Below are positions 1-64,000 of a stretch of DNA of 64,000 bases, piece after piece. The stretch comes from Azolla caroliniana (taxonomy: Eukaryota; Plantae; Polypodiophyta): assembly GCA_043228905.1 (NCBI GenBank), contig JBHGNT010000014.1, positions 15,562,001 through 15,626,000 on the forward strand, read 5' to 3'. Both the position numbers and the translations under genes were made by a program. The notes under the pieces were generated by a model, which did not search any database, was not told where the DNA came from, and saw only the letters and a list, made by a program, of their open reading frames with translations. Position 1 is the first letter of the stretch, and each line of letters starts with the position of its first letter.

Positions 1-2513
1 TTCTCAAGTTATCTCATCAACTGAAGAAGTATTTTACCCAATCCCGACCCATTATCCAAAAAAGGAAGCTGAACCATCTGATGGTAATGGTTCACTAGTT
101 CAGCCTATGCCAGTCCCACATGTAAAGAAAATACCTAAGTGGGCTCAACAACTCTTCAATGATCATACTCCTAAAGTTGAGTTTCCTGAAACTTCAACTG
201 ATGGATTACGAAGATCAAGAAGAATACAGGAGCAAGGAAGAACCTCTGACCACATTGTCAACATGGCTCTGATGGTGGACATCATAGGCTCAGTGAGTGA
301 GCCAACCTCGGTGGAGGAAGCTATGGCCGACCCGAAGTGGAAAGAGGCGATGATATCAGAATATGATAGCATCATGAAAAATGACACATGGGAGTTGGTA
401 GAGAGGCCAACAAAGAAGAAGGTGATAGGCACGAAGTGGGTATGGAAAGTAAAGTATAAAGCTGATGGCTCTTTGGAGAAATTCAAGGCCAGGCTAGTAG
501 CGCAAGGATACTCCCAAATTGAAGGGTTCGATGTACAAGAAACATTTGCCCCGACAGCTCGCATGACAACAATTCGAATGGTCATAGCGTTGGCTGCTTC
601 AAGAGGATGGCCGATTTATCAAATGGATGTCAAATCAGCATTTCTGAATGGGCATCTCAAGGAGGAGGTATATGTGACACAACCACCGGGGTTTGAGATA
701 CCAAATTCAGAAAACAAAGTTTGTAAGCTGAAGAAGGCACTATATGGTCTAAAGCAAGCACCAAGAGCTTGGAACAAGAGGATAGACAGCTTCTTACGAT
801 CAATCGACTTTAAGCAATGTGCTTCGGATGCAAGTATGTATGTCAAAATGAAGGACGGGAAACAAGTCATCATTATCATTTACGTGGATGATCTAGTACT
901 TACTGGTGACCATGAAGAGTGCATTGGCCAAACACAAGAGTGTTTGAAAACTGAGTTTGAAATGACAGACTTGGGGATTCTACACTACTTCCTTGGAATT
1001 GAGGTTTGGCAAACCTCGGTCGGCATCTTCATGTCACAAAGAAAGTATGCAACAGAGATCTTGAAGACCTTCGGGATGATGGACAGCAAGTCGAAGTCGA
1101 CTCCAATGGAGTCAAACTGCAAGCTATCCCAAGAAGACTCATCACCAATGGTTGACATAAGGAAGTATAGACAACTAGTAGGAAGTCTAATTTTCCTATG
1201 CAACACTAGGCCGGATATTTGTTTTGCAGTCAATGTGGTGAGTCGATTCAGCAACAAGCCGAAGGAGACTCATTGGAAAGCTGCTCTATGTGTATTAAAG
1301 TACATTGTGGGTACTTTAAATTATGGAATCTTCTACAAGCCAACAATTGACCAACTTAGTGGATATTGCGACTCCGATTGGGCTGGAGATAGTGATTCCG
1401 GAAAATCAGTTTCTGGATATTGTTTTTCAATAGGATCTGGAGCTGTTTCATGGAGTAGTAAAAAACAACCAACAGTGGCACTATCTTCAACGGAGGCAGA
1501 ATACAAAGCAGCATGCATAGCGGCATGCGAGGTAGTTTGGCTAAGAAGAATCCTTATGGATGTGGCAGTCCCAATAAGGACGGCAACGGTATTGAGGTGT
1601 GACAATCAGAGTTGCATGGCCATTGCCAAGAACCCCGTATTTCATGCACATACTAAACACATAGAGATTCAGTATCACTATGTGCGGGAGCTAATAAATG
1701 ATGAGATTGTGGAGCTTGAGTACTGTCCAACATCAGAAAATGCTGCAGATATCTTCACAAAGGCGCTTGGAGCAGAACAGTTGCAACAACACCTTCGACG
1801 ACTAGGTGTTGGCCCAATTCCAAGTGAACTCAATGGGTTGATCATTGAGGGGGCGTGTTAGATATAATCAATGATCAGCCCCAAGTTGTAAATCTATCCC
1901 CATATGTGCTCTTAGAGTGCACATTTTGTGATAGCGCCCCAAATGAGGAGCGGCTAGTGTGCAACTCGACCATATGGGTCGATAAGGTGTTAATCTAGGA
2001 AACCGTAGATACGTAGGACACAATATATTTAGGAAAGAGAGAAATAGATAAAAGGATTGGCTAATCAAGTCAGCTAGAATATTTTGTGGGCAAGTTACGA
2101 TGTACTTAGTCTTGAAGTATGCGTCATTGACTTCAAGATAAGTATTATCTAGCACTAGCCTGTACCTAGGGAGTTGGGTCATATTAAATGACAAGTCAGT
2201 TGACAGAAAAGGAATATCTCCACTACTGTCAACTGACTTGCACATTTATACTAAGACCAAACATAGATTATAAGTCACTTTTCTCACACAGTGGTCAGAT
2301 TGATCATTAGTCCCCACTAATTTTGTAGTGAGCCGGTCCATATCCTATCTAAGCTCTAAGGTGTGAGCGCATGGGAAAACTACCATTTTGAACTACTCTC
2401 ATATGTAATAGAAATTCTGTTTACATATATCCATCTCTGCAGTTGTAACTCTATATACCTATCTACTCGATTCTCAATATTTCTAATACCCTGCCCCTAC
2501 ACAGATTCTAGCA
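1..2513 (+). mobile_element. Ty1/copia LTR retrotransposon, 3' part (RT-RNase H, PPT, 3' LTR ~1856-2513), in PUR7 intron 9
   Basis: Copia pol ORF, then purine tract TTGAGGGGGCG, then an LTR running TGTTAG...CTAGCA. Confidence 0.9.
2..1861 (+). CDS. Copia pol (reverse transcriptase RVT_2 + RNase H), open from the window edge
   Basis: [65 protein letters not shown]; no stops. Confidence 0.93.
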
Positions 2514-2683
2514 TTGGCAATTTGCCAAAAAGGACTAACGGCAAACGCACTCACATCAAAGTGCTTAAAGAGTGGAACATCAAAACCAGAACAAAACAAA
2601 TTAATGGATTCTTTGTAGCAAGAACATATAAAATGCATGACGGAACAAGAAACAGAATGCATTGTTCCAGGTTGCTTTATCAC

Positions 2684-2734
2684 CTTATCTTTATAGGGAT
2701 CACATTTACTTCTGAACCACAGACGCAAAAACTC
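2684..2734 (-). CDS. PUR7: PUR7 exon 9 ([17 protein letters not shown])
   Basis: gcag|GAG...AAG|gtgata. Confidence 0.9.
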
Positions 2735-5700
2735 CTGCATATTAATAGAAATGACACAAAGCTGTTAGATTCTTAGACAAAATATGATGAATTATACTAA
2801 AGGATTTTACCTTGTCAATGTTTTCTGGTTCTAACCCTTCCTTAAAGTGAGCCTCGTAAGACTCGTTAATCCAGTATCTGCTTGAATCTGGTGTATGAAC
2901 CTGTGAGTAAATCTTCATACATTGGTTACCATAACCATAATGAAACTCGGTGTTTGTATATTAGAATACAACCTCATGGATAAACGTTGCATGACAAGAC
3001 TATCATACAATATTCCACATCAAAAGACAACACTAAGGACTTCAATGCCAAAGTTGTTGCTGAAATCGACTTCTAAGAAATCCTAATTCAATGGGTCCTA
3101 ATATAAAAAGCAACTAATAGAGATGAAGTAATCAATCATGCAATCAGAAAGCATGTAACCCATACTATGGCTTTACCTCATCAATCAGGAGAATGGAACC
3201 ATCTGGGGCTTTTCCAAACTCATATTTGGTGTCCACTAAAATTAAACCATGCTCCAAAGCAACTTGCTGAAATAATTCAAGACTCAAGAGTCTTAGCTGT
3301 AGAGAGCTATACAAAGTCTACATGCAAGGCAAGAGAAGGCACACCATTAACATAAAGAGAAATACCTGTCCAAAAGCAAAAAGAGCCAATGCCTTTTCAC
3401 GAACATGTTCAAAATCTTCCCTTGTCATCAATCCTTTTTTGACAATCTAATGATAAAACAAGACTCAGTAATAGCACTGCATTGTGTTAATTTTGGAGCG
3501 AATTTGAACTTTTCATTGTTCTGCTTCCTTCATAAGTATAGCCTTGGTAGAAAAAACATTGGGTGTAAGAAACTTCCCTTTGTGTTTGAACTGTTTGGTT
3601 ATATACAGAGAGCAGAAAAACAGAGTTCGAAGGTAGAACAGATAAGAGATTCAAAAGGATATACGCAATTTTGTATTGGTGTGACTGATAAGAAAATGTA
3701 AGCAAGAAGTATCTGAGATGAAGGAATATAGACAAAAAGAAAGAAAGATATAGTAATGTCTTTTAAGGGGCCAAAATAGCCTATAAGACCAAACAAGAGA
3801 CTACATCTTCAATGTTGTCTTGGTTTTGAGAACAAACCAAAATAAATGTTACTCGTAAAAAAGGTAAAAAAAGATAAAAAGAGACTAAAGAATCTTGTTA
3901 TCAGTACATTACGATTTTCAAGTCAGATATATTGTGATTTTTGTCCTCAAAATATCTCTAGCATAGGTCAATCCAGAATGGAGAGGTCTCCGAAGTGAGG
4001 AAAGCACTTGCGATGGTCCATGAAGGTGAGATCATGGTCCATGAAGCCGGGGTCTAAGTGCAGAAAAAATTGTTATCGCTTAATCTACTATAACCCCTTT
4101 GTTATATCTAGGTTGGGATCCCATTTGTGTAGCCCTTGATTGACTTGTAGCATGAGCAAAAGTGATGGGACTAAAGAAAGTTGTGATTGTTCTTTGTTCG
4201 TGAGCTTGTGTGGCGGTACCGTTGTCCAACAACTTTTCCTTGTGTCTCTTAAGTTATAGAAAGGCGTGCTTAAAGAGGCAATGGTATCTCCTCTTATTTC
4301 ATGAGAAACACTGCAATGACAAGTACAGTTTTCTTCAAATTCCAATCCCTCCAGACAGTCAGAGATCAGCACAATATCATTAGCATATTGTAATATTTGT
4401 ATAGCTATACCTGCTGCTAGGCATGCTCTCAAACCCCTGAATCTCTTATGTAATGTGATACCTCATCCATATAGAGACAGAAGAGAGTGGGTGATGGTGT
4501 GTAAGGGTTAGGACTGATGTCAATAGGGCTAAGGAATACTCAGGATTCACCCTAGTATAGCCCCTTTAGATGCAATAGTGGAGCTATGGTAGAAAAGATG
4601 TATATATATATAGAGAGAGAGGGAGCAATGGTTGAAGGAGCTCACCTTTTAGAAGTGAGATCCAAAAGTTTTTAACTTATGTTTTATATGGCCCATTTAG
4701 GGTTTGCCAAGTTCACACTGAACTTGGCCCAAAAATAACAAAAAGGTGATGAGTGACTTTTGGCCTTTATAAATAGGCCTATATATATGTACACACTATA
4801 AGGGGTTCGTTTAGGGCCTTTACCCCAACAACCTCCCACTTAAAGGCATAAATGACGCCTTTAAGCTACGTGACTCCCACCATTTGTATACATATCTGAT
4901 GTTGTGGTTTGGGTAAGCACTTGGTCAGTACATCCGCAGGGTTCTATGATGTGTGAACCTTTATCAATGTGATAAGGCCATCCTCAAGCACTTCTCGAAT
5001 GAAGGGATATCACACATCAATATGTTTTGTGCGTGCATGAAACATAGCATTCTTTGCCAAACAAATGGCACTCTGGCTATTACAACCAAGAATGGGTGCC
5101 TTTTCAGGCAAACCAAAGTCCTAACCATATTGCTTCTTTGGAAGCCTCGGTGGCTGAGATATATTCTGCCTCAGTAGTGGACAAAGCAACAACCTTTTGC
5201 AGCCTACTACACCATGATATAGCACCACCTGCAAGTGTGAATACATAGCCACTTGCGGATTTCCGTGTATCCACATCACCTGCCATGTCAACGTCACAGA
5301 AACCCTTCAGCTCTAATGGGCCTTTTCCATAACAGAGTCATTTGTTTTTAGTCCCTTTTAAGTACCTCATAATGGACTTTACTGCATTCCAATGTGCCTT
5401 GCCCGGATTAACCATGAATTGGCTTACAACTCCCACTGCATAGGCAATATCAGGTCTAGTAGCAACCATAGCATACATAAGTGAACCACAAGCTGATGCG
5501 TAAGGTACACCTTGCATGTCACTGATTGCTTCTTGTGTCTTAGGACAATCTTCCTTAGAGACTTAATCATATGGCTGTAATGGCAGTCCTAGAGGCTTTG
5601 CGTCAGCCATACAAAATCTGTCCAGCACCTTGTCAATGTATTTTTCTTCAGATAAATACAATGTGTGTTGCTCCCTTTGTCTCCTAATTCTTACTCCAAG

Positions 5701-8700
5701 TACATGTTCAGCTTCCCCAAGGTCTTTCATTGAAAATGCAGATTTCAGCTGCTTTTTAAGGACATCAACAGTGCTCCTTTTCTTGGCAGCAATGAGATAT
5801 CATCTACATATAGTACAAGAATGATTGGGTTGCCACTTTCATCTCTTTTAGTATACAAACAGTGATTAGCATGGCTTCTTTTGTACTCATGTTTGAGCAT
5901 AAAAGCGTAACTTTTTGTACCATTGTCTAGAAGCTTATTTCAACCCATACAAGCTTCTATTGAGCTTGCATACCAATGTTCCTTTCCAGGAATAACAAAG
6001 CCCTCAGGCTGTTTCATGTAAAGCTCTTCGTCAATGTCACCATGCAAAAAAGCTGTATGTACATCCATTTGGTCTAATTCCAGATCAAGTGCAGCTACTA
6101 TAGCAAATAGCACTCGCAACGTGGTCATTTTTACCACAGGAGAAAACACTTCCTGAAAATCTATGCCCTTAGTTTGAGCATATCCTTTTGCAACCAGCCT
6201 TGATTTATACTTGGGAACGGTCTTAAATTTATATACCCATTTGTTAGGAATAGCTTTCCTTCCTTTGGGCAGTTCAATCAAGTCCTAAGTATTATTAGAA
6301 TGCAAAGCCTTAATCTCTTCTTGCATAGCAAGCTCCCATTTATTGTTGTGCTCACATGCCTTTGCCTCTTTATATGTAAGAGGTTCTCCCTCATCGGTCA
6401 ACATTATGTAGTGCAACGAGGGGTCAAATCTACTCACATTTCGTCTTATACGAGTAGAATGTCTCACCCAATGATCCATATTGTCAGGAAATGGATCAAC
6501 ATCAGGTGACATGTCCAAATCCTCATTGTTAGGCTGCTGTCCATTATTTTCAGCACCATTTTCAGCATTATTATTTGGCTGCATATTCCTTTCAGGATCC
6601 TCACCTTGCTGTCCAACATCTTCTGGCTCCAAAACCACTGGATGATCAATATTTTCAGTCCTTTGTGGTGGATCCTGATGGTCAAAACTGGGTCTAACAG
6701 GTGGCTGGTCATGCTGAAATCTAACCCTTTCATGGTCATCTTTTGAGGCACAATTGTTTTGAAGCAGTCTTGCCTTATTGAAAACAACATCTCGGCTGTG
6801 TATAACCTTCTTGAGTTGGGGTATCCAAATCCTATAACCCATTTCGCCTTCTTCACCATATCCCATGAAGAGGCCCTTAATGGACTTGGCATCAAGTTTG
6901 TTTCTCAGCTCAGGCCTTGTTGGGAATAAAGGGCCATCGTGCCTTTTATTAGTGCACGAGTGTGAACGCACTCGTAGCACACTTTTGAGTTGTATATATA
7001 TAATATCTAAAAACCAAAAAAGAGGTACACTCTTTTGTACCCAAGATAGCGTGCATCTCTCTCTCTCACTCAGACTCTCTCCCTCTCTGTTTTTGACCTA
7101 AACCCTAATCCTCGTGCTGCCTTCAAACTGGTATCAGAGCCAAGGTTTAGGGTTTTATGCAGAGAAAAGTTTAGGGTTTTCTGCAGGCAAAGTTTAAGGT
7201 TTTTTGCAGAGCAGAGTTTAAGGTTTTCTGCAGAGCAGAGTTTAAGGTTTTCTGCAGAGCAGAGATTAGGGTTTTCTGCAGAGCAGAGTTTAAGGTTTTC
7301 TGCAGAGCAGAGATTAGGGTTTTCTGCAAAGCAGAGTTTAGGGTTTTTTGCAGAGCAGGTCACGTTTTCTGCAGTGCAGGTTTGGTCCTCCGTTTGGGCT
7401 AAAATCATGACTAGCAGCAGTGAAAGTAGCCACCTTATGCACATCAAGAAGCTTGAGGGTGCACATAACTTTGCGGTTTGGAAAAAGCAGTGCTACAACA
7501 TCCTGCTGCAAAAGAAGCATGCAAAGCCTATAAAAGTCAAAGGGGTAAAGCCTATAGATATGGACGAAGATGATTGGCAAGAGTTGAATGAGCTTGCACG
7601 CTCGACTATTGAGTTGTCGATTTCTGATGCCTTGCTTTTTAATATCGATGGTTTGGACTCCGCCTATTCTATATGGATTAGCCTAGCGGAACTGTATGCC
7701 CAAAAGACGGCAGCTAGCAAAGTTTATTGGCTTAAGAAACTTATGGATTTGCGTATGACAAAGGGCACACCCATGTCAACTCACCTGAGTGAGTTCAATT
7801 CCATTTTCAGCCAGTTGATTGCCTTGAAATTCATCATTGATGATGATTTTAAGGCCACGTTTTTACTTTGCACCTTGCCAGAAGTTGGGATATTTTCAGG
7901 ACTGCTATGAGCAATTCAAATGCGACGCTTCTTTATGCCAATGTAGAGAGTCCTCTACTCATGGAAGAGATGAGTCGGCAAATTAATGCATCCAATAAGT
8001 CCTCTAGTGCGTTGCATATGAGGGGTACGTCACAACAAAGAGGCAAATCCGATAGTTATGGCCGTAGCAAATCACGTGGTAAAGATGTAGAATGCCATCA
8101 CTGTGGCAAAAAGGGTCACTTTAAACGTGATTGTTTCAAATGGAAGAAAGAGAAAGGAAAGGCCAAGAAGATAGATGATTTCATAGAAGAAAAGAGAGAC
8201 ATTCAACCGAGGAAAGGCAATACTAAAAATGAAGAGGTGAATGTAGTCACTCATGATAGTGATAGTGGAAATGATGTATTCTTTGTTTCATCATGCCATA
8301 GAGAACATGCTTCACTTGCAGATACGGATGGTGACATGCACACTTGGATACTCGATTCCGGTGCTTCTTTTCACGTCACCCCTCATCGTGAGTGGTTTTC
8401 AGATTACATAGGGGGTTGACATGGTGTTATCCATCTTGGGGACAACTATGCATGTGAAATTGCAGGTATTGGCACTGTGCAATTACAGTTTCAGCATGGT
8501 TCTGCTTTCACACTTCAGCATGTACGGCATGTACCTCAGCTTGAGAAGAGCTTGATTAGCACAGGACAGCTAGATGATGATGGATTTCACAAAACCTTTG
8601 GTGATGGGAAATGGAAGATTTGTAAGGGATCTAGAGTTGTTGCCAAGGGTAGTAAAAGTGATACTTTGTATCCTCTCCATGTATCTAGTATGAGTGACCA

Positions 8701-11700
8701 TGTTGTTGCCATAACCGAGCAGCCTAGTGTTTCTTTGTGGCATGGCCGGTTGGGACAGAGGTGTCTCATGCTGCATTACCCCATGGTTTTTGGGCAGAGG
8801 CTGTTATGACAGCTGTTCACTTGATTAATCAGTCACCTAACAGGTCTTTGGGAGGGGGAATACCCCAAGAAGCGTGGTCGGGCAAGCCATCTTCATATGC
8901 TCACTTGAGAGTGTTTAGTTGTGAGGCTTTTGTGCACATTCGTAAAGAACAACGCAACAAACTTGAGCCAAAGTCCTGCAAATGTATTTTCCTAGGATAC
9001 GGTGACGAGGGTGAAATGGGGTATAGATTGTGGGATCCCGAGAAAAGAAAAATAGTACGCAGCAATGATGTTATCTTCCGGGAAAATCGCATGCATAAAC
9101 AACCCGAAAAGACTGAGGAAGTACGTAGGGTTGTATTCCGAGAAGAAATACCTTTTAGACAGGAAAATGTGCCTGCTGTACAGCAGCAAACACCTGCTGT
9201 AAAATTACCTGCAAATGCAGAAAATGAGGTTGGAAATGATCAGCCAGTCTTTGCCAATAATGATGAGCCACCAAATGTGCAGGAACAGCTAGAACAGCAA
9301 GCTGTGAATGCTGATTTGCAGGCTGAAATGCCTGGACTGCAAATTGAAAATGATGATTTGCAGGCTCAACAGCTACCAAACAATGAGCATTGGGTTAGGA
9401 GATCGTCTACAGTTACTAGACAGCCTGACAGATTTGTTCCTGATGCAAACAATGTGGCTGATTATGTCATGGTAACTGATTGTGGCGAACCGACTTGCTT
9501 CAAGGAAGCAATGGACAGACAGGACAATAAGAAATGGTATAACGCCATGTTGTCAGAGATGGAATCTCTTGAGAAAAATGATACTTGGGATTTGGTGCAA
9601 TTGCCTAAAGGGCAGAAAACACTTCCATGCAAATGGGTTTATAAAATGAAGGTCATTTCTGATTCCTCGCCAAAGTACAAAGCAAGATTGGTTGCAAAAG
9701 GATACAAGCAGGAATATGGAGTTGATTTTGATGAGATCTTCTCGTCTGTGGTCAAGATGACTACATTAAGAATCATTTTGGGCTTAGTTGCAGCTGAAGA
9801 TATGGAGCTCATACAGATGGATGTGAAGACCGCCTTTTTACATGGCGATCTGCATGAAGACATATATATGCAGCAGCCTGAAGGTTTTGTCACTAAAGGC
9901 AAAGAGAAGATGGTTTGTAAGCTCAAAAGGAGTTTGTATGGGTTGAAACAAGCACCAAGAGAATGGTATCATAAATTTGATGCATTTATGCAGTCTCAAG
10001 GTTTTCGTAGAAGTCAAGTGGACCTTTGCTTGTACACCAAGAAGGCAGGAGATGGCAGACTGATTATCTTGGTTTTGTATGTTGATGATATGTTGATTGC
10101 TGGCAAGGATGTTCATGCCTTGAATTCATTGAAGCAAAGCCTTCATGGCAGCTTTATATGAAGGATCTTGGTGATGCAAATCACATCCTTGGCATGCGAA
10201 TACTCCGAAACCGATCGAAAGGGGTACTCTTTCTATCTCAGCAGGAGTATATCTCTAAGGTTTTGCAGCGTTTCAATATGGAAGGGGGGGAAACAATTGG
10301 GGTTCCATTGCCTCCATATTTGAAACTCAGTGCAGAAGACAGCCCTACATCTGATGATGAGAAGGCTGAAATGGCTAAGGTTCCATATGCTTCTGCCGTT
10401 GGCAGTTTGATATATGCGATGGTTGCTACTCGCCCTAATATTGCCTTTGCAGTGGGAGTGGTTAGTAGGTATATGGCAAATCCCGGCAAAAAGCATTGGG
10501 AAGCGGTGAAAGGTATTATGAGATACCTCAAAGACACAAAGGACTTGTGTATTTGCTTTGGAAAGCAAAAGGCATCTGTCGTTGGTTTTACGGATGCGGA
10601 CTATGCTGGTCACGCAGACTGCAAGAAGTCTACTTCTGGGTATGTGTTTACTTTCACAGGAGGAGCGGTCTCTTGGATCTCCAGACTACAGAAGTGTGTT
10701 GCATTGTCTACTACAGAGGCAGAGTATATTGCTGCCACTGAGGCATGCAAAGAGGCTTTATGGCTTTCATATCTAGTGAGAGATCTTGGCATTACAGAGT
10801 TACCTATTCTTCATTGTGACAGCCAAAGTGCTATCATGCTAGCTCGAAATCCCATCTTTCATGCAAAGATGAAGCACATAGAGGTGAAGTATCACTTCAT
10901 CAGAGATGTACTTGACAACAAGAACATTGAACTTGTCAAAGTACATACAAATAATAATCCTGCAGATCTTCTCACGAAGGGTCTTCCAACTAAGCGATTT
11001 GCTCATTGCCGACAGATGATGGGAGTTGGATAGATGTATGTATGTAGTTCAGCTTTGTACATACTTGGACTTAGCTGACTTTTTTTTTGTTTTTTTTTCT
11101 TCTCACGGCACATTGCCTTTAGGTGGGAGGTTGTTGGGAATAAAGGGCCATTGTGCCTTTTATTAGTGCACGAGTGTGAACGCACTCGTAGCACACTTTT
11201 GAGTTGTATATACATAATATCTAAAAACCAAAAAAGAGGTACACTCTTTTGTACCCAAGACAGCGTGCATCTCTCTCTCTCACTCAGACTCTCTCCCTCT
11301 CTGTTTTTGACCTAAACCCTAATCCTCGTGCTGCCTTCAGGCCTTATATGTACAAAAGCCTCGCAGCCAAAAACACATAAGTGATCGTATGAAGCAGGTT
11401 TGCCATACCAAACCTCTTTAGGGATGTCACCCTTTCAAGACGTGTGAGGGGATCTATTGCATACATGTACTGCAGTTTTCAGTGCCTCTCCTCAAAAGCC
11501 ATGAGGGAGATTAGCAATGGACAGCATGCATCTCACTCTCTCACAAAGCGTCCTGTTATATCGTTCAGCCACACCATTAGAAGAGGGGCTGTATGGAACA
11601 GTAAGCTCCCTCTAATACCAATAATTTCACAAAATTTCTTGAATTCAGCACTTGTATATTCACCACCATTGTCTGTACGCAAACATTTCAGTTTTTTGCC

Positions 11701-14700
11701 TGTTTGAGTGGTCACAAATGCATAAAAACGCTTAAATGCAGCTAAGGCTTCATCCTTAGATTTAAGCAATTGAACCCAAATTTTTCTAGAGAAATCATCA
11801 ACAAATGAGATAAAATACATTGCACCCCCCATAGATTTGGTGGGCATGCTACACACATCAGAATGAACAAGATCAAGTACACAAGACTTACGAGACACAC
11901 CAGAGTAAAAGGAACGCTTCACTTGCTTTCCATATTGGCATTCATTACAAAAATCTAGCTTCGTGCCTTTAGCATCAAGCTTCTTTAGATTACAAAGCCT
12001 AGTGAGACCCTTTTGGCTCATATGGCCAAGTCTCTTATGCCACAACTCCATATGGGAGTGAACTTCAGCCAAAGCAATAAATTTGCCCGATATAGCATTT
12101 CCATGTAAGCAATAAAGTGTTCCCTTTTTTGTGCCTTTCACAATCAGCCTTGAACCTTTTGTCATTTTCCATGATCCTCTCTCAAAGAGAATGTTATAAC
12201 CATGCATATCCATTTGCCCCACAGAAAGCAAGCTCTTCTTGATCCTTTGTACATAATGCACATTATGCAAAACCAGCTCATTAGTGCCATCTGTAGAAAA
12301 ACGCACAGTGCCAATACCCTCAATGGCCATGGCTGCCTGAAGTAAAAGTAAGAAAACACTCCTTGATAGGAGTCACACGAAATGAAGCACCAGAGTCAAC
12401 TATCCATGTTTGGGCTAATGCATCATTGACAATCAGCAAAGCATCAATAAGATCATTCTTAGTGATGCACATGTCCTCTGAAGGAATATTTAGAGAGGCA
12501 TCATATGCATAAGTATCATCTGCTGAAAAACTAGCACATAAAATGTCCTCAACATCTGACAACTCCTCTATGACTACATTAGAGGCCAAATTGGCCTTCT
12601 CTTCGTCCTTTTGGCTATCATGTGCATTAGTCTTGTCCTTTCTCTTATCTCCAGAATTCCTTTTTCTTTCAAGTTCTGCTTTGTAATAGCGGCAATCAAG
12701 TTTCTTGTGGCCTTTCCAGCCACACTGATAGCATGTTACATCATTGCTTTTAACTTTGCTACTATTTCCCCTTTCTTGGCTTTTACTTATGTTCCTATGT
12801 GCATAGTTACTTCTTTTATTTGTCCTACCTCTAACCATGTTGGTTGAGTTGCCACCTTCTCCACTTGCTTTTCTCCTGATCTCTTCATTGAGTATGGAGC
12901 CCCTAACACCATCAAAGGTCAAGTTGGGGCTATTAGATAATGGGACTACCAATGTCTCCCATGAGTCGGGTAGTGTCATTAACAGGAAAATGTCTTTGAG
13001 CTTATCATCAAAAGGAGTCATTCCTGAGCCTTGCAGCTGTGATAAGGTACCTGTAAATAAGGACAAGTGTTCAGTTGCACTCTTGGACTCATCCAATTGC
13101 ATGCCAACAAGCTTTCGCATTAGGTGTACTTGATTAACAAGTGTACTGTTTTCATATGTAGCCTTCAGCTTTGCCCATATTTTAGAAGCAAATTCCAACC
13201 CTTTGAGATCTACCAAGATCTCATCAGAAACAGCCATCTTGATATATATGACAGCCTTTTTGTTTAAAATCTACCATGCATCTTCTAACATGTTCTCTGG
13301 TTTTTCTGCCTCCAACGCACTCTCACAATCCTTCAAAAAAAGAATTCCTTGCATTCTTTCTTTCCACAAGTCAAAACCTGTTCCCTCAAATCGCCGAATC
13401 TCAAAAAGATTCTTCACTTCTGAGGAGGATGACGCCATAGCTCACAATAAAGAGGTTTGAACACCTGTTCTTTGCTGTACAGCAATTGTGCAGAAGTTCA
13501 GAAACCATCGCTCTGATACCAGTTGTAAGGGTTAGGACTGATGTCAATAGGGCTAAGGAATGCTCAGGATTCACCCTAGTATAGGTCCTTTAGATGCAAT
13601 AGTGGAGCTATGGTAGAAAAGATAGAGACAGAGAGAGAGAGCAATAGTTGGAGGAGCTCACCTTTTAGAAGTGAGATCCAAAAGTTTTTAACTTATGTTT
13701 TATATGGCCCATTTAGGGTTTGCCAAGTTCACACTGAACTTGGCCCAAAAATAACAAAAAGGCGATGAGTGACTTTTGGCCTTTATAAATAGGCCTATAT
13801 ATATGTATACACTATAAGGGGGTCATTTAGGGCCTTTACCCCAACATGGTGTGCATCCTTGTTTTTACTCTAATTGTGCTAGCCACAGTCTCTGAGAAAC
13901 CATTGGAAACCGCACTTTTCCTAGCACAGATTCATGCAGTGCATAGATTCCCCATTGCATATCTATAAGGATACCAAGGGCTTCTAGACATTGCATAAGC
14001 CAAGCATGTGGCACAGTGTCAAAGGCTTTTCAAACTTAAACAAAGCAGCAATAAATCCCCTTATTATGAGCTCTGCCATCGTCGTTAAGGGCTTGGGGGT
14101 TTAATATGTGATCTAGGTTGTGAACCTTTTCGGGAAGCCTGCATGTCTAGCTGAACTGCAGCCATGACTCTAGGATCGAGCCGTGTAGTTTAACCAAGTA
14201 ATGGCCAATCATGATTGTCCTGTAGTTGTTTGGCATCATGGGGTCTCCAACCCTTGAGGATTGGCACAATGATATGTTCTGCCCATCTGGTAGCGAAAAA
14301 TTTACACATAGCTAGCTCTATTAAAGATGTGTGCTAGCAATGGGAACAAGATGTCCTGATAAAGTGTTCACCTACCAATCCATCATGATCTTGGGTCTTC
14401 TGAAAATGTACCCAATCAATGACATTTCTTACATTTTGGGAAGTGAAAAGGTGGATACACTTTCTCTTCAAATTTAGGTTAATGGATATTTCCCAAGGAA
14501 TGGTGTATGACAATTGACCTTCAATGATTTTAATTACAAATACTAGTCTACCTTGATAGAGTTTTAAAAAATAAGTTTGAATAGAATTGAACAAACTTAG
14601 CTTGCAAAGGTTACCTCATTTCCAGAAATGGGAACATCATGATCTTTTGCTTTTGTTGTTGGAGTCAAAATATTTTCACTCAATCTTTGATTCTTTACGA

Positions 14701-16563
14701 GCCCTTCCATTTCAAGTAATAGTGGTAAGTAAAGAAGGACAATTCCACATTCAAATACTCCATATACATTAGTTTAGATACTGTGATATCAAAATGTCCA
14801 AATAGAACAATTTGCCAATAGACATAAAGTGGTCATTACAGGTTCCATGTTGAGCTATAATGCTGAAAAACACTTCTATTACAACTTTGCATAACCACAT
14901 ATAATGTAAGGAACGTATGCCATACAAATATCTGCATCCTTACCATCAGGTAAATCATTGCCACAGTAGTTACGCATGCCTTTATTGTAAACAGTCCATA
15001 GAGATGTGCTTGTGCTTCCTGTTACGAAACCACGAACTGCCAAAGAGAGGAGACTAATATACATATCAGGTGTATAAAATCCTCAAGGTAGATACAATGC
15101 AGCCCTTACTAAGCAAATATACAGAAAGGAACGCACCCACAAACTCTACTGGAAAGACATCGCATCCAATAGCTATAGTAACATTGGGATCAGGAGCTGC
15201 TACAACAGCATTTGGAACGATATGTTTGGTCTTATCAAACCACCACAGGCTAGTCTGATTCAAAACCTACAGAAAAAAATGATTTTTTACAATGAAAGAA
15301 ATAAAAATTCCAATTGTATGAACAGAAGTTGGAATGTTTGAAACATGGAAATGGGGCCTCAATATAAGGAAATATAGACCATAAAAACTGGGCTAAGGAA
15401 AGACATAGCAACCTCCCAATCATTTGTCTATTAAAGTATTGTGTATTTAATACTTGCATTCCTTCAATGATTAGTGCATTGAAGCATGTGTATCATGGAA
15501 ATGACAACTCAATATAAGCACATATAGGTTATATAACTGGGTACAGGAAAATAGATAGAGACCTCCATATCATTTGTACATTTCAGCATTGTGTATTTGA
15601 TAGGTACATGAATTCCTCCAATGATTAGTGCATTGAAGCATGTGTATCATGGAAATGACAACTCGATATAAGTACATATTGGTTATAAAATTGGGTACAA
15701 AAAAATAGATAGCGACATCCATATCATTTGTACATTTCAGCATTGTGTATTTGATAGGTACATGCATTCCACCAATGTATATTTTATTTATGCACGCATT
15801 CCTCCATCCCCTCAAACAATTTGATCAATTCATGAGAAGCCAAATTCATTTTCTTACATCAATCAATGTTACCCAGTTCTTGGCAAATAACTTTTTAATG
15901 AGCCTAAAAAAAATGCATACCTGTCCTTTGAAAGGAACAGCAGCTAATACTCTATCAAATGCACTCAATCGATCCGTTGACACCAGGATTACATGATGGC
16001 CTGCCTCATATATATCTCTTACCTGTAAACAAAACCTTGTGGTATAGATTAATATCCCTTAATTAAATGATGTTTTATTTATCAACACCAAATAAGGGAT
16101 TCAAACACCAGAATGGTGACAGAAATCGCACATGAAAAAATCTAGGTTAAATGCCCATCATTTGTATATTTCCCTGTATACATTTCTGCAATCTGTGCTC
16201 ATTTCTCTTTTGTCTTCAATATTTGCAGCCTATGAGCAAATCTAGGACCAAATGTGATGCCCCTTTGATATATACACACATAGATGAACATACCTTGCCT
16301 GTGGAGGAGAGACGAAGGCCAGGTACGGTTTGGTGGAGATGAGTTTCCGAGAGGCAGTTGGGAATCTGACTCTCAATGACTTTGGCAGAAAGAGCGGAGC
16401 TTCTGAAGATACAGACGGATGTTCTTCTTCTTCCTCCTCCTCCTCCAATCCCTATTCCTCCCATTACTCCTCTGTTAAGATGACTTAGCTGAGAGACAGG
16501 TATAGGAAAGCTGGAGGAGGAGGACGAGGGAGCTGCCAGCGCCATCATTACCGCTGCCGCCAT
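2684..16563 (-). CDS. PUR7: Phosphoribosylaminoimidazole-succinocarboxamide (SAICAR) synthetase, plastid-targeted; 9 exons in window, 3' exons beyond the left edge
   Basis: Manually spliced exons 16563-16294, 16022-15921, 15266-15137, 15036-14944, 14703-14615, 3446-3366, 3266-3177, 2900-2811, 2734-2684, all with GT..AG borders and consistent phase. The translation has SAICAR synthetase motifs [49 protein letters not shown] and DKEFLRLW, after a Ser/Ala-rich transit peptide. Confidence 0.95.
2811..2900 (-). CDS. PUR7: PUR7 exon 8 ([10 protein letters not shown]...ENIDK)
   Basis: acag|GTT...AAG|gtaaaa. Confidence 0.93.
3177..3266 (-). CDS. PUR7: PUR7 exon 7 ([18 protein letters not shown]...LIDE)
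   Basis: tcag|CAA...GAG|gtaaag. Confidence 0.93.
3366..3446 (-). CDS. PUR7: PUR7 exon 6 (IVKKGLM...LFAFGQ)
   Basis: ttag|ATT...CAG|gtattt; follows an 11.2-kb intron. Confidence 0.9.
6918..11339 (+). mobile_element. Nested Ty1/copia element; LTRs 6918-7125 and 11132-11339, TSD GGCCT, integrase core deleted
   Basis: 208-bp LTRs with about 3 differences; TSD 6913-6917/11340-11344; PBS 7129-7140; PPT 11121-11131; frameshifted gag (CCHC knuckle), protease (WILDSGAS), RT and RH. Confidence 0.95.
7141..7372 (+). repeat. 24-bp tandem repeat (AGAGCAGAGTTTA(A/G)GGTTTTCTGC)n, ~9 copies, in the Copia 5' UTR
   Basis: Directly visible between the PBS and the gag start. Confidence 0.9.
14615..14703 (-). 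CDS. PUR7: PUR7 exon 5 (GLVKNQRL...PISGNE)
   Basis: aag|GG CTC...GAG|gtaacc; ILTPTTK motif. Confidence 0.9.
14944..15036 (-). CDS. PUR7: PUR7 exon 4 (VRGFVTGS...NDLPD)
   Basis: gcag|TT CGT...GAT G|gtaagg. Confidence 0.93.
15137..15266 (-). CDS. PUR7: PUR7 exon 3 ([10 protein letters not shown]...PVEFV)
   Basis: gtag|GTT...GTGG|gtgcgt. Confidence 0.93.
15437..15777. repeat. ~152-bp tandem duplication (~2.3 copies) in PUR7 intron 2
   Basis: CAATGATTAGTGCATTGAAGCATGTGTATCATGGAAATGACAACTC...CATATCATTTGTACATTTCAGCATTGTGTATTTG repeated. Confidence 0.85.
15921..16022 (-). CDS. PUR7: PUR7 exon 2 (VRDIYEAG...VPFKGQ)
   Basis: acag|GTA...CAG|gtatgc; 34 codons. Confidence 0.93.
16294..16563 (-). CDS. 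PUR7: PUR7 exon 1 (transit peptide to ...SSTGK)
   Basis: ATG at 16563; donor AAG|gtatgt; 90 codons. Confidence 0.9.
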
Positions 16564-16709
16564 CCGCTTACAAGCAAGCTATAGCTAAGTATCAGGATTC
16601 AGAACTAGACAGACACTACAGCAAGGAAGCAACACTATCACAAGGGGTACCTCCAGAAATAGAGAAAAGGGTAATTCTGATATTTCAGAGAAAACCATTA
16701 CAATGAGGA

Positions 16710-16880
16710 ATCGGCAACAGTTCGGTCTAGGCTTAACTGGGTTGGCCTTATCCAAACCAAACTGGTTTAGCCTAAACCGGTTTAGGGGTTCTCAAACCAG
16801 GACCAAACCAAACCAATCCCTAAACTGGTTTAGGCTTAATCGGTTTGGGAAACAGTTTGGCCCAAACCGGTTAAGCCGAT
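16710..16880. repeat. Cluster of AAACC(G)G/CCGGTTT motifs upstream of PUR7; probable DNA-transposon subterminal remnant
   Basis: Multiple AAACCG/CGGTTT/AACTGGTTT motifs in both orientations; no termini or TSD found. Confidence 0.4.
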
Positions 16881-18020
16881 ATAAATTGACAATCCGAAAA
16901 GATGAAAATTGTTTGTACATATATTTTCACAACGTTTAGATGCAAGACACATTGCATTTGTAAGATACATTGCATTCACGGCATTTAAATGCAAGACACA
17001 GATTACAATTAAAAGAGTTGTATGACACATTGCATTTGAGAAAAATGATGAGTTATCCTCAAAAATGCGAATTAGATTTCAAATATTCTCATCTTTACAA
17101 ACAGAAAAACAAGACAAATGTCTCTTAGTTTATGAAGAGGAAAACATAAGACACTCGAAATGACATACATCAGTATTCCAAAAATGTATTTCATATACAT
17201 AAGTACTCCAAAAATGCAAAAAGTCCGAGTACAAGTATATTAGTATTCCAAACTCTGAACATTTTCACTTGTCCAAGAAACATTACCATCTCTACTAGTG
17301 AAAGAACCATTACCATTGTCATATATATTTATATCAGATCATCACTTTGAGATGATGAATGCAAAATGTATCATGAAACCATCACACCACCGTATTTGAT
17401 TGTCTTTAGAGGACAACCACGATGGACCTACATATCACGAGTTATGATTTGCGTAGATGATGCCGTTTATATTCTTTGCAATCTTCTTTTCAGTAAAAAG
17501 CAAAAAGAGAACCATATCACAAGATGAAGATATTGGGCCATGTGTGATTTATAATGCGAAGACCCACAAGAAATCCTCACGTCACATATTATGATGATGC
17601 ACACACATAAATTTAATGTGGAATGTAATGGATGCATCGAGCGAAAGTATGTAAATTTTATTGTTATTACATGGAATACCAAACCAAACTCAGTTGTGAA
17701 CAAGTTGATTTTCCCCCATTGGTCATTCCTTGCATATTCTTTTCTCATATGGGGAAGTTAATAAAATTGCACTCACTAATAATTACATAACCCATTATCA
17801 CCGTTTTTCAAAGTCATGCTCCCTCAATCAACATTCTCAAACTTTGAATGAGATGATGCCACTTTATTCGCCATCCAATATAGGGTATGTAGCTTTTAGT
17901 TATCAATGTGGTTGTTCTTCCATCGTGACCTAAGTCATTGTCCTACAAACATGAATGTAGTCTTAAAATGTGTTTCAAAGTTCATCTCATTTGTTTCTTT
18001 AATTACAATGATTAAGACTG

Positions 18021-18345
18021 TTACATCTCCATCATGGTTGTGCCAAGGACAATAACTTTTCCTAGTAATCGTAGCTTATTAACCTCATCATTGATCTTTT
18101 TTCCGATGTCAAGAAACCTTCTATTTCCACGAGCCTTTAGAATAGAGATGAAAGCTACCACTTCTGGAACAAATCCCTCCACATACATTTGTTGGAAGTA
18201 GAGTAAAGCTTCGTCATCTAGCTTGTTTTGAACATATCCAGCAATCAAAGAATTCCATGATACCCATCAAAAACTTCTTGTGCTTTTTCCATATTGCCAC
18301 ACGTGGCATACATGTCCAACAAAGTTGTTTCAAACACAATGTTCT
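18021..18345 (-). pseudogene. PLS-class pentatricopeptide repeat (PPR) gene fragment
   Basis: DMYATCGNMEKAQEVFD / WNSLIAGYVQN...EALLYFQQM...ISILKA; frameshifted. Confidence 0.8.
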
Positions 18346-18369
18346 CTTCTAAATAGAATCATGAGTGAT

Positions 18370-18900
18370 GGTACCATGGTAAAGGCACAGAATGTATTCG
18401 ATAAGCTTCTAGTCATTAATCACATGGTATGTCCAATATGGTTCTGGCGATGAAGCTTTGAAATGCTTGGGTAGATACAAGATGAGGGCATTCACCCCAA
18501 CTCTATCACTTTCATTTTTGTTGCCAAAGCTTGTGCAAGCATACAATCTCTTGAAAACGGTGAAATGATTCATGACGAGATAGGCAAGTGGGGATTACTG
18601 GCAAAACTTGATGTTGTGCTTGGCACTGCATTAGTGGACATGTATGCCAAATGCGGGGCTCTTATAAAAGCACAAGAAGTGTTTGACAAAACTTTTGGAA
18701 CGGAATGTTATCACTTGGAATGCCCTTGTGGCTGGATATGCACAACATGATCTCGGTCATGAAGTCTTGAAACATTTTGATAAGATGCAAAGTGATGGCA
18801 TCTCTCTGAATGCGGTCACATTAATTTGTATATTTGAAAGCTTGTGGAAGCATAGGGTTTGCAGATACTACAAATGGGAGAACAGATGCATGCCAAGCCG
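18370..18900 (+). pseudogene. PLS-class PPR gene fragment
   Basis: VVLGTALVDMYAKCGALIKAQEVFD / RNVITWNALVAGYAQH; frameshifts and stops; truncated by the LINE. Confidence 0.85.
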
Positions 18901-18929
18901 AAAAGAAGAAGGAAGTAAAGAAGGAGTGT

Positions 18930-19070
18930 ACTTACTAGTAACTACTTGGTATGGTATGCCGTCGGGACTCAGTAGAAGGCGTGCAGGCTGCAGCTCAACA
19001 ATCGTAGGAGGTGCTATAAGAGGCGATCGTTGCTCCACAGAAGCCGTTGCCGTTCCATGTGCAGGCTCAA

Positions 19071-19124
<54 letters not shown>

Positions 19125-22100
19125 GAGGGGATATTAGAAACACACGAGTCGAAGGATTTCGTTGGGAGTCGGCTTTTAGACAAACCTCACGTCGATGCAC
19201 TACCAGGGAATCTGGAGGTGTCGCAATATTGTTTCGGAGAGAGCTACATAATAGGATAGAAATACTGAGCACAGACCCAGAAGCTCGTTTTATGTGGGTG
19301 AAAGTCTCCACAAGCAAGGACAAGGCAGTAATTTTCGCCATTTGTTACTTCCCCCCCAAAGGCTCTCGTTATAATCTGGCTGGCGAGGTGAGATTAGTTG
19401 ATGACGGAGTGCCACATGGGCCTTCCCCATATGAACCTCTATCGGATGACATAATCCGATATTCTTCCCAGGGCGAAGTATTCCTTGTAGGAGACTTTAA
19501 TGCGAGAACCCAATCCCGACAATGCACAATATTTCAAATGAATAGAAACCTAGAAATGGTAAATGTCGATCCTTCAGACATAGACACCACACGTAGATCA
19601 AAGGATCAAGGTGCAGACGCTACGAGCTTTGGCCATCATTTGCTCGAACTCGGTAGTCAGCACCAGATGGTCATATATAATTAATGGTTTAGCCAAGTGG
19701 CCAGGTTCGGAAGAGCTCACATGTTTCCCACATGGAGGAGGGGAAAGCACAATCGATTATCTAATAGGACGCCCTGAAGCTACCCACATGATTAACTCAT
19801 TCCGAGTGGCCCCATGTCCTATTAGCGCGGACCATAGTTTCTTATACTTCGAGATAAAATGCGATATCTCTAACGTCACCAACTCTAGTCAACCACGCCA
19901 TGACATCACAATACATTTCACACATGAGCTCTCTGACATATATGCTCGACATGTTCAAGCCCATCTCTCCTCCCTTGATCCCTCCCTACCTTTAGAGAGC
20001 CTTAGTACGAAACTCACACACATCCTTCATTCTGCAGTAGTTAGCAGTTTCCCATACACGAAACACTCCAATCAAGGTAAAGTAGGATCTATGCCACAAA
20101 ATAGATGGTATGATGAGGATTGTAGGTGCTTACATCGACAACTTACAATATCGCAACTCAGTGGTAGTATTACCTTAGTACAAGCTCGTAAAGAAATGCG
20201 CAAGATGACATGTCGTAAGAGACGAGCATGGGAGGCATCCCAATATTGGGAACTCTACCACATGCTCATGAGTAGCGATTGTGCCACTGCATGGAAGAGA
20301 TTACGGGAACCAAGACCACAAACACCCATCGAAGATCCCGAAACTTGGCACACTTATACAGAGAGACTTTACCACATCCCAAACCAACCACCCATTCCAA
20401 TGCCTTCTACACCCCGACCTACTGTGGGGACACTCTTCACGACCTCTAGGGTCACGAAGGTCATAAAGAAATTACAACATAGGAAGTCCATGGACCACAC
20501 AGGATTGCGAGCAGAACACATCATATACGCGAGAGAGTGCCTAGCTCCCTTGCTAACTCTAATCTTCAATCGTGCCCTCGCAGAGGGTTTTCCATCACAA
20601 TGGACCATGAACACAGTGGCCCCCATACATAAAGGGGGGGACCCCATGGACCCAAATACTTATAGGACCATTATGATAGGTCATACCCTTGCTAAATTAT
20701 ATGGTGCAGTAATGGAGGCAGAGCTTAGCGAGTATATGGAGACCTTAAATCTTCGTGCACCTGAATAAGCTAGCTTTAGACGAGCCTTCTCCACTATTGA
20801 CCATATCTTCACACTTAGATGCTTAATTGACCAGACTAAGGCTCGCAAGAAGAAACTATATTGTTGTTTTGTGGACTTCCGCAAAGCCTTTGACACGGTC
20901 CCTAGAGAGCGGTTGTTTGATAGGCTTTAGTGCTTGAGGATATCAGATGACATGGTTTGGGCCATCTACGCACTATATGAACAAGTGTCCGGGTGTGTTC
21001 GATGCCCAGGCGGCATATCCGATAGTTTCACTAGCACTATTGGTGTAAAACAAGGTTGCCCCTTATCTCCGACTCTTTTTGGGATCTACATTGATGAGAT
21101 CACAGATTTTATTGCTCGTAAGGGAGGCAATGGAGTAGTCCTTGGGGATACGCAGGTGCGTATCTTGCTCTATGCAGACAACATAGTTTTGCTCTCTGAA
21201 TCTGAACACGACCTACAAAGGCACCTTAATGCCTTAGATGACTTTTGCACACAACGAGGATTGGTAGTGAATCTAGGGAAAACTAAAGTCCTTATCTTCC
21301 ACACGTCGGCCCAAGTTAGAGCTAAGTGTCACCTAACTATCTCCCATAGCCCAGTTGAGGTGGTTGGATCATATGTCTATCTCGGAGTCACTTTCAGTGC
21401 CCGCTCAGGTAAATTTTCGATGACACAAGCAACGAAGGATAGACTTACAAGAGGACATGCATCCCTCTCACTCCTCGAGAGACAATGCCACCAAGCATAC
21501 TTCCAAGAGCCACGAACTAAAGGGTGGCTCTTTGACTCATTAGTGACTCCCTCTCTCATGTATGCATAAGCGGTTTGGGCCCCAGGACTACCATCTTTCA
21601 TGTGGAAGCAATTAGAGAGACCATTGGTGATGATGTTATCACGCCAACTCTGAAGCAAATCGTCGGTCCCACATGACATTATTAGGGTTGAGTTCACTCT
21701 ACCCCCTATGTTAGTAGAAGCACTTTTTCAACTGGTAGTCTTTATACACAGGATACATAACCAACCACTTGATAGAATATCCCACCAAGCCTTTAAGGCT
21801 TCTCGAGCACTGTATGAGTCCGGCTATACTAGCTCATGGTATGGCATGATGGTGAGTTGGCTTCTTGCCAACGGTCTAGACATTACTAACCTCCCCCCCT
21901 TTAAGTACGACCACACGACTGATAACACTTTAATCTCTCATGAGGACCGTAATAAAGTAATACGCCAAGAAATATGGCAAATTTATACTCGGTATAAATG
22001 GATCACCCCACTAGAGCCACTCCCATCTAAAATGTCGTACTATAAGGAACACTTTATGCACTTCTCTGAGTTAGGTTTTATCACGTGCCCAAAATATCTA

Positions 22101-22412
22101 GATGTATTCTTACCACATGCACTAAGGGTTGCCATTGGTCAACTTAGAATATCATCTCACCAACTTGAGATTGAGAATGGACGTACTAATGGAGTCCCTA
22201 GGGAGGAAAGGATATGTAGGTTATGCCACATAGAGGTAGAGGATGAGTACCATTTTACATGCAAATGCCCCACCTATTTTCTTTTATTTTAGTTTTGATG
22301 ATTGGATAAACACTCATTTTTGTTGTAACCTATTTGTCTCATGGGCCAAATTTGGCCTTAGAAGACGTTAATATATCTTTCTTTCTTCTTCTTTCTTTCT
22401 TTCTTTCTCTCT
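18930..22412 (+). mobile_element. LINE (RTE/RTE-X-like): APE endonuclease + RT + C-terminal Cys/His finger, degenerate, ORF1 missing
   Basis: VGDFNART, STIDY, SDH-like (ADH); YRTI, FVDFRKAFDTV, GVKQGCPLSPTLF, LLYADN, YVYLG; RICRLC..EVEDEYHF..CP; (TTTC)n tail. The clade call is from motif memory, not a search. Confidence 0.85.
19073..19122 (+). repeat. (CT)n microsatellite; others at ~33059-33098, 33640-33720 and 35304-35360
   Basis: Directly visible. Confidence 0.95.
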
Positions 22413-22420
22413 GTGGGTAT

Positions 22421-23358
22421 CATAGAACGTAATGTTCGTGTTCGTGCAAGCTTTCAAACGTTTGAAAAGGGAAAAATATGTGTTCCTTTTTTTGTTCTTC
22501 TTTTTCATGTGTTTATCACAAATTTAGGTCATCCTAGTGGTAACGACACACACTATTGTTGTCTACGTCTTGGGTTTGAGTCCCAATTTTCTAATCTCTC
22601 TCTTGTTAGTACGCCATAGCAAAATTTTATGTTAGTTTTTTCGTTTTTTTTCATTTTTTGTTATTAGAAATGAGCTTAACCTAGTGGTAAGATGCCATGC
22701 TATTATTGCTTGTGTCTTGAGTTAAATTCCCAACTTTCTCATATCCTCTTGTTATTGTCATGTTACTTTTTTTTTCTTTGTTTGTTATTAGAAATTAGCT
22801 CACCCTAATGGTAAATTTTTATTCTACTACTGCCTATGTCATGTTTTCTTCATATTCTCAAATATACGTTTTATGAGTTTTTGATCGTTTCTTTTTTCTT
22901 CTTTTTCTTTCTTTCTTTTTTATTAGAAATTAACTCACCCTAGTGATAAGTTGTTATGTTACTATTGCCTATGTCATATTTTCTTCATATTCTCGAATAT
23001 ATGTTTTATGAGTTTTTGAACATTTGATTATAATTTATAATCACATATTTTGATTCAATCTCTATAGTTCATACTCCTTTTTTAGTAAAGTTCTAAAGTG
23101 AGGATGATAGAGATGTCTTGATTCTTAAGAAGCATCCCAAAAGTATGCATGTGATGCAATATTATGCAATATATTGCAACCATACTTATGTTCGTGGTTC
23201 ACAATGGATTAGAGTCCACTTATTGGGATTGAGAGTGAATCAATATATAATATAGACCATAGTCAATCCAATCCAACTTTGAGATGATTTACCATACACG
23301 TTTGATTGAATCATTCTCGAATGCGAATGCACGTATGATACACATGGTTCATTCTATG
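22421..23358. mobile_element. Non-autonomous DNA transposon (MITE), copy 1; termini CATAGAA...TTCTATG
   Basis: 7-bp terminal inverted repeat; flanks GTGGGTAT/CTTGGTAT (6/8 match); homologous in inverted orientation to 26650-32390. Confidence 0.7.
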
Positions 23359-26175
23359 CTTGGTATGATGAGGAATGTCGTAATACAAGGAGATGCTTGC
23401 AACGTGATGTAACTCGGGGCATTTATACACACAACCAAGCGAGAGCAACCTTCCAATGCCTCGTAAGGAAGAAGAAGAGATTGTATTTGGCTAAATTTGA
23501 AGATCATTTGTATTGCTTGTTTCTAGGACGAGAGAGTAAAAGAGCATGGAAAATGTTTAATGAGAGGCAACCCACCACACAACTGACCTCACCTCAGGTG
23601 TGGCATGAATATGCAAAGGTCCTATATGATATCCCAAGGCAACCTCCTCTTCCCCACCCGAATGCCTCACACCCACATGAATCAACCTTCTTTACACCAC
23701 AAAATGTAAGAAAGGCCATTGATCGGCTACAATTTGGGAAGGCCCAAGATCATGATGGATTGGTGGGTGAACACTTTATCTATGCCCGTGACACCTTGCT
23801 CCCATTGCTAGCACACATCTTTAATAGAGCCGTGTGTGAAGGTTTTCCTACTAGATGGACTCAGCATACCATTGTGCCAATCCTCAAGAGTGGAGACCCC
23901 ATGATGCCAAGCAACTATAGGACAATCATGATTGGCCATTACTTGGCTAAACTATATGGCTCGATTCTAGAATCAAAATTGAGTATATGGGCAGAGCAAA
24001 ATGGTTGTCGTTCAATTGGACAGGCAGGCTTTCAGAAGGGGTTCACAACTTTGGATCACATATTCACGCTCTGGGCCCTTATTGAGGAGGGCAAAGCTCA
24101 CAATAAGAGGATTTATTGCTGCTTTGCCTTTGACATTGTGCCACGTGCTCGGCTTATGCAGTGGCTAGAAGCCCTTGGTGTTCCTATAGATATGCAATGG
24201 GGAATCTATGCACTCTATGAATCTGTGTCAGGAAAAGTTCAATCTCCTGAGGGCTTGTCAGAGGCGGTGGCTAGCACAATTGTTGTGAAGCAAGGATGCC
24301 CACTATCCCCCACACTCTTCGGTCTCTATATAGATGAGGTATCACAATACATAGAGAGATTTGGTGGTTCCGAAGCACACCTAGCAGGTATAGCTATACA
24401 GATATTACTATATGTTGATGATATTGTGCTGATTTCTGACTCTTCGGAGGGACTACAAAGACATCTAAATGCCTTAACACTATTTTGTACAGACAAAGGT
24501 TTGTCAATCAACATGAATAAAACTAAAGTGATGGTGTTTAACACCACCCAAGCATGGGTAACAAGATCAGAACCAGAATTCTTCTTGGGAGAGGAAAAGG
24601 TGGAATACACACGCTCCTACACATACCTAGGAGTAACATTTACAGGACCTAGGTTCTCCTTATAAGAGGCCGCTTGTGCCCGACTTTCTCGTGGATATGC
24701 AGCCCTTGGTGCTCTCGAGAGACAATGTGCACATTTGCAGTTCCAAGAGCCACGGACTAAGCTATGGTTATTTGATACACTTGTCACACCAACTCTTCTC
24801 TATGGAGTAGAGACATGGGGACCGAGTCTTACCAAGGCAAATCATTGGAAAGATTTAGAGAGACCTTTAGTGTCAATGATTGCTCGCATGATAAGGAGCA
24901 AAGCATCGGTGCCCCACGATATAATCCGTGCAGAGATGGGAGCAACACCTATAATAACCGAGGCATTGTCCCGATCAGTGACATTTATCCAATGTCCTTG
25001 GCAGCTCCCTAAATGAAGGTACCTAAGGTTGGCACTTATGTCATCAAGACAACTGGTTGAAAATGGAGACACTCATTGTTGGTATGCTGAAATGCAGCAA
25101 TGGTTCGAGTAACATGGCATGAGTATAAATGCACTACCCCTGTTCCAATATAGCTTGGACTGTCCCCATCTCAATATGACCAAAGTGGAAAAGAATAGAG
25201 TGATCCGAATGGATATTATTAACTTAGAAAACAAGATAACATGGATCAGCCCCAAAATACCACTTGGTACAAAGATGGCCCACTATAAGACACACTTCTT
25301 ACATGCATCAGAGGATGGATTTGTCATCAGGCCACCTTATATGGACATACATCTATCCTATGCGATGCGTAGTGTGATAGGGTAGCTGTGAACTTCATCA
25401 CATCAGCTACAGATTGAGGTAGGTAGATATACACGACTACCTCTAGAAGAGAGAATTTGCCAATTGTGTCATCAAGGACTGGAATCTGAAGAATTGTAAT
25501 GTCTTTTATGAAATTAGAGGGAGATACCATTTAAACAAGGCTTTGGCCCACTACGCAAGGTAATGGAATATGAGGACCAACGATGCCTAGGACTTTTCTT
25601 GCTCGAGCTCAAGAGACATCGGGAAAAGTTGTTGAAGAATACAACCACACAAGCTCATCCACAAAGAACAATCACAACTTTCTTTAGCTCCATCACTCCT
25701 AATGCTAGAAGTCAACCCCAGGATACAGAAATGGGATCCAGACTAGGATATAACAAAGGGGTTACAATTGATCGGGCAATGGCAATTTGCCATGCACGTA
25801 GGCCCCGGCCCCATGGAGCACGACCTCGACACCCTTGTCATCGATAGATAAAAGCCATTATCTCCCGCCATCGTAGGTGCTTCCCTCGCTTCGGAGACAT
25901 TTCCATTTTGGATCGACCTATGATAGAGATCTTTTGAAGACAAGCTATAATATACCTAACTTGAGAATCTCACATGTGCCAAAAACCAGATTCTCTGGTC
26001 TCTTTTCTTTTCATCTTATTTACTTTTATATTTATTGTGTAATATTTACTTTATTTTGATTTGTTCTCAAAGATGAGAAAAAAATTAAGATGTAATATCT
26101 TATTTGGTCTTATAGGCCATTTTGGCCTCTTAAAAGACGTTAATATATATTTCTTTCATCTTTCTTTCTCTCTCT
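23359..26175 (+). mobile_element. 5'-truncated LINE (RTE/RTE-X-like) with RT and 3' end
   Basis: WYDEECR, YRTIMIG, QGCPLSPTLF, LLYVDD, YTYLG; degenerate Cys finger; (TTTC) tail. Confidence 0.88.
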
Positions 26176-26649
26176 CGTTACTAAACATCACATACTGAGA
26201 ATTTTCTTCTGATGCTCGATTGATCTCGGCGAGAACATTGTTGTGAAAATCCGTCACTTTGTGCGGATCATGAGGCGGAACGACCAAGGTTATGGACCGG
26301 AAGGAATTCGGGCTCACACGCACTGAACGAGGAAGGCACGAATATATCAAACGTGTTCGTGTAAAAGGAGAGGTGCACAGGCAAAGCCCAAAATCAACCC
26401 CTAGTCACAAGGCGACAAATTTAATTCCTCTAACTTTTGTCTACTTTTGAAAAACCACCTTCGTGAAAGGAGAGGTACATGGGGCAAGTCTGAACGCTCC
26501 CTTATCACAAGAAGCCACATGACCACACACAAGGAAAATGCTTGTATACACACATGAAAGACAAAGCGCTCGTTGCTTTGACAAATTGAGGTGCTCGTTG
26601 TTAAGGCTCTCTCTCTCTTTCCCTCCCTCTCCCTTTCATAGGTCATATT

Positions 26650-29600
26650 CATAGAATGAACCATATGTACCATACATGCATACGTTGTCGTGAAGATCCA
26701 TCACTACGTGACCAGAAGGATTTGAAGTTTGCACTAGCTTTAGTGAGAAAGGATTTAAGATAGATAGAGACAGATTTATTGACATTAAGATTCCAATTTT
26801 GAAACAGATTCAGAACGATTGAAATAGAAAGAGAGTTAAGATTGAACTCTTGATTTTAGATTTGAAAGAACAAGATATATCATCAATTGGATAACAAATT
26901 TTCTTCTCTTAATTTCTTGATTCTTACATAACTCCCTTTGATCTTTTTCATCCACTCTTTTTTAGATGTTCCCATGCATATGATGCATGTGAGGGTACAA
27001 GACATGCATACAATGCATGGAATGCATGTGATGCATGTTTGCCATTTGGCGCTCATGCAATACATGTGATGCATGATAACCAAGTCACTCAATCAAGCTC
27101 TAACATGAGAGTTTACATGTGAAAGTATAATGATAGTAAAAACATTTCTAAAGAAATGTCTTGGCTTAGTGGGAAGTTCATTGCCTCCTATCTTGGAGGT
27201 GCAAGGTTCAAGCCTTGCTTGCATCCCTTTGATTACAAATTTCTAATAGGTTCTTTAGTCTAGATGAGTTTGTTTGTTTCACACCAAAATTGTTGCGATC
27301 AACCTATCCGTTCGTTTCGATTCCGGTTTCGTCGCCATCCGGTGCCGGTGCTAGTGTCGGCTCCGGCTTCGTCGTCGTCGTCGTTCGGTTCTGGGTCCTC
27401 CAAAACCATTACAAGTAGTTAAGCCACAGTTTAGCCCAAGAACATTCTACGCACCACACATAAACAAAAAGTAATAACTTCTAGCTCTAGTTATATACTT
27501 TGGGAGCCTGACTTGTCCTATCTATGTGGGATATCTCACAGTTTTGTTTTCCTCTTCAAACTTCACACTCACATAACTTGACACTAATTTGTCCATTTTA
27601 CATGTAGTAAAATGCATTCGGAAGCTCTTGAAGACATCCATCTTTTTGTACCAAGATATAAAATAATATCTTCATTATTATTGTTCCATATTGTGTGTGA
27701 ATAACCACACTCGATTTTGTAGATTCCATGCAATTTTCACACCGTTGACGAAAATCTTTACGACATCCACGCCCACCAAAACGCACGTCCTCCGGTACGT
27801 GCCAAGAAGAGAGAGTGTGAGATTTTGGCTACGGTGATCAATTAGATTCCTCCACGTCCTCGTGTACATAACTCAACTTTGTAGGTTCCGTTCTACCATC
27901 TTCATCGTCGAGGTGATCGAGGTTAGGATCCTTGTCTTGTCTTTTCTTGAAAATCTTTACTCTTTTTTCCGGAATGGGTATGGCCAACTTTGATCCATCT
28001 AGCTCTGCAAGGTGGTATGTGGCATTGTCGTTGGCACTTATCACTACATACGGTTCGAACCATCTTCTTGCGAACTTCCTTGTTGTACTGTGTTGATTGT
28101 CAAGGCTACTATCGTAGAACAATACCCAATCTCCTTCTTCGATCTTCTTGGGACGCAGTTGATGCGTCTTGTCGAACCGAATTTTGTTCTTCACTCGGGC
28201 TGCCTCCATCATCTTTCGCGCTTTTTCTAGATCTTCAGGTCTCCTTTCAAGTTGCCTTATCTGTGTTGCTAATAATTCTTCTCGGTTCATCTCGTTCTCC
28301 CATGGTATCGCTACCCATGAGGCGATCGTCCTTTCGATGGACATTACCGGCTTTTGTCCATACATAAGCTTCGTTGGCATATACCCTATCACTGAACTAT
28401 GTGTAGTTTTGTCAGCCCACAAGGCATAGGGCAATAGTCGTGGCCAATTCCCGACTCGACCATTGCATGCTTGTATGATGGCTTTGACGATTGGTCCATG
28501 CCCTCACTTGATCTTCCCATTTGCTTCTGGATTGTAGGTAGTCATGAGGGAGAGCTTCACACCTAGTCGTTCGAAGAGCTCCATTGTTTCGTGTGCATCC
28601 AACTCCCCTCGGTCGGCTACTATCTTTCCCACACATCCATATCGGCAAACAACCTCTTCGAGTAAAAATTTGCAAACTACCGACATCGTATTATTTATCA
28701 AGTCTTTTCTTGCTAGAGCTAAGTACTTCATTTGTCCCACTCCCATTGGCATCGAGACCAGATCCACCATCCATTTGAAGTGTATGGTGAGCGGGTATGT
28801 CGGCCGTAGCTCATCACGATGACGTATATTCGAATGCATTTGGCAAGTTTCGCATGTGGATACGAAATGGAGTACATCTTTGTACATGCTTGACCACTAG
28901 TACTTCTCCTTCAACTTTTCGAATGTCGCCCATGTACCTCTATGACCTGCCCAAGGACTCTCGTGGAATTCGGTCATCAACGTCACTTGCTCTTCTTTCT
29001 TTACCACCACTCGACGTGACATTCCTGTCCTTCTTTTTGGGTGTCGCCAAAGGAATCCTCCCCTCAAGAGGTATTGGTAAGCTTTCTTCCGGATTCGTAG
29101 AGTCTCCTCCTTCGTCATTGAAGCATCCGTTGTCATTGTTCTTAAGAATCTGCCGATTAGTAACCACTCTCCTTCATACTCATCCTCGTTAAAGGCATGG
29201 AGGGTTAGCATGCCCTTGTCTTCCGCCGATAGTCAAGCCATCTTGAAGAAGTCGAGGGTGACGTCTTCATCTTCCAAAACCATGTCACCTTCATTCTCAA
29301 ATCTTATCCTCGACAGCATGTCAAGCATGGTGTTCTTCTTCCCTACAATGTGGCGGATCTTTGGGCTTAAAGACTTGATATAGGCGATCCACCTTAGCAT
29401 AGCTAGATCTAGGGTCACACATCCTGAAGATCATCCTGAGGATTGGGAGACAATCTGTCTCAATTATCACTTCCGACTCGATCAAGTAGGCTTTGTCCAT
29501 CTTCACTGTAGACTTCCTTCATCTTTTGCCAGCTATCTTCCGATAGCGGAACTGCAACTGGCTTGATCTTCTTATCCACCATTTTATATTTTGTGCTGAT

Positions 29601-32390
29601 GTCAGCTCCCTTCATCAAGATGCTTTGATGATATTCATTGATGATAGCGTACATGTTGATGGAGTTAACCGAAATCACATGTCGATCATGAAGATAGCTC
29701 AAGTCCACGACGTCCTCGATTTCGCCGATGGTGTCGTTAAATGAGGCTTCTTCCATAATATGAGTCACGGACTCTTCTTCTTCTATTATTTTTTCTTCTT
29801 TTAGCATCTTTTCGAAGTCTTGTATCCGATGCTTGTCCTTTTTGTTGGGTAGTACTAGTTTACATGCGCCACTAGGTGTGACACATGTTGCTTCTCCTTG
29901 CAATCCACGCACTCTATTTTCTTGTGGGGACCTGTGATTGCTCGGACTATTTTTGCCCCATGCTTCAATAGTCTGCTCTAAAAATCTGAAGCATCTTCTT
30001 CGAGATAATCCCGATTCCTTTCATGGTTGGCACGTACAGTCAAGAATTGTACGACCTTCTTCCCATCAAGACTCCTAACTCGAGCAAATGCCGCATTATT
30101 GTCGAAACTTTGGTTTCCATCCATGATGATGTTATGTACGGTTGCCCAAGAATGATGGGATGGGATGCCGAGTCTTAAACAAAAAAATGTTGATCTATCT
30201 CGACATCGCCAATTGTGATGGGGATGTTAGGACATGCCCCATACAAGTCTTCAGTAGCTTTCGTAGCAGCACAGATCTTCCACCCATGATTCGTATTTAT
30301 GGGCCATCTTCCCTTCCTATAGACCTCAGTCGACATAAGGTTGATTTCGGACTCATGGTCTATTAACGCTACAACTGTCTCTTTTCTTTCCCCCAACTTT
30401 ACTGGCGTCTCCGTCGTTGCTCGCGCCCAATGAGGCCGAGTATAGTGGTTGTCCACCATGTCTTCCTTGACTTCATCTCTTGCCATCGTTATGGCATTCA
30501 CTTTTGCTTTTAGTGGCTTCTCTTCTTCTTTGTTCGACTGTTGCCTTTTTCTCTTTACGAGGTCCACAATCGTATCATGGAACTCCTTCGTAATGCCGAG
30601 CAATTCCCTCAATGACAAGGTCACGTGGCTATCAAGAACACGTTCCTCGAGAATCTTCTTCAAGTCTGTCGTCTGTTCTATGTCTGACTTTAGTTTATAG
30701 GTAGGCATAGTTCTTGCCTTCTGAGCGGGGTCTTCGACACCAACCTTCACGGGTCGAACCGTTTCTTCGACTCATTTGCTCGACTCCCCTTTCCGACTCG
30801 AGTCTCCTTCCTCCGTTTGTAACGCTCGACTCATTTCTGCATCTTCTTTCTTTTTTGCGTTCCTTGTTTCATGTCTTTTTGATGGGCCTTGCTCTTCTAT
30901 TCATTTTCTCTTTTCTTCGACGAACACCTCGTGGTTGTCGCACATCACTTTTGCGAGTATGGTGTTGTCATCCACCGGATCCGACCATCCGGTGATACTT
31001 TGTATACTTCAGACTGCAAGCTCTACCTCGTTCGAAGTGACTTTTCCCTTCTTCTCATACTCGAGAACGGTAGACCAGAACTTTGTTCCCGTTCTAGCAG
31101 CTTCATTTTTATCTTTTCCGACTCTAATTCCAACCGATGCAGCACAGTGCATCGCATCCACATGAGTCGCCTCAACATCTTCCATAGATTTCTTCATCCC
31201 CCCTCTTTCGAAATTCACCCATGGGGGTCTTCGAGTTTCAGTCGAGTAGATCATGTTGTCATCCATGTATATGATATTTTGTCGAATGCCCCCTCGAAGG
31301 CTCGCGCACTCCCTTCTCATGTGTTCCAAGCTATCACACCACACACACCTAAAGGGTTCTTTTCCTTTCGGGCCCCGACGATTCATGTTCGCTAGTGTGA
31401 CAGTCTCGAACTTGTTCACCAGTTCTTCGAAGATGTCATCATCAATCTTCTTTTCTTTCAAGCTGCTTTGTTTGGGCGGCTTAACTACTTTCAGTTGTCT
31501 TGTTTTCTCCGCGATAGTCAATCCCGCCAAGTCGGTGTCATCAACCCACTGACGACGCTTGTCGAGCCTATTGCATGCTCGCTTCACCGCAACCCAGTCC
31601 GCCACAAGCCCGTTATTATAAAATAATATCTTCATTATTATTGTTCCATATTGTGTGTGAATAACCACACTCGATTTTGTAGATTCCATGCAATTTTCAC
31701 ACCATTGGCGAAAATGTTTACGACAACGCATTTGAAAACGATTCAATCAAACGTGTATGGTAAATAATCTCAAAGTTGGATTGGATTTATAAGTTAGAAA
31801 AAAAGTAAAGATTGGAATTTCAAAAAATGACTATGGTCTATATTATATATTGATTAAATCAAATGTCAACACAACAGAAAGTTCAAAACTTAGGAATTAC
31901 TTAACTACGAAACAATAGAAAGCACGAACATAAAAATCAAATAATTCAAAGACATAATTGTATTGATGATGCGCTCATCTTGCAATTATCGTTGTTCTCA
32001 TCTCGCAACTAGTGAAGGTATTAATTTCTTCACTTTAGAACTTTACAAAAAAATGAGTATGAACTATAGAGATTGAATCAAAATATGTCATTATAAATTA
32101 TAATCAAACGTTCAAAAACTCATATTCGAGAATATGAAGAAAACATTACACTAACATAAAATTTTACTATGACATGACACTAAAGAGAGAAAGAGAGAGA
32201 GGGAGAAAATTGGGATACAAACCCAATATATACACGATAGGAGCACTACAACTCACCACTAAGGTAAGCTAATTTCCTATAACTAAAAAGGAAAAACAAG
32301 AAAAAAAATGAACAAGTATCTTTCCCTTTTCAAATGTGTTCATTTTCAAACGTTTGTATGCTTGCACGAACACGTTTATTATGTTCTATG
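26650..32390. mobile_element. MITE copy 2 (inverted relative to copy 1), 8-bp TSD GTCATATT/GTGATATT, interrupted by the Gypsy at 26686-31725
   Basis: 26650-26685 plus 31726-32390 is the reverse complement of 22421-23358; CATAGAA...TTCTATG ends; TSD 7/8 match. Confidence 0.75.
26686..31725 (-). mobile_element. Deleted Ty3/gypsy element; 3' LTR 26686-27765, 5' LTR remnant 31617-31725; partial gag-PR and INT, RT/RH mostly deleted
   Basis: TGTCG...CGACA ends; ~108 bp shared by 27657-27765 and 31617-31725; ALIDHESEINLMS protease; INT HHCC and core; TSD ACGT/ACGC. Confidence 0.85.
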
Positions 32391-32660
32391 GTGATATTTG
32401 ACCATCGAAGACGATACCATAATTTCTCACTCTCTCACTCTCTCTCTCTCCCACACTCTCTCTCATGTATAGGGTCTAATTGAGGTGATATTTGACCATC
32501 AAAGACGATAATATAATCTATCGAACACGTTTATTATGTTCTATGGTGATATTTGACGTTTATATGTTCTATGCTGATATTTGGCATTTATATGTTCTAT
32601 GGTGATATTTGACCATCGAATACATGATATTTGACCATCGAAGATGATAATATAATCTCT
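32381..32660. repeat. Short patchwork duplications of the MITE end plus flank (ATGTTCTATGGTGATATTTGACCATCGAA)
   Basis: 4-6 partial copies directly visible. Confidence 0.75.
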
Positions 32661-33054
32661 CTTTCTTTCTTTCTTTTTCTCATAAATGTATGTTTATATT
32701 AAAACAATCATGATAATACAAAAAACCTTGCTATCAAAACTACTTCAAAAGTAGCGATGTGGCAAGGGAAACCTTCTAAGGTGTTGCAATACAAAACGAC
32801 ACAAATGTAACTCATATCTAGGGACAAAGTTCCCATACAACATAATTGTGAAAACTGCCAATGGGTTTTGTCACCTTTTCAATGGGTTTTCATTGAAGGT
32901 GATAGAGTTTTACCATCTCCAGAATATAAGTTTGTGTTTGATTATTTGAGGTACTTGGGCATGTGGTATATTTGGAACTTGTGGAATGTTTTCTTATTTG
33001 ATGGGCTTTCTAGGAGTATCTCAAACAGATATGTAGGATAAGAGGAAAGTTAAT

Positions 33055-33101
<47 letters not shown>

Positions 33102-33636
33102 TGTTATCGTCGTCGTTGCTGATATCGCTGCCGCCTGACATCGCTGTTGTCATCGTTTATCGCCGTGTTGTTTGCTGTTGGTGTTGCCGTTGTTTGGTTT
33201 GTAGTTGTTGCCGTTGTTGTCGTTGTCGACCGTTGTTGTCACCTACGCTTCTGACGACGTCGTCGGTTGAGTAAACGAGAGAGTATAAATGTGCTTCTAC
33301 ACTTGTACCTAGCGTGCAAAGCACCGGTGCTCGGCTAAGTTTTCTGTCATTTTTGTCTTTTCTTTCTTTTATCTTTTGAATTACAACATGACTTCTAGAC
33401 GAAACCATAAGGAAACCCACGAAGAAATTATAAGTAAGGAAGAATTTTTAGATGTCCTTAACCGTTTAGTTAAAATAGAAAAATGGGCGAAAGAGATTGA
33501 AGTCGATAAACAAAAAGATAAGGAAGAAAAAGAAGTGCTTATTGCCGAAAAAGTGAAACTTTGTTAAGAAATGGAATGGCAAGAGTGGTTGTAATGTAGC
33601 AGAAGGTGAGCATATGTGTGTGTGTGTGTGTATAAC

Positions 33637-33722
<86 letters not shown>

Positions 33723-34785
33723 AAAGTATATATATGCTATTAACAAAACGAGATACATCCAACAATGACTAAATTACAATGAGTTGGTTTATATACCAAC
33801 TAAGCTAGGTCAAGCGCCCTTTCTACTATTTACACAACTAGCTTGGAGTGTCCATGAGCTAGTGTGAAACCTATCTATGGGAAGTTGAGTTCGATTCTCA
33901 ACACGCCTCTTCAAACACAACTTCCATTTGTCGGAAAGTCATTCGGTTCGTACTTTGACTTGTCTAGTCGGCTGTGTTGCGTATTGCCTAGCCTATCCGT
34001 GCTGCGTCTGCGTCTGCTGCATCTGCGTTTGCATACTCCCCCTCAAGCTCAACAATGTGGACGTCGTGAGACCAAGATCCGATGCAAATTGCCCAAGCTT
34101 GTCGATGCCTAAGGCATTCGTAAAGATATCAATGACTTGTAGGTGCATGCTGATGTGTTGGAGGTCATTTTCTCCGGCCTGGATGCACTCGCGGATGAAG
34201 TGGTAGTGCACTTTGATGTGTTTAATCTGCGTGTGAAATACGGGGTTACGCGCGAGGTAGATACTACTCATGTTGTTGGAGTACATGCATATTGGATCTT
34301 TGATGGGTACGCCCAGATCTTTTAGCATACACTGTCGCGTTGTTACGCGTGTGCGTATAGAACGAGGCAGGACCACGGGGGACTTGGACCGAGGAATAAC
34401 CGATCAGGAGTAGGAGCAAGAAAGACAACGGCCGTGCTTCCACACACACACACACACACACACAGATACACAGAAATTGCAACCGAATGAAACAACGGAA
34501 ACGAGATGAATGCGTATATGTATATATATACTCTGATGAAAAAGGGGTTAGAACCAGTAGGCCGGTGGGCAACAAATCTCCTACGCCTACGCACACGCAC
34601 TCAGAAGAGCGAGATGGAGACTCTGCCGGAAGCACTTAGACGTTCCGCAGAGCAGAGTCAGCCTCCCGAAAACCTTCACAGAGCAAATACAGAGAAAGAC
34701 GGAGGAGAAGAGCTCGGTCCCAGTTCGACAACACTTCGTCCTCGACAAAAGCGATCCTTTTTACGATTCCTCTCCCTCTCTTTTA

Positions 34786-35300
34786 TGTTGGGAGACAGGT
34801 CCCTCCGGATGGGAAGTGAGAAGAACAATGCTGATGAGCCGGATGGTGAAGACCTGGTGAGAACCGGATGCGGAGTACCCGGCAACGGAAGACCTGGTGA
34901 GAACTGGATGTGGAGTACCCGGCAACGGAAGACCCGATGAGAACCGGATGACGAGTACCCGACAAGAGCCGGATGGTGAAGACCCGGTGAGAACTGGATG
35001 ACGAGTACCCGACATGAGCCGGATGGTGAAGGCCCGGTGAGAACCGGATGTGGAGTACCCGGCAACGGAAGACCCGGTGAGAACCGGATGACGTGCGCCC
35101 GGCAAGCGCCGGATGATGCAGGCCCGGTGAGGAGTGCTCACCGGATGAAGGGACATATTCGTAAATATGTTTCTGAGAGTCCATCGTGGCTATATTTGTA
35201 AATAGCCGAAAAGTCATATTAGTATAAATATGACTTAGGGCAAACTTTAATGAGAGTTGTTGTCTTTCTTGTTGGTGCAAGATTAGAGCGCGTAATAGTG

Positions 35301-35364
<64 letters not shown>

Positions 35365-35770
35365 GAGGTCGTTGCCTCTGTTGTAACCGCCGCCTGTGGC
35401 GAAGATCGAGAGCGCGAGGTCGTTGCCTCCGTGAGTTCACTGTTGTAATCATTGTGATATAGTGATAGTTTGGAGTCTGTGGACTTCCGTGGTTTTTTCC
35501 CTCTCATGGCTTTCCACGTTAAACATCCTGTGTACTCTTCTCTCCTTTGTGTCGTGTTTTTTTTATTCCTCGTTTTTCTGTGTTTGATTCTAAGCTCGGT
35601 TGTGGCTGAGCGGTGTTCATAGGAGCGTGTAGTTCCTGTCAAACTGGTATCAGAGCGAAACGACACAGAAAATGGACGATTCGTTGGGAGGTATGTTCAA
35701 GCTCACCGGCTCCAACTATTCGGTGTGGAAGTCGAAGATGAGGGACATGCTCGTGGTTAAAGATCTTTGG
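34786..35770 (+). mobile_element. Truncated Copia: 5' LTR (~34786-35641), tRNA-iMet PBS (35645-35656), gag N-terminus
   Basis: TGTTG...TGTCA, then AAC TGGTATCAGAGC, then MDDSLGGMFKLTGSNYSVWKSKMRDML; GC-rich CCGG tandem repeats at 34835-35150 inside the LTR. Confidence 0.75.
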
Positions 35771-38700
35771 TCACCACAACTCGGAGCGGGATGCCGTTTC
35801 TCTTCTTCGGATGCTTCCATATGCACCCATCCCGTAGGAAGAATCTGTATGCTTTCTTCCGAATCCGGTTGGTCTCTTCTTTCGTCCACGCCACGTCCGG
35901 TGTCATTGTCTTCAGGAACCCACCGATCTGGAGCCACTCCCTGTCGTACTTGCTCTCGTCGAACTCGTTAAGCGCCAGGCAATCAGAGTGCTCCCCTCTA
36001 GTCTTTGCAACACCTTGTCGCAGTCATCGACGTGGTCCGCCACGAATTTCCGGCATCCATCCGATCTTATTGTCTCGTCCTTATCCTCCACTGGGAATCC
36101 TTTGATCGGGATGTTGTCTAAGAATGGCATGGTGATGTCTGGGATACAATCCCTTAGCACTTTGTTCATTTCATTCACCATGTGGGCTACCGAGTTCGTC
36201 CCTCCTTGCAGAAGGGTACACATCCGTACTAGGCCGAGAGGAGTCCGCATCGTCGTAATGTCCCTGCCCTACACGGCTAGCCGGAACTGATCGTATCCCG
36301 AGTACAAATCATCGACCAAGTAAATTGACCTTCCGACGAAGGCCTCTCCGAACTTGTCTATGGTCGGTCCGATTCCTGCGTTCTGAATGGTCACCTTGTT
36401 GACCGGTTGCAGGTCCTGAATGAAGCGCAACGTGCCGTTCTTCTTGGGCACGATAAACCACCGATTAGAATACGGGGCACTTGACGGTTTGAGGATGCCC
36501 ATATCCACCTTCTGTTTCAGCAGCTCCATCAACTTCGGGATGTGAGCTCTGGGTACTGGAATCGGTTTGAGATTCCACAGTACATGTGGTACCGTGAAGA
36601 TCACCATCGGTTCCACAATCGTCGGGTCTACGCACCCGATCTCCTCCGGCGAGAATGCGAAGGCCTTTCCGTGCCTCTCGAGCATTCTCCGAAACCAGTC
36701 CTCCTCCGCCGGCAGTAGAAAGCCACCCCCACCAACCTTGAGCTCTCATAGCGTTATGTCAGTGAATCGGTGTCCTATGCCAGCCGGATCTCGTAAACTT
36801 GGGTCTGACACGACCCCCTTCATCCGTAACTCGCTACCCTTCGGCAAGGGTGCCACGACTGGCCTCACCTTCCAGTCCACAGTCTTGTACTTCGTATCCA
36901 CTCGGGCCGTCCGATCCGACTCGAGTCCTCTACCGAAGTCGGCGATGACTTCGTACATCTTTTCCGAACATACCGGAATCGTCCGGTCTTCACTAAGGCC
37001 CTCTCTGAGCATCTTCCATAACTTCCCCAAGATGTCATCAAGAGAGACCGCCTCCACGGCTTTGTTGATTTCCTCTTTGGGGGCGAGGACTCCGCATGCT
37101 CTGAGTCGCTCTTCTGCCCGCTTCTTCTCCCGGCCAACGACGCCGGCTATTGTACAACCTCCGCCGTCGGAGAACCAAAACTTCCTACCTATGTTACAAG
37201 TTCTTCTGCCTACTATACATGTGTGGGGTTTTTCCGGAGTGTCTGGACTATCGCGTCCCCACGCCTTGATAGCCCTCTCTAAAAATCCCCTCGGCTTTCG
37301 CCGCCGAGGGTCTCGCGGTTACGCTCGTGGTTCGGTCGTACCATCAGAAACTTAACGGAGTGACGCCCATCCTGGCTTTTGACTCGGGCATACGCCGAAC
37401 CGTTGTCCATCACCTTCATCTCCATGCGCGCCGTCGTGATGTATGGTTCTCCGAGTATCACCGGATGCGAGGACGTCTCCTGCACGAAGAAGTGTTGATC
37501 GATCTCGACATCGCCGATTTTCACTCGTACATTCGGGAAGGTTCCGTGTAGCACCTCTGTGGCGCGCATTGTTGTCCATATCTTCCACCCATGCTTGGTG
37601 TTGATTGGCCACTTTCCCTTCTTGTAAAGGTCCATGGATATCAAGTTGATCTCTGAACCATGGTCTACCAATGCCACCACCGGCTCCTGGACGTCCCCGA
37701 TCCGAACAGGGGTTTCCGTAGTGGCCCTAGCCCAATGTAGCCTCGAGTAGTGGCTTTCCACCAACTCGTCCTCCAGGGCCATGTCTTCTAGGTGCGTCGT
37801 TCGCACCTCCATCGGCTTCTCCGGCTCCGGCTCCGTCAAAAGCATTTTCTGCTTCATCAAGTCTACGATGGAGTCATGGAACTCCTTCTTGGCGATACGG
37901 AGCACTTCCCTCAGTGACAACTCCACTTTGCTGTCAAGGATCCGTTCCTCCAGGACCTTTCGTAGGTCCGTGGTCCTTTCAATCTCTATGCTCAACCGGT
38001 AACTGGCCTTCCTTGCCTTGTCCGGTGCACCGGATGCACCAACATCATTCCGCTTCGGCTTGAACCGGGTCTCATACCGTTGTGAGGGTCCAGCCCCCCC
38101 GGTCTTTCCTGTGCGCTTGTCTTCCACCATAACCTCGTAGTTCTGGCACGCGGCTTCCATGAAGCCCGTCTTCTCTTCGACTGGGTCACTCCACCCGGTT
38201 ACCTCCCGGACCCGTCTTTCCACACGGTCCGCTTCCCCTTTCCTTAGCCGTACGTCAGCTAGGCCTTCCAACATCAACGGCTAGAACCCGGAGTCCTTTG
38301 TTTTCCTGACTTCATCACTCCCAACCCGGATTCCCGCCGACACAGAGTAATGGATGGTCTCCGCGTGGCGAGCTGCTGCTTCCTCCATCAACCGTTTCAT
38401 CCCCCCTTGTCCGACGTTCAGATCCAAGGCCCTTCGGGTTTCGCTAACGTGTACCCGCCCATTCCACAGGCACACCCCGTTGGCCCTTATTGCTTCGGCG
38501 AATTCCACGCAGTCCTTTCGGGCGTGGCTGACCGCGTCACACCACAAGCACTGTTGCCCAGCCGGGGGCCTTCGGTCATGAGCTTGTTCGCCATCGTCCC
38601 TTCGTGCTTGTGCAATCTGGAGGTTCCTCACCATCTGAGTAAGCTCCTCCAGAGCCGCCCTTCACGTCGGGTTCACCAAAGATGTCGCGTTGTTGCGCGT

Positions 38701-39108
38701 GTGCATGTGGAAGGCGCAGGACCACGGGGGTCTCGGACTAGGGGGGAAAGGGGTGCCGAGAAACCGAGTCCGAACACGTCCCGGAGGCGTCCGAACATGA
38801 GAGAGAGTGAAAGAGACAAAGAGAGAGAGAAAATGCGCAGGACACCGACTCTTATGCACAGGGAACAATGGCTATGTTCCCGACACCACCAATACACCAA
38901 TATACACAGACAGGTATAAGTATATATATTACAGGGGGAAAGATACAACCCCGGGTTTGAGCCGGACCGAGGTAGGGTAGGTTACAACAGCAGTCTGTTG
39001 CCAAGCCGCCGATAGGGGAGCTCTTGGGCTCGTCGTGCCGAGCGGGGTCTTGCACAAGAGGCCGGGAAAGAGCAAACCCAATACCGACACGAACTCTCTA
39101 CCCACACG

Positions 39109-39246
39109 GCGACGACGACGACGACGACGACGAAGAAGAAGAAGAAGAAGAAGAAGAAGAAGAAGAAGAAGAAGAAGAAGAAGAAGAAGAAGAAGAAGAA
39201 GAAGAAGAAGAAGAAGAAGAAGAAGAAGAAGAAGAAGAAGAAGAAG
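39109..39246 (+). repeat. (GAC)n(GAA)~38 trinucleotide microsatellite inside the Gypsy LTR
   Basis: Directly visible. Confidence 0.95.
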
Positions 39247-42230
39247 AGAAGGAAGTACCAAGATGAAACCCTAGAACGAAGTGAGAATAAAAGAAACTGC
39301 CTAAACCTAAACTAACGATATAAACCCTCTAACACAAAATGGGCAACCTCTCTACAAGGGACCATCCCTTCCTTTTATAGAACAAGGAGAGGGATACGTT
39401 ACAATGTGGGATAAATCCCGATTTACATGGGATTCTTTGTCCCGACTTGAGTCGCACTCGGCGCCATAAAGGTACCCCTATTATTCACACATTTATACAA
39501 GGGTGAGTGCACATGATGCACTCCTCCGATTCTTCTGATATTCCCCGGTTTCTCACCATGACCCGGAATCTTCACGACAACGCTTAAGCCATACAGCTTC
39601 GCACGCGGCGACTGTGCGCCCCTGTATTCGGCTTCAGTGCTCGACAATGCGACTATCAGCTGTTTCTTGTTGCTCCAGGAGATCGCTCCGCTACCGAGGG
39701 AGAAGACGAATCCGGATGTGGATCGTCTATCCGCTTTGTATCCTGCCCAGTCTGCGTATGTGTACACTTCAAGTCGAATGGTCGTATTCGACTTATACAA
39801 GATGCCGTGATCCATTGTCGTAGTATCCTCTTAGCACAATCGAGATGAAGGTTACGCGGATTTTGCATGAATTGGCTAAGTAGGCTGACCAAATAACTTA
39901 GGTTGGGTCGCGTAATGGTGAGATAGATCAAGCTACCGATCAGTTGGCGATACTGAGTCGGTTCAGTCTCGACCGTGCCGGAACTGGCATCAATCTTGAT
40001 ATTGCGATCAAGAGGGGTAGTCACAGGTTTGCACTCTGTCATTCCGAATTTGTACAATAGGTTGAGGACGTAGTGCCGTTGTGAGATCATTATCCCGACT
40101 AGTGTCTGAATTATTTCAATACCTAGGAAGTAATGAAGTTCATGCAGGTCTTTCATTTTGAATCTGCCGGAAAGAAGTGATTTAACATTGCTAATCTCGA
40201 CGAGATTCTTTCCTCCGATGACCAAATCATCCACGTACAAGATGATGATTATCGGGCTATCCGACTCGTTTCGAATGTACATGGAAGTGTCGGATTTTGA
40301 CATTTGGAATCCGACTTGATGAAGATATTGCGTGATCATCAAATGCCAAGCACGCGGTGCTTGTTTGAGGCCGTAAAGTGGCTTCTTGAGTCGGCATACG
40401 GCGTGTGGATGAGTACGCAATTCGAATCCGGGTGGTTGTGTCATATACACCTCTTCTTCTAGCTCTCCTTGGAGGAAAACGTTTTTCACGTCCATCTGAT
40501 GGAGGTGACACCCTTTTGCTGCTGCTAGCGCGATTACGGTTCGTACTGTCGTCATCTTTGCCACCGGGGCAAAGGTTTCTTCGTAGTCTACACCGTGTGT
40601 CTGTGCATAGCCTTTTGCAACGAGCCGCGCTTTGAAGCGATTTATGGAACCATCAACATTGTGCTTCATCTTGTAAATCCACCTGCAACCAATTGGTTTC
40701 TTGTTCGGGGGGAGAGGAATGAGATCCCATGTCTCATTTTTGCATAACGCTTCCATCTCCTCATTCATCGCGTTGACCCATAGCGGATCCTTTGCGGCTT
40801 CGGAAAGCGTTTCCGGTTCCCGTACTGACGCTACCTTCATCATGAATGCATAATGATACACCATGTATTCGTCGTAGCCGTAGCGGTTTACGGGGTTCTT
40901 ATCGCGCGTGGATCGGCGTGGCTTGTCATTTGTGAGTTATAGGGGTTTCTTCACGCCGTCCGTGTGGATGTCAAGGCCTTCGACCTCACTATCGAGCGAG
41001 GTTGGAGTCGAAGTATTCTCCGGTGCGTACCAGGATGCGTATTCGTTGAAGACTATGTCTCGACTTGTTCGAACCTTACGGGTAGATGGGTTGTAGCATT
41101 TGTACCCCTTCTGTTCGAGTGAGTATCCTACGAGGATACATTTCTCGGACATTTGGTCAAGCTTTTGCCGCGTATCGGTCGGGAATATGTACATAGGTGA
41201 TAGAGCCGAAAATGCGGACATGCGATAAGTCCGGCTTCTTTCCAAAGAACTTCTCATGAGGAGTTATGTCGTGTACTCCTGAGGTTGTGCACCTATTCAT
41301 GAGGTATACGGCCGTGTTCGCCGCTTTTGCCCAGTACAATTTCAGCAGGTTCTTCTCATTCATCATGGCTCGTGCGACTTCTACTATGTGGCGGTTTTTA
41401 CGCTCAGCTACGCCGTTTTGCTGAGGTGTATGTCAGCACGAGAACTCTCGTCGGACTCTTTCCTTGCGGAGATACGCCGAGAACTCATCCGAAAAATATT
41501 CTTTGCCTCCATCGAATCGAAGGCATCGTACATGCCGGCCCGTTGTCGGGGTAGTTGTGGTTCGTGTGGCGAAGTCGCAGGGACGAAGGTTAAGGGGAGT
41601 TGAAGGAACTTAAATTTTAATAAGGCTTGTATGGTGATGTAGAAAGGTTAAGAGTAGCAAGAAGAAGAGTTGCGAGTAATGTGTGTGTGTGAGAGAGATG
41701 AGAGAGAGAGAGAGAGACGAGCATAGATAAAAGATAGAGACAATGTATGATTCAAGAAGCAAGATAGACGCAAAATATGATTTAAGAAGGAAGATTGAGA
41801 CAAAGTATGAATCAAGGAACAAGAGTATATGATATAAACATGATGTATATTAAAAATATAACATTTTACCAACTTTACAATCCTTGATCGCAAACTGAAC
41901 ACATTCTCTACCGACCCTTGATTTGAACCCTCGACCTCAACTTCGAAACGAGAGGTTCTCCACCCACCCAATGAGCTAGTCTTCTTCAATTGATTGTATT
42001 ATTTTCTCACTCTCTCTTGATTCCTTCCCTTGTTTTCCCTTTCCCCTCCTTATATAAGTGTTGCCATGCATATGGTAATGTATGGGAGCATGGCATGCAT
42101 GCAATGCATGAGTTACATGTAATGCATGATCGCCATTTGGCGCACATGCATTGCATGTGATGAATGATGGGTATGTATGAAAATAGTATGGGATAAGTAT
42201 AATGATGAAAATGCATTCTAAAATAACTAA

Positions 42231-42428
42231 CCTAGCTTAGTGGTGTATGCTTGGTGCTTGGTATACAAGGTTGAGGGTTCAAGTCCCTCAATTTTACTTA
42301 ATACAATATATAGCTTCATTCTTATATCATGAAGCACATTTATTACACACTTTTACAAATAAATAGCCTAGCCTAGTGGTATGTACATTGTACATCGTAT
42401 ATAAGGATGTGGGTTCAAGTCTCTCAAA
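42231..42428 (+). other. Two tandem tRNA-like (Pol III A-box/B-box) cassettes in the LTR U3, also at 48774-48971
   Basis: TAGCTTAGTGG...TGAGGGTTCAAGTCCCTCA and TAGCCTAGTGG...GGTTCAAGTCT, period ~136 bp; a related cassette lies at 27160-27218. Confidence 0.6.
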
Positions 42429-42525
42429 TATTATTAAATACAACATTTAAGCTCATTTTTATATCGTGAAGCACATTCTTCACGACACCCACCCCCTCTG
42501 AACTTGCACATTGGTTGTGCAGAGT

Positions 42526-45500
42526 TCATCCAACACTTCTTCCGATTTTTAGTTCTTCTACTTCTTCATAAAATTCAGGCTCTAATGACTCCCTCCTTTT
42601 AAATATTTTAATCCTTTTTCCTGCAATTGGGATACGAATTTCTGTCCCATCTAATTCATTGAGGAAATATGTGGCTTTATCTGTTATTTTCCTAACTTCA
42701 TAAGGTCCAAACCATCTTTTTGCAAACTTTCGAATAGTACTGTATTGATTATCTAGGCTATTATCATATACTAATACCCAATCTCCCTCTTGCACCTTTC
42801 TTGGTCGTATTCTTTTCATCTTGTCAAATCTGTCCTTATTCTTGATTCTTGCCTCTTTCAATCTAGTAGCTGCTTTTTCTATGTCTTCTATCCTTGATTG
42901 AAGTTGTCGGATTCGAACCGCAAGTAAATCTTCCCTACTCATTTCCGATTCCCAAGGCAACACAGCCCATGTAGCTATCTTTTCTTCAATTGGCATTATT
43001 GGCTTCTGTCCTGTGATTAATTCTGCAGGCATATATCCAGTAACAGTGCTGTGAGTTGTCCTATCAGCCCATAGTGCATAGGGTAAGGTTTTTGGCCAAT
43101 CACTAACCCGTCCTCTACATGCTTTTGCCAAAGCTTTGACTATTGGCCCATGTCCCCTTTCTACCTTTCCATTAGCTTCTGGATTGTACGCCGTTGTCAA
43201 AGAAAGCCGAATTCCTATTTTGTCGAAAAAATCTTGAGCTTCCGCAGAATTGAGTTCTCCCCTATCTGCCACTATCTTCCCGATACATCCATATCTACAA
43301 ACAATGTCCTCCAAGATGAATTGACATACTCCTAATGTCCCTTTTGTTCTCAATGAACGACCTTCCACTTGATTTGTTAGATCTTCTCTAGCAAGAACCA
43401 AGTATCTCTTTTGTCCTACTCCAAGTGGCATTGTTACCAAATCTATCATCCACTTGTAATGCACCCCCGGTGAGTATGTTGGGTGTAATTCATCACAAAA
43501 TTTTACATTTGAATAATATTGACAAGTGGGACAAGTTTCCACATACTTTTTTATTTGCTCATAGTATCGAGGCCACCAAAATCGTTCTTTAATCTTATTG
43601 AAAGTGGCCCACACTCCTCGATGACCAGCCCATTCTTTGTCATGCAGCTCTTTGATTATCTCCTTTCTTTGCCCTTCAGAACCTATTACTCTTTGCGGGT
43701 TTCCAGTCTTGGTTTTCGGATGTCGCCATAGATATCCTTCATGCAGGAAGAACTTATGGGCTTTCTTGCGAAACTGTGCGAACTCTTTTCCAGATCGACC
43801 TTTGTACTTGTCAGGGGTTTGTAGGTATTTCCCTATTTCCTTGAATTCTTCTTCATACTCCTCTTCTAGAAACTGCATTCCTCCTTCCTGAGTAATGCTT
43901 GTGGTAAGGACTGTTTGTTCTTTGTCCTCATCGTCCGAGTCTGGAATCTCCTCTTCCTCATACCTTGCTCTTGATAACATATCTGCTACTGCATTTCTAT
44001 TCCCAGAGATATGTCGAACTTCAGGGTTGATTGATCTAATATAGATACACCATCTTAACATGGCTTGATCTGGAATATCACAATTAGCTATGATACCCAG
44101 AATAGGCAAACAATCTGTTTCTATTATTACTTCAGCACCAATTAAGTAATCTCTGTCTGTCTTTACAGCTGTTACTATCCCCCATAGCTCTCTTTTCACC
44201 TGTGCATATTTTCTTTGCCGACCACTAAGAACCTTTGCCCCGAATCGGACTGGATACCTTTCTTCCCTATCTTGTTGGCTTATCACCCATCCAATTCCAA
44301 TGGGACTAGAGTCTACTGTGAGATATATGGGCCGGGTGTAGTCTGGTTGCTTTAATGGTGGAGCTTGTGCCAAGTAGTACTTCAATTTCTTCATTGCCTC
44401 TGAATGCTCTTCACTCCATTCAAATGTCTCTCCTTTTCTTAGGAGTCTATATAAAGGTTCAGATAAATGGGCATAATGCGGAATCCATTTACAGTAAAAA
44501 ACACATACCCCCAGAAACCTTCGTACTTCTGAGATGGATGTACATTCCTCTTGCATATTTTGAATTGCATTGACCTTGGTTGGGGATGGCTTTCTCCCAT
44601 ACGGGCCACACATATGACCAACTATTAATATCTCTTTTGCCCCAAATATTGACTTCGCCCCTGATAAGGTCAAATGCACTTCTTCCATCCTTGATAGCAC
44701 CTTCTCACAATCCTTGATATGATCAGCAACGAATTGACGGCAACCACTTTCGTCCAATTCCTCGTTCTTCTCTTCCTCCTTGCATCCCTTAATTGGAACA
44801 TCATCTAGAAAAGGCATTGTAATATGAGGAATAAAATCACGAAGTACCTTGTTCATTCCATTCATCATATGCGCCACTGAGTTGGTCGCTCCTTGCGGCA
44901 AGGTGCACATCCGTACTAACCCTATAGGTGTCTTGATAGAAGTTATATCTCGACTTTTGATAGCAAGTTGAAATTGATCATACCCGGAATAAAGGTCTCC
45001 CATTGAATATATAGCTCTTCCTGCAAACATCTCAGCAAACTCATCCACAATTGGCCCTACTCCCGAGTTTCGGATTGTTACCTTATTCACGGGTTGCATA
45101 TCTTGGATAAATCGGAGTCGCCCATCTTTCTTTAACACAGTGAACCATCGACTCGAGTAAGGAGCGTTCGATGGTTCCAAGATACCCATCCTTATCTTTT
45201 CTTTCAAAAGTTCTAGTAGTTGAGGGATTCTAGCCCTAGGCATGGGTATTGGCTTAAAGTTCCATGGAATATGAGGGATAGTGAATATAACCATGGGCTC
45301 CACAATTTCTGGATCCACACACCCTATTTCCTCCGGTTGGAATGCGAACGCCTTTCCATGCCTTTTTAACATCTCCCTGAACTGCTTTTCTTCAGCGGGT
45401 AATAGGAAGTCACCCCCTCCTATTTTCATCCCTTGTATTGTTTCCGGAGTAAACACATGTCCTACCTTTCGTGGGTCTCTGATCATTGGCTCTGTGGCTG

Positions 45501-45936
45501 CTTCTTTGATTGCCTTTTCACTATCCCCTGGAAGTGGAGCAGCAATAGGACGAACCTTCTTCTCCACTGTCTTGTACTTTGTTAGTACATGTGCTTCATG
45601 ATCCTTTCGAGCAACTTCTTCAATGACCTCATACATCTTGATTGAATGGACAGGAACTTGGATTTCGTTGTCTTCTTCCATTGCTTCCAAATGAGTTATT
45701 GTATCTTCAAAACTTAATTCTTCAAACATATCCTGAATTTCTTCATCATCATCTATTAATCCAGAACACTTAAAGTACTCGAAAGCATTTTGTATTTTAT
45801 TATTATTTACTTTTAGTATAAAAGTAGCACCATTAGATGAGATTGTACAAGGAATATCTTTATTTACATTATTATTTATGGGGTTTTCTTTTATGCTCGG
45901 GCTATCACAGCCCCTACCTGTAAAAGCCCTATCTAA
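42526..45936 (-). CDS. Gypsy Pol (RT-RNase H-integrase), in the -1 frame relative to gag-PR
   Basis: Frame open from 45936; DLYSGYDQF, LPQG, FLDD, DSS/KRELWG/TDC RNase H, HHCC and DDE integrase, WFGPY; no chromodomain. Confidence 0.92.
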   Translation of the reverse strand, partial: LDRAFTGRGCDSPSIKENPINNNVNKDIPCTISSNGATFILKVNNNKIQNAFEYFKCSGLIDDDEEIQDMFEELSFEDTITHLEAMEEDNEIQVPVHSIKMYEVIEEVARKDHEAHVLTKYKTVEKKVRPIAAPLPGDSEKAIKEAATEPMIRDPRKVGHVFTPETIQGMKIGGGDFLLPAEEKQFREMLKRHGKAFAFQPEEIGCVDPEIVEPMVIFTIPHIPWNFKPIPMPRARIPQLLELLKEKIRMGILEPSNAPYSSRWFTVLKKDGRLRFIQDMQPVNKVTIRNSGVGPIVDEFAEMFAGRAIYSMGDLYSGYDQFQLAIKSRDITSIKTPIGLVRMCTLPQGATNSVAHMMNGMNKVLRDFIPHITMPFLDDVPIKGCKEEEKNEELDESGCRQFVADHIKDCEKVLSRMEEVHLTLSGAKSIFGAKEILIVGHMCGPYGRKPSPTKVNAIQNMQEECTSISEVRRFLGVCVFYCKWIPHYAHLSEPLYRLLRKGETFEWSEEHSEAMKKLKYYLAQAPPLKQPDYTRPIYLTVDSSPIGIGWVISQQDREERYPVRFGAKVLSGRQRKYAQVKRELWGIVTAVKTDRDYLIGAEVIIETDCLPILGIIANCDIPDQAMLRWCIYIRSINPEVRHISGNRNAVADMLSRARYEEEEIPDSDDEDKEQTVLTTSITQEGGMQFLEEEYEEEFKEIGKYLQTPDKYKGRSGKEFAQFRKKAHKFFLHEGYLWRHPKTKTGNPQRVIGSEGQRKEIIKELHDKEWAGHRGVWATFNKIKERFWWPRYYEQIKKYVETCPTCQYYSNVKFCDELHPTYSPGVHYKWMIDLVTMPLGVGQKRYLVLAREDLTNQVEGRSLRTKGTLGVCQFILEDIVCRYGCIGKIVADRGELNSAEAQDFFDKIGIRLSLTTAYNPEANGKVERGHGPIVKALAKACRGRVSDWPKTLPYALWADRTTHSTVTGYMPAELITGQKPIMPIEEKIATWAVLPWESEMSREDLLAVRIRQLQSRIEDIEKAATRLKEARIKNKDRFDKMKRIRPRKVQEGDWVLVYDNSLDNQYSTIRKFAKRWFGPYEVRKITDKATYFLNELDGTEIRIPIAGKRIKIFKRRESLEPEFYEEVEELKIGRSVG

Positions 45937-45942
45937 AAATCC
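45878..45942 (-). promoter_or_regulatory. Putative -1 programmed ribosomal frameshift signal (G GAU UUU slippery site + stem-loop/pseudoknot)
   Basis: GGATTTTTAG overlaps the gag stop; stem GGGCT.TTACAG/CTGTGA.AGCCC follows; loop GGGG can pair with downstream CCCC; homologous sites at 37222-37288 and 29924-29987. Confidence 0.8.
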
Positions 45943-48047
45943 TGGGAAAACTCTTCATCCATCTCTTGAATTGGATGTTCCCTCAAGCATTCTTTGTTTC
46001 TTTCATGGTTGGGCCTCACGGTTAAGAATTGGACAGTCTTTCTTCCATCTTGACTCTTGATTCTCGCGAAAGCCGAACCATCATCAATAACCTTTGTTTC
46101 CATCCTCACTGCGGTGATGTAGGGCTGGCCAAGGATGACGGGGTAGGTTGATCGATCCTGCACAAAGAAATTTTGATTCACCGAGACATCACCAATTGTT
46201 ACCTTCACACTAGGACATGCTCCGAATAGATCCTCCGTAGTTTCTGTGGCAGCTCTTATTTTCCACCCATGATTCTTGTCAATCGGCCATCGTCCTCGAG
46301 CGTAAAATTCCGATGACATCATGTTAATCTCTGATCCATGATCGATCAAAGCAATACATGGAATTTGCTGCTCCCCAATTTTTGCAGGTGCCTCCGTTGT
46401 TGCTCGAGCCCAATGGTCCCTTGTATAGTGACTCCTATCCCCTTCATGGACGCCAACATCATTCTGGTTTTTTACACTTGCAGCATTGATGGTGCCACCA
46501 TACAAATCTTGGAGTGTTGCTGCACACCCTCCCGTAATTTCCTCCGTCACCTGTCTCTTCCTTCTAATAATATCTATGATAACTTCATGAAATTCTTTCT
46601 TTGCTATACCCAACACTTCTCTTAAAGTAAATTCTACCTTACTATTTAATATTCTTGTTTCTAGTACCTTTTTTATATCCGTCGTTGTTTCTATGTCTGA
46701 GGCAAGCTTGAAAGATGGGCCTGTCTTTCCTTTTACTTTATCAGCTTCCTTCGGCTCAATAGCACCCTTTTCCATCTCCCTTCTCTTTTGTTCTCGTGTC
46801 TCATGTCTCTTTGTCGGATCAGCTTCCTCAGCTCTCTTCCGCTTCTCTTCCACTAGCACATCTTGTGCATTCACATGGGCGAATGCTGCTAGCGCGTCTA
46901 CTGGATCATTCCATCCAGTGAAGTTTCGTATTTCATCTCCCGCTCTTTTTAATTCATCCACTCGAACCTTCCCTTTCTTTGCATAATCCATCACATCTTG
47001 CCAAAAGCCAGTTCCACCATATGAGTCTTCTACGCGCAATCCTAAGGTTGCCACGGATTGTATCGCTTGAGTCGTTTCTCTCTCGGCATCTTCCATTAAC
47101 CTTTTCATTCCTCCTCGCCCGAAGTTGAGTTGAAGTGGTTGTCGAGTCTCAGTTGAGTGAATCTTGCCATCTTGATAGTAGATTTTATTATGATTAAGAG
47201 CATCCCTATGCTCTTGACAATCTTTTTTCTGGTGGTCGATACTATCACACCACATACACCTTCGGACCATTCCACCTCCTTGCCTTGATGAAGTCGAGCT
47301 TTGTCCCGATTCTAGCTTCGTCACTTTGATCGACAAGTCTTTCATGCCTTTCACTAATTCGTGTAAGAGTGATTCTTCTACTTTCTTTTCTCCCGACTCG
47401 TTTCCCGTTTCTTCATCATTTCTGTCGGGCAACTCCATAAACCATAACTTTCTTTTGCAGAAATGGGCGCACGCCCTTTTCACCTCCTCCCAATCTTCGG
47501 TAAGTCCACTTGGACTATTCTGATCTTCTAAAAGCATTCCCAAGTCCTTCCTGTCTTTAATATTAGTAGCTTGTAGAAACAATATTACTTTATCTGGCAC
47601 TATTATATTTCTATCTCTAACATTTAGTTGCTCAAATCTTTCAGAAAACTCTTTTAATACTTCCAAAACACTTAAATGTTTATTAGACTCTACCCAATCC
47701 ATGAAAGCTCGCCTTGTCATCCTTGACATATCGTTGAGGTTGTATTCATTGAGTAATGCCCTTTCGAATGTTGTCCATGTCTGATTCTCCCTTTGGAGCT
47801 CTTGGATCTTCTCTTGTAGCCCAATCGCAGCGACTCGACTAAAGCTATTAATTTTTGTAGCTTCGTCGACACCGCGTTTAAGCATTTCTTCATTATAAAT
47901 CTTCAGAAATCTTGTTAAATTTATACCTTCGAAGATTCCTACTCGTGCGAGAATATTGTCGACGGCTTTGTCGATGCTTGCCATCATCCCTTGTTCCCGC
48001 ATCACTCGTTCCATCATCGTACACATAAGCCTCATTTGCTCCTCCAT
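45933..48047 (-). CDS. Gypsy Gag-protease (704 aa)
   Basis: CMWCDSIDHQKKDC zinc knuckle; ALIDHGSEINMMS aspartic protease; ends QDF* at the slippery site. Confidence 0.9.
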   Translation of the reverse strand: MEEQMRLMCTMMERVMREQGMMASIDKAVDNILARVGIFEGINLTRFLKIYNEEMLKRGVDEATKINSFSRVAAIGLQEKIQELQRENQTWTTFERALLNEYNLNDMSRMTRRAFMDWVESNKHLSVLEVLKEFSERFEQLNVRDRNIIVPDKVILFLQATNIKDRKDLGMLLEDQNSPSGLTEDWEEVKRACAHFCKRKLWFMELPDRNDEETGNESGEKKVEESLLHELVKGMKDLSIKVTKLESGQSSTSSRQGGGMVRRCMWCDSIDHQKKDCQEHRDALNHNKIYYQDGKIHSTETRQPLQLNFGRGGMKRLMEDAERETTQAIQSVATLGLRVEDSYGGTGFWQDVMDYAKKGKVRVDELKRAGDEIRNFTGWNDPVDALAAFAHVNAQDVLVEEKRKRAEEADPTKRHETREQKRREMEKGAIEPKEADKVKGKTGPSFKLASDIETTTDIKKVLETRILNSKVEFTLREVLGIAKKEFHEVIIDIIRRKRQVTEEITGGCAATLQDLYGGTINAASVKNQNDVGVHEGDRSHYTRDHWARATTEAPAKIGEQQIPCIALIDHGSEINMMSSEFYARGRWPIDKNHGWKIRAATETTEDLFGACPSVKVTIGDVSVNQNFFVQDRSTYPVILGQPYITAVRMETKVIDDGSAFARIKSQDGRKTVQFLTVRPNHERNKECLREHPIQEMDEEFSQDF

Positions 48048-51000
48048 TTCTCCTCGTCGCCGCCTTCACGTCGGGTTCACCAAATGTGTCGGGGTAGTTG
48101 TGGTTCGTGCGGCGAAGTCGCAGGGACGAAGGTTAAGGGGAGTTGAAGGAACTTAAATTTTAATAAGGCTTGTATGGTGATGTAGAAAGGTTAAGAGTAG
48201 CAAGAAGAAGAGTTGCGAGTAATGTGTGTGTGTGAGAGAGATGAGAGAGAGAGAGAGAGACGAGCATAGATAAAAGATAGAGACAATGTATGATTCAAGA
48301 AGCAAGATAGACGCAAAATATGATTTAAGAAGGAAGATTGAGACAAAGTATGAATCAAGGAACAAGAGTATATGATATAAACATGATGTATATTAAAAAT
48401 ATAACATTTTACCAACTTTACAATCCTTGATCGCAAACTGAACACATTCTCTACCGACCCTTGATTTGAACCCTCGACCTCAACTTCGAAACGAGAGGTT
48501 CTCCACCCACCCAATGAGCTAGTCTTCTTCAATTGATTGTATTATTTTCTCACTCTCTCTTGATTCCTTCCCTTGTTTTCCCTTTCCCCTCCTTATATAA
48601 GTGTTGCCATGCATATGGTAATGTATGGGAGCATGGCATGCATGCAATGCATGAGTTACATGTAATGCATGATCGCCATTTGGCGCACATGCATTGCATG
48701 TGATGAATGATGGGTATGTATGAAAATAGTATGGGATAAGTATAATGATGAAAATGCATTCTAAAATAACTAACCTAGCTTAGTGGTGTATGCTTGGTGC
48801 TTGGTATACAAGGTTGAGGGTTCAAGTCCCTCAATTTTACTTAATACAATATATAGCTTCATTCTTATATCATGAAGCACATTTATTACACACTTTTACA
48901 AATAAATAGCCTAGCCTAGTGGTATGTACATTGTACATCGTATATAAGGATGTGGGTTCAAGTCTCTCAAATATTATTAAATACAACATTTAAGCTCATT
49001 TTTATATCGTGAAGCACATTCTTCACGACACCGTGCCTTTTTCCACTTCGGTTTTGAACTTCTAGAAGTGGCCGAACACTTCACCCTTTTGCTTCATCGG
49101 ATAAATGCAGGTATTTCTGGAGAGGTCGTCGATGAACGTGACATAGTAATGGCATCCGCCGAAAGTAGCTGTTTGGGTTGGTTCCCACACGTCTGAATGT
49201 ATGACATCCAGGATCCCTTTGAATACATTCCACTCTTTTGGGAATGGATGACGACGTTGCTTTCTGAATTGGCATGCTTCGCACACTCCCGTGATCTCCT
49301 TTGCCATAAAGTTTGGGAGTCCGATTACGACTCCTTTTGTCTGCATGTTCTGAAGCTTCTGGAGATTGATGTGGCCGATTCTCTTGTGCCACAACTTTAA
49401 GTCGGTTTCTACTTTCTGGCCTTTTGCATACATGGCTGACTTTACTTCGCTCAACTCGAGGATGAACATACGGCCTTCTCGTCTGCCGTGAGCTACGATT
49501 TGATTGCCTTTTTCAATGAAGCACCCATCGTTGTTAAAGTGTACTTGCATTCCTTATTCTACAATCTGGCCGACCGAGACCAAATTTTTCGTGATGGTGG
49601 GAACATGTTGTACGTTCTTGAGGTAGGTCTGTTCGCCACCATTTCCAAATGGGAAATTCCCGATATGTTGTATTGGATGAGTCGTATCATCACCTGTTTC
49701 GACATATCCGGGACGTTCGGGCTTCCGTAATTCCCGAAACCAATCTTCATGGGAAGTCATGTGATTGGAAGCTCCCGAATCGACAAACCATACACTATTA
49801 GGAGTGGAGGCGCTGGTTGTCGCAAATGCAGACATTGAGTGTGCTTCGTGCTTCATTATGAACATTCCACCATGGTCGCCGTAGTCGGAGTTTGTGGCGT
49901 AGTTCATGAGTTGTCGGCCTGTCTCACGTTTCTTCTTCCGGCACTCTTCTTCGTAGTGGCCGGGTTTTCCGCAATACCTGCACTCGACTAGGTTTCGGCG
50001 ATTGCTCGGTCCGGCGTTATGACTCCCCCTTGCGCCAAGCTCTCTGGGCCCATTCCTGTCCGCGTGCCACTGGTGGGAGTTACGCCCTTGATTTCGTTGA
50101 TCATTATTGCCTTGTCCAAAACGACCTCTGTTTCCACGGCCGAAATCTCTTCTATTATCTGACTGGGAGTAGAGCAAATGACCATCTGATGCGTTGTTCC
50201 TCTGTTGGGCGTGATTCTCTTCGACCAGCAATATCAATTGAAGGTCGAAGGAGGGAGGGTTCTCCCTTGTGAGAATAGCCGATCTAATTGCGCCGAAATG
50301 CGGTGCTAAGCCTTCGAGGCATATGTGCACCAGTTCGTCATCGTCAATGACGACGTTGATCGATCCGAGGGCGTCACATAGCTCCTTGATCTTCAAGGTA
50401 TAGTTGCCGATTGACATGTCCCTTTGTTGAAGATTGTTCAGCTCCTGTCGAAGTTGGAGCTTTTGTGCAGCCGTATTGGCTGCAAAGATCTTCTTGAGGT
50501 TTTCCCACGCCTGCTTCGGCGTTTTAGCCTCTCGAATGTAGCCAAGCATATGATCATGAACACATGATGCAAGGCAATACAACACACGGTTGCGGCCTGC
50601 TCCCAAGCAGGATAGTCAACGTGTGTTGGGTTGGGGTGTAATTCGTGAGCTCCTTCGATGTAGCTCCAATAGCCTTGTCCGACAAGATATTGATGCATCT
50701 TGTATTCCCAAGATGCAAAGTTCGTTCTGTTGAGCTTCTCAGTAGGAAGAGCGCTTCCCATTTGATTATTCATGGTGATTTCTTCTTTGTCGATGGGCCG
50801 ACTTTGTTGATCATCGGCGTGCAGCACAACACAGTCGAAAAATGCTTGATCAGGCAACCAGACACTCTGATACCATGTTAAGAAATGGAATGGCAAGAGT
50901 GGTTGTAATGCAGCAGAAGGTGAGCGTATGTGTGTGTATGTATAATAGCAGAGAGAGAGAGATAGAGATAGACAAAAGTATATATGATATTAACAAAACG

Positions 51001-51513
51001 AGATACATCCAACAATGACTAAATTACAATGAGTTGGTTTATATACCAACTAAGCTAGGGCAAGCGCCCTTTCTACTATTTACACAACTAGCTTGGAGTG
51101 TCCATGAGCTAGTGTGAAACCTATCTATGGGAAGTTGAGTTCGATTCTCAACAAACTTAAAGTAGAAAACACGAACCTTCAGAAACAAGTTAAGGACCTT
51201 GAGACATCGAGGAAGTTGGTGAAATATTTTCCCTAAAGGATATTAAGGAAGAGATAAAAAAGGTTACAGAAGCGGTTAAAAGTGATATGGAATTGACAAA
51301 AACTGGGTGGGTTGATGTATTAAAAAGGAACTAAAGGATCGAAATATTGTAAACACTACCCTTGACGAGGAAAAAATGCGTCAAGCTCAATGCCTAAATG
51401 TACGAGTCATTGGGCTCAAGGAAGGAGCATCTCCCGACGACGATGCACAAACATTAGGGAAAATGATGGGGTACGAAGCCATACCAATCACTAAAACTTG
51501 TAGGGTAGGACGT

Positions 51514-51689
51514 TGTCGCGTTGTTACGTGCGTGCGTGGAGAAAGGCGGGACCACGGGGGTCTTGGACTAGGGAGCGACGGAGCGTAGGAAGTCGCACTT
51601 CACCGTTTCCGGGGCATCCCAAAAGCACACCTGAAGCATCCGAAGAGAGGGAGAGAGAGAGAGCGTGCTTAACACCGACTCACGCACAC

Positions 51690-51729
<40 letters not shown>

Positions 51730-54700
51730 CCCGACCCGACTCACGCCCTTATGCACAAAAAACGCAGGAAAGGGGAAACACCCGACACCAACAGAGACGT
51801 GGATATACACAGATAGACGCAAACGTATATATATAAACATATAGAGGAAGAATACATTCCCGGCTTCGAGCCGGCTGAGGTAGGTTACAGTAGTCGTTTG
51901 CTGCCAAGCCGTCGTCGGGGAGCTCACGGGCTCGTCGCGCCGAGCGGGGTCTTGCACAGGAGATGAGCTGAAGCAAACCCTAAGCGAACACGAAGGGGAA
52001 GAAGAAGAAGAAGAAACCTAACTCTAAACCTAACGGTATACCCTCTAATGAAAAAATGGGCAACCATTTCCCAAAGGGTGTTCCCTTCCTTTTATAGTAC
52101 AAGGAGAGGGATGCGTTACAATGTGGGACAAATCCCGCCTTACATGGGATCGTTTGCCCCGACTTGACTATTCTTCAGCGCCATAAAGGCGCCCTCGATA
52201 TTCACACTAAGTGTACATGGGTGCGTACACACGCTGCACCCCACCGATGTAGCCAATGTTTCCCGGTTTCCGCCTCTGGCTGAAATTCTTCACGACATCC
52301 GCCCCCACCTAACTGCACGTCCAGCAGTACGTGCCAAATCTGGTTGAAGGGTGAGAGATTTCGGCCGGCGAGAAACCGGTCTTCCGTGATCCGCATCCCG
52401 GCTCGCTGCCGGTTTGATCTGTCGGCTTCAAGTCTTCCCTCGCGCTCACCTCCCTGTAGGCTCGTTCGACCCGTCGATGGGTCCTCTGCCGCGATCTCCG
52501 TAGTACGCGTACTTCCGTTGGCCCCTTGTTGGGCCGTATGAACGCCCCGCTTCCCGCCGTATGCCCGATGTCCTCCATTTGAGGAACGCCCGTAGCGGCC
52601 CGCTTGGCCTCATTTGATAATTCGCGTCGTCCCGATTGCCGTCCCATGTCGTTTCGCGTTGCCCTCATCCTTTCTCCGCCACCTTCCTTCTCCATGGTCT
52701 TACATCGCCACGTCGGCCCGAACCGCCATGGTCTCGGGAACGGTGTGGAGGATCCCTGTCCGGCCTTCTCCGCGATACCTCCAAACCGCGCAACCGATCT
52801 CCGCGCTCGCCTTTCCGCTCCGGCACCTCCGTGTGCCACATACCCTCGTCCGTTGTTTGGCACCGCTTGTGCTGTACTCCGGTTCATTACACGCCTCGTC
52901 GGCCCCTTTCCCGGCCAGATCGTGCATCGCCGCTCACCCGCATACCAGTGTCCTTTGCGTCCGAGGAACACCCCTTAGTAGCCCGCTTGGCCCTTCCCGT
53001 CTTCGTGCTGCCGCGATAGGTCCTGAGTCTTCCGCTTGCTGTCATCCCCTCACCCCCACCAGCTCGTCATCCCGGCTTGCCGTGTCAGTCTTCGCTACTT
53101 CGACGGAGCTACCGAGATCTACGAAGCGAGTGTGGAGGATCCTCCTCCGGCCTCTCTTGCCATCCCCTGACTCCGACCCTGTGCAGTTCACTAGGCACTT
53201 GTCACCTCGTTCCCGGCACCTCCCTTGTGCCGTCTTCTGCTTCCTTCGTTCGGCCCCGCCCGCGCCGAACACCGTCCCGTAGTCACGCTCCGATCCGGCC
53301 CGCGATGGCCACTTGCGAGACTCTTGTTCTGTCCCAGGTGTGCCTTTCCGGCCTGACACACCTCCCCGTGTTTGCCCCTACCGGCTCCTTCCGAAACCTC
53401 GTGTTGTTGGGTCCCGTTCCCTGCTGCCACTGTCCTTCTCCCTCAGTCTCACGTTGCCACGTTGGCCGAACTGCCGGGGTCTTCGGATCGGTGTGAGGGT
53501 CCCATAGGACCGGACTCCGTGTCTATGCTGGCTGTAATTCAGGTGTCTTTTGTTTGAGTCCCTCCCGGACTCTCCTCGTGTCTTCCGCGTAGTCGGGTCC
53601 CGTTTCCCGCCGCCACCTTCCTTCTCCCTCGGTCTTACGTTGCCACGTTGGCCGAACAGCCGGGGTCTCCGGTTAAGTGTGGGGATCCCGTAGGACCGAA
53701 CTTCCTTACGCCCATTGCCTTCGTCACCTCGCCGCCACCATCAGTATCTTGGTCTTACGTCGACCGCGTTGCCGACTGCCGAAGTCTCTAGAACCGGTGT
53801 GAAGGATCCTCCGTAGGCCGCCGATCCGTAGCCCTTGCCTTCGTCACCTCGCCGCCACCGTCAGTATCTTGGTCTTACGTCGACCGCGTTGCCGACTGCC
53901 GAAGTCTCTAGAACCGGTGTGAAGGATCCTCCGTAGACCGCTCGTCCGTAGCCCCGACCCTGTCCCGAGTCGTCCTTTTCCGCATGTAAAAGAGGGCGGC
54001 TCGTCCCGCACCCTCTCCCGTATCGGCACCTCTATGCCGAATACGGCCTCGATCGAACGATCCACGACCGGATCACGCTCCATCCGTATCGGAATGACGA
54101 TCTCCTCGTGCTGCTTCTGTCCTTGGCCTCCTCGCAGGCCGTTTCCCATCCATCTTCGCTGGCATCGTGCCAGGACTCCTCGGTACCGCCATCCATCTCC
54201 TCGGTCTTACATGGGCATACGGGCCCGAATGCCGAGTTCTCCGGAATCGGGTCCGCGGGCTTTTGTCCATTCCTTCCCCGCATCGTCTCGCCGGTGATTC
54301 TTGCCCTTTCGCCGCCACCTTCCTCCGCTTGGGACTCACGTGGGCACTCGGGCCCGATTGCCATTGTCTCGGGAGCAAGTGTGGGAAGACACAAAGAATC
54401 GCACGTCCGTTTTGCGCCCATGTCCGTAGCCACCGACTCTTCGTGGTCGGCATTCGTCTTCTTACCGATCGCGCAAGCCCCGTCTGGGCTTGCTTCTCCA
54501 ATGACCGGGATCTCGGTCTGACACGCCCGAAACCGCTGGTCCCTACGTTCCGGTTCCGCGATATGTATCTCGGCCTCGTCCTTGGCCGTTCTATCTCCGC
54601 AAGTCGAGAGGGCGTTTCGTTCCGCACCTCTCCCGTGGTACCGTGGTACCGATCTTCCGCCGTCGTGTGGGGCAAGTCCGTCTTCTCGGTCTTTCGTCTT

Positions 54701-56254
54701 CCTCGAGCATCGCCTCGAGAGCTGCGTACGCCTCCGCAATCCTCGCCCCAACGCTGATCCTTGCCAACTCTCTTTGCCGTTCGGCCTCTTCCCGCTGTGA
54801 TGGCACGCCGTCGCGTACCTTCCTCTTAGCCTTCTCGGCTCGCTCGTTGTCCAGCCCTTGGCACACCCTTCCGACCTTCGACCAGTCCTCCGTAAGCCCA
54901 TTCGCACCGTCATCGTCTTCAAGCTCAATCCCAATGGCTTCCCGTTCCGTTCGGTCGATTGACCTGACGAACAAAAGGACTTTGTCTGCCCCCACCAAAC
55001 CTTGTTCCCGCTCCGGAGCCGAGCAAGCCGTCGCTCGAACTCTCGGAACGCCTTGGTCGCGCCCCGGTGGGTCTTTGCCGATGCTACCCACTGGTCGAAG
55101 TCGTGCCGTCCCCGGCTCTTCCGCCGTCCTCCGTATGCCTTCAGGAGCGCCTCTTCGAAGGCCTCCCACGAACTATGAGCCTCACGGAGCTCCTTTACTT
55201 CCTCATGCATCCGGACAGCTATGACCTGGCAGAAGAACTCGTCTACGCCACGCTCCTCCATTTCCGCGTTGTAGGCTTCCAAGTAAGATGGGACTTTGTC
55301 CCCGTTGAAACGACCGACTCTTTCGACCACTCGCTCAACCGCTTGTTGCGTTGCTTCTCAACTCATCACCACTCGTGCCGACTCCAACACCACTTCGGCC
55401 ACCATCTCCGCAAGTTCATCGTCTTCCGACTCCATCCTCCCTTGCCGCCTTTCACGTCGGGTTCACCAAAGATGTCGCATTGTTACGCGCGTGCGTGGAG
55501 AAAGGCGGGACAACGGGGGTCTTGGACTAGGGAGCGACGGAGCGTAGGAAGTCGCACTTCACCGTTTCCGGGGCATCCCAAAAGCACACCCAAAGCATCC
55601 GAAGAGAGGGAGAGAGAGAGAGAGCGTGCTTAACACCGACTCACGCACACACACGCACACACACACACGCACACACGCACACACAACCCGACCCAACTCA
55701 CGCCCTTATGCACAGAAAACGCAGGAAAGGGGAAACACCCGACACCAACAGAGACGTGGATATACACAGACAGACGCAAACGTATATATATAAACATATA
55801 GAGGAAGAATACATTCCCGGCTTCGAGCCGGTTGAGGTAGGTTACAGTAGTTGTCTGCTGCCAAGCCGCCGTCGGGGAGCTCACGGGCTCGTCGCGCCGA
55901 GCGGGGTCTTGCACAGGAGATGAGCTGAAGCAAACCCTAAGCGAACACGAAGGGGAAGAAGAAGAAGAAGAAACCTAACTCTAAACCTAACGGTATACCC
56001 TCTAATAAAAAAATGGGCAACCATTTCCCAAAGGGTGTTCCCTTCCTTTTATAGTACAAGGAGAGGGATGCGTTACAATGTGGGACAAATCCCGCCTTAC
56101 ATGGGATCGTTTGCCCCGACTTGACTATTCTTCAGCGCCATAAAGGCGCCCTCGATATTCACACTAAGTGTACATGGGTGTGTACACACGCTGCACCCCG
56201 CCGATGTAGCCAATGTTTCCCGGTTTCCGCCTCTGGCTGAAATTCTTCACGACA
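51514..56254 (-). mobile_element. Non-autonomous Gypsy-derived LTR element (TR-GAG/LARD-like); LTRs 55473-56254 and 51514-52297, TSD ACGT, tRNA-Trp PBS
   Basis: ~783-bp LTR pair; TSD 51510-51513/56255-56258; frameshifted gag N-terminus (VGRFNGDKVPSYLEAYNAEM...GLTEDW); no RT/RH/INT recognised; GC-rich interior. Confidence 0.9.
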
Positions 56255-57508
56255 ACGTGACACCACTAGAAAAAGAGCTTTGGTCCTTCAGTTTAGGGAC
56301 TCAGATTTTCTTAAAAGAGACCAATTCTTCGAGGATTGGGCGGGGACCCCATCTACCTCAATGAAGACCTGATCAAGATGCAAATTGAGCATCGTAAAAC
56401 TTGTATGTCGCGAGTCATACAAGTTCGTAAAGAGGGGAATCATGCTTTTTACCGAGACGGACGTGGGATAATAAATTATCACACCACCAATTGATGGTGT
56501 GTGGCCCATGTGACAGACAATAAACTTAGGATGACTTTATGGAAATGTAATGGTGCACTTTGGACACACCTTGGCCGTCTAGAGGAGATTTTGAAGGTAT
56601 CTGACATACTTTTTTTAATAGAAACACATCAGAGTCCAAATCGAAGACTATCACGAGTTGATGGTTTTCGTTGGGAATCTGTCTTTAGACAAACCTCACG
56701 TCGACACACTACTAGAGGATTTGGAGGGGTTGCTATACTATTTCAGAGAGAGATACATAATAGGATAGAAATACTAAAGATAGACCCAGAAGCCTGTTTT
56801 ATGTGGGTGAAAGTCCTCACTAGCAAGGATCATGCGATATTTATTGTTGTTTGTTACTTCCCCCCGAAAGGATCCCGGTATAATATGGTTGTAGAGGCGA
56901 GTATAGTTGATGAAGGAACACCACATGGGCCTTCTCCATACGAATCTTTATCGGGTGACATAATCCGATATTCTTGTCAAGGGGAAGTCTTCCTTGTAGG
57001 AGATTTCAATGCCAGAACCCAATCCTGACAATGCACAATATTTCAGATGGATAGAAACCTGGAAATGGTGAATGTCGACCCTTTAGCCTTAGACATAACA
57101 CGTACATCAAAGGATCAAGGTGTGGACGCCATAAGCTTTGGCCATCATCTGCTTGAATTTGGAAGCTGGGTGAAAGCATGCGAGTGGAAACAATTAGCTA
57201 TGTCCTTGACATAGCTAATTAGCTATGCAAAAAGCTACCATTGATAAATAGTCATTTTAGTAAAAAGCCATCATTAATAAATTAAGTATGCAAAAAACTA
57301 CCATTGAAAATACTAGAGTGTTTTAATTACATATGTAAATGAGTGCCATAAATGTGCAACATAAATTGATGTGTGCACCATAAATTATATATCGAATTCC
57401 TAGGTCCATTATGCATGATCCTTTGCCACATCACGTAGGCCATCTCTAGTTGAGTACTGTGGGTTAGTTGCTACCACTGTTGCTAAACCCTATCGAGTCC
57501 ACCTGCCG

Positions 57509-58380
57509 CCACTCTACACTGAGGGGCTGCTACTGTGCGTTCCAAGCATCATCAAAGAGCTGCTCAATCTGACGGGGTTCTCTTCTCTGTGACACTCTAC
57601 ACTCAGGGGCCACTATTGTGCATTCCAAGCATCATCAAAGAGCTGTTCAATCTGAGGGGGTTCTCTTCTCTGTGCCACTCTACACTCAGGGGCCATTACT
57701 GTGCGTTCCAAGCATCATCAAAGAGCTGTTCAATCTGAGGGGGTTCTCTTCTCTGTGCCACTCTACACTCAGGGGCCATTACTGTGCGTTCCAAGCATCA
57801 TCAAAGAGCTGTTCAATCTGAGGGGGTTCTCTTATCTGTGCCACTCTACACTCAGGGGCCGCTGCTGTGCGTTCCAAGCATCATCAAAGAGTTGTTCAAT
57901 CTGACGGGGTTCTCTTCTCTTTGCCACTCTACACTCAGGGGTTGCTACTGTGCGTTCCAAGCATAATCGAAGAGCTATTCAATCTGACGGGGTTCTCTTC
58001 TCTTTTCCACTCTCACTCAGGGGCCGCTACTGTGCGTTTCAAGCATCATTGGTAACTGTTCAATCTGACGGGGTTCTCTTCTCTTTTCCACTCTCACTCA
58101 GGGGCCGCTACTGTGCGTTTCAAGCATCATTGGTAACTGTTCAATCTGACGGGGTTCTCTTCTCTATGCCACTCTATTCTCAAGTGCCTTCTATGTGCGT
58201 TTCAAGCATCATCGGTAACTGTTCAATCTGACGGGGTTCTCTCCTCCATTGCCATCATTCTATACTCAGTTGCCACTACTGTCCAGTCCCGGATTGCTTC
58301 CACATTTCGATTTGACGGAGTTCACTCATCCAACGGCAACATTCTACACTCAGTTGTTGCCATTGGTCGGTCTTGGATCG
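57509..58380 (+). repeat. 83-bp (then ~80-bp) tandem satellite, ~9-10 copies, decaying rightwards
   Basis: CCACTCTACACTCAGGGGCC...TTCCAAGCATCATCAAAGAGCTGTTCAATCTGA(C/G)GGGGTTCTCTTCTCT; ORF-track starts recur every 83 bp. Confidence 0.95.
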
Positions 58381-58577
58381 CCTCCTCAACTGTTGGATCC
58401 AACAGAGTGAAATCCTCTACTGTTCGGTCTTGGATTGCAATAACTTTTCTGTCTATTGATTATCTTGTGTATTGTTGTGTCTAATCTTGTGTATTGTGTG
58501 GAATATTTTTGTGTATTGTTGTTGCCCATAGCCATCTTTAATACTTGTTTTTTTTTCTGGAAATTTAGGGTTTTAAC

Positions 58578-61500
58578 ATGTCTAGCCAAATGGAAGGGGA
58601 AGAAGGGTGTTTAGAATTACCCCTCAATGATCATAAGGATAGGGATGATGTTATCAGGACACAACAAGCCATACGAAACTATTGGGCAGATAAAAAAAGG
58701 AAACATCGTCAATTGTTGAAGGATACGAAAGCCACACTCAGTAAAGGTAAGGATAGTTTAGATGAGAATGTAAGTAATGCGACTACCATCATAGAGAGAA
58801 AGGTTGTAGACTATTTCAATGTTCAAACCAAGCACATCAGCAATGAAGAAAAGAAGGTAGTACTTTATGGAATATGTAATGATCCATCGATAAAGGACTT
58901 AGTTGATTGTGATGGTCTTAATGCAAACATATCATCTATTTTAGTAAATAATCTTCGTAATAGTTTCGTATCCATGAGCAGGTCAGAAGATGATCTTGTC
59001 TTAAAAAGGTCTAGTCTAATGATGTTACTTAATAGTGATGTTGACGATATAAACATTAGTGAGCTATCTAAGGTAATTGGTGTTAGTAGAAAAACAGTGT
59101 ACAATACAATGAACCGTATAATTTCCTCGGGTGAAGGAACTAGTCTACTAAAGCTAACTACAAGATGTAAGCCAATGACACCCATAACATTTGAAATCAA
59201 GGATGTAATCACAATGTTTTGGACTAATGAGAGTAGGGTTTCACCCAATAAAAAGGATTTATGCAGGAAACGTGTTGGAAGAAATCAATACGAGGAGCAT
59301 CCCATTCATCTTCTTGATGTACCTCAGGTATTTACATTTATCTCAACATTTGTTTTGACTCTACTCGGAAAGTTAATTAGCTCAGTTAGCAGAAAAGCTA
59401 ATTAGCTTATCAGTTACATTTACCTCAGTTAGCTACTAGGATCGCTACTACATAGGTAACTAGCTACTCTCAATAGTTACAACCAGGATAGCTAATTAGC
59501 TATTCTCAATAGCTAATTTAGGTACTACCAGATAATTAGCTGTACTGCTAGCTAGTTAGCTATCATGGTAGCTAGTTAGCTATTTCGTTATTACCAGCTA
59601 ATTAGCTACTAGGAAAGCTAATTAGCTACCATGATAGCTAATTAGCTACTATGATAGCTACTACATAGGTAACTGGCTACTCTCAATGGCTACTACCATG
59701 ATAGCTAATTAGTTAGGATAGCTAATTAGCCACCATTATAGCTAATTAGCTACTAGACTAGCTAATTAGCTACCACGATAGCTAATTAGCTACTAGACCA
59801 GCTAATTAGCTACCATGATAGCTAATTAGTTACTAGGAAAGCTAATTAGCCACCATGATAGCTAATTAGCTAGTAGACAAGCTAATTAGCTACCATGATA
59901 GCTAATTAGCTACTAGGACAACTAATTAGCTACTAGGACAGCTAATTAGCTACTAGACTAGCTAATTAGCTACCACGATAGCTAATTAGCTACTAGACCA
60001 GCTAATTAGCTACCATGATAGCTAATTAGTTACTAGGAAAGCTAATTAGCCACCATGATAGCTAATTAGCTAGTAGACAAGCTAATTAGCCACCATGATA
60101 GCTAATTAGCTACTAGGACAACTAATTAGCTACTAGGATAGCTAATTAGCTACTAGAATAGCTAATTAGCTACTAGAATAGCTAATTAGCTACTAGAATA
60201 GCTAATTAGCTACCATGATAGCTAATTAGCTACTACGACAGCTAATTAGCTACCATGATAGCTAATTAGCTACTAGAATAGCTAATTAGCTACTAGAATA
60301 GCTAATTAGCTACCATGATAGCTAATTAGCTACTACGACAGCTAATTAGCTACCATGATAGCTAATTAGCTACTAGAATAGCTAATTAGCTACCATGATA
60401 GCTAATTAGCTACTAGAATAGCTAATTAGCTACCATGATAGCTAATTAGCTACTACGACAGCTAATTAGCTACCATGATAGCTAATTAGCTACTAGGACA
60501 ACCAATTAGCTACTAGGACAGCTAATTAGCTACCATGATAGCTAATTAGCTACTACGACAGCTAATTAGCTACCATGATAGCTAATTAGCTACTAGAATA
60601 GCTAATTAGCTACCATGATAGCTAATTAGCTACTACGACAGCTAATTAACTACCATGATAGCTAATTAGCTACTAGGACAACTAATTAGCTACCATGATA
60701 GCTAATTAGCTACTAGAATAGCTAACTAGTTACTAGAATAGCTAACTAGCTACTAGAATAGCTAATTAGCTACTAGGATAGTTAGCTAGTTACGAGAATA
60801 ACTAATTCCCCTTTATTACGCAGGTCGATTTATTTATTAGGTTCAAACGAATGCATCCAACTATCAAAGTTCAACTACGAACATTCGAGTCTCTTAAGCC
60901 ACACTTTGTGAGACGCTTAAAGGATCGATACACATGTTGTTGCATTTACCATGTACAGATGGGTTTTCTGAAGGACTCTGTTAATCTACTACGTCACCAT
61001 AGCGCATCCCTAACTAATACAGTTTGCACATGTGGGTGCCAAATCTGTCGATCAAGCCCGCAAGAGGAGTGTAAATCATCTGAGCACGTTATCTCTTCCA
61101 TGAGTTATTTATTAGATTCAATATTGTGTCCGAGAGAATCTGACGCTATCTTCCATATTCATAAATGTGTCATGGGTTTATGTCAAGATTGTGGCCCTAC
61201 TAGATTTAGGTGGTGTCCAAATGAATTGAGTAGTGAAATATTGATCTCTGTGAAGTTATTTGAGTCAGTGAACACCAATTTCGAAGGAAAGGTATGTAAA
61301 AGAAAGGATCTAGTTCGGAAGATGCTTAAACCAAGGGATTTGGTGTCTCTGTTTGTAGTATCTCTAGGAAAGTTCATTAAACACAACTTCATTTATTCAT
61401 GGCAGGCCCATCAGTTTAAGACTTGCATATCTGATTTCCCAAATGATGTAGTAGTCTCAGTAGTAGATTTCGCAGAGAATTATACTTTCAAGCAGCAGAA

Positions 61501-62665
61501 TGAAATTCAATCTATGCATTGGTGTTCAGTTCAGGTAACCATTTTTGTGCACATAACATATTTTCGAGTTTCAGGTGATGTTAAAAAAGTAATTCATTTC
61601 TTTATTTCCGATGATAAGAAGCATGATACCTTGTTCGTCCAACACTGTTTTAAGTTACATTGGCAGTGGTTATTAGCTCAACGTTTGGAGCTTACTCAAC
61701 ATTGGGTCTGGTCTGACGGAGCTGCGTCACAATTCAAGGCTCGACGTCCATTTTATTTTGTGGGGAGGTATCCTGCTATAACAGGTTTGGAGATGAGATG
61801 GAATTTTTTTGGGTCTGGCCATGGTAAAGGTGAACATGATGGTGCAGGGGCTGTTATAAAGCGGGCACTTACCCATGAACAACTAAAGACAGATGGTGTG
61901 CACATGAATTGTGCATCACATGTAGTTGAATTTTTAAGAACAAATATGTCGACGAGTGCCACAGGTGTTTATTCCTCGCAAGTTCGAGATATCAAACGTG
62001 AATTTTGGGAAGTGAAGATAGATGAAGTAAATAGGGAGAAGACCTGGGAGTGCCAAGGAATTCCCGAATTGCGATCTCTGCATGCTGTTCGCGGTTATTC
62101 CAGGTTGGATGGTCATTGTATTGCGGTTAGAGAATTGACTTGTTTTTGCTTCCATTGTGTGCAGGGAAATTGGAGATATTGTCTAAACAAAGCATACATT
62201 CAGAATTGGGAGTATCACACTCTGAATGATAAGGAAGCAGTTGATGGAGAAACAGGGCAGAATGCTGACTTCACATATGAGGGACTTGGAGATACTTTGA
62301 GTGATGTCCTGAACGTTGGGGATAACTTCGCTGTAAATGCTGAAGAAGGCAATTCAGAGGGTGCTGATTTCTATATATTAAAGTGCACGGTTAGTAAACA
62401 GTGTGCAAGGCAGAATATTGTAGATGCATGGGGAAATTTTGTATCTGCCGGGACATTCTACATCGAAGGCATTTTTTATGCAAAACTAGATGACTACGAA
62501 TATGTGTACAGGCTGTTAGAAGACAAACCAGCAGCGTATATGTACTCTCATTTGGTCAGATGCATCAACGTCCCAATGTCAGAATACAATAGCTGCCCCG
62601 GTTTATACACTGTTGGTGCTAATGTGTATGAATGTATTTACAATAGTATGCCATGGAATTTGTAG
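58578..62665 (+). CDS. Spliced transposase, join(58578..59327,60824..62665), 863 aa
   Basis: Donor CAG|GTATTT at 59327, branch ACTAAT at 60801, acceptor CAG| at 60823, phase 0 and in frame (…LDVPQ|VDLFIRFKRMHP…). HTH (ISELSKVIGVSRKTVY), Cys clusters (TCCCIYH, CTCGCQIC, CQDC), catalytic-like VDFAENY / WSDGAASQFK / GHGKGEHDG, C-terminal CFCFHC. Confidence 0.85.
59375..60800. repeat. Intronic minisatellite of 20-bp units: palindrome GCTAATTAGC + 10-bp linker
   Basis: 51 units in exact 20-bp register from 59761 to 60780, with degenerate units on both sides; a 200-bp higher-order repeat at 59741-59940/59941-60140. Confidence 0.97.
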
Positions 62666-63136
62666 CTACAAGTAGCACTTACCATGTTCTCTTGTAAAAC
62701 AAACATGTATTTCGCGAAAACAGATCAATAAATTCGTTTGGAATCAATTTCTTGTATACAGTCTGCTTTCTGTGCTTCTTTCTCAATAAAATCATGTCTT
62801 TTTTGTTAAGTTTTAAGTTATAAGTTATAGCGAAATAGTCATCAGTAGCTAATTAGCTGTACAAATGCAGCTAATTAGCTGTACAAATGTATTTACAATA
62901 GTATGCCATGGAATTTGTAGCTACAAGTAGCACTTACCATGTTCTCTTGTAAAACAAACATGTATTTCGCGAAAACAGATCAATAAATTCGTTTGGAATC
63001 AATTTCTTGTATACAGTCTGCTTTCTGTGCTTCTTTCTCAATAAAATCATGTCTTTTTTGTTAAGTTTTAAGTTATAAGTTATAGCGAAATAGTCATCAG
63101 TAGCTAATTAGCTGTACAAATGCAGCTAATTAGCTG
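62631..63136 (+). repeat. 255-bp direct duplication of the transposase stop codon and 3' UTR
   Basis: AATGTATTTACAATAGTATGCCATGG... starts at 62631 and 62886. Confidence 0.93.
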
Positions 63137-63311
63137 ACCAAATGCAGCTAATTAGCTGTACAAATGTAGCTAATTAGCTGTCAATAGCTAAATAGTCATC
63201 AATAGAATGAAATCAACAATCTGCAACATATTCCTCAAATTACATAGTAGATAAGTACAGTGGGAACAAGTAATTAAATTCTTCATTGAATAATGTCATC
63301 TCTTTACATAT

Positions 63312-64000
63312 TTATAAATTACCATTGGAAATGTCTACAAATCTCCTATAAACAGCTAAGCTCTTGCTAGTCAGTGGAACGAGTCTACATATATTATCCG
63401 CATATTGAGCTCGGTATGGAGTCCACAACCATGCACCTAGTTGGCAGCTCACTGTTTGCACCAGGTACTGTTCAGGCATTTCCTCGGGTAGAATGAGACA
63501 GCATCTCCGAATATTGAAGTAGTGTCGGAAATGTCCTGTATCCAAAATCAATGTATTGTCAGCATTATATTCAGGCCAAGTAGCCCAAAAATCAGAAAGC
63601 CTCTTGAATCTTGCAGCTTCCATCTGCTCACAATTTTCTCGTGCCCATTGACCTTTAAAACGACTTCGCCATTTTGGGAAGAATCTTGCCAAACACTTCC
63701 ACACATCTGATTTTGGTTTCTCACTCCAAATAAACAAATCGAAGTACTCCGCAGCCCACTCTAGAAACTGATTTGCGTCCCTCCTTGGCTGCATATATCT
63801 CACACTCATCAAGACTTTATCCAGCTCCAAGATCAAGGCTCTTCGCTCGACTTCTAGTGGTTTAGGTTTCCATTCCTGAAACTGAGCCGCTGTTACACCA
63901 TTTTCTGGTAGGATACGATCAATCTCAATCAGCTCAGGTTCGGCTGACACAACTGGTGTCCTTTTCCTCTTTAAACCCCTAGTCGACTGTGTTGGGCCTA
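63312..64000 (-). CDS. NIF/FCP1-like HAD-family phosphatase-domain protein, probably catalytically degenerate; N-terminus beyond the window
   Basis: ALILELDKVL (motif I, normally DxDx(T/V)), R..ANQFLEW..EYFDLFIWS, W.RENC, FKRLSDFW, Y..DNTLILD..., N...CLIL. The frame is open to the window edge and includes LKRKR. Confidence 0.7.
   Translation of the reverse strand, partial: GPTQSTRGLKRKRTPVVSAEPELIEIDRILPENGVTAAQFQEWKPKPLEVERRALILELDKVLMSVRYMQPRRDANQFLEWAAEYFDLFIWSEKPKSDVWKCLARFFPKWRSRFKGQWARENCEQMEAARFKRLSDFWATWPEYNADNTLILDTGHFRHYFNIRRCCLILPEEMPEQYLVQTVSCQLGAWLWTPYRAQYADNICRLVPLTSKSLAVYRRFVDISNGNL

Follow-up and report, generated by a model that had tools for sequence, protein, structure and literature searches.

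Sola2, a superfamily of eukaryotic DNA transposons that was reportedly introduced by Bao et al. in 2009, is among the least studied of the cut-and-paste superfamilies, and we know of no member that has been characterised biochemically. Sola2 elements encode a DDD transposase of about 860-890 aa with the blocks DFxEN, (S/C)D(G/N)..FK and HGKxxxD at characteristic spacing, have short terminal inverted repeats (TIRs) beginning 5'-G(A/G)G and an AT-rich 4-bp target site duplication (TSD), and include large elements (10-15 kb) with a second gene. The En/Spm (CACTA) transposons have a short motif in repeated copies close to each end, to which TnpA, a protein encoded by the element, binds. A 2026 preprint reportedly links TnpA to an ancestral transposase. 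In the Mutator-like VANDAL elements of Arabidopsis each family has short motifs of its own, repeated in tandem within introns and upstream regions, and related families differ in these motifs (PMC5735166); an accessory gene for an anti-silencing protein, VANC, stands beside the transposase (PMC5735166; PMC10398659). Among the Sola2 elements described are the Sola2-Fanzor elements of dictyostelids (Bao and Jurka 2013; PMC3627910).

The window analysed here is a stretch of 64,000 nt from Azolla caroliniana (JBHGNT010000014.1, 15,562,001-15,626,000); sequence to the right of base 64000 lies outside it. Positions 57168-64000 are the left ~6.8 kb (about two-thirds) of an autonomous DNA transposon of ~11-12 kb that lies in a LINE (Table 1). 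An earlier note on this DNA had placed the start of the element at a GGG directly after AGCT, within an interrupted LINE, and two comparisons confirmed this placement. Another copy of the element (L006) was alignable exactly from the GGG, with an unrelated flank outside; and a LINE paralogue at 19143-19656 of the window aligned with the interrupted one up to 57165 and then, where the interrupted LINE gives way to the element (GGGTGAAAGC...), continued from 19657 onward with AGCACCAGATGG... Every other feature listed in that note was also found at the position it gave. The window copy is apparently intact, with both genes open as far as the window shows. We consider it probable that this locus is a Sola2-type two-gene element whose own motif arrays may serve as a platform for an element-encoded protein.

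Table 1. Features of the element and of the interrupted LINE, in window coordinates
Feature	Position	Strand	Evidence
LINE endonuclease (APE) domain, decayed, interrupted by the insertion	56501..57167	+	Pfam Exo_endo_phos 1.2e-6
Candidate left copy of 4-bp TSD, AGCT	57164..57167	.	Read from sequence; right flank beyond window
Left TIR, 24 bp, GGGTGAAAGCATGCGAGTGGAAAC	57168..57191	+	Same 24-mer (A or G at position 5) at other ends
Subterminal motif: next to the TIR the half-site AATTAGCTA, followed by the 18-bp palindrome CATAGCTAATTAGCTATG (57210-57227)	57192..57227	.	Kept in left-end contigs
83-bp x 9 tandem array, 5' of the transposase start codon	57508..58246	+	TRF, 91% matches
Transposase exon 1 (250 aa), with a basic N-terminus, a conserved RVSPNKKD..R..H..H box and, at aa 147-186, an HTH-like segment	58578..59327	+	
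Transposase intron (GT at 59328, AG at 60823) filled with palindrome array; exact copies span 59396-60771, and 61 copies have one mismatch or none	59328..60823	+	
Transposase exon 2 (613 aa and a stop codon), with a Cys/His cluster and an RNase H-like DDD core	60824..62665	+	
D codons of the transposase DDD core	61466-61468, 61715-61717, 61838-61840	+	Exon 2 D215, D298, D339
255-bp tandem duplication over transposase stop codon and 3' region	62631..63144	+	TRF, 99% identical
Between the convergent genes, a further six copies of the palindrome (CAGCTAATTAGCTG type) with a period of 22 bp	62847..63179	.	
Accessory gene last exon, NIF/FCP1-like, ELDKV in place of DxDxT; runs off the window	63312..64000	-	Pfam NIF 7.2e-8

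Exons 1 and 2, which were taken separately in all searches and models, join in frame to encode a transposase of 863 aa. It carries the blocks DFAENY, SDG..QFK and GHGKG..D, whose D, F, N, K, H and G columns were invariant across 25 homologues, as were the Cys columns of the protein. The spliced protein, its Cys clusters and the three motifs were thereby all found as the earlier note had read them; the HTH it named was matched below threshold only (HTH_11, 5.8e-5, 23.3 bits versus a cut-off of 25). The AF2 model of exon 2 (pLDDT 82.7) resembled the RNase H-like cores of integrase, Mos1 and IstA with VIA Z scores of 9-11, and D215, D298 and D339 mapped to beta1, beta4 and the following helix of this model. 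A first pass with Foldseek was weak (best E 8e-4, to NurA), and the clear matches to integrase and transposase cores came from the second look with VIA only. Searches of PDB sequences with exon 2 and with an exon 2 profile gave no significant match, and a protein atlas search with exon 1 returned nothing usable.

The published proteins Sola2_DFa-2 and Sola2_PPa-1 carry H-28-DFxEN, SDxxxH, WSDGxxxFK and HGKxxxD (PMC3627910), and their DFxEN, SDGxxxxFK and HGKxxxD blocks, with the spacing between them, matched the Azolla transposase when compared by eye. From this comparison with two published sequences the element appears to be a Sola2-type cut-and-paste transposon, as the earlier note had suggested from the motif set, 5'-GRG ends and 4-bp TSDs, and its 24-bp TIR beginning with GGG agrees with that assignment. 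It is highly doubtful that the transposase is instead a member of a different superfamily, such as KDZ or CACTA, or of a domesticated host family: the protein has no Pfam family of its own, the Sola2 match was judged by eye, and clusters of Cys ahead of the core are found in KDZ as well, but motifs and spacing fit published Sola2 proteins and the Transposase_21/tnp2 and KDZ models of Pfam did not match it. Short strings of published Sola2 proteins, sought among 272 proteins, were not found there. The transposase had 26,731 representative homologues, and homologues occurred in a moss and a liverwort as well as in ferns and conifers. Sola2 is already known in land plants from a conifer, a conifer genome preprint naming it the most abundant class II superfamily; the expectation that Sola2 is mainly metazoan and protist rather than of land plants is contradicted by that preprint and by these homologues.

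Splicing of the transposase gene was indicated by three observations. One contig (depth ~4) from a run guessed to be RNA of a related organism (X17) joined 59327 directly to 60824; in X17 and in a second run guessed to be RNA (X18) the exons were covered and the array was not, in agreement with the spliced joint in the X17 contig; and bryophyte gene models were colinear across the joint between exons 1 and 2.

The 24-bp TIR GGGTRAAAGCATGCGAGTGGAAAC, with A or G at position 5, headed both left-type and right-type ends in metagenome contigs, and every flank was different. The same 24-mer formed the right end of the near-identical copies L031 and L032, and a complete relative, L001, had a perfect 22-bp TIR that likewise starts with GGG; the published DFa ends of Sola2 read GAG...CTC. 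The family of the window copy is a high-copy, young plant family, probably of a fern, and it is mobile, as judged from its TIRs, its high copy number and its unique flanks. Of the AT-rich 4-bp TSD expected of Sola2, the window copy offers a candidate left copy, AGCT. The flanks of L001 were TCCA and TTCA, which agree at three of four positions (chance of at least three, ~0.05), and those of a second complete relative, L030, whose ends were located by eye, were AAGC and AATT, agreeing at two of four. Both ends of a single copy were sought in 20 metagenome contigs and found in none of them, and when TIR pairs were searched for in L028-L030 and in the moss, liverwort and conifer loci, the pairs obtained were at chance level only.

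The palindrome AGCTAATTAGCT occurred in 52 exact copies, versus 0.01 expected, all within 57213-63179. When one mismatch was allowed there were 68 sites within the element and none in the remaining 57 kb of the window; the array noticed earlier near the left end, through the intron and between the genes is real and, in the window, specific to the element. In the intron, 51 of 55 sites fell in one 20-bp phase, which was held over 1.2 kb, and the array was poor in CpG (observed/expected 0.26). Related lineages carried arrays of other motifs. In L001 and L028 the motif was GGTAGCTACC (25 copies versus 0 expected), at a distance of 58 bp from the left and ~25 bp from the right TIR; in L030 it was AGGTGGTACA (9 copies versus 0.02 expected), located within each of the two TIRs as well as in the intron; and the intron of L002 carried a different array. 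Wherever the ends are known, in three lineages, the motif lay in or beside the termini, and the transposase intron and the accessory-gene intron held arrays also in lineages in which the motif had been replaced completely.

Tandem arrays can expand neutrally, and the arrays could be minisatellites of no role to the element, derived from a subterminal repeat that was copied into tolerant non-coding DNA and multiplied by slippage or unequal exchange. Array length varied strongly among near-identical copies: L031 had 11 sites and L032 had 39, and the intron was shorter in L006. The element has also acquired unrelated recent tandem duplications, the 83-bp x 9 and 255-bp x 2 repeats of Table 1; L006 was without most of the former, its match to the window ending at 57537 and restarting at 58533. 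The moss, liverwort and conifer loci showed neither enriched palindromes of 10-14 bp nor comparably long arrays of short motifs; the arrays are thus not universal in the lineage, which would also suit neutral expansion. Neutral expansion does not readily explain, however, that the same two introns carry arrays across lineages despite complete turnover of the motif, that each lineage's array motif is its own terminal or subterminal motif, or that the 20-bp phase was kept over 1.2 kb. We regard the neutral reading as a serious but less likely one.

The second gene, which the earlier note had described as a convergent ORF with a NIF domain, was borne out: the full ORF of its last exon is 363 aa (P0121), and Pfam NIF (PF03031) was matched above its gathering score of 21.8 bits by the window ORF (32.7 bits), by P0121 (31.5) and by the ORF of L001 (38.2). 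Contigs 98.6-99.2% identical to 63157-64000 connected this exon to the right TIR. In this right part of the element the order, beginning with the TIR, is two palindromes, the N-domain exon, the RING-H2-like exon, a further array and then the NIF exon. The upstream exons in near-identical copies comprised a conserved globular N-domain, the RING-H2-like finger and an exon of 168 aa, and in a gene model of Adiantum the N-domain and NIF were in one protein. RING E3 ligases have a C3H2C3/C3HC4 zinc finger; the finger of this family, which lies outside the window, reads CIACG..CNHTYHLLC..C..C in L031. Pfam RING models matched 12 of 16 relatives, each below threshold (best 8e-4), and the nearest Atlas shapes of this region included several RING E3 families, all with TM < 0.3. 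Fold searches with the N-terminal part of the accessory protein gave coiled-coil matches and low-TM RING clusters. In Pfam scans of all accessory ORFs RING-like and NIF matches were the only ones, with no DNA-binding domain, no plant mobile domain (PMD) and no VANC-type family recognised. Because the accessory gene evolves fast, tblastn was almost blind to NIF and RING ORFs across lineages, and a profile was used instead.

The NIF domain resembles those of the FCP1/SCP/CPL CTD phosphatases in its above-threshold match and in the hhhD motif near its end (LILDT or LIVDD). It differs from them in being transposon-encoded and fused to a RING-like finger, and in the catalytic motif: where DxDx(T/V) with its nucleophile Asp would stand, the window ORF, P0121, P0123 and P0124 have LILELDKVL, and relatives have D(M/I)NGV (LDMNGV in L001, LDINGV in Adiantum P0285). 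Non-catalytic proteins of the NIF fold are known, Tim50 being an example. Large DNA transposons often capture fragments of host genes, and with its broken catalytic motif the NIF ORF could be such a fragment, acquired by transduplication and carried as a passive passenger. We consider this very improbable: the ORF was linked to the transposase in near-identical copies and, as the earlier note had asked to be checked, stably so in lineages as distant as L001 and L030 (51% and 48% transposase identity, respectively), it was open in every copy seen, its dN/dS lay between 0.09 and 0.5, and it belongs to a single gene of several exons, of which the N-domain and RING exons are conserved. By codon comparison both genes evolve under purifying selection, with dN/dS of 0.20 for transposase exon 2 and 0.09-0.51 for NIF. 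From the published Sola2 and Sola2-Fanzor elements the element differs in its second gene, which is RING-H2-like and NIF-like rather than Fanzor, in its land plant host and in the long, phased arrays of its end motif in introns.

We propose that the 12-14-bp palindrome TAGCTAATTAGCTA is a putative subterminal protein-binding site of the family, and that its phased arrays in the intergenic spacer and in both genes' introns may have arisen by tandem duplication. Its predicted reader would most likely be a dimer of the transposase HTH, to which we give about an even chance, the accessory protein being the alternative. The arrays would then gather the element's own protein on the element, either to control transposition or to keep the element transcribed, and the RING and dead-phosphatase protein would be a putative helper acting through host proteins rather than an enzyme acting on phosphate.

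Like the En/Spm elements, this element has two products and a short motif repeated near both ends; unlike them, it has arrays that are deep in introns, far longer and strictly phased, and its proteins are unrelated. With VANDAL/VANC it shares an accessory gene beside the transposase, family-specific motif arrays in non-coding parts, and turnover of the motif between related families, but it belongs to another transposon superfamily, has no Pfam similarity to a VANC-type family, and has a palindromic motif that also lies in or next to the TIRs. A reading along the lines of the earlier analogy with VANC, in which the accessory protein would bind the arrays and remove or block DNA methylation on its own family, could draw on this layout, for which the analogy is good (PMC5735166), on an accessory gene that is conserved and fast-evolving under purifying selection, and on the low CpG content of the array. 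That protein, however, has no recognised DNA-binding domain and no VANC-type match, the HTH lies in the transposase, and, according to a 2026 preprint, the transposase AtMu1 alone suffices for sequence-specific activation of cognate copies; an anti-silencing role for the accessory protein seems improbable. Ferns may have evolved, independently and in a transposon superfamily other than that of VANDAL, a second sequence-specific self-recognition system of the VANC kind, in which the HTH or the RING/NIF protein would bind the arrays and keep the family transcribed or unmethylated, and the RING/NIF protein would trap or ubiquitinate a host silencing factor or a Pol II-type CTD factor; we rate this, too, as a long shot.

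With its coding parts open, its family young and high in copy number, and the spliced joint present in one contig of a run guessed to be RNA, the two-gene Sola2-type element could realistically be put to a transposition assay. Should the arrays and the helper prove to be neutral baggage, what remains is an ordinary, well-annotated transposon copy. The combination of a conserved RING and pseudo-phosphatase gene with lineage-specific arrays of a terminal motif makes a concrete, testable case, and large plant genomes may hold transposons with recognition or regulatory systems of their own, like VANDAL/VANC and Spm/TnpA but of independent origin.

The first bases of the element, GGGTGAAAGCATGCGAGTGG, occurred once in the window, at 57168, immediately 3' of AGCT. 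The ORF just upstream encoded the APE endonuclease domain of a LINE (Exo_endo_phos; Pfam), and a paralogous LINE could be aligned with the interrupted one (82%) as far as 57165, beyond which the paralogue ran on and the interrupted LINE lost similarity at the element. For L006, another copy of the family, the alignment to the window element began exactly at the GGG, and its flank was unrelated. We concluded from the break in the LINE paralogue and the start of the L006 alignment that the edge of the element and its insertion in a LINE, both claimed in the earlier note with a GGG start after AGCT, are established on the left side; the window ends before the LINE would resume. Elsewhere in the window, one ORF joined N-terminal PPR repeats (Pfam PPR_2, 6e-8) to a LINE endonuclease domain; a LINE has probably inserted into a PPR pseudogene there, or become fused to one. 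Two direct copies about 4 kb apart, just 5' of the interrupted LINE, may represent either a segmental repeat or the LTRs of a small retroelement.

Removal of a GT..AG intron brought the two transposase exons together in one frame and gave the spliced protein of 863 aa that had been read from the sequence as intact; searches and folding used each exon as a separate sequence. Exon 1 gave an HTH match below threshold (HTH_11, 5.8e-5; Pfam) and contained a conserved RVSPNKKD..R..H..H box; exon 2 matched no family in the Pfam scan. A word search with exon 2 returned 127 matches, including a moss, a liverwort, ferns, conifers, a fish and a sea cucumber, and a full profile search returned 26,731 cluster representatives. 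Among 25 homologues the invariant exon 2 columns were C102, C115, C120, H187, D215, F216, N219, S262, H267, D298, K305, H333, G334, K335, D339 and K346. The AF2 model of exon 2 (pLDDT 82.7) had an RNase H-like core, with D215 after beta1, D298 after beta4 and D339 starting the next helix. Foldseek alone gave weak matches; in a VIA second look, residues ~192-391 matched retroviral integrase cores, Mos1, SETMAR and IstA at Z 9-11. Gene models of bryophytes were colinear across the exon joint. Two runs of a related organism, whose RNA nature is a guess, gave contigs that covered the exons and left the intron array uncovered; a single contig of low depth passed from exon 1 into exon 2 where the joint was predicted (59315 to 60821 as reported, the 12 letters between being the exon 1 end with one mismatch). 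A further run, probably DNA, covered everything at very high depth, in line with a high copy number.

Comparison by eye, unscored, with the two Sola2 transposases printed by Bao and Jurka (2013; supplement, PMC3627910), Sola2_DFa-2 and Sola2_PPa-1, revealed the same blocks with matching spacing. A His 28 residues ahead of the first Asp was present in both the window copy and Sola2_DFa-2, and VDFAENY, ISDDKKH, WSDGAASQFK and GHGKGEHD of the former (first Asp, S-to-H, second Asp and third Asp blocks) corresponded to MDFKENI, FSDVLNH, WSDGAKHFK and YHGKSDVD of the latter. The 5'-GGG start fits the published DFa termini, GAG...CTC with 4-bp TSDs (PMC3627910). The flanks that are candidate TSDs read TCCA/TTCA in the complete relative L001 and AAGC/AATT in the relative L030. 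Sola2 had been taken to be mainly metazoan and protist rather than of land plants; a Cupressus genome preprint contradicts this, reporting that among the class II superfamilies of that genome Sola2 is the most abundant, and its presence in land plants was therefore known before.

A metagenome scan found the terminal 20-mer in 20 contigs, none of which held both ends of the family. All except L013 and L014 were of left type, as in the window, or of right type; both types had a common 24-bp TIR, GGGTRAAAGCATGCGAGTGGAAAC, and TAGCTAATTAGCTA within ~60 bp of the terminus, and their flanks differed in every case. L013 and L014 began with the terminal 20-50 bases of the family and were wholly different thereafter; they may represent deletion derivatives, or else separate elements with the same TIR. 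Contigs L031 and L033 were 98.6% and 99.2% identical to the window's last 560-840 bases, and the 168-aa exon was identical in L032. The right part was ordered by reading inwards from the right end in L031 and L032, and the composite predicts that the window copy ends on its right side near 67.9-69.0 kb (window coordinates).

Positions of features in the window copy, its family and its relatives
Feature	Position or contig	Detail
Element, part in window	57168-64000	
LINE endonuclease ORF	56501-57028	
Paralogous LINE	19143-19656	
PPR and LINE ORF	18683-19684	
Direct repeats	51844-52297; 55801-56254	454 bp, 98.5% identity
Subterminal palindrome	57210-57227	18 bp
83-bp array	57508-58246	9 units
Transposase exon 1	58578-59327	250 aa
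Transposase exon 2	60824-62665	613 aa
255-bp tandem duplication	62631-63144	99% identity
L001 spacer duplications	L001:11111-11897	units 140, 103, 72, 73 bp
Divergent termini	L014:2849-2868; L013:2812-2870	
Right part 1	L031/L032	right TIR, two palindromes
Right part 2		conserved N-domain exon, profile E 2e-23
Right part 3		RING-H2-like exon, CIACG..CNHTYHLLC..C..C
Right part 4		second palindrome array, 11-39 exact sites per contig
Right part 5		168-aa exon
Right part 6		NIF exon
Relative's array	L001/L028	GGTAGCTACC, 25 copies vs 0 expected; both introns, near both TIRs
Relative's array	L030	AGGTGGTACA, 9 copies vs 0.02 expected; inside both TIRs, transposase intron
Relative's array	L002	TAATTA-containing unit; intron; element ends outside contig

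The window covers 228 aa of the 363-aa NIF ORF (P0121), which scored above the Pfam NIF threshold. The catalytic DxDxT is replaced by ELDKV in every member of the window family, down to 73% identity, and by DMNGV or DINGV in the relatives, so that, judging from known HAD and FCP1 enzymes, phosphatase activity of the accessory protein seems unlikely. The pairing of this ORF with the transposase persisted in relatives: in L001 (51% transposase identity) and L030 (48%) the accessory gene lay opposite the transposase, with N-domain, RING and NIF parts in both. An annotated Adiantum protein (P0285) carried N-domain and NIF in one chain, and a moss ORF matched the accessory profile (3e-8). Between copies the dN/dS of the accessory gene was 0.09-0.51, versus 0.20 for transposase exon 2, and at 26% identity versus 51% for the transposase it evolves much faster. 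Judged by linkage, fusion, moss match and dN/dS, the accessory gene is no passenger, and the transposon is shown to combine a conserved helper gene with a transposase that looks intact. A recent tandem duplication takes in the final 35 bases of the transposase CDS together with its 3' region and leaves the protein unchanged; in L001 the spacer between the convergent genes contains several unrelated tandem duplications, as it does in the window copy, and this spacer seems generally duplication-prone. Just 5' of the transposase start, possibly in the promoter region, lies an array of 83-bp units, whose expansion appears copy-specific because most of it is absent from L006, where matches to the window end at 57537 and restart at 58533.

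The palindrome AGCTAATTAGCT occurred 52 times (0.01 expected), only inside the element; with at most one mismatch there were 68 sites inside and 0 outside in the window. A lone half-site adjoins the left TIR and is followed by an 18-bp palindrome, and in the intron 51 of 55 sites keep to a single 20-bp phase, bearing out the earlier note's placement of the motif near the left end and in the intron. Relatives had arrays at the same places with different motifs, and each of the three lineages whose ends are known uses its own terminal or subterminal motif in its arrays. In the moss, liverwort and conifer loci analysed, no palindrome was enriched and no short-motif array reached a comparable length. 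CpG is depleted in the element (o/e 0.26-0.62 versus 0.72 for the window, with the minimum in the intron array), and differences between family copies are mainly C>T and G>A, a pattern compatible with long-term cytosine methylation of the family.

We propose that the palindrome is a putative binding site for an element-encoded protein. Since the motif lies at or in the TIRs, its simplest reader would be the dimeric HTH of the transposase. Array length differs widely among near-identical copies, and for this reason the alternative that the arrays are a neutral satellite keeps its place beside the binding-site proposal. Under the latter, phased arrays would load the protein onto the element, for transposition control, transcription or anti-silencing. 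The array layout resembles that of VANDAL elements and their VANC proteins (PMC5735166), and it is also compatible with a preprint abstract in which a transposase is reported able to activate its own cognate copies. From this copy come a left part that is open and appears intact, and an insertion site within a LINE that is precisely mapped; the equality of array motif and end motif in three lineages is a further result of this work.
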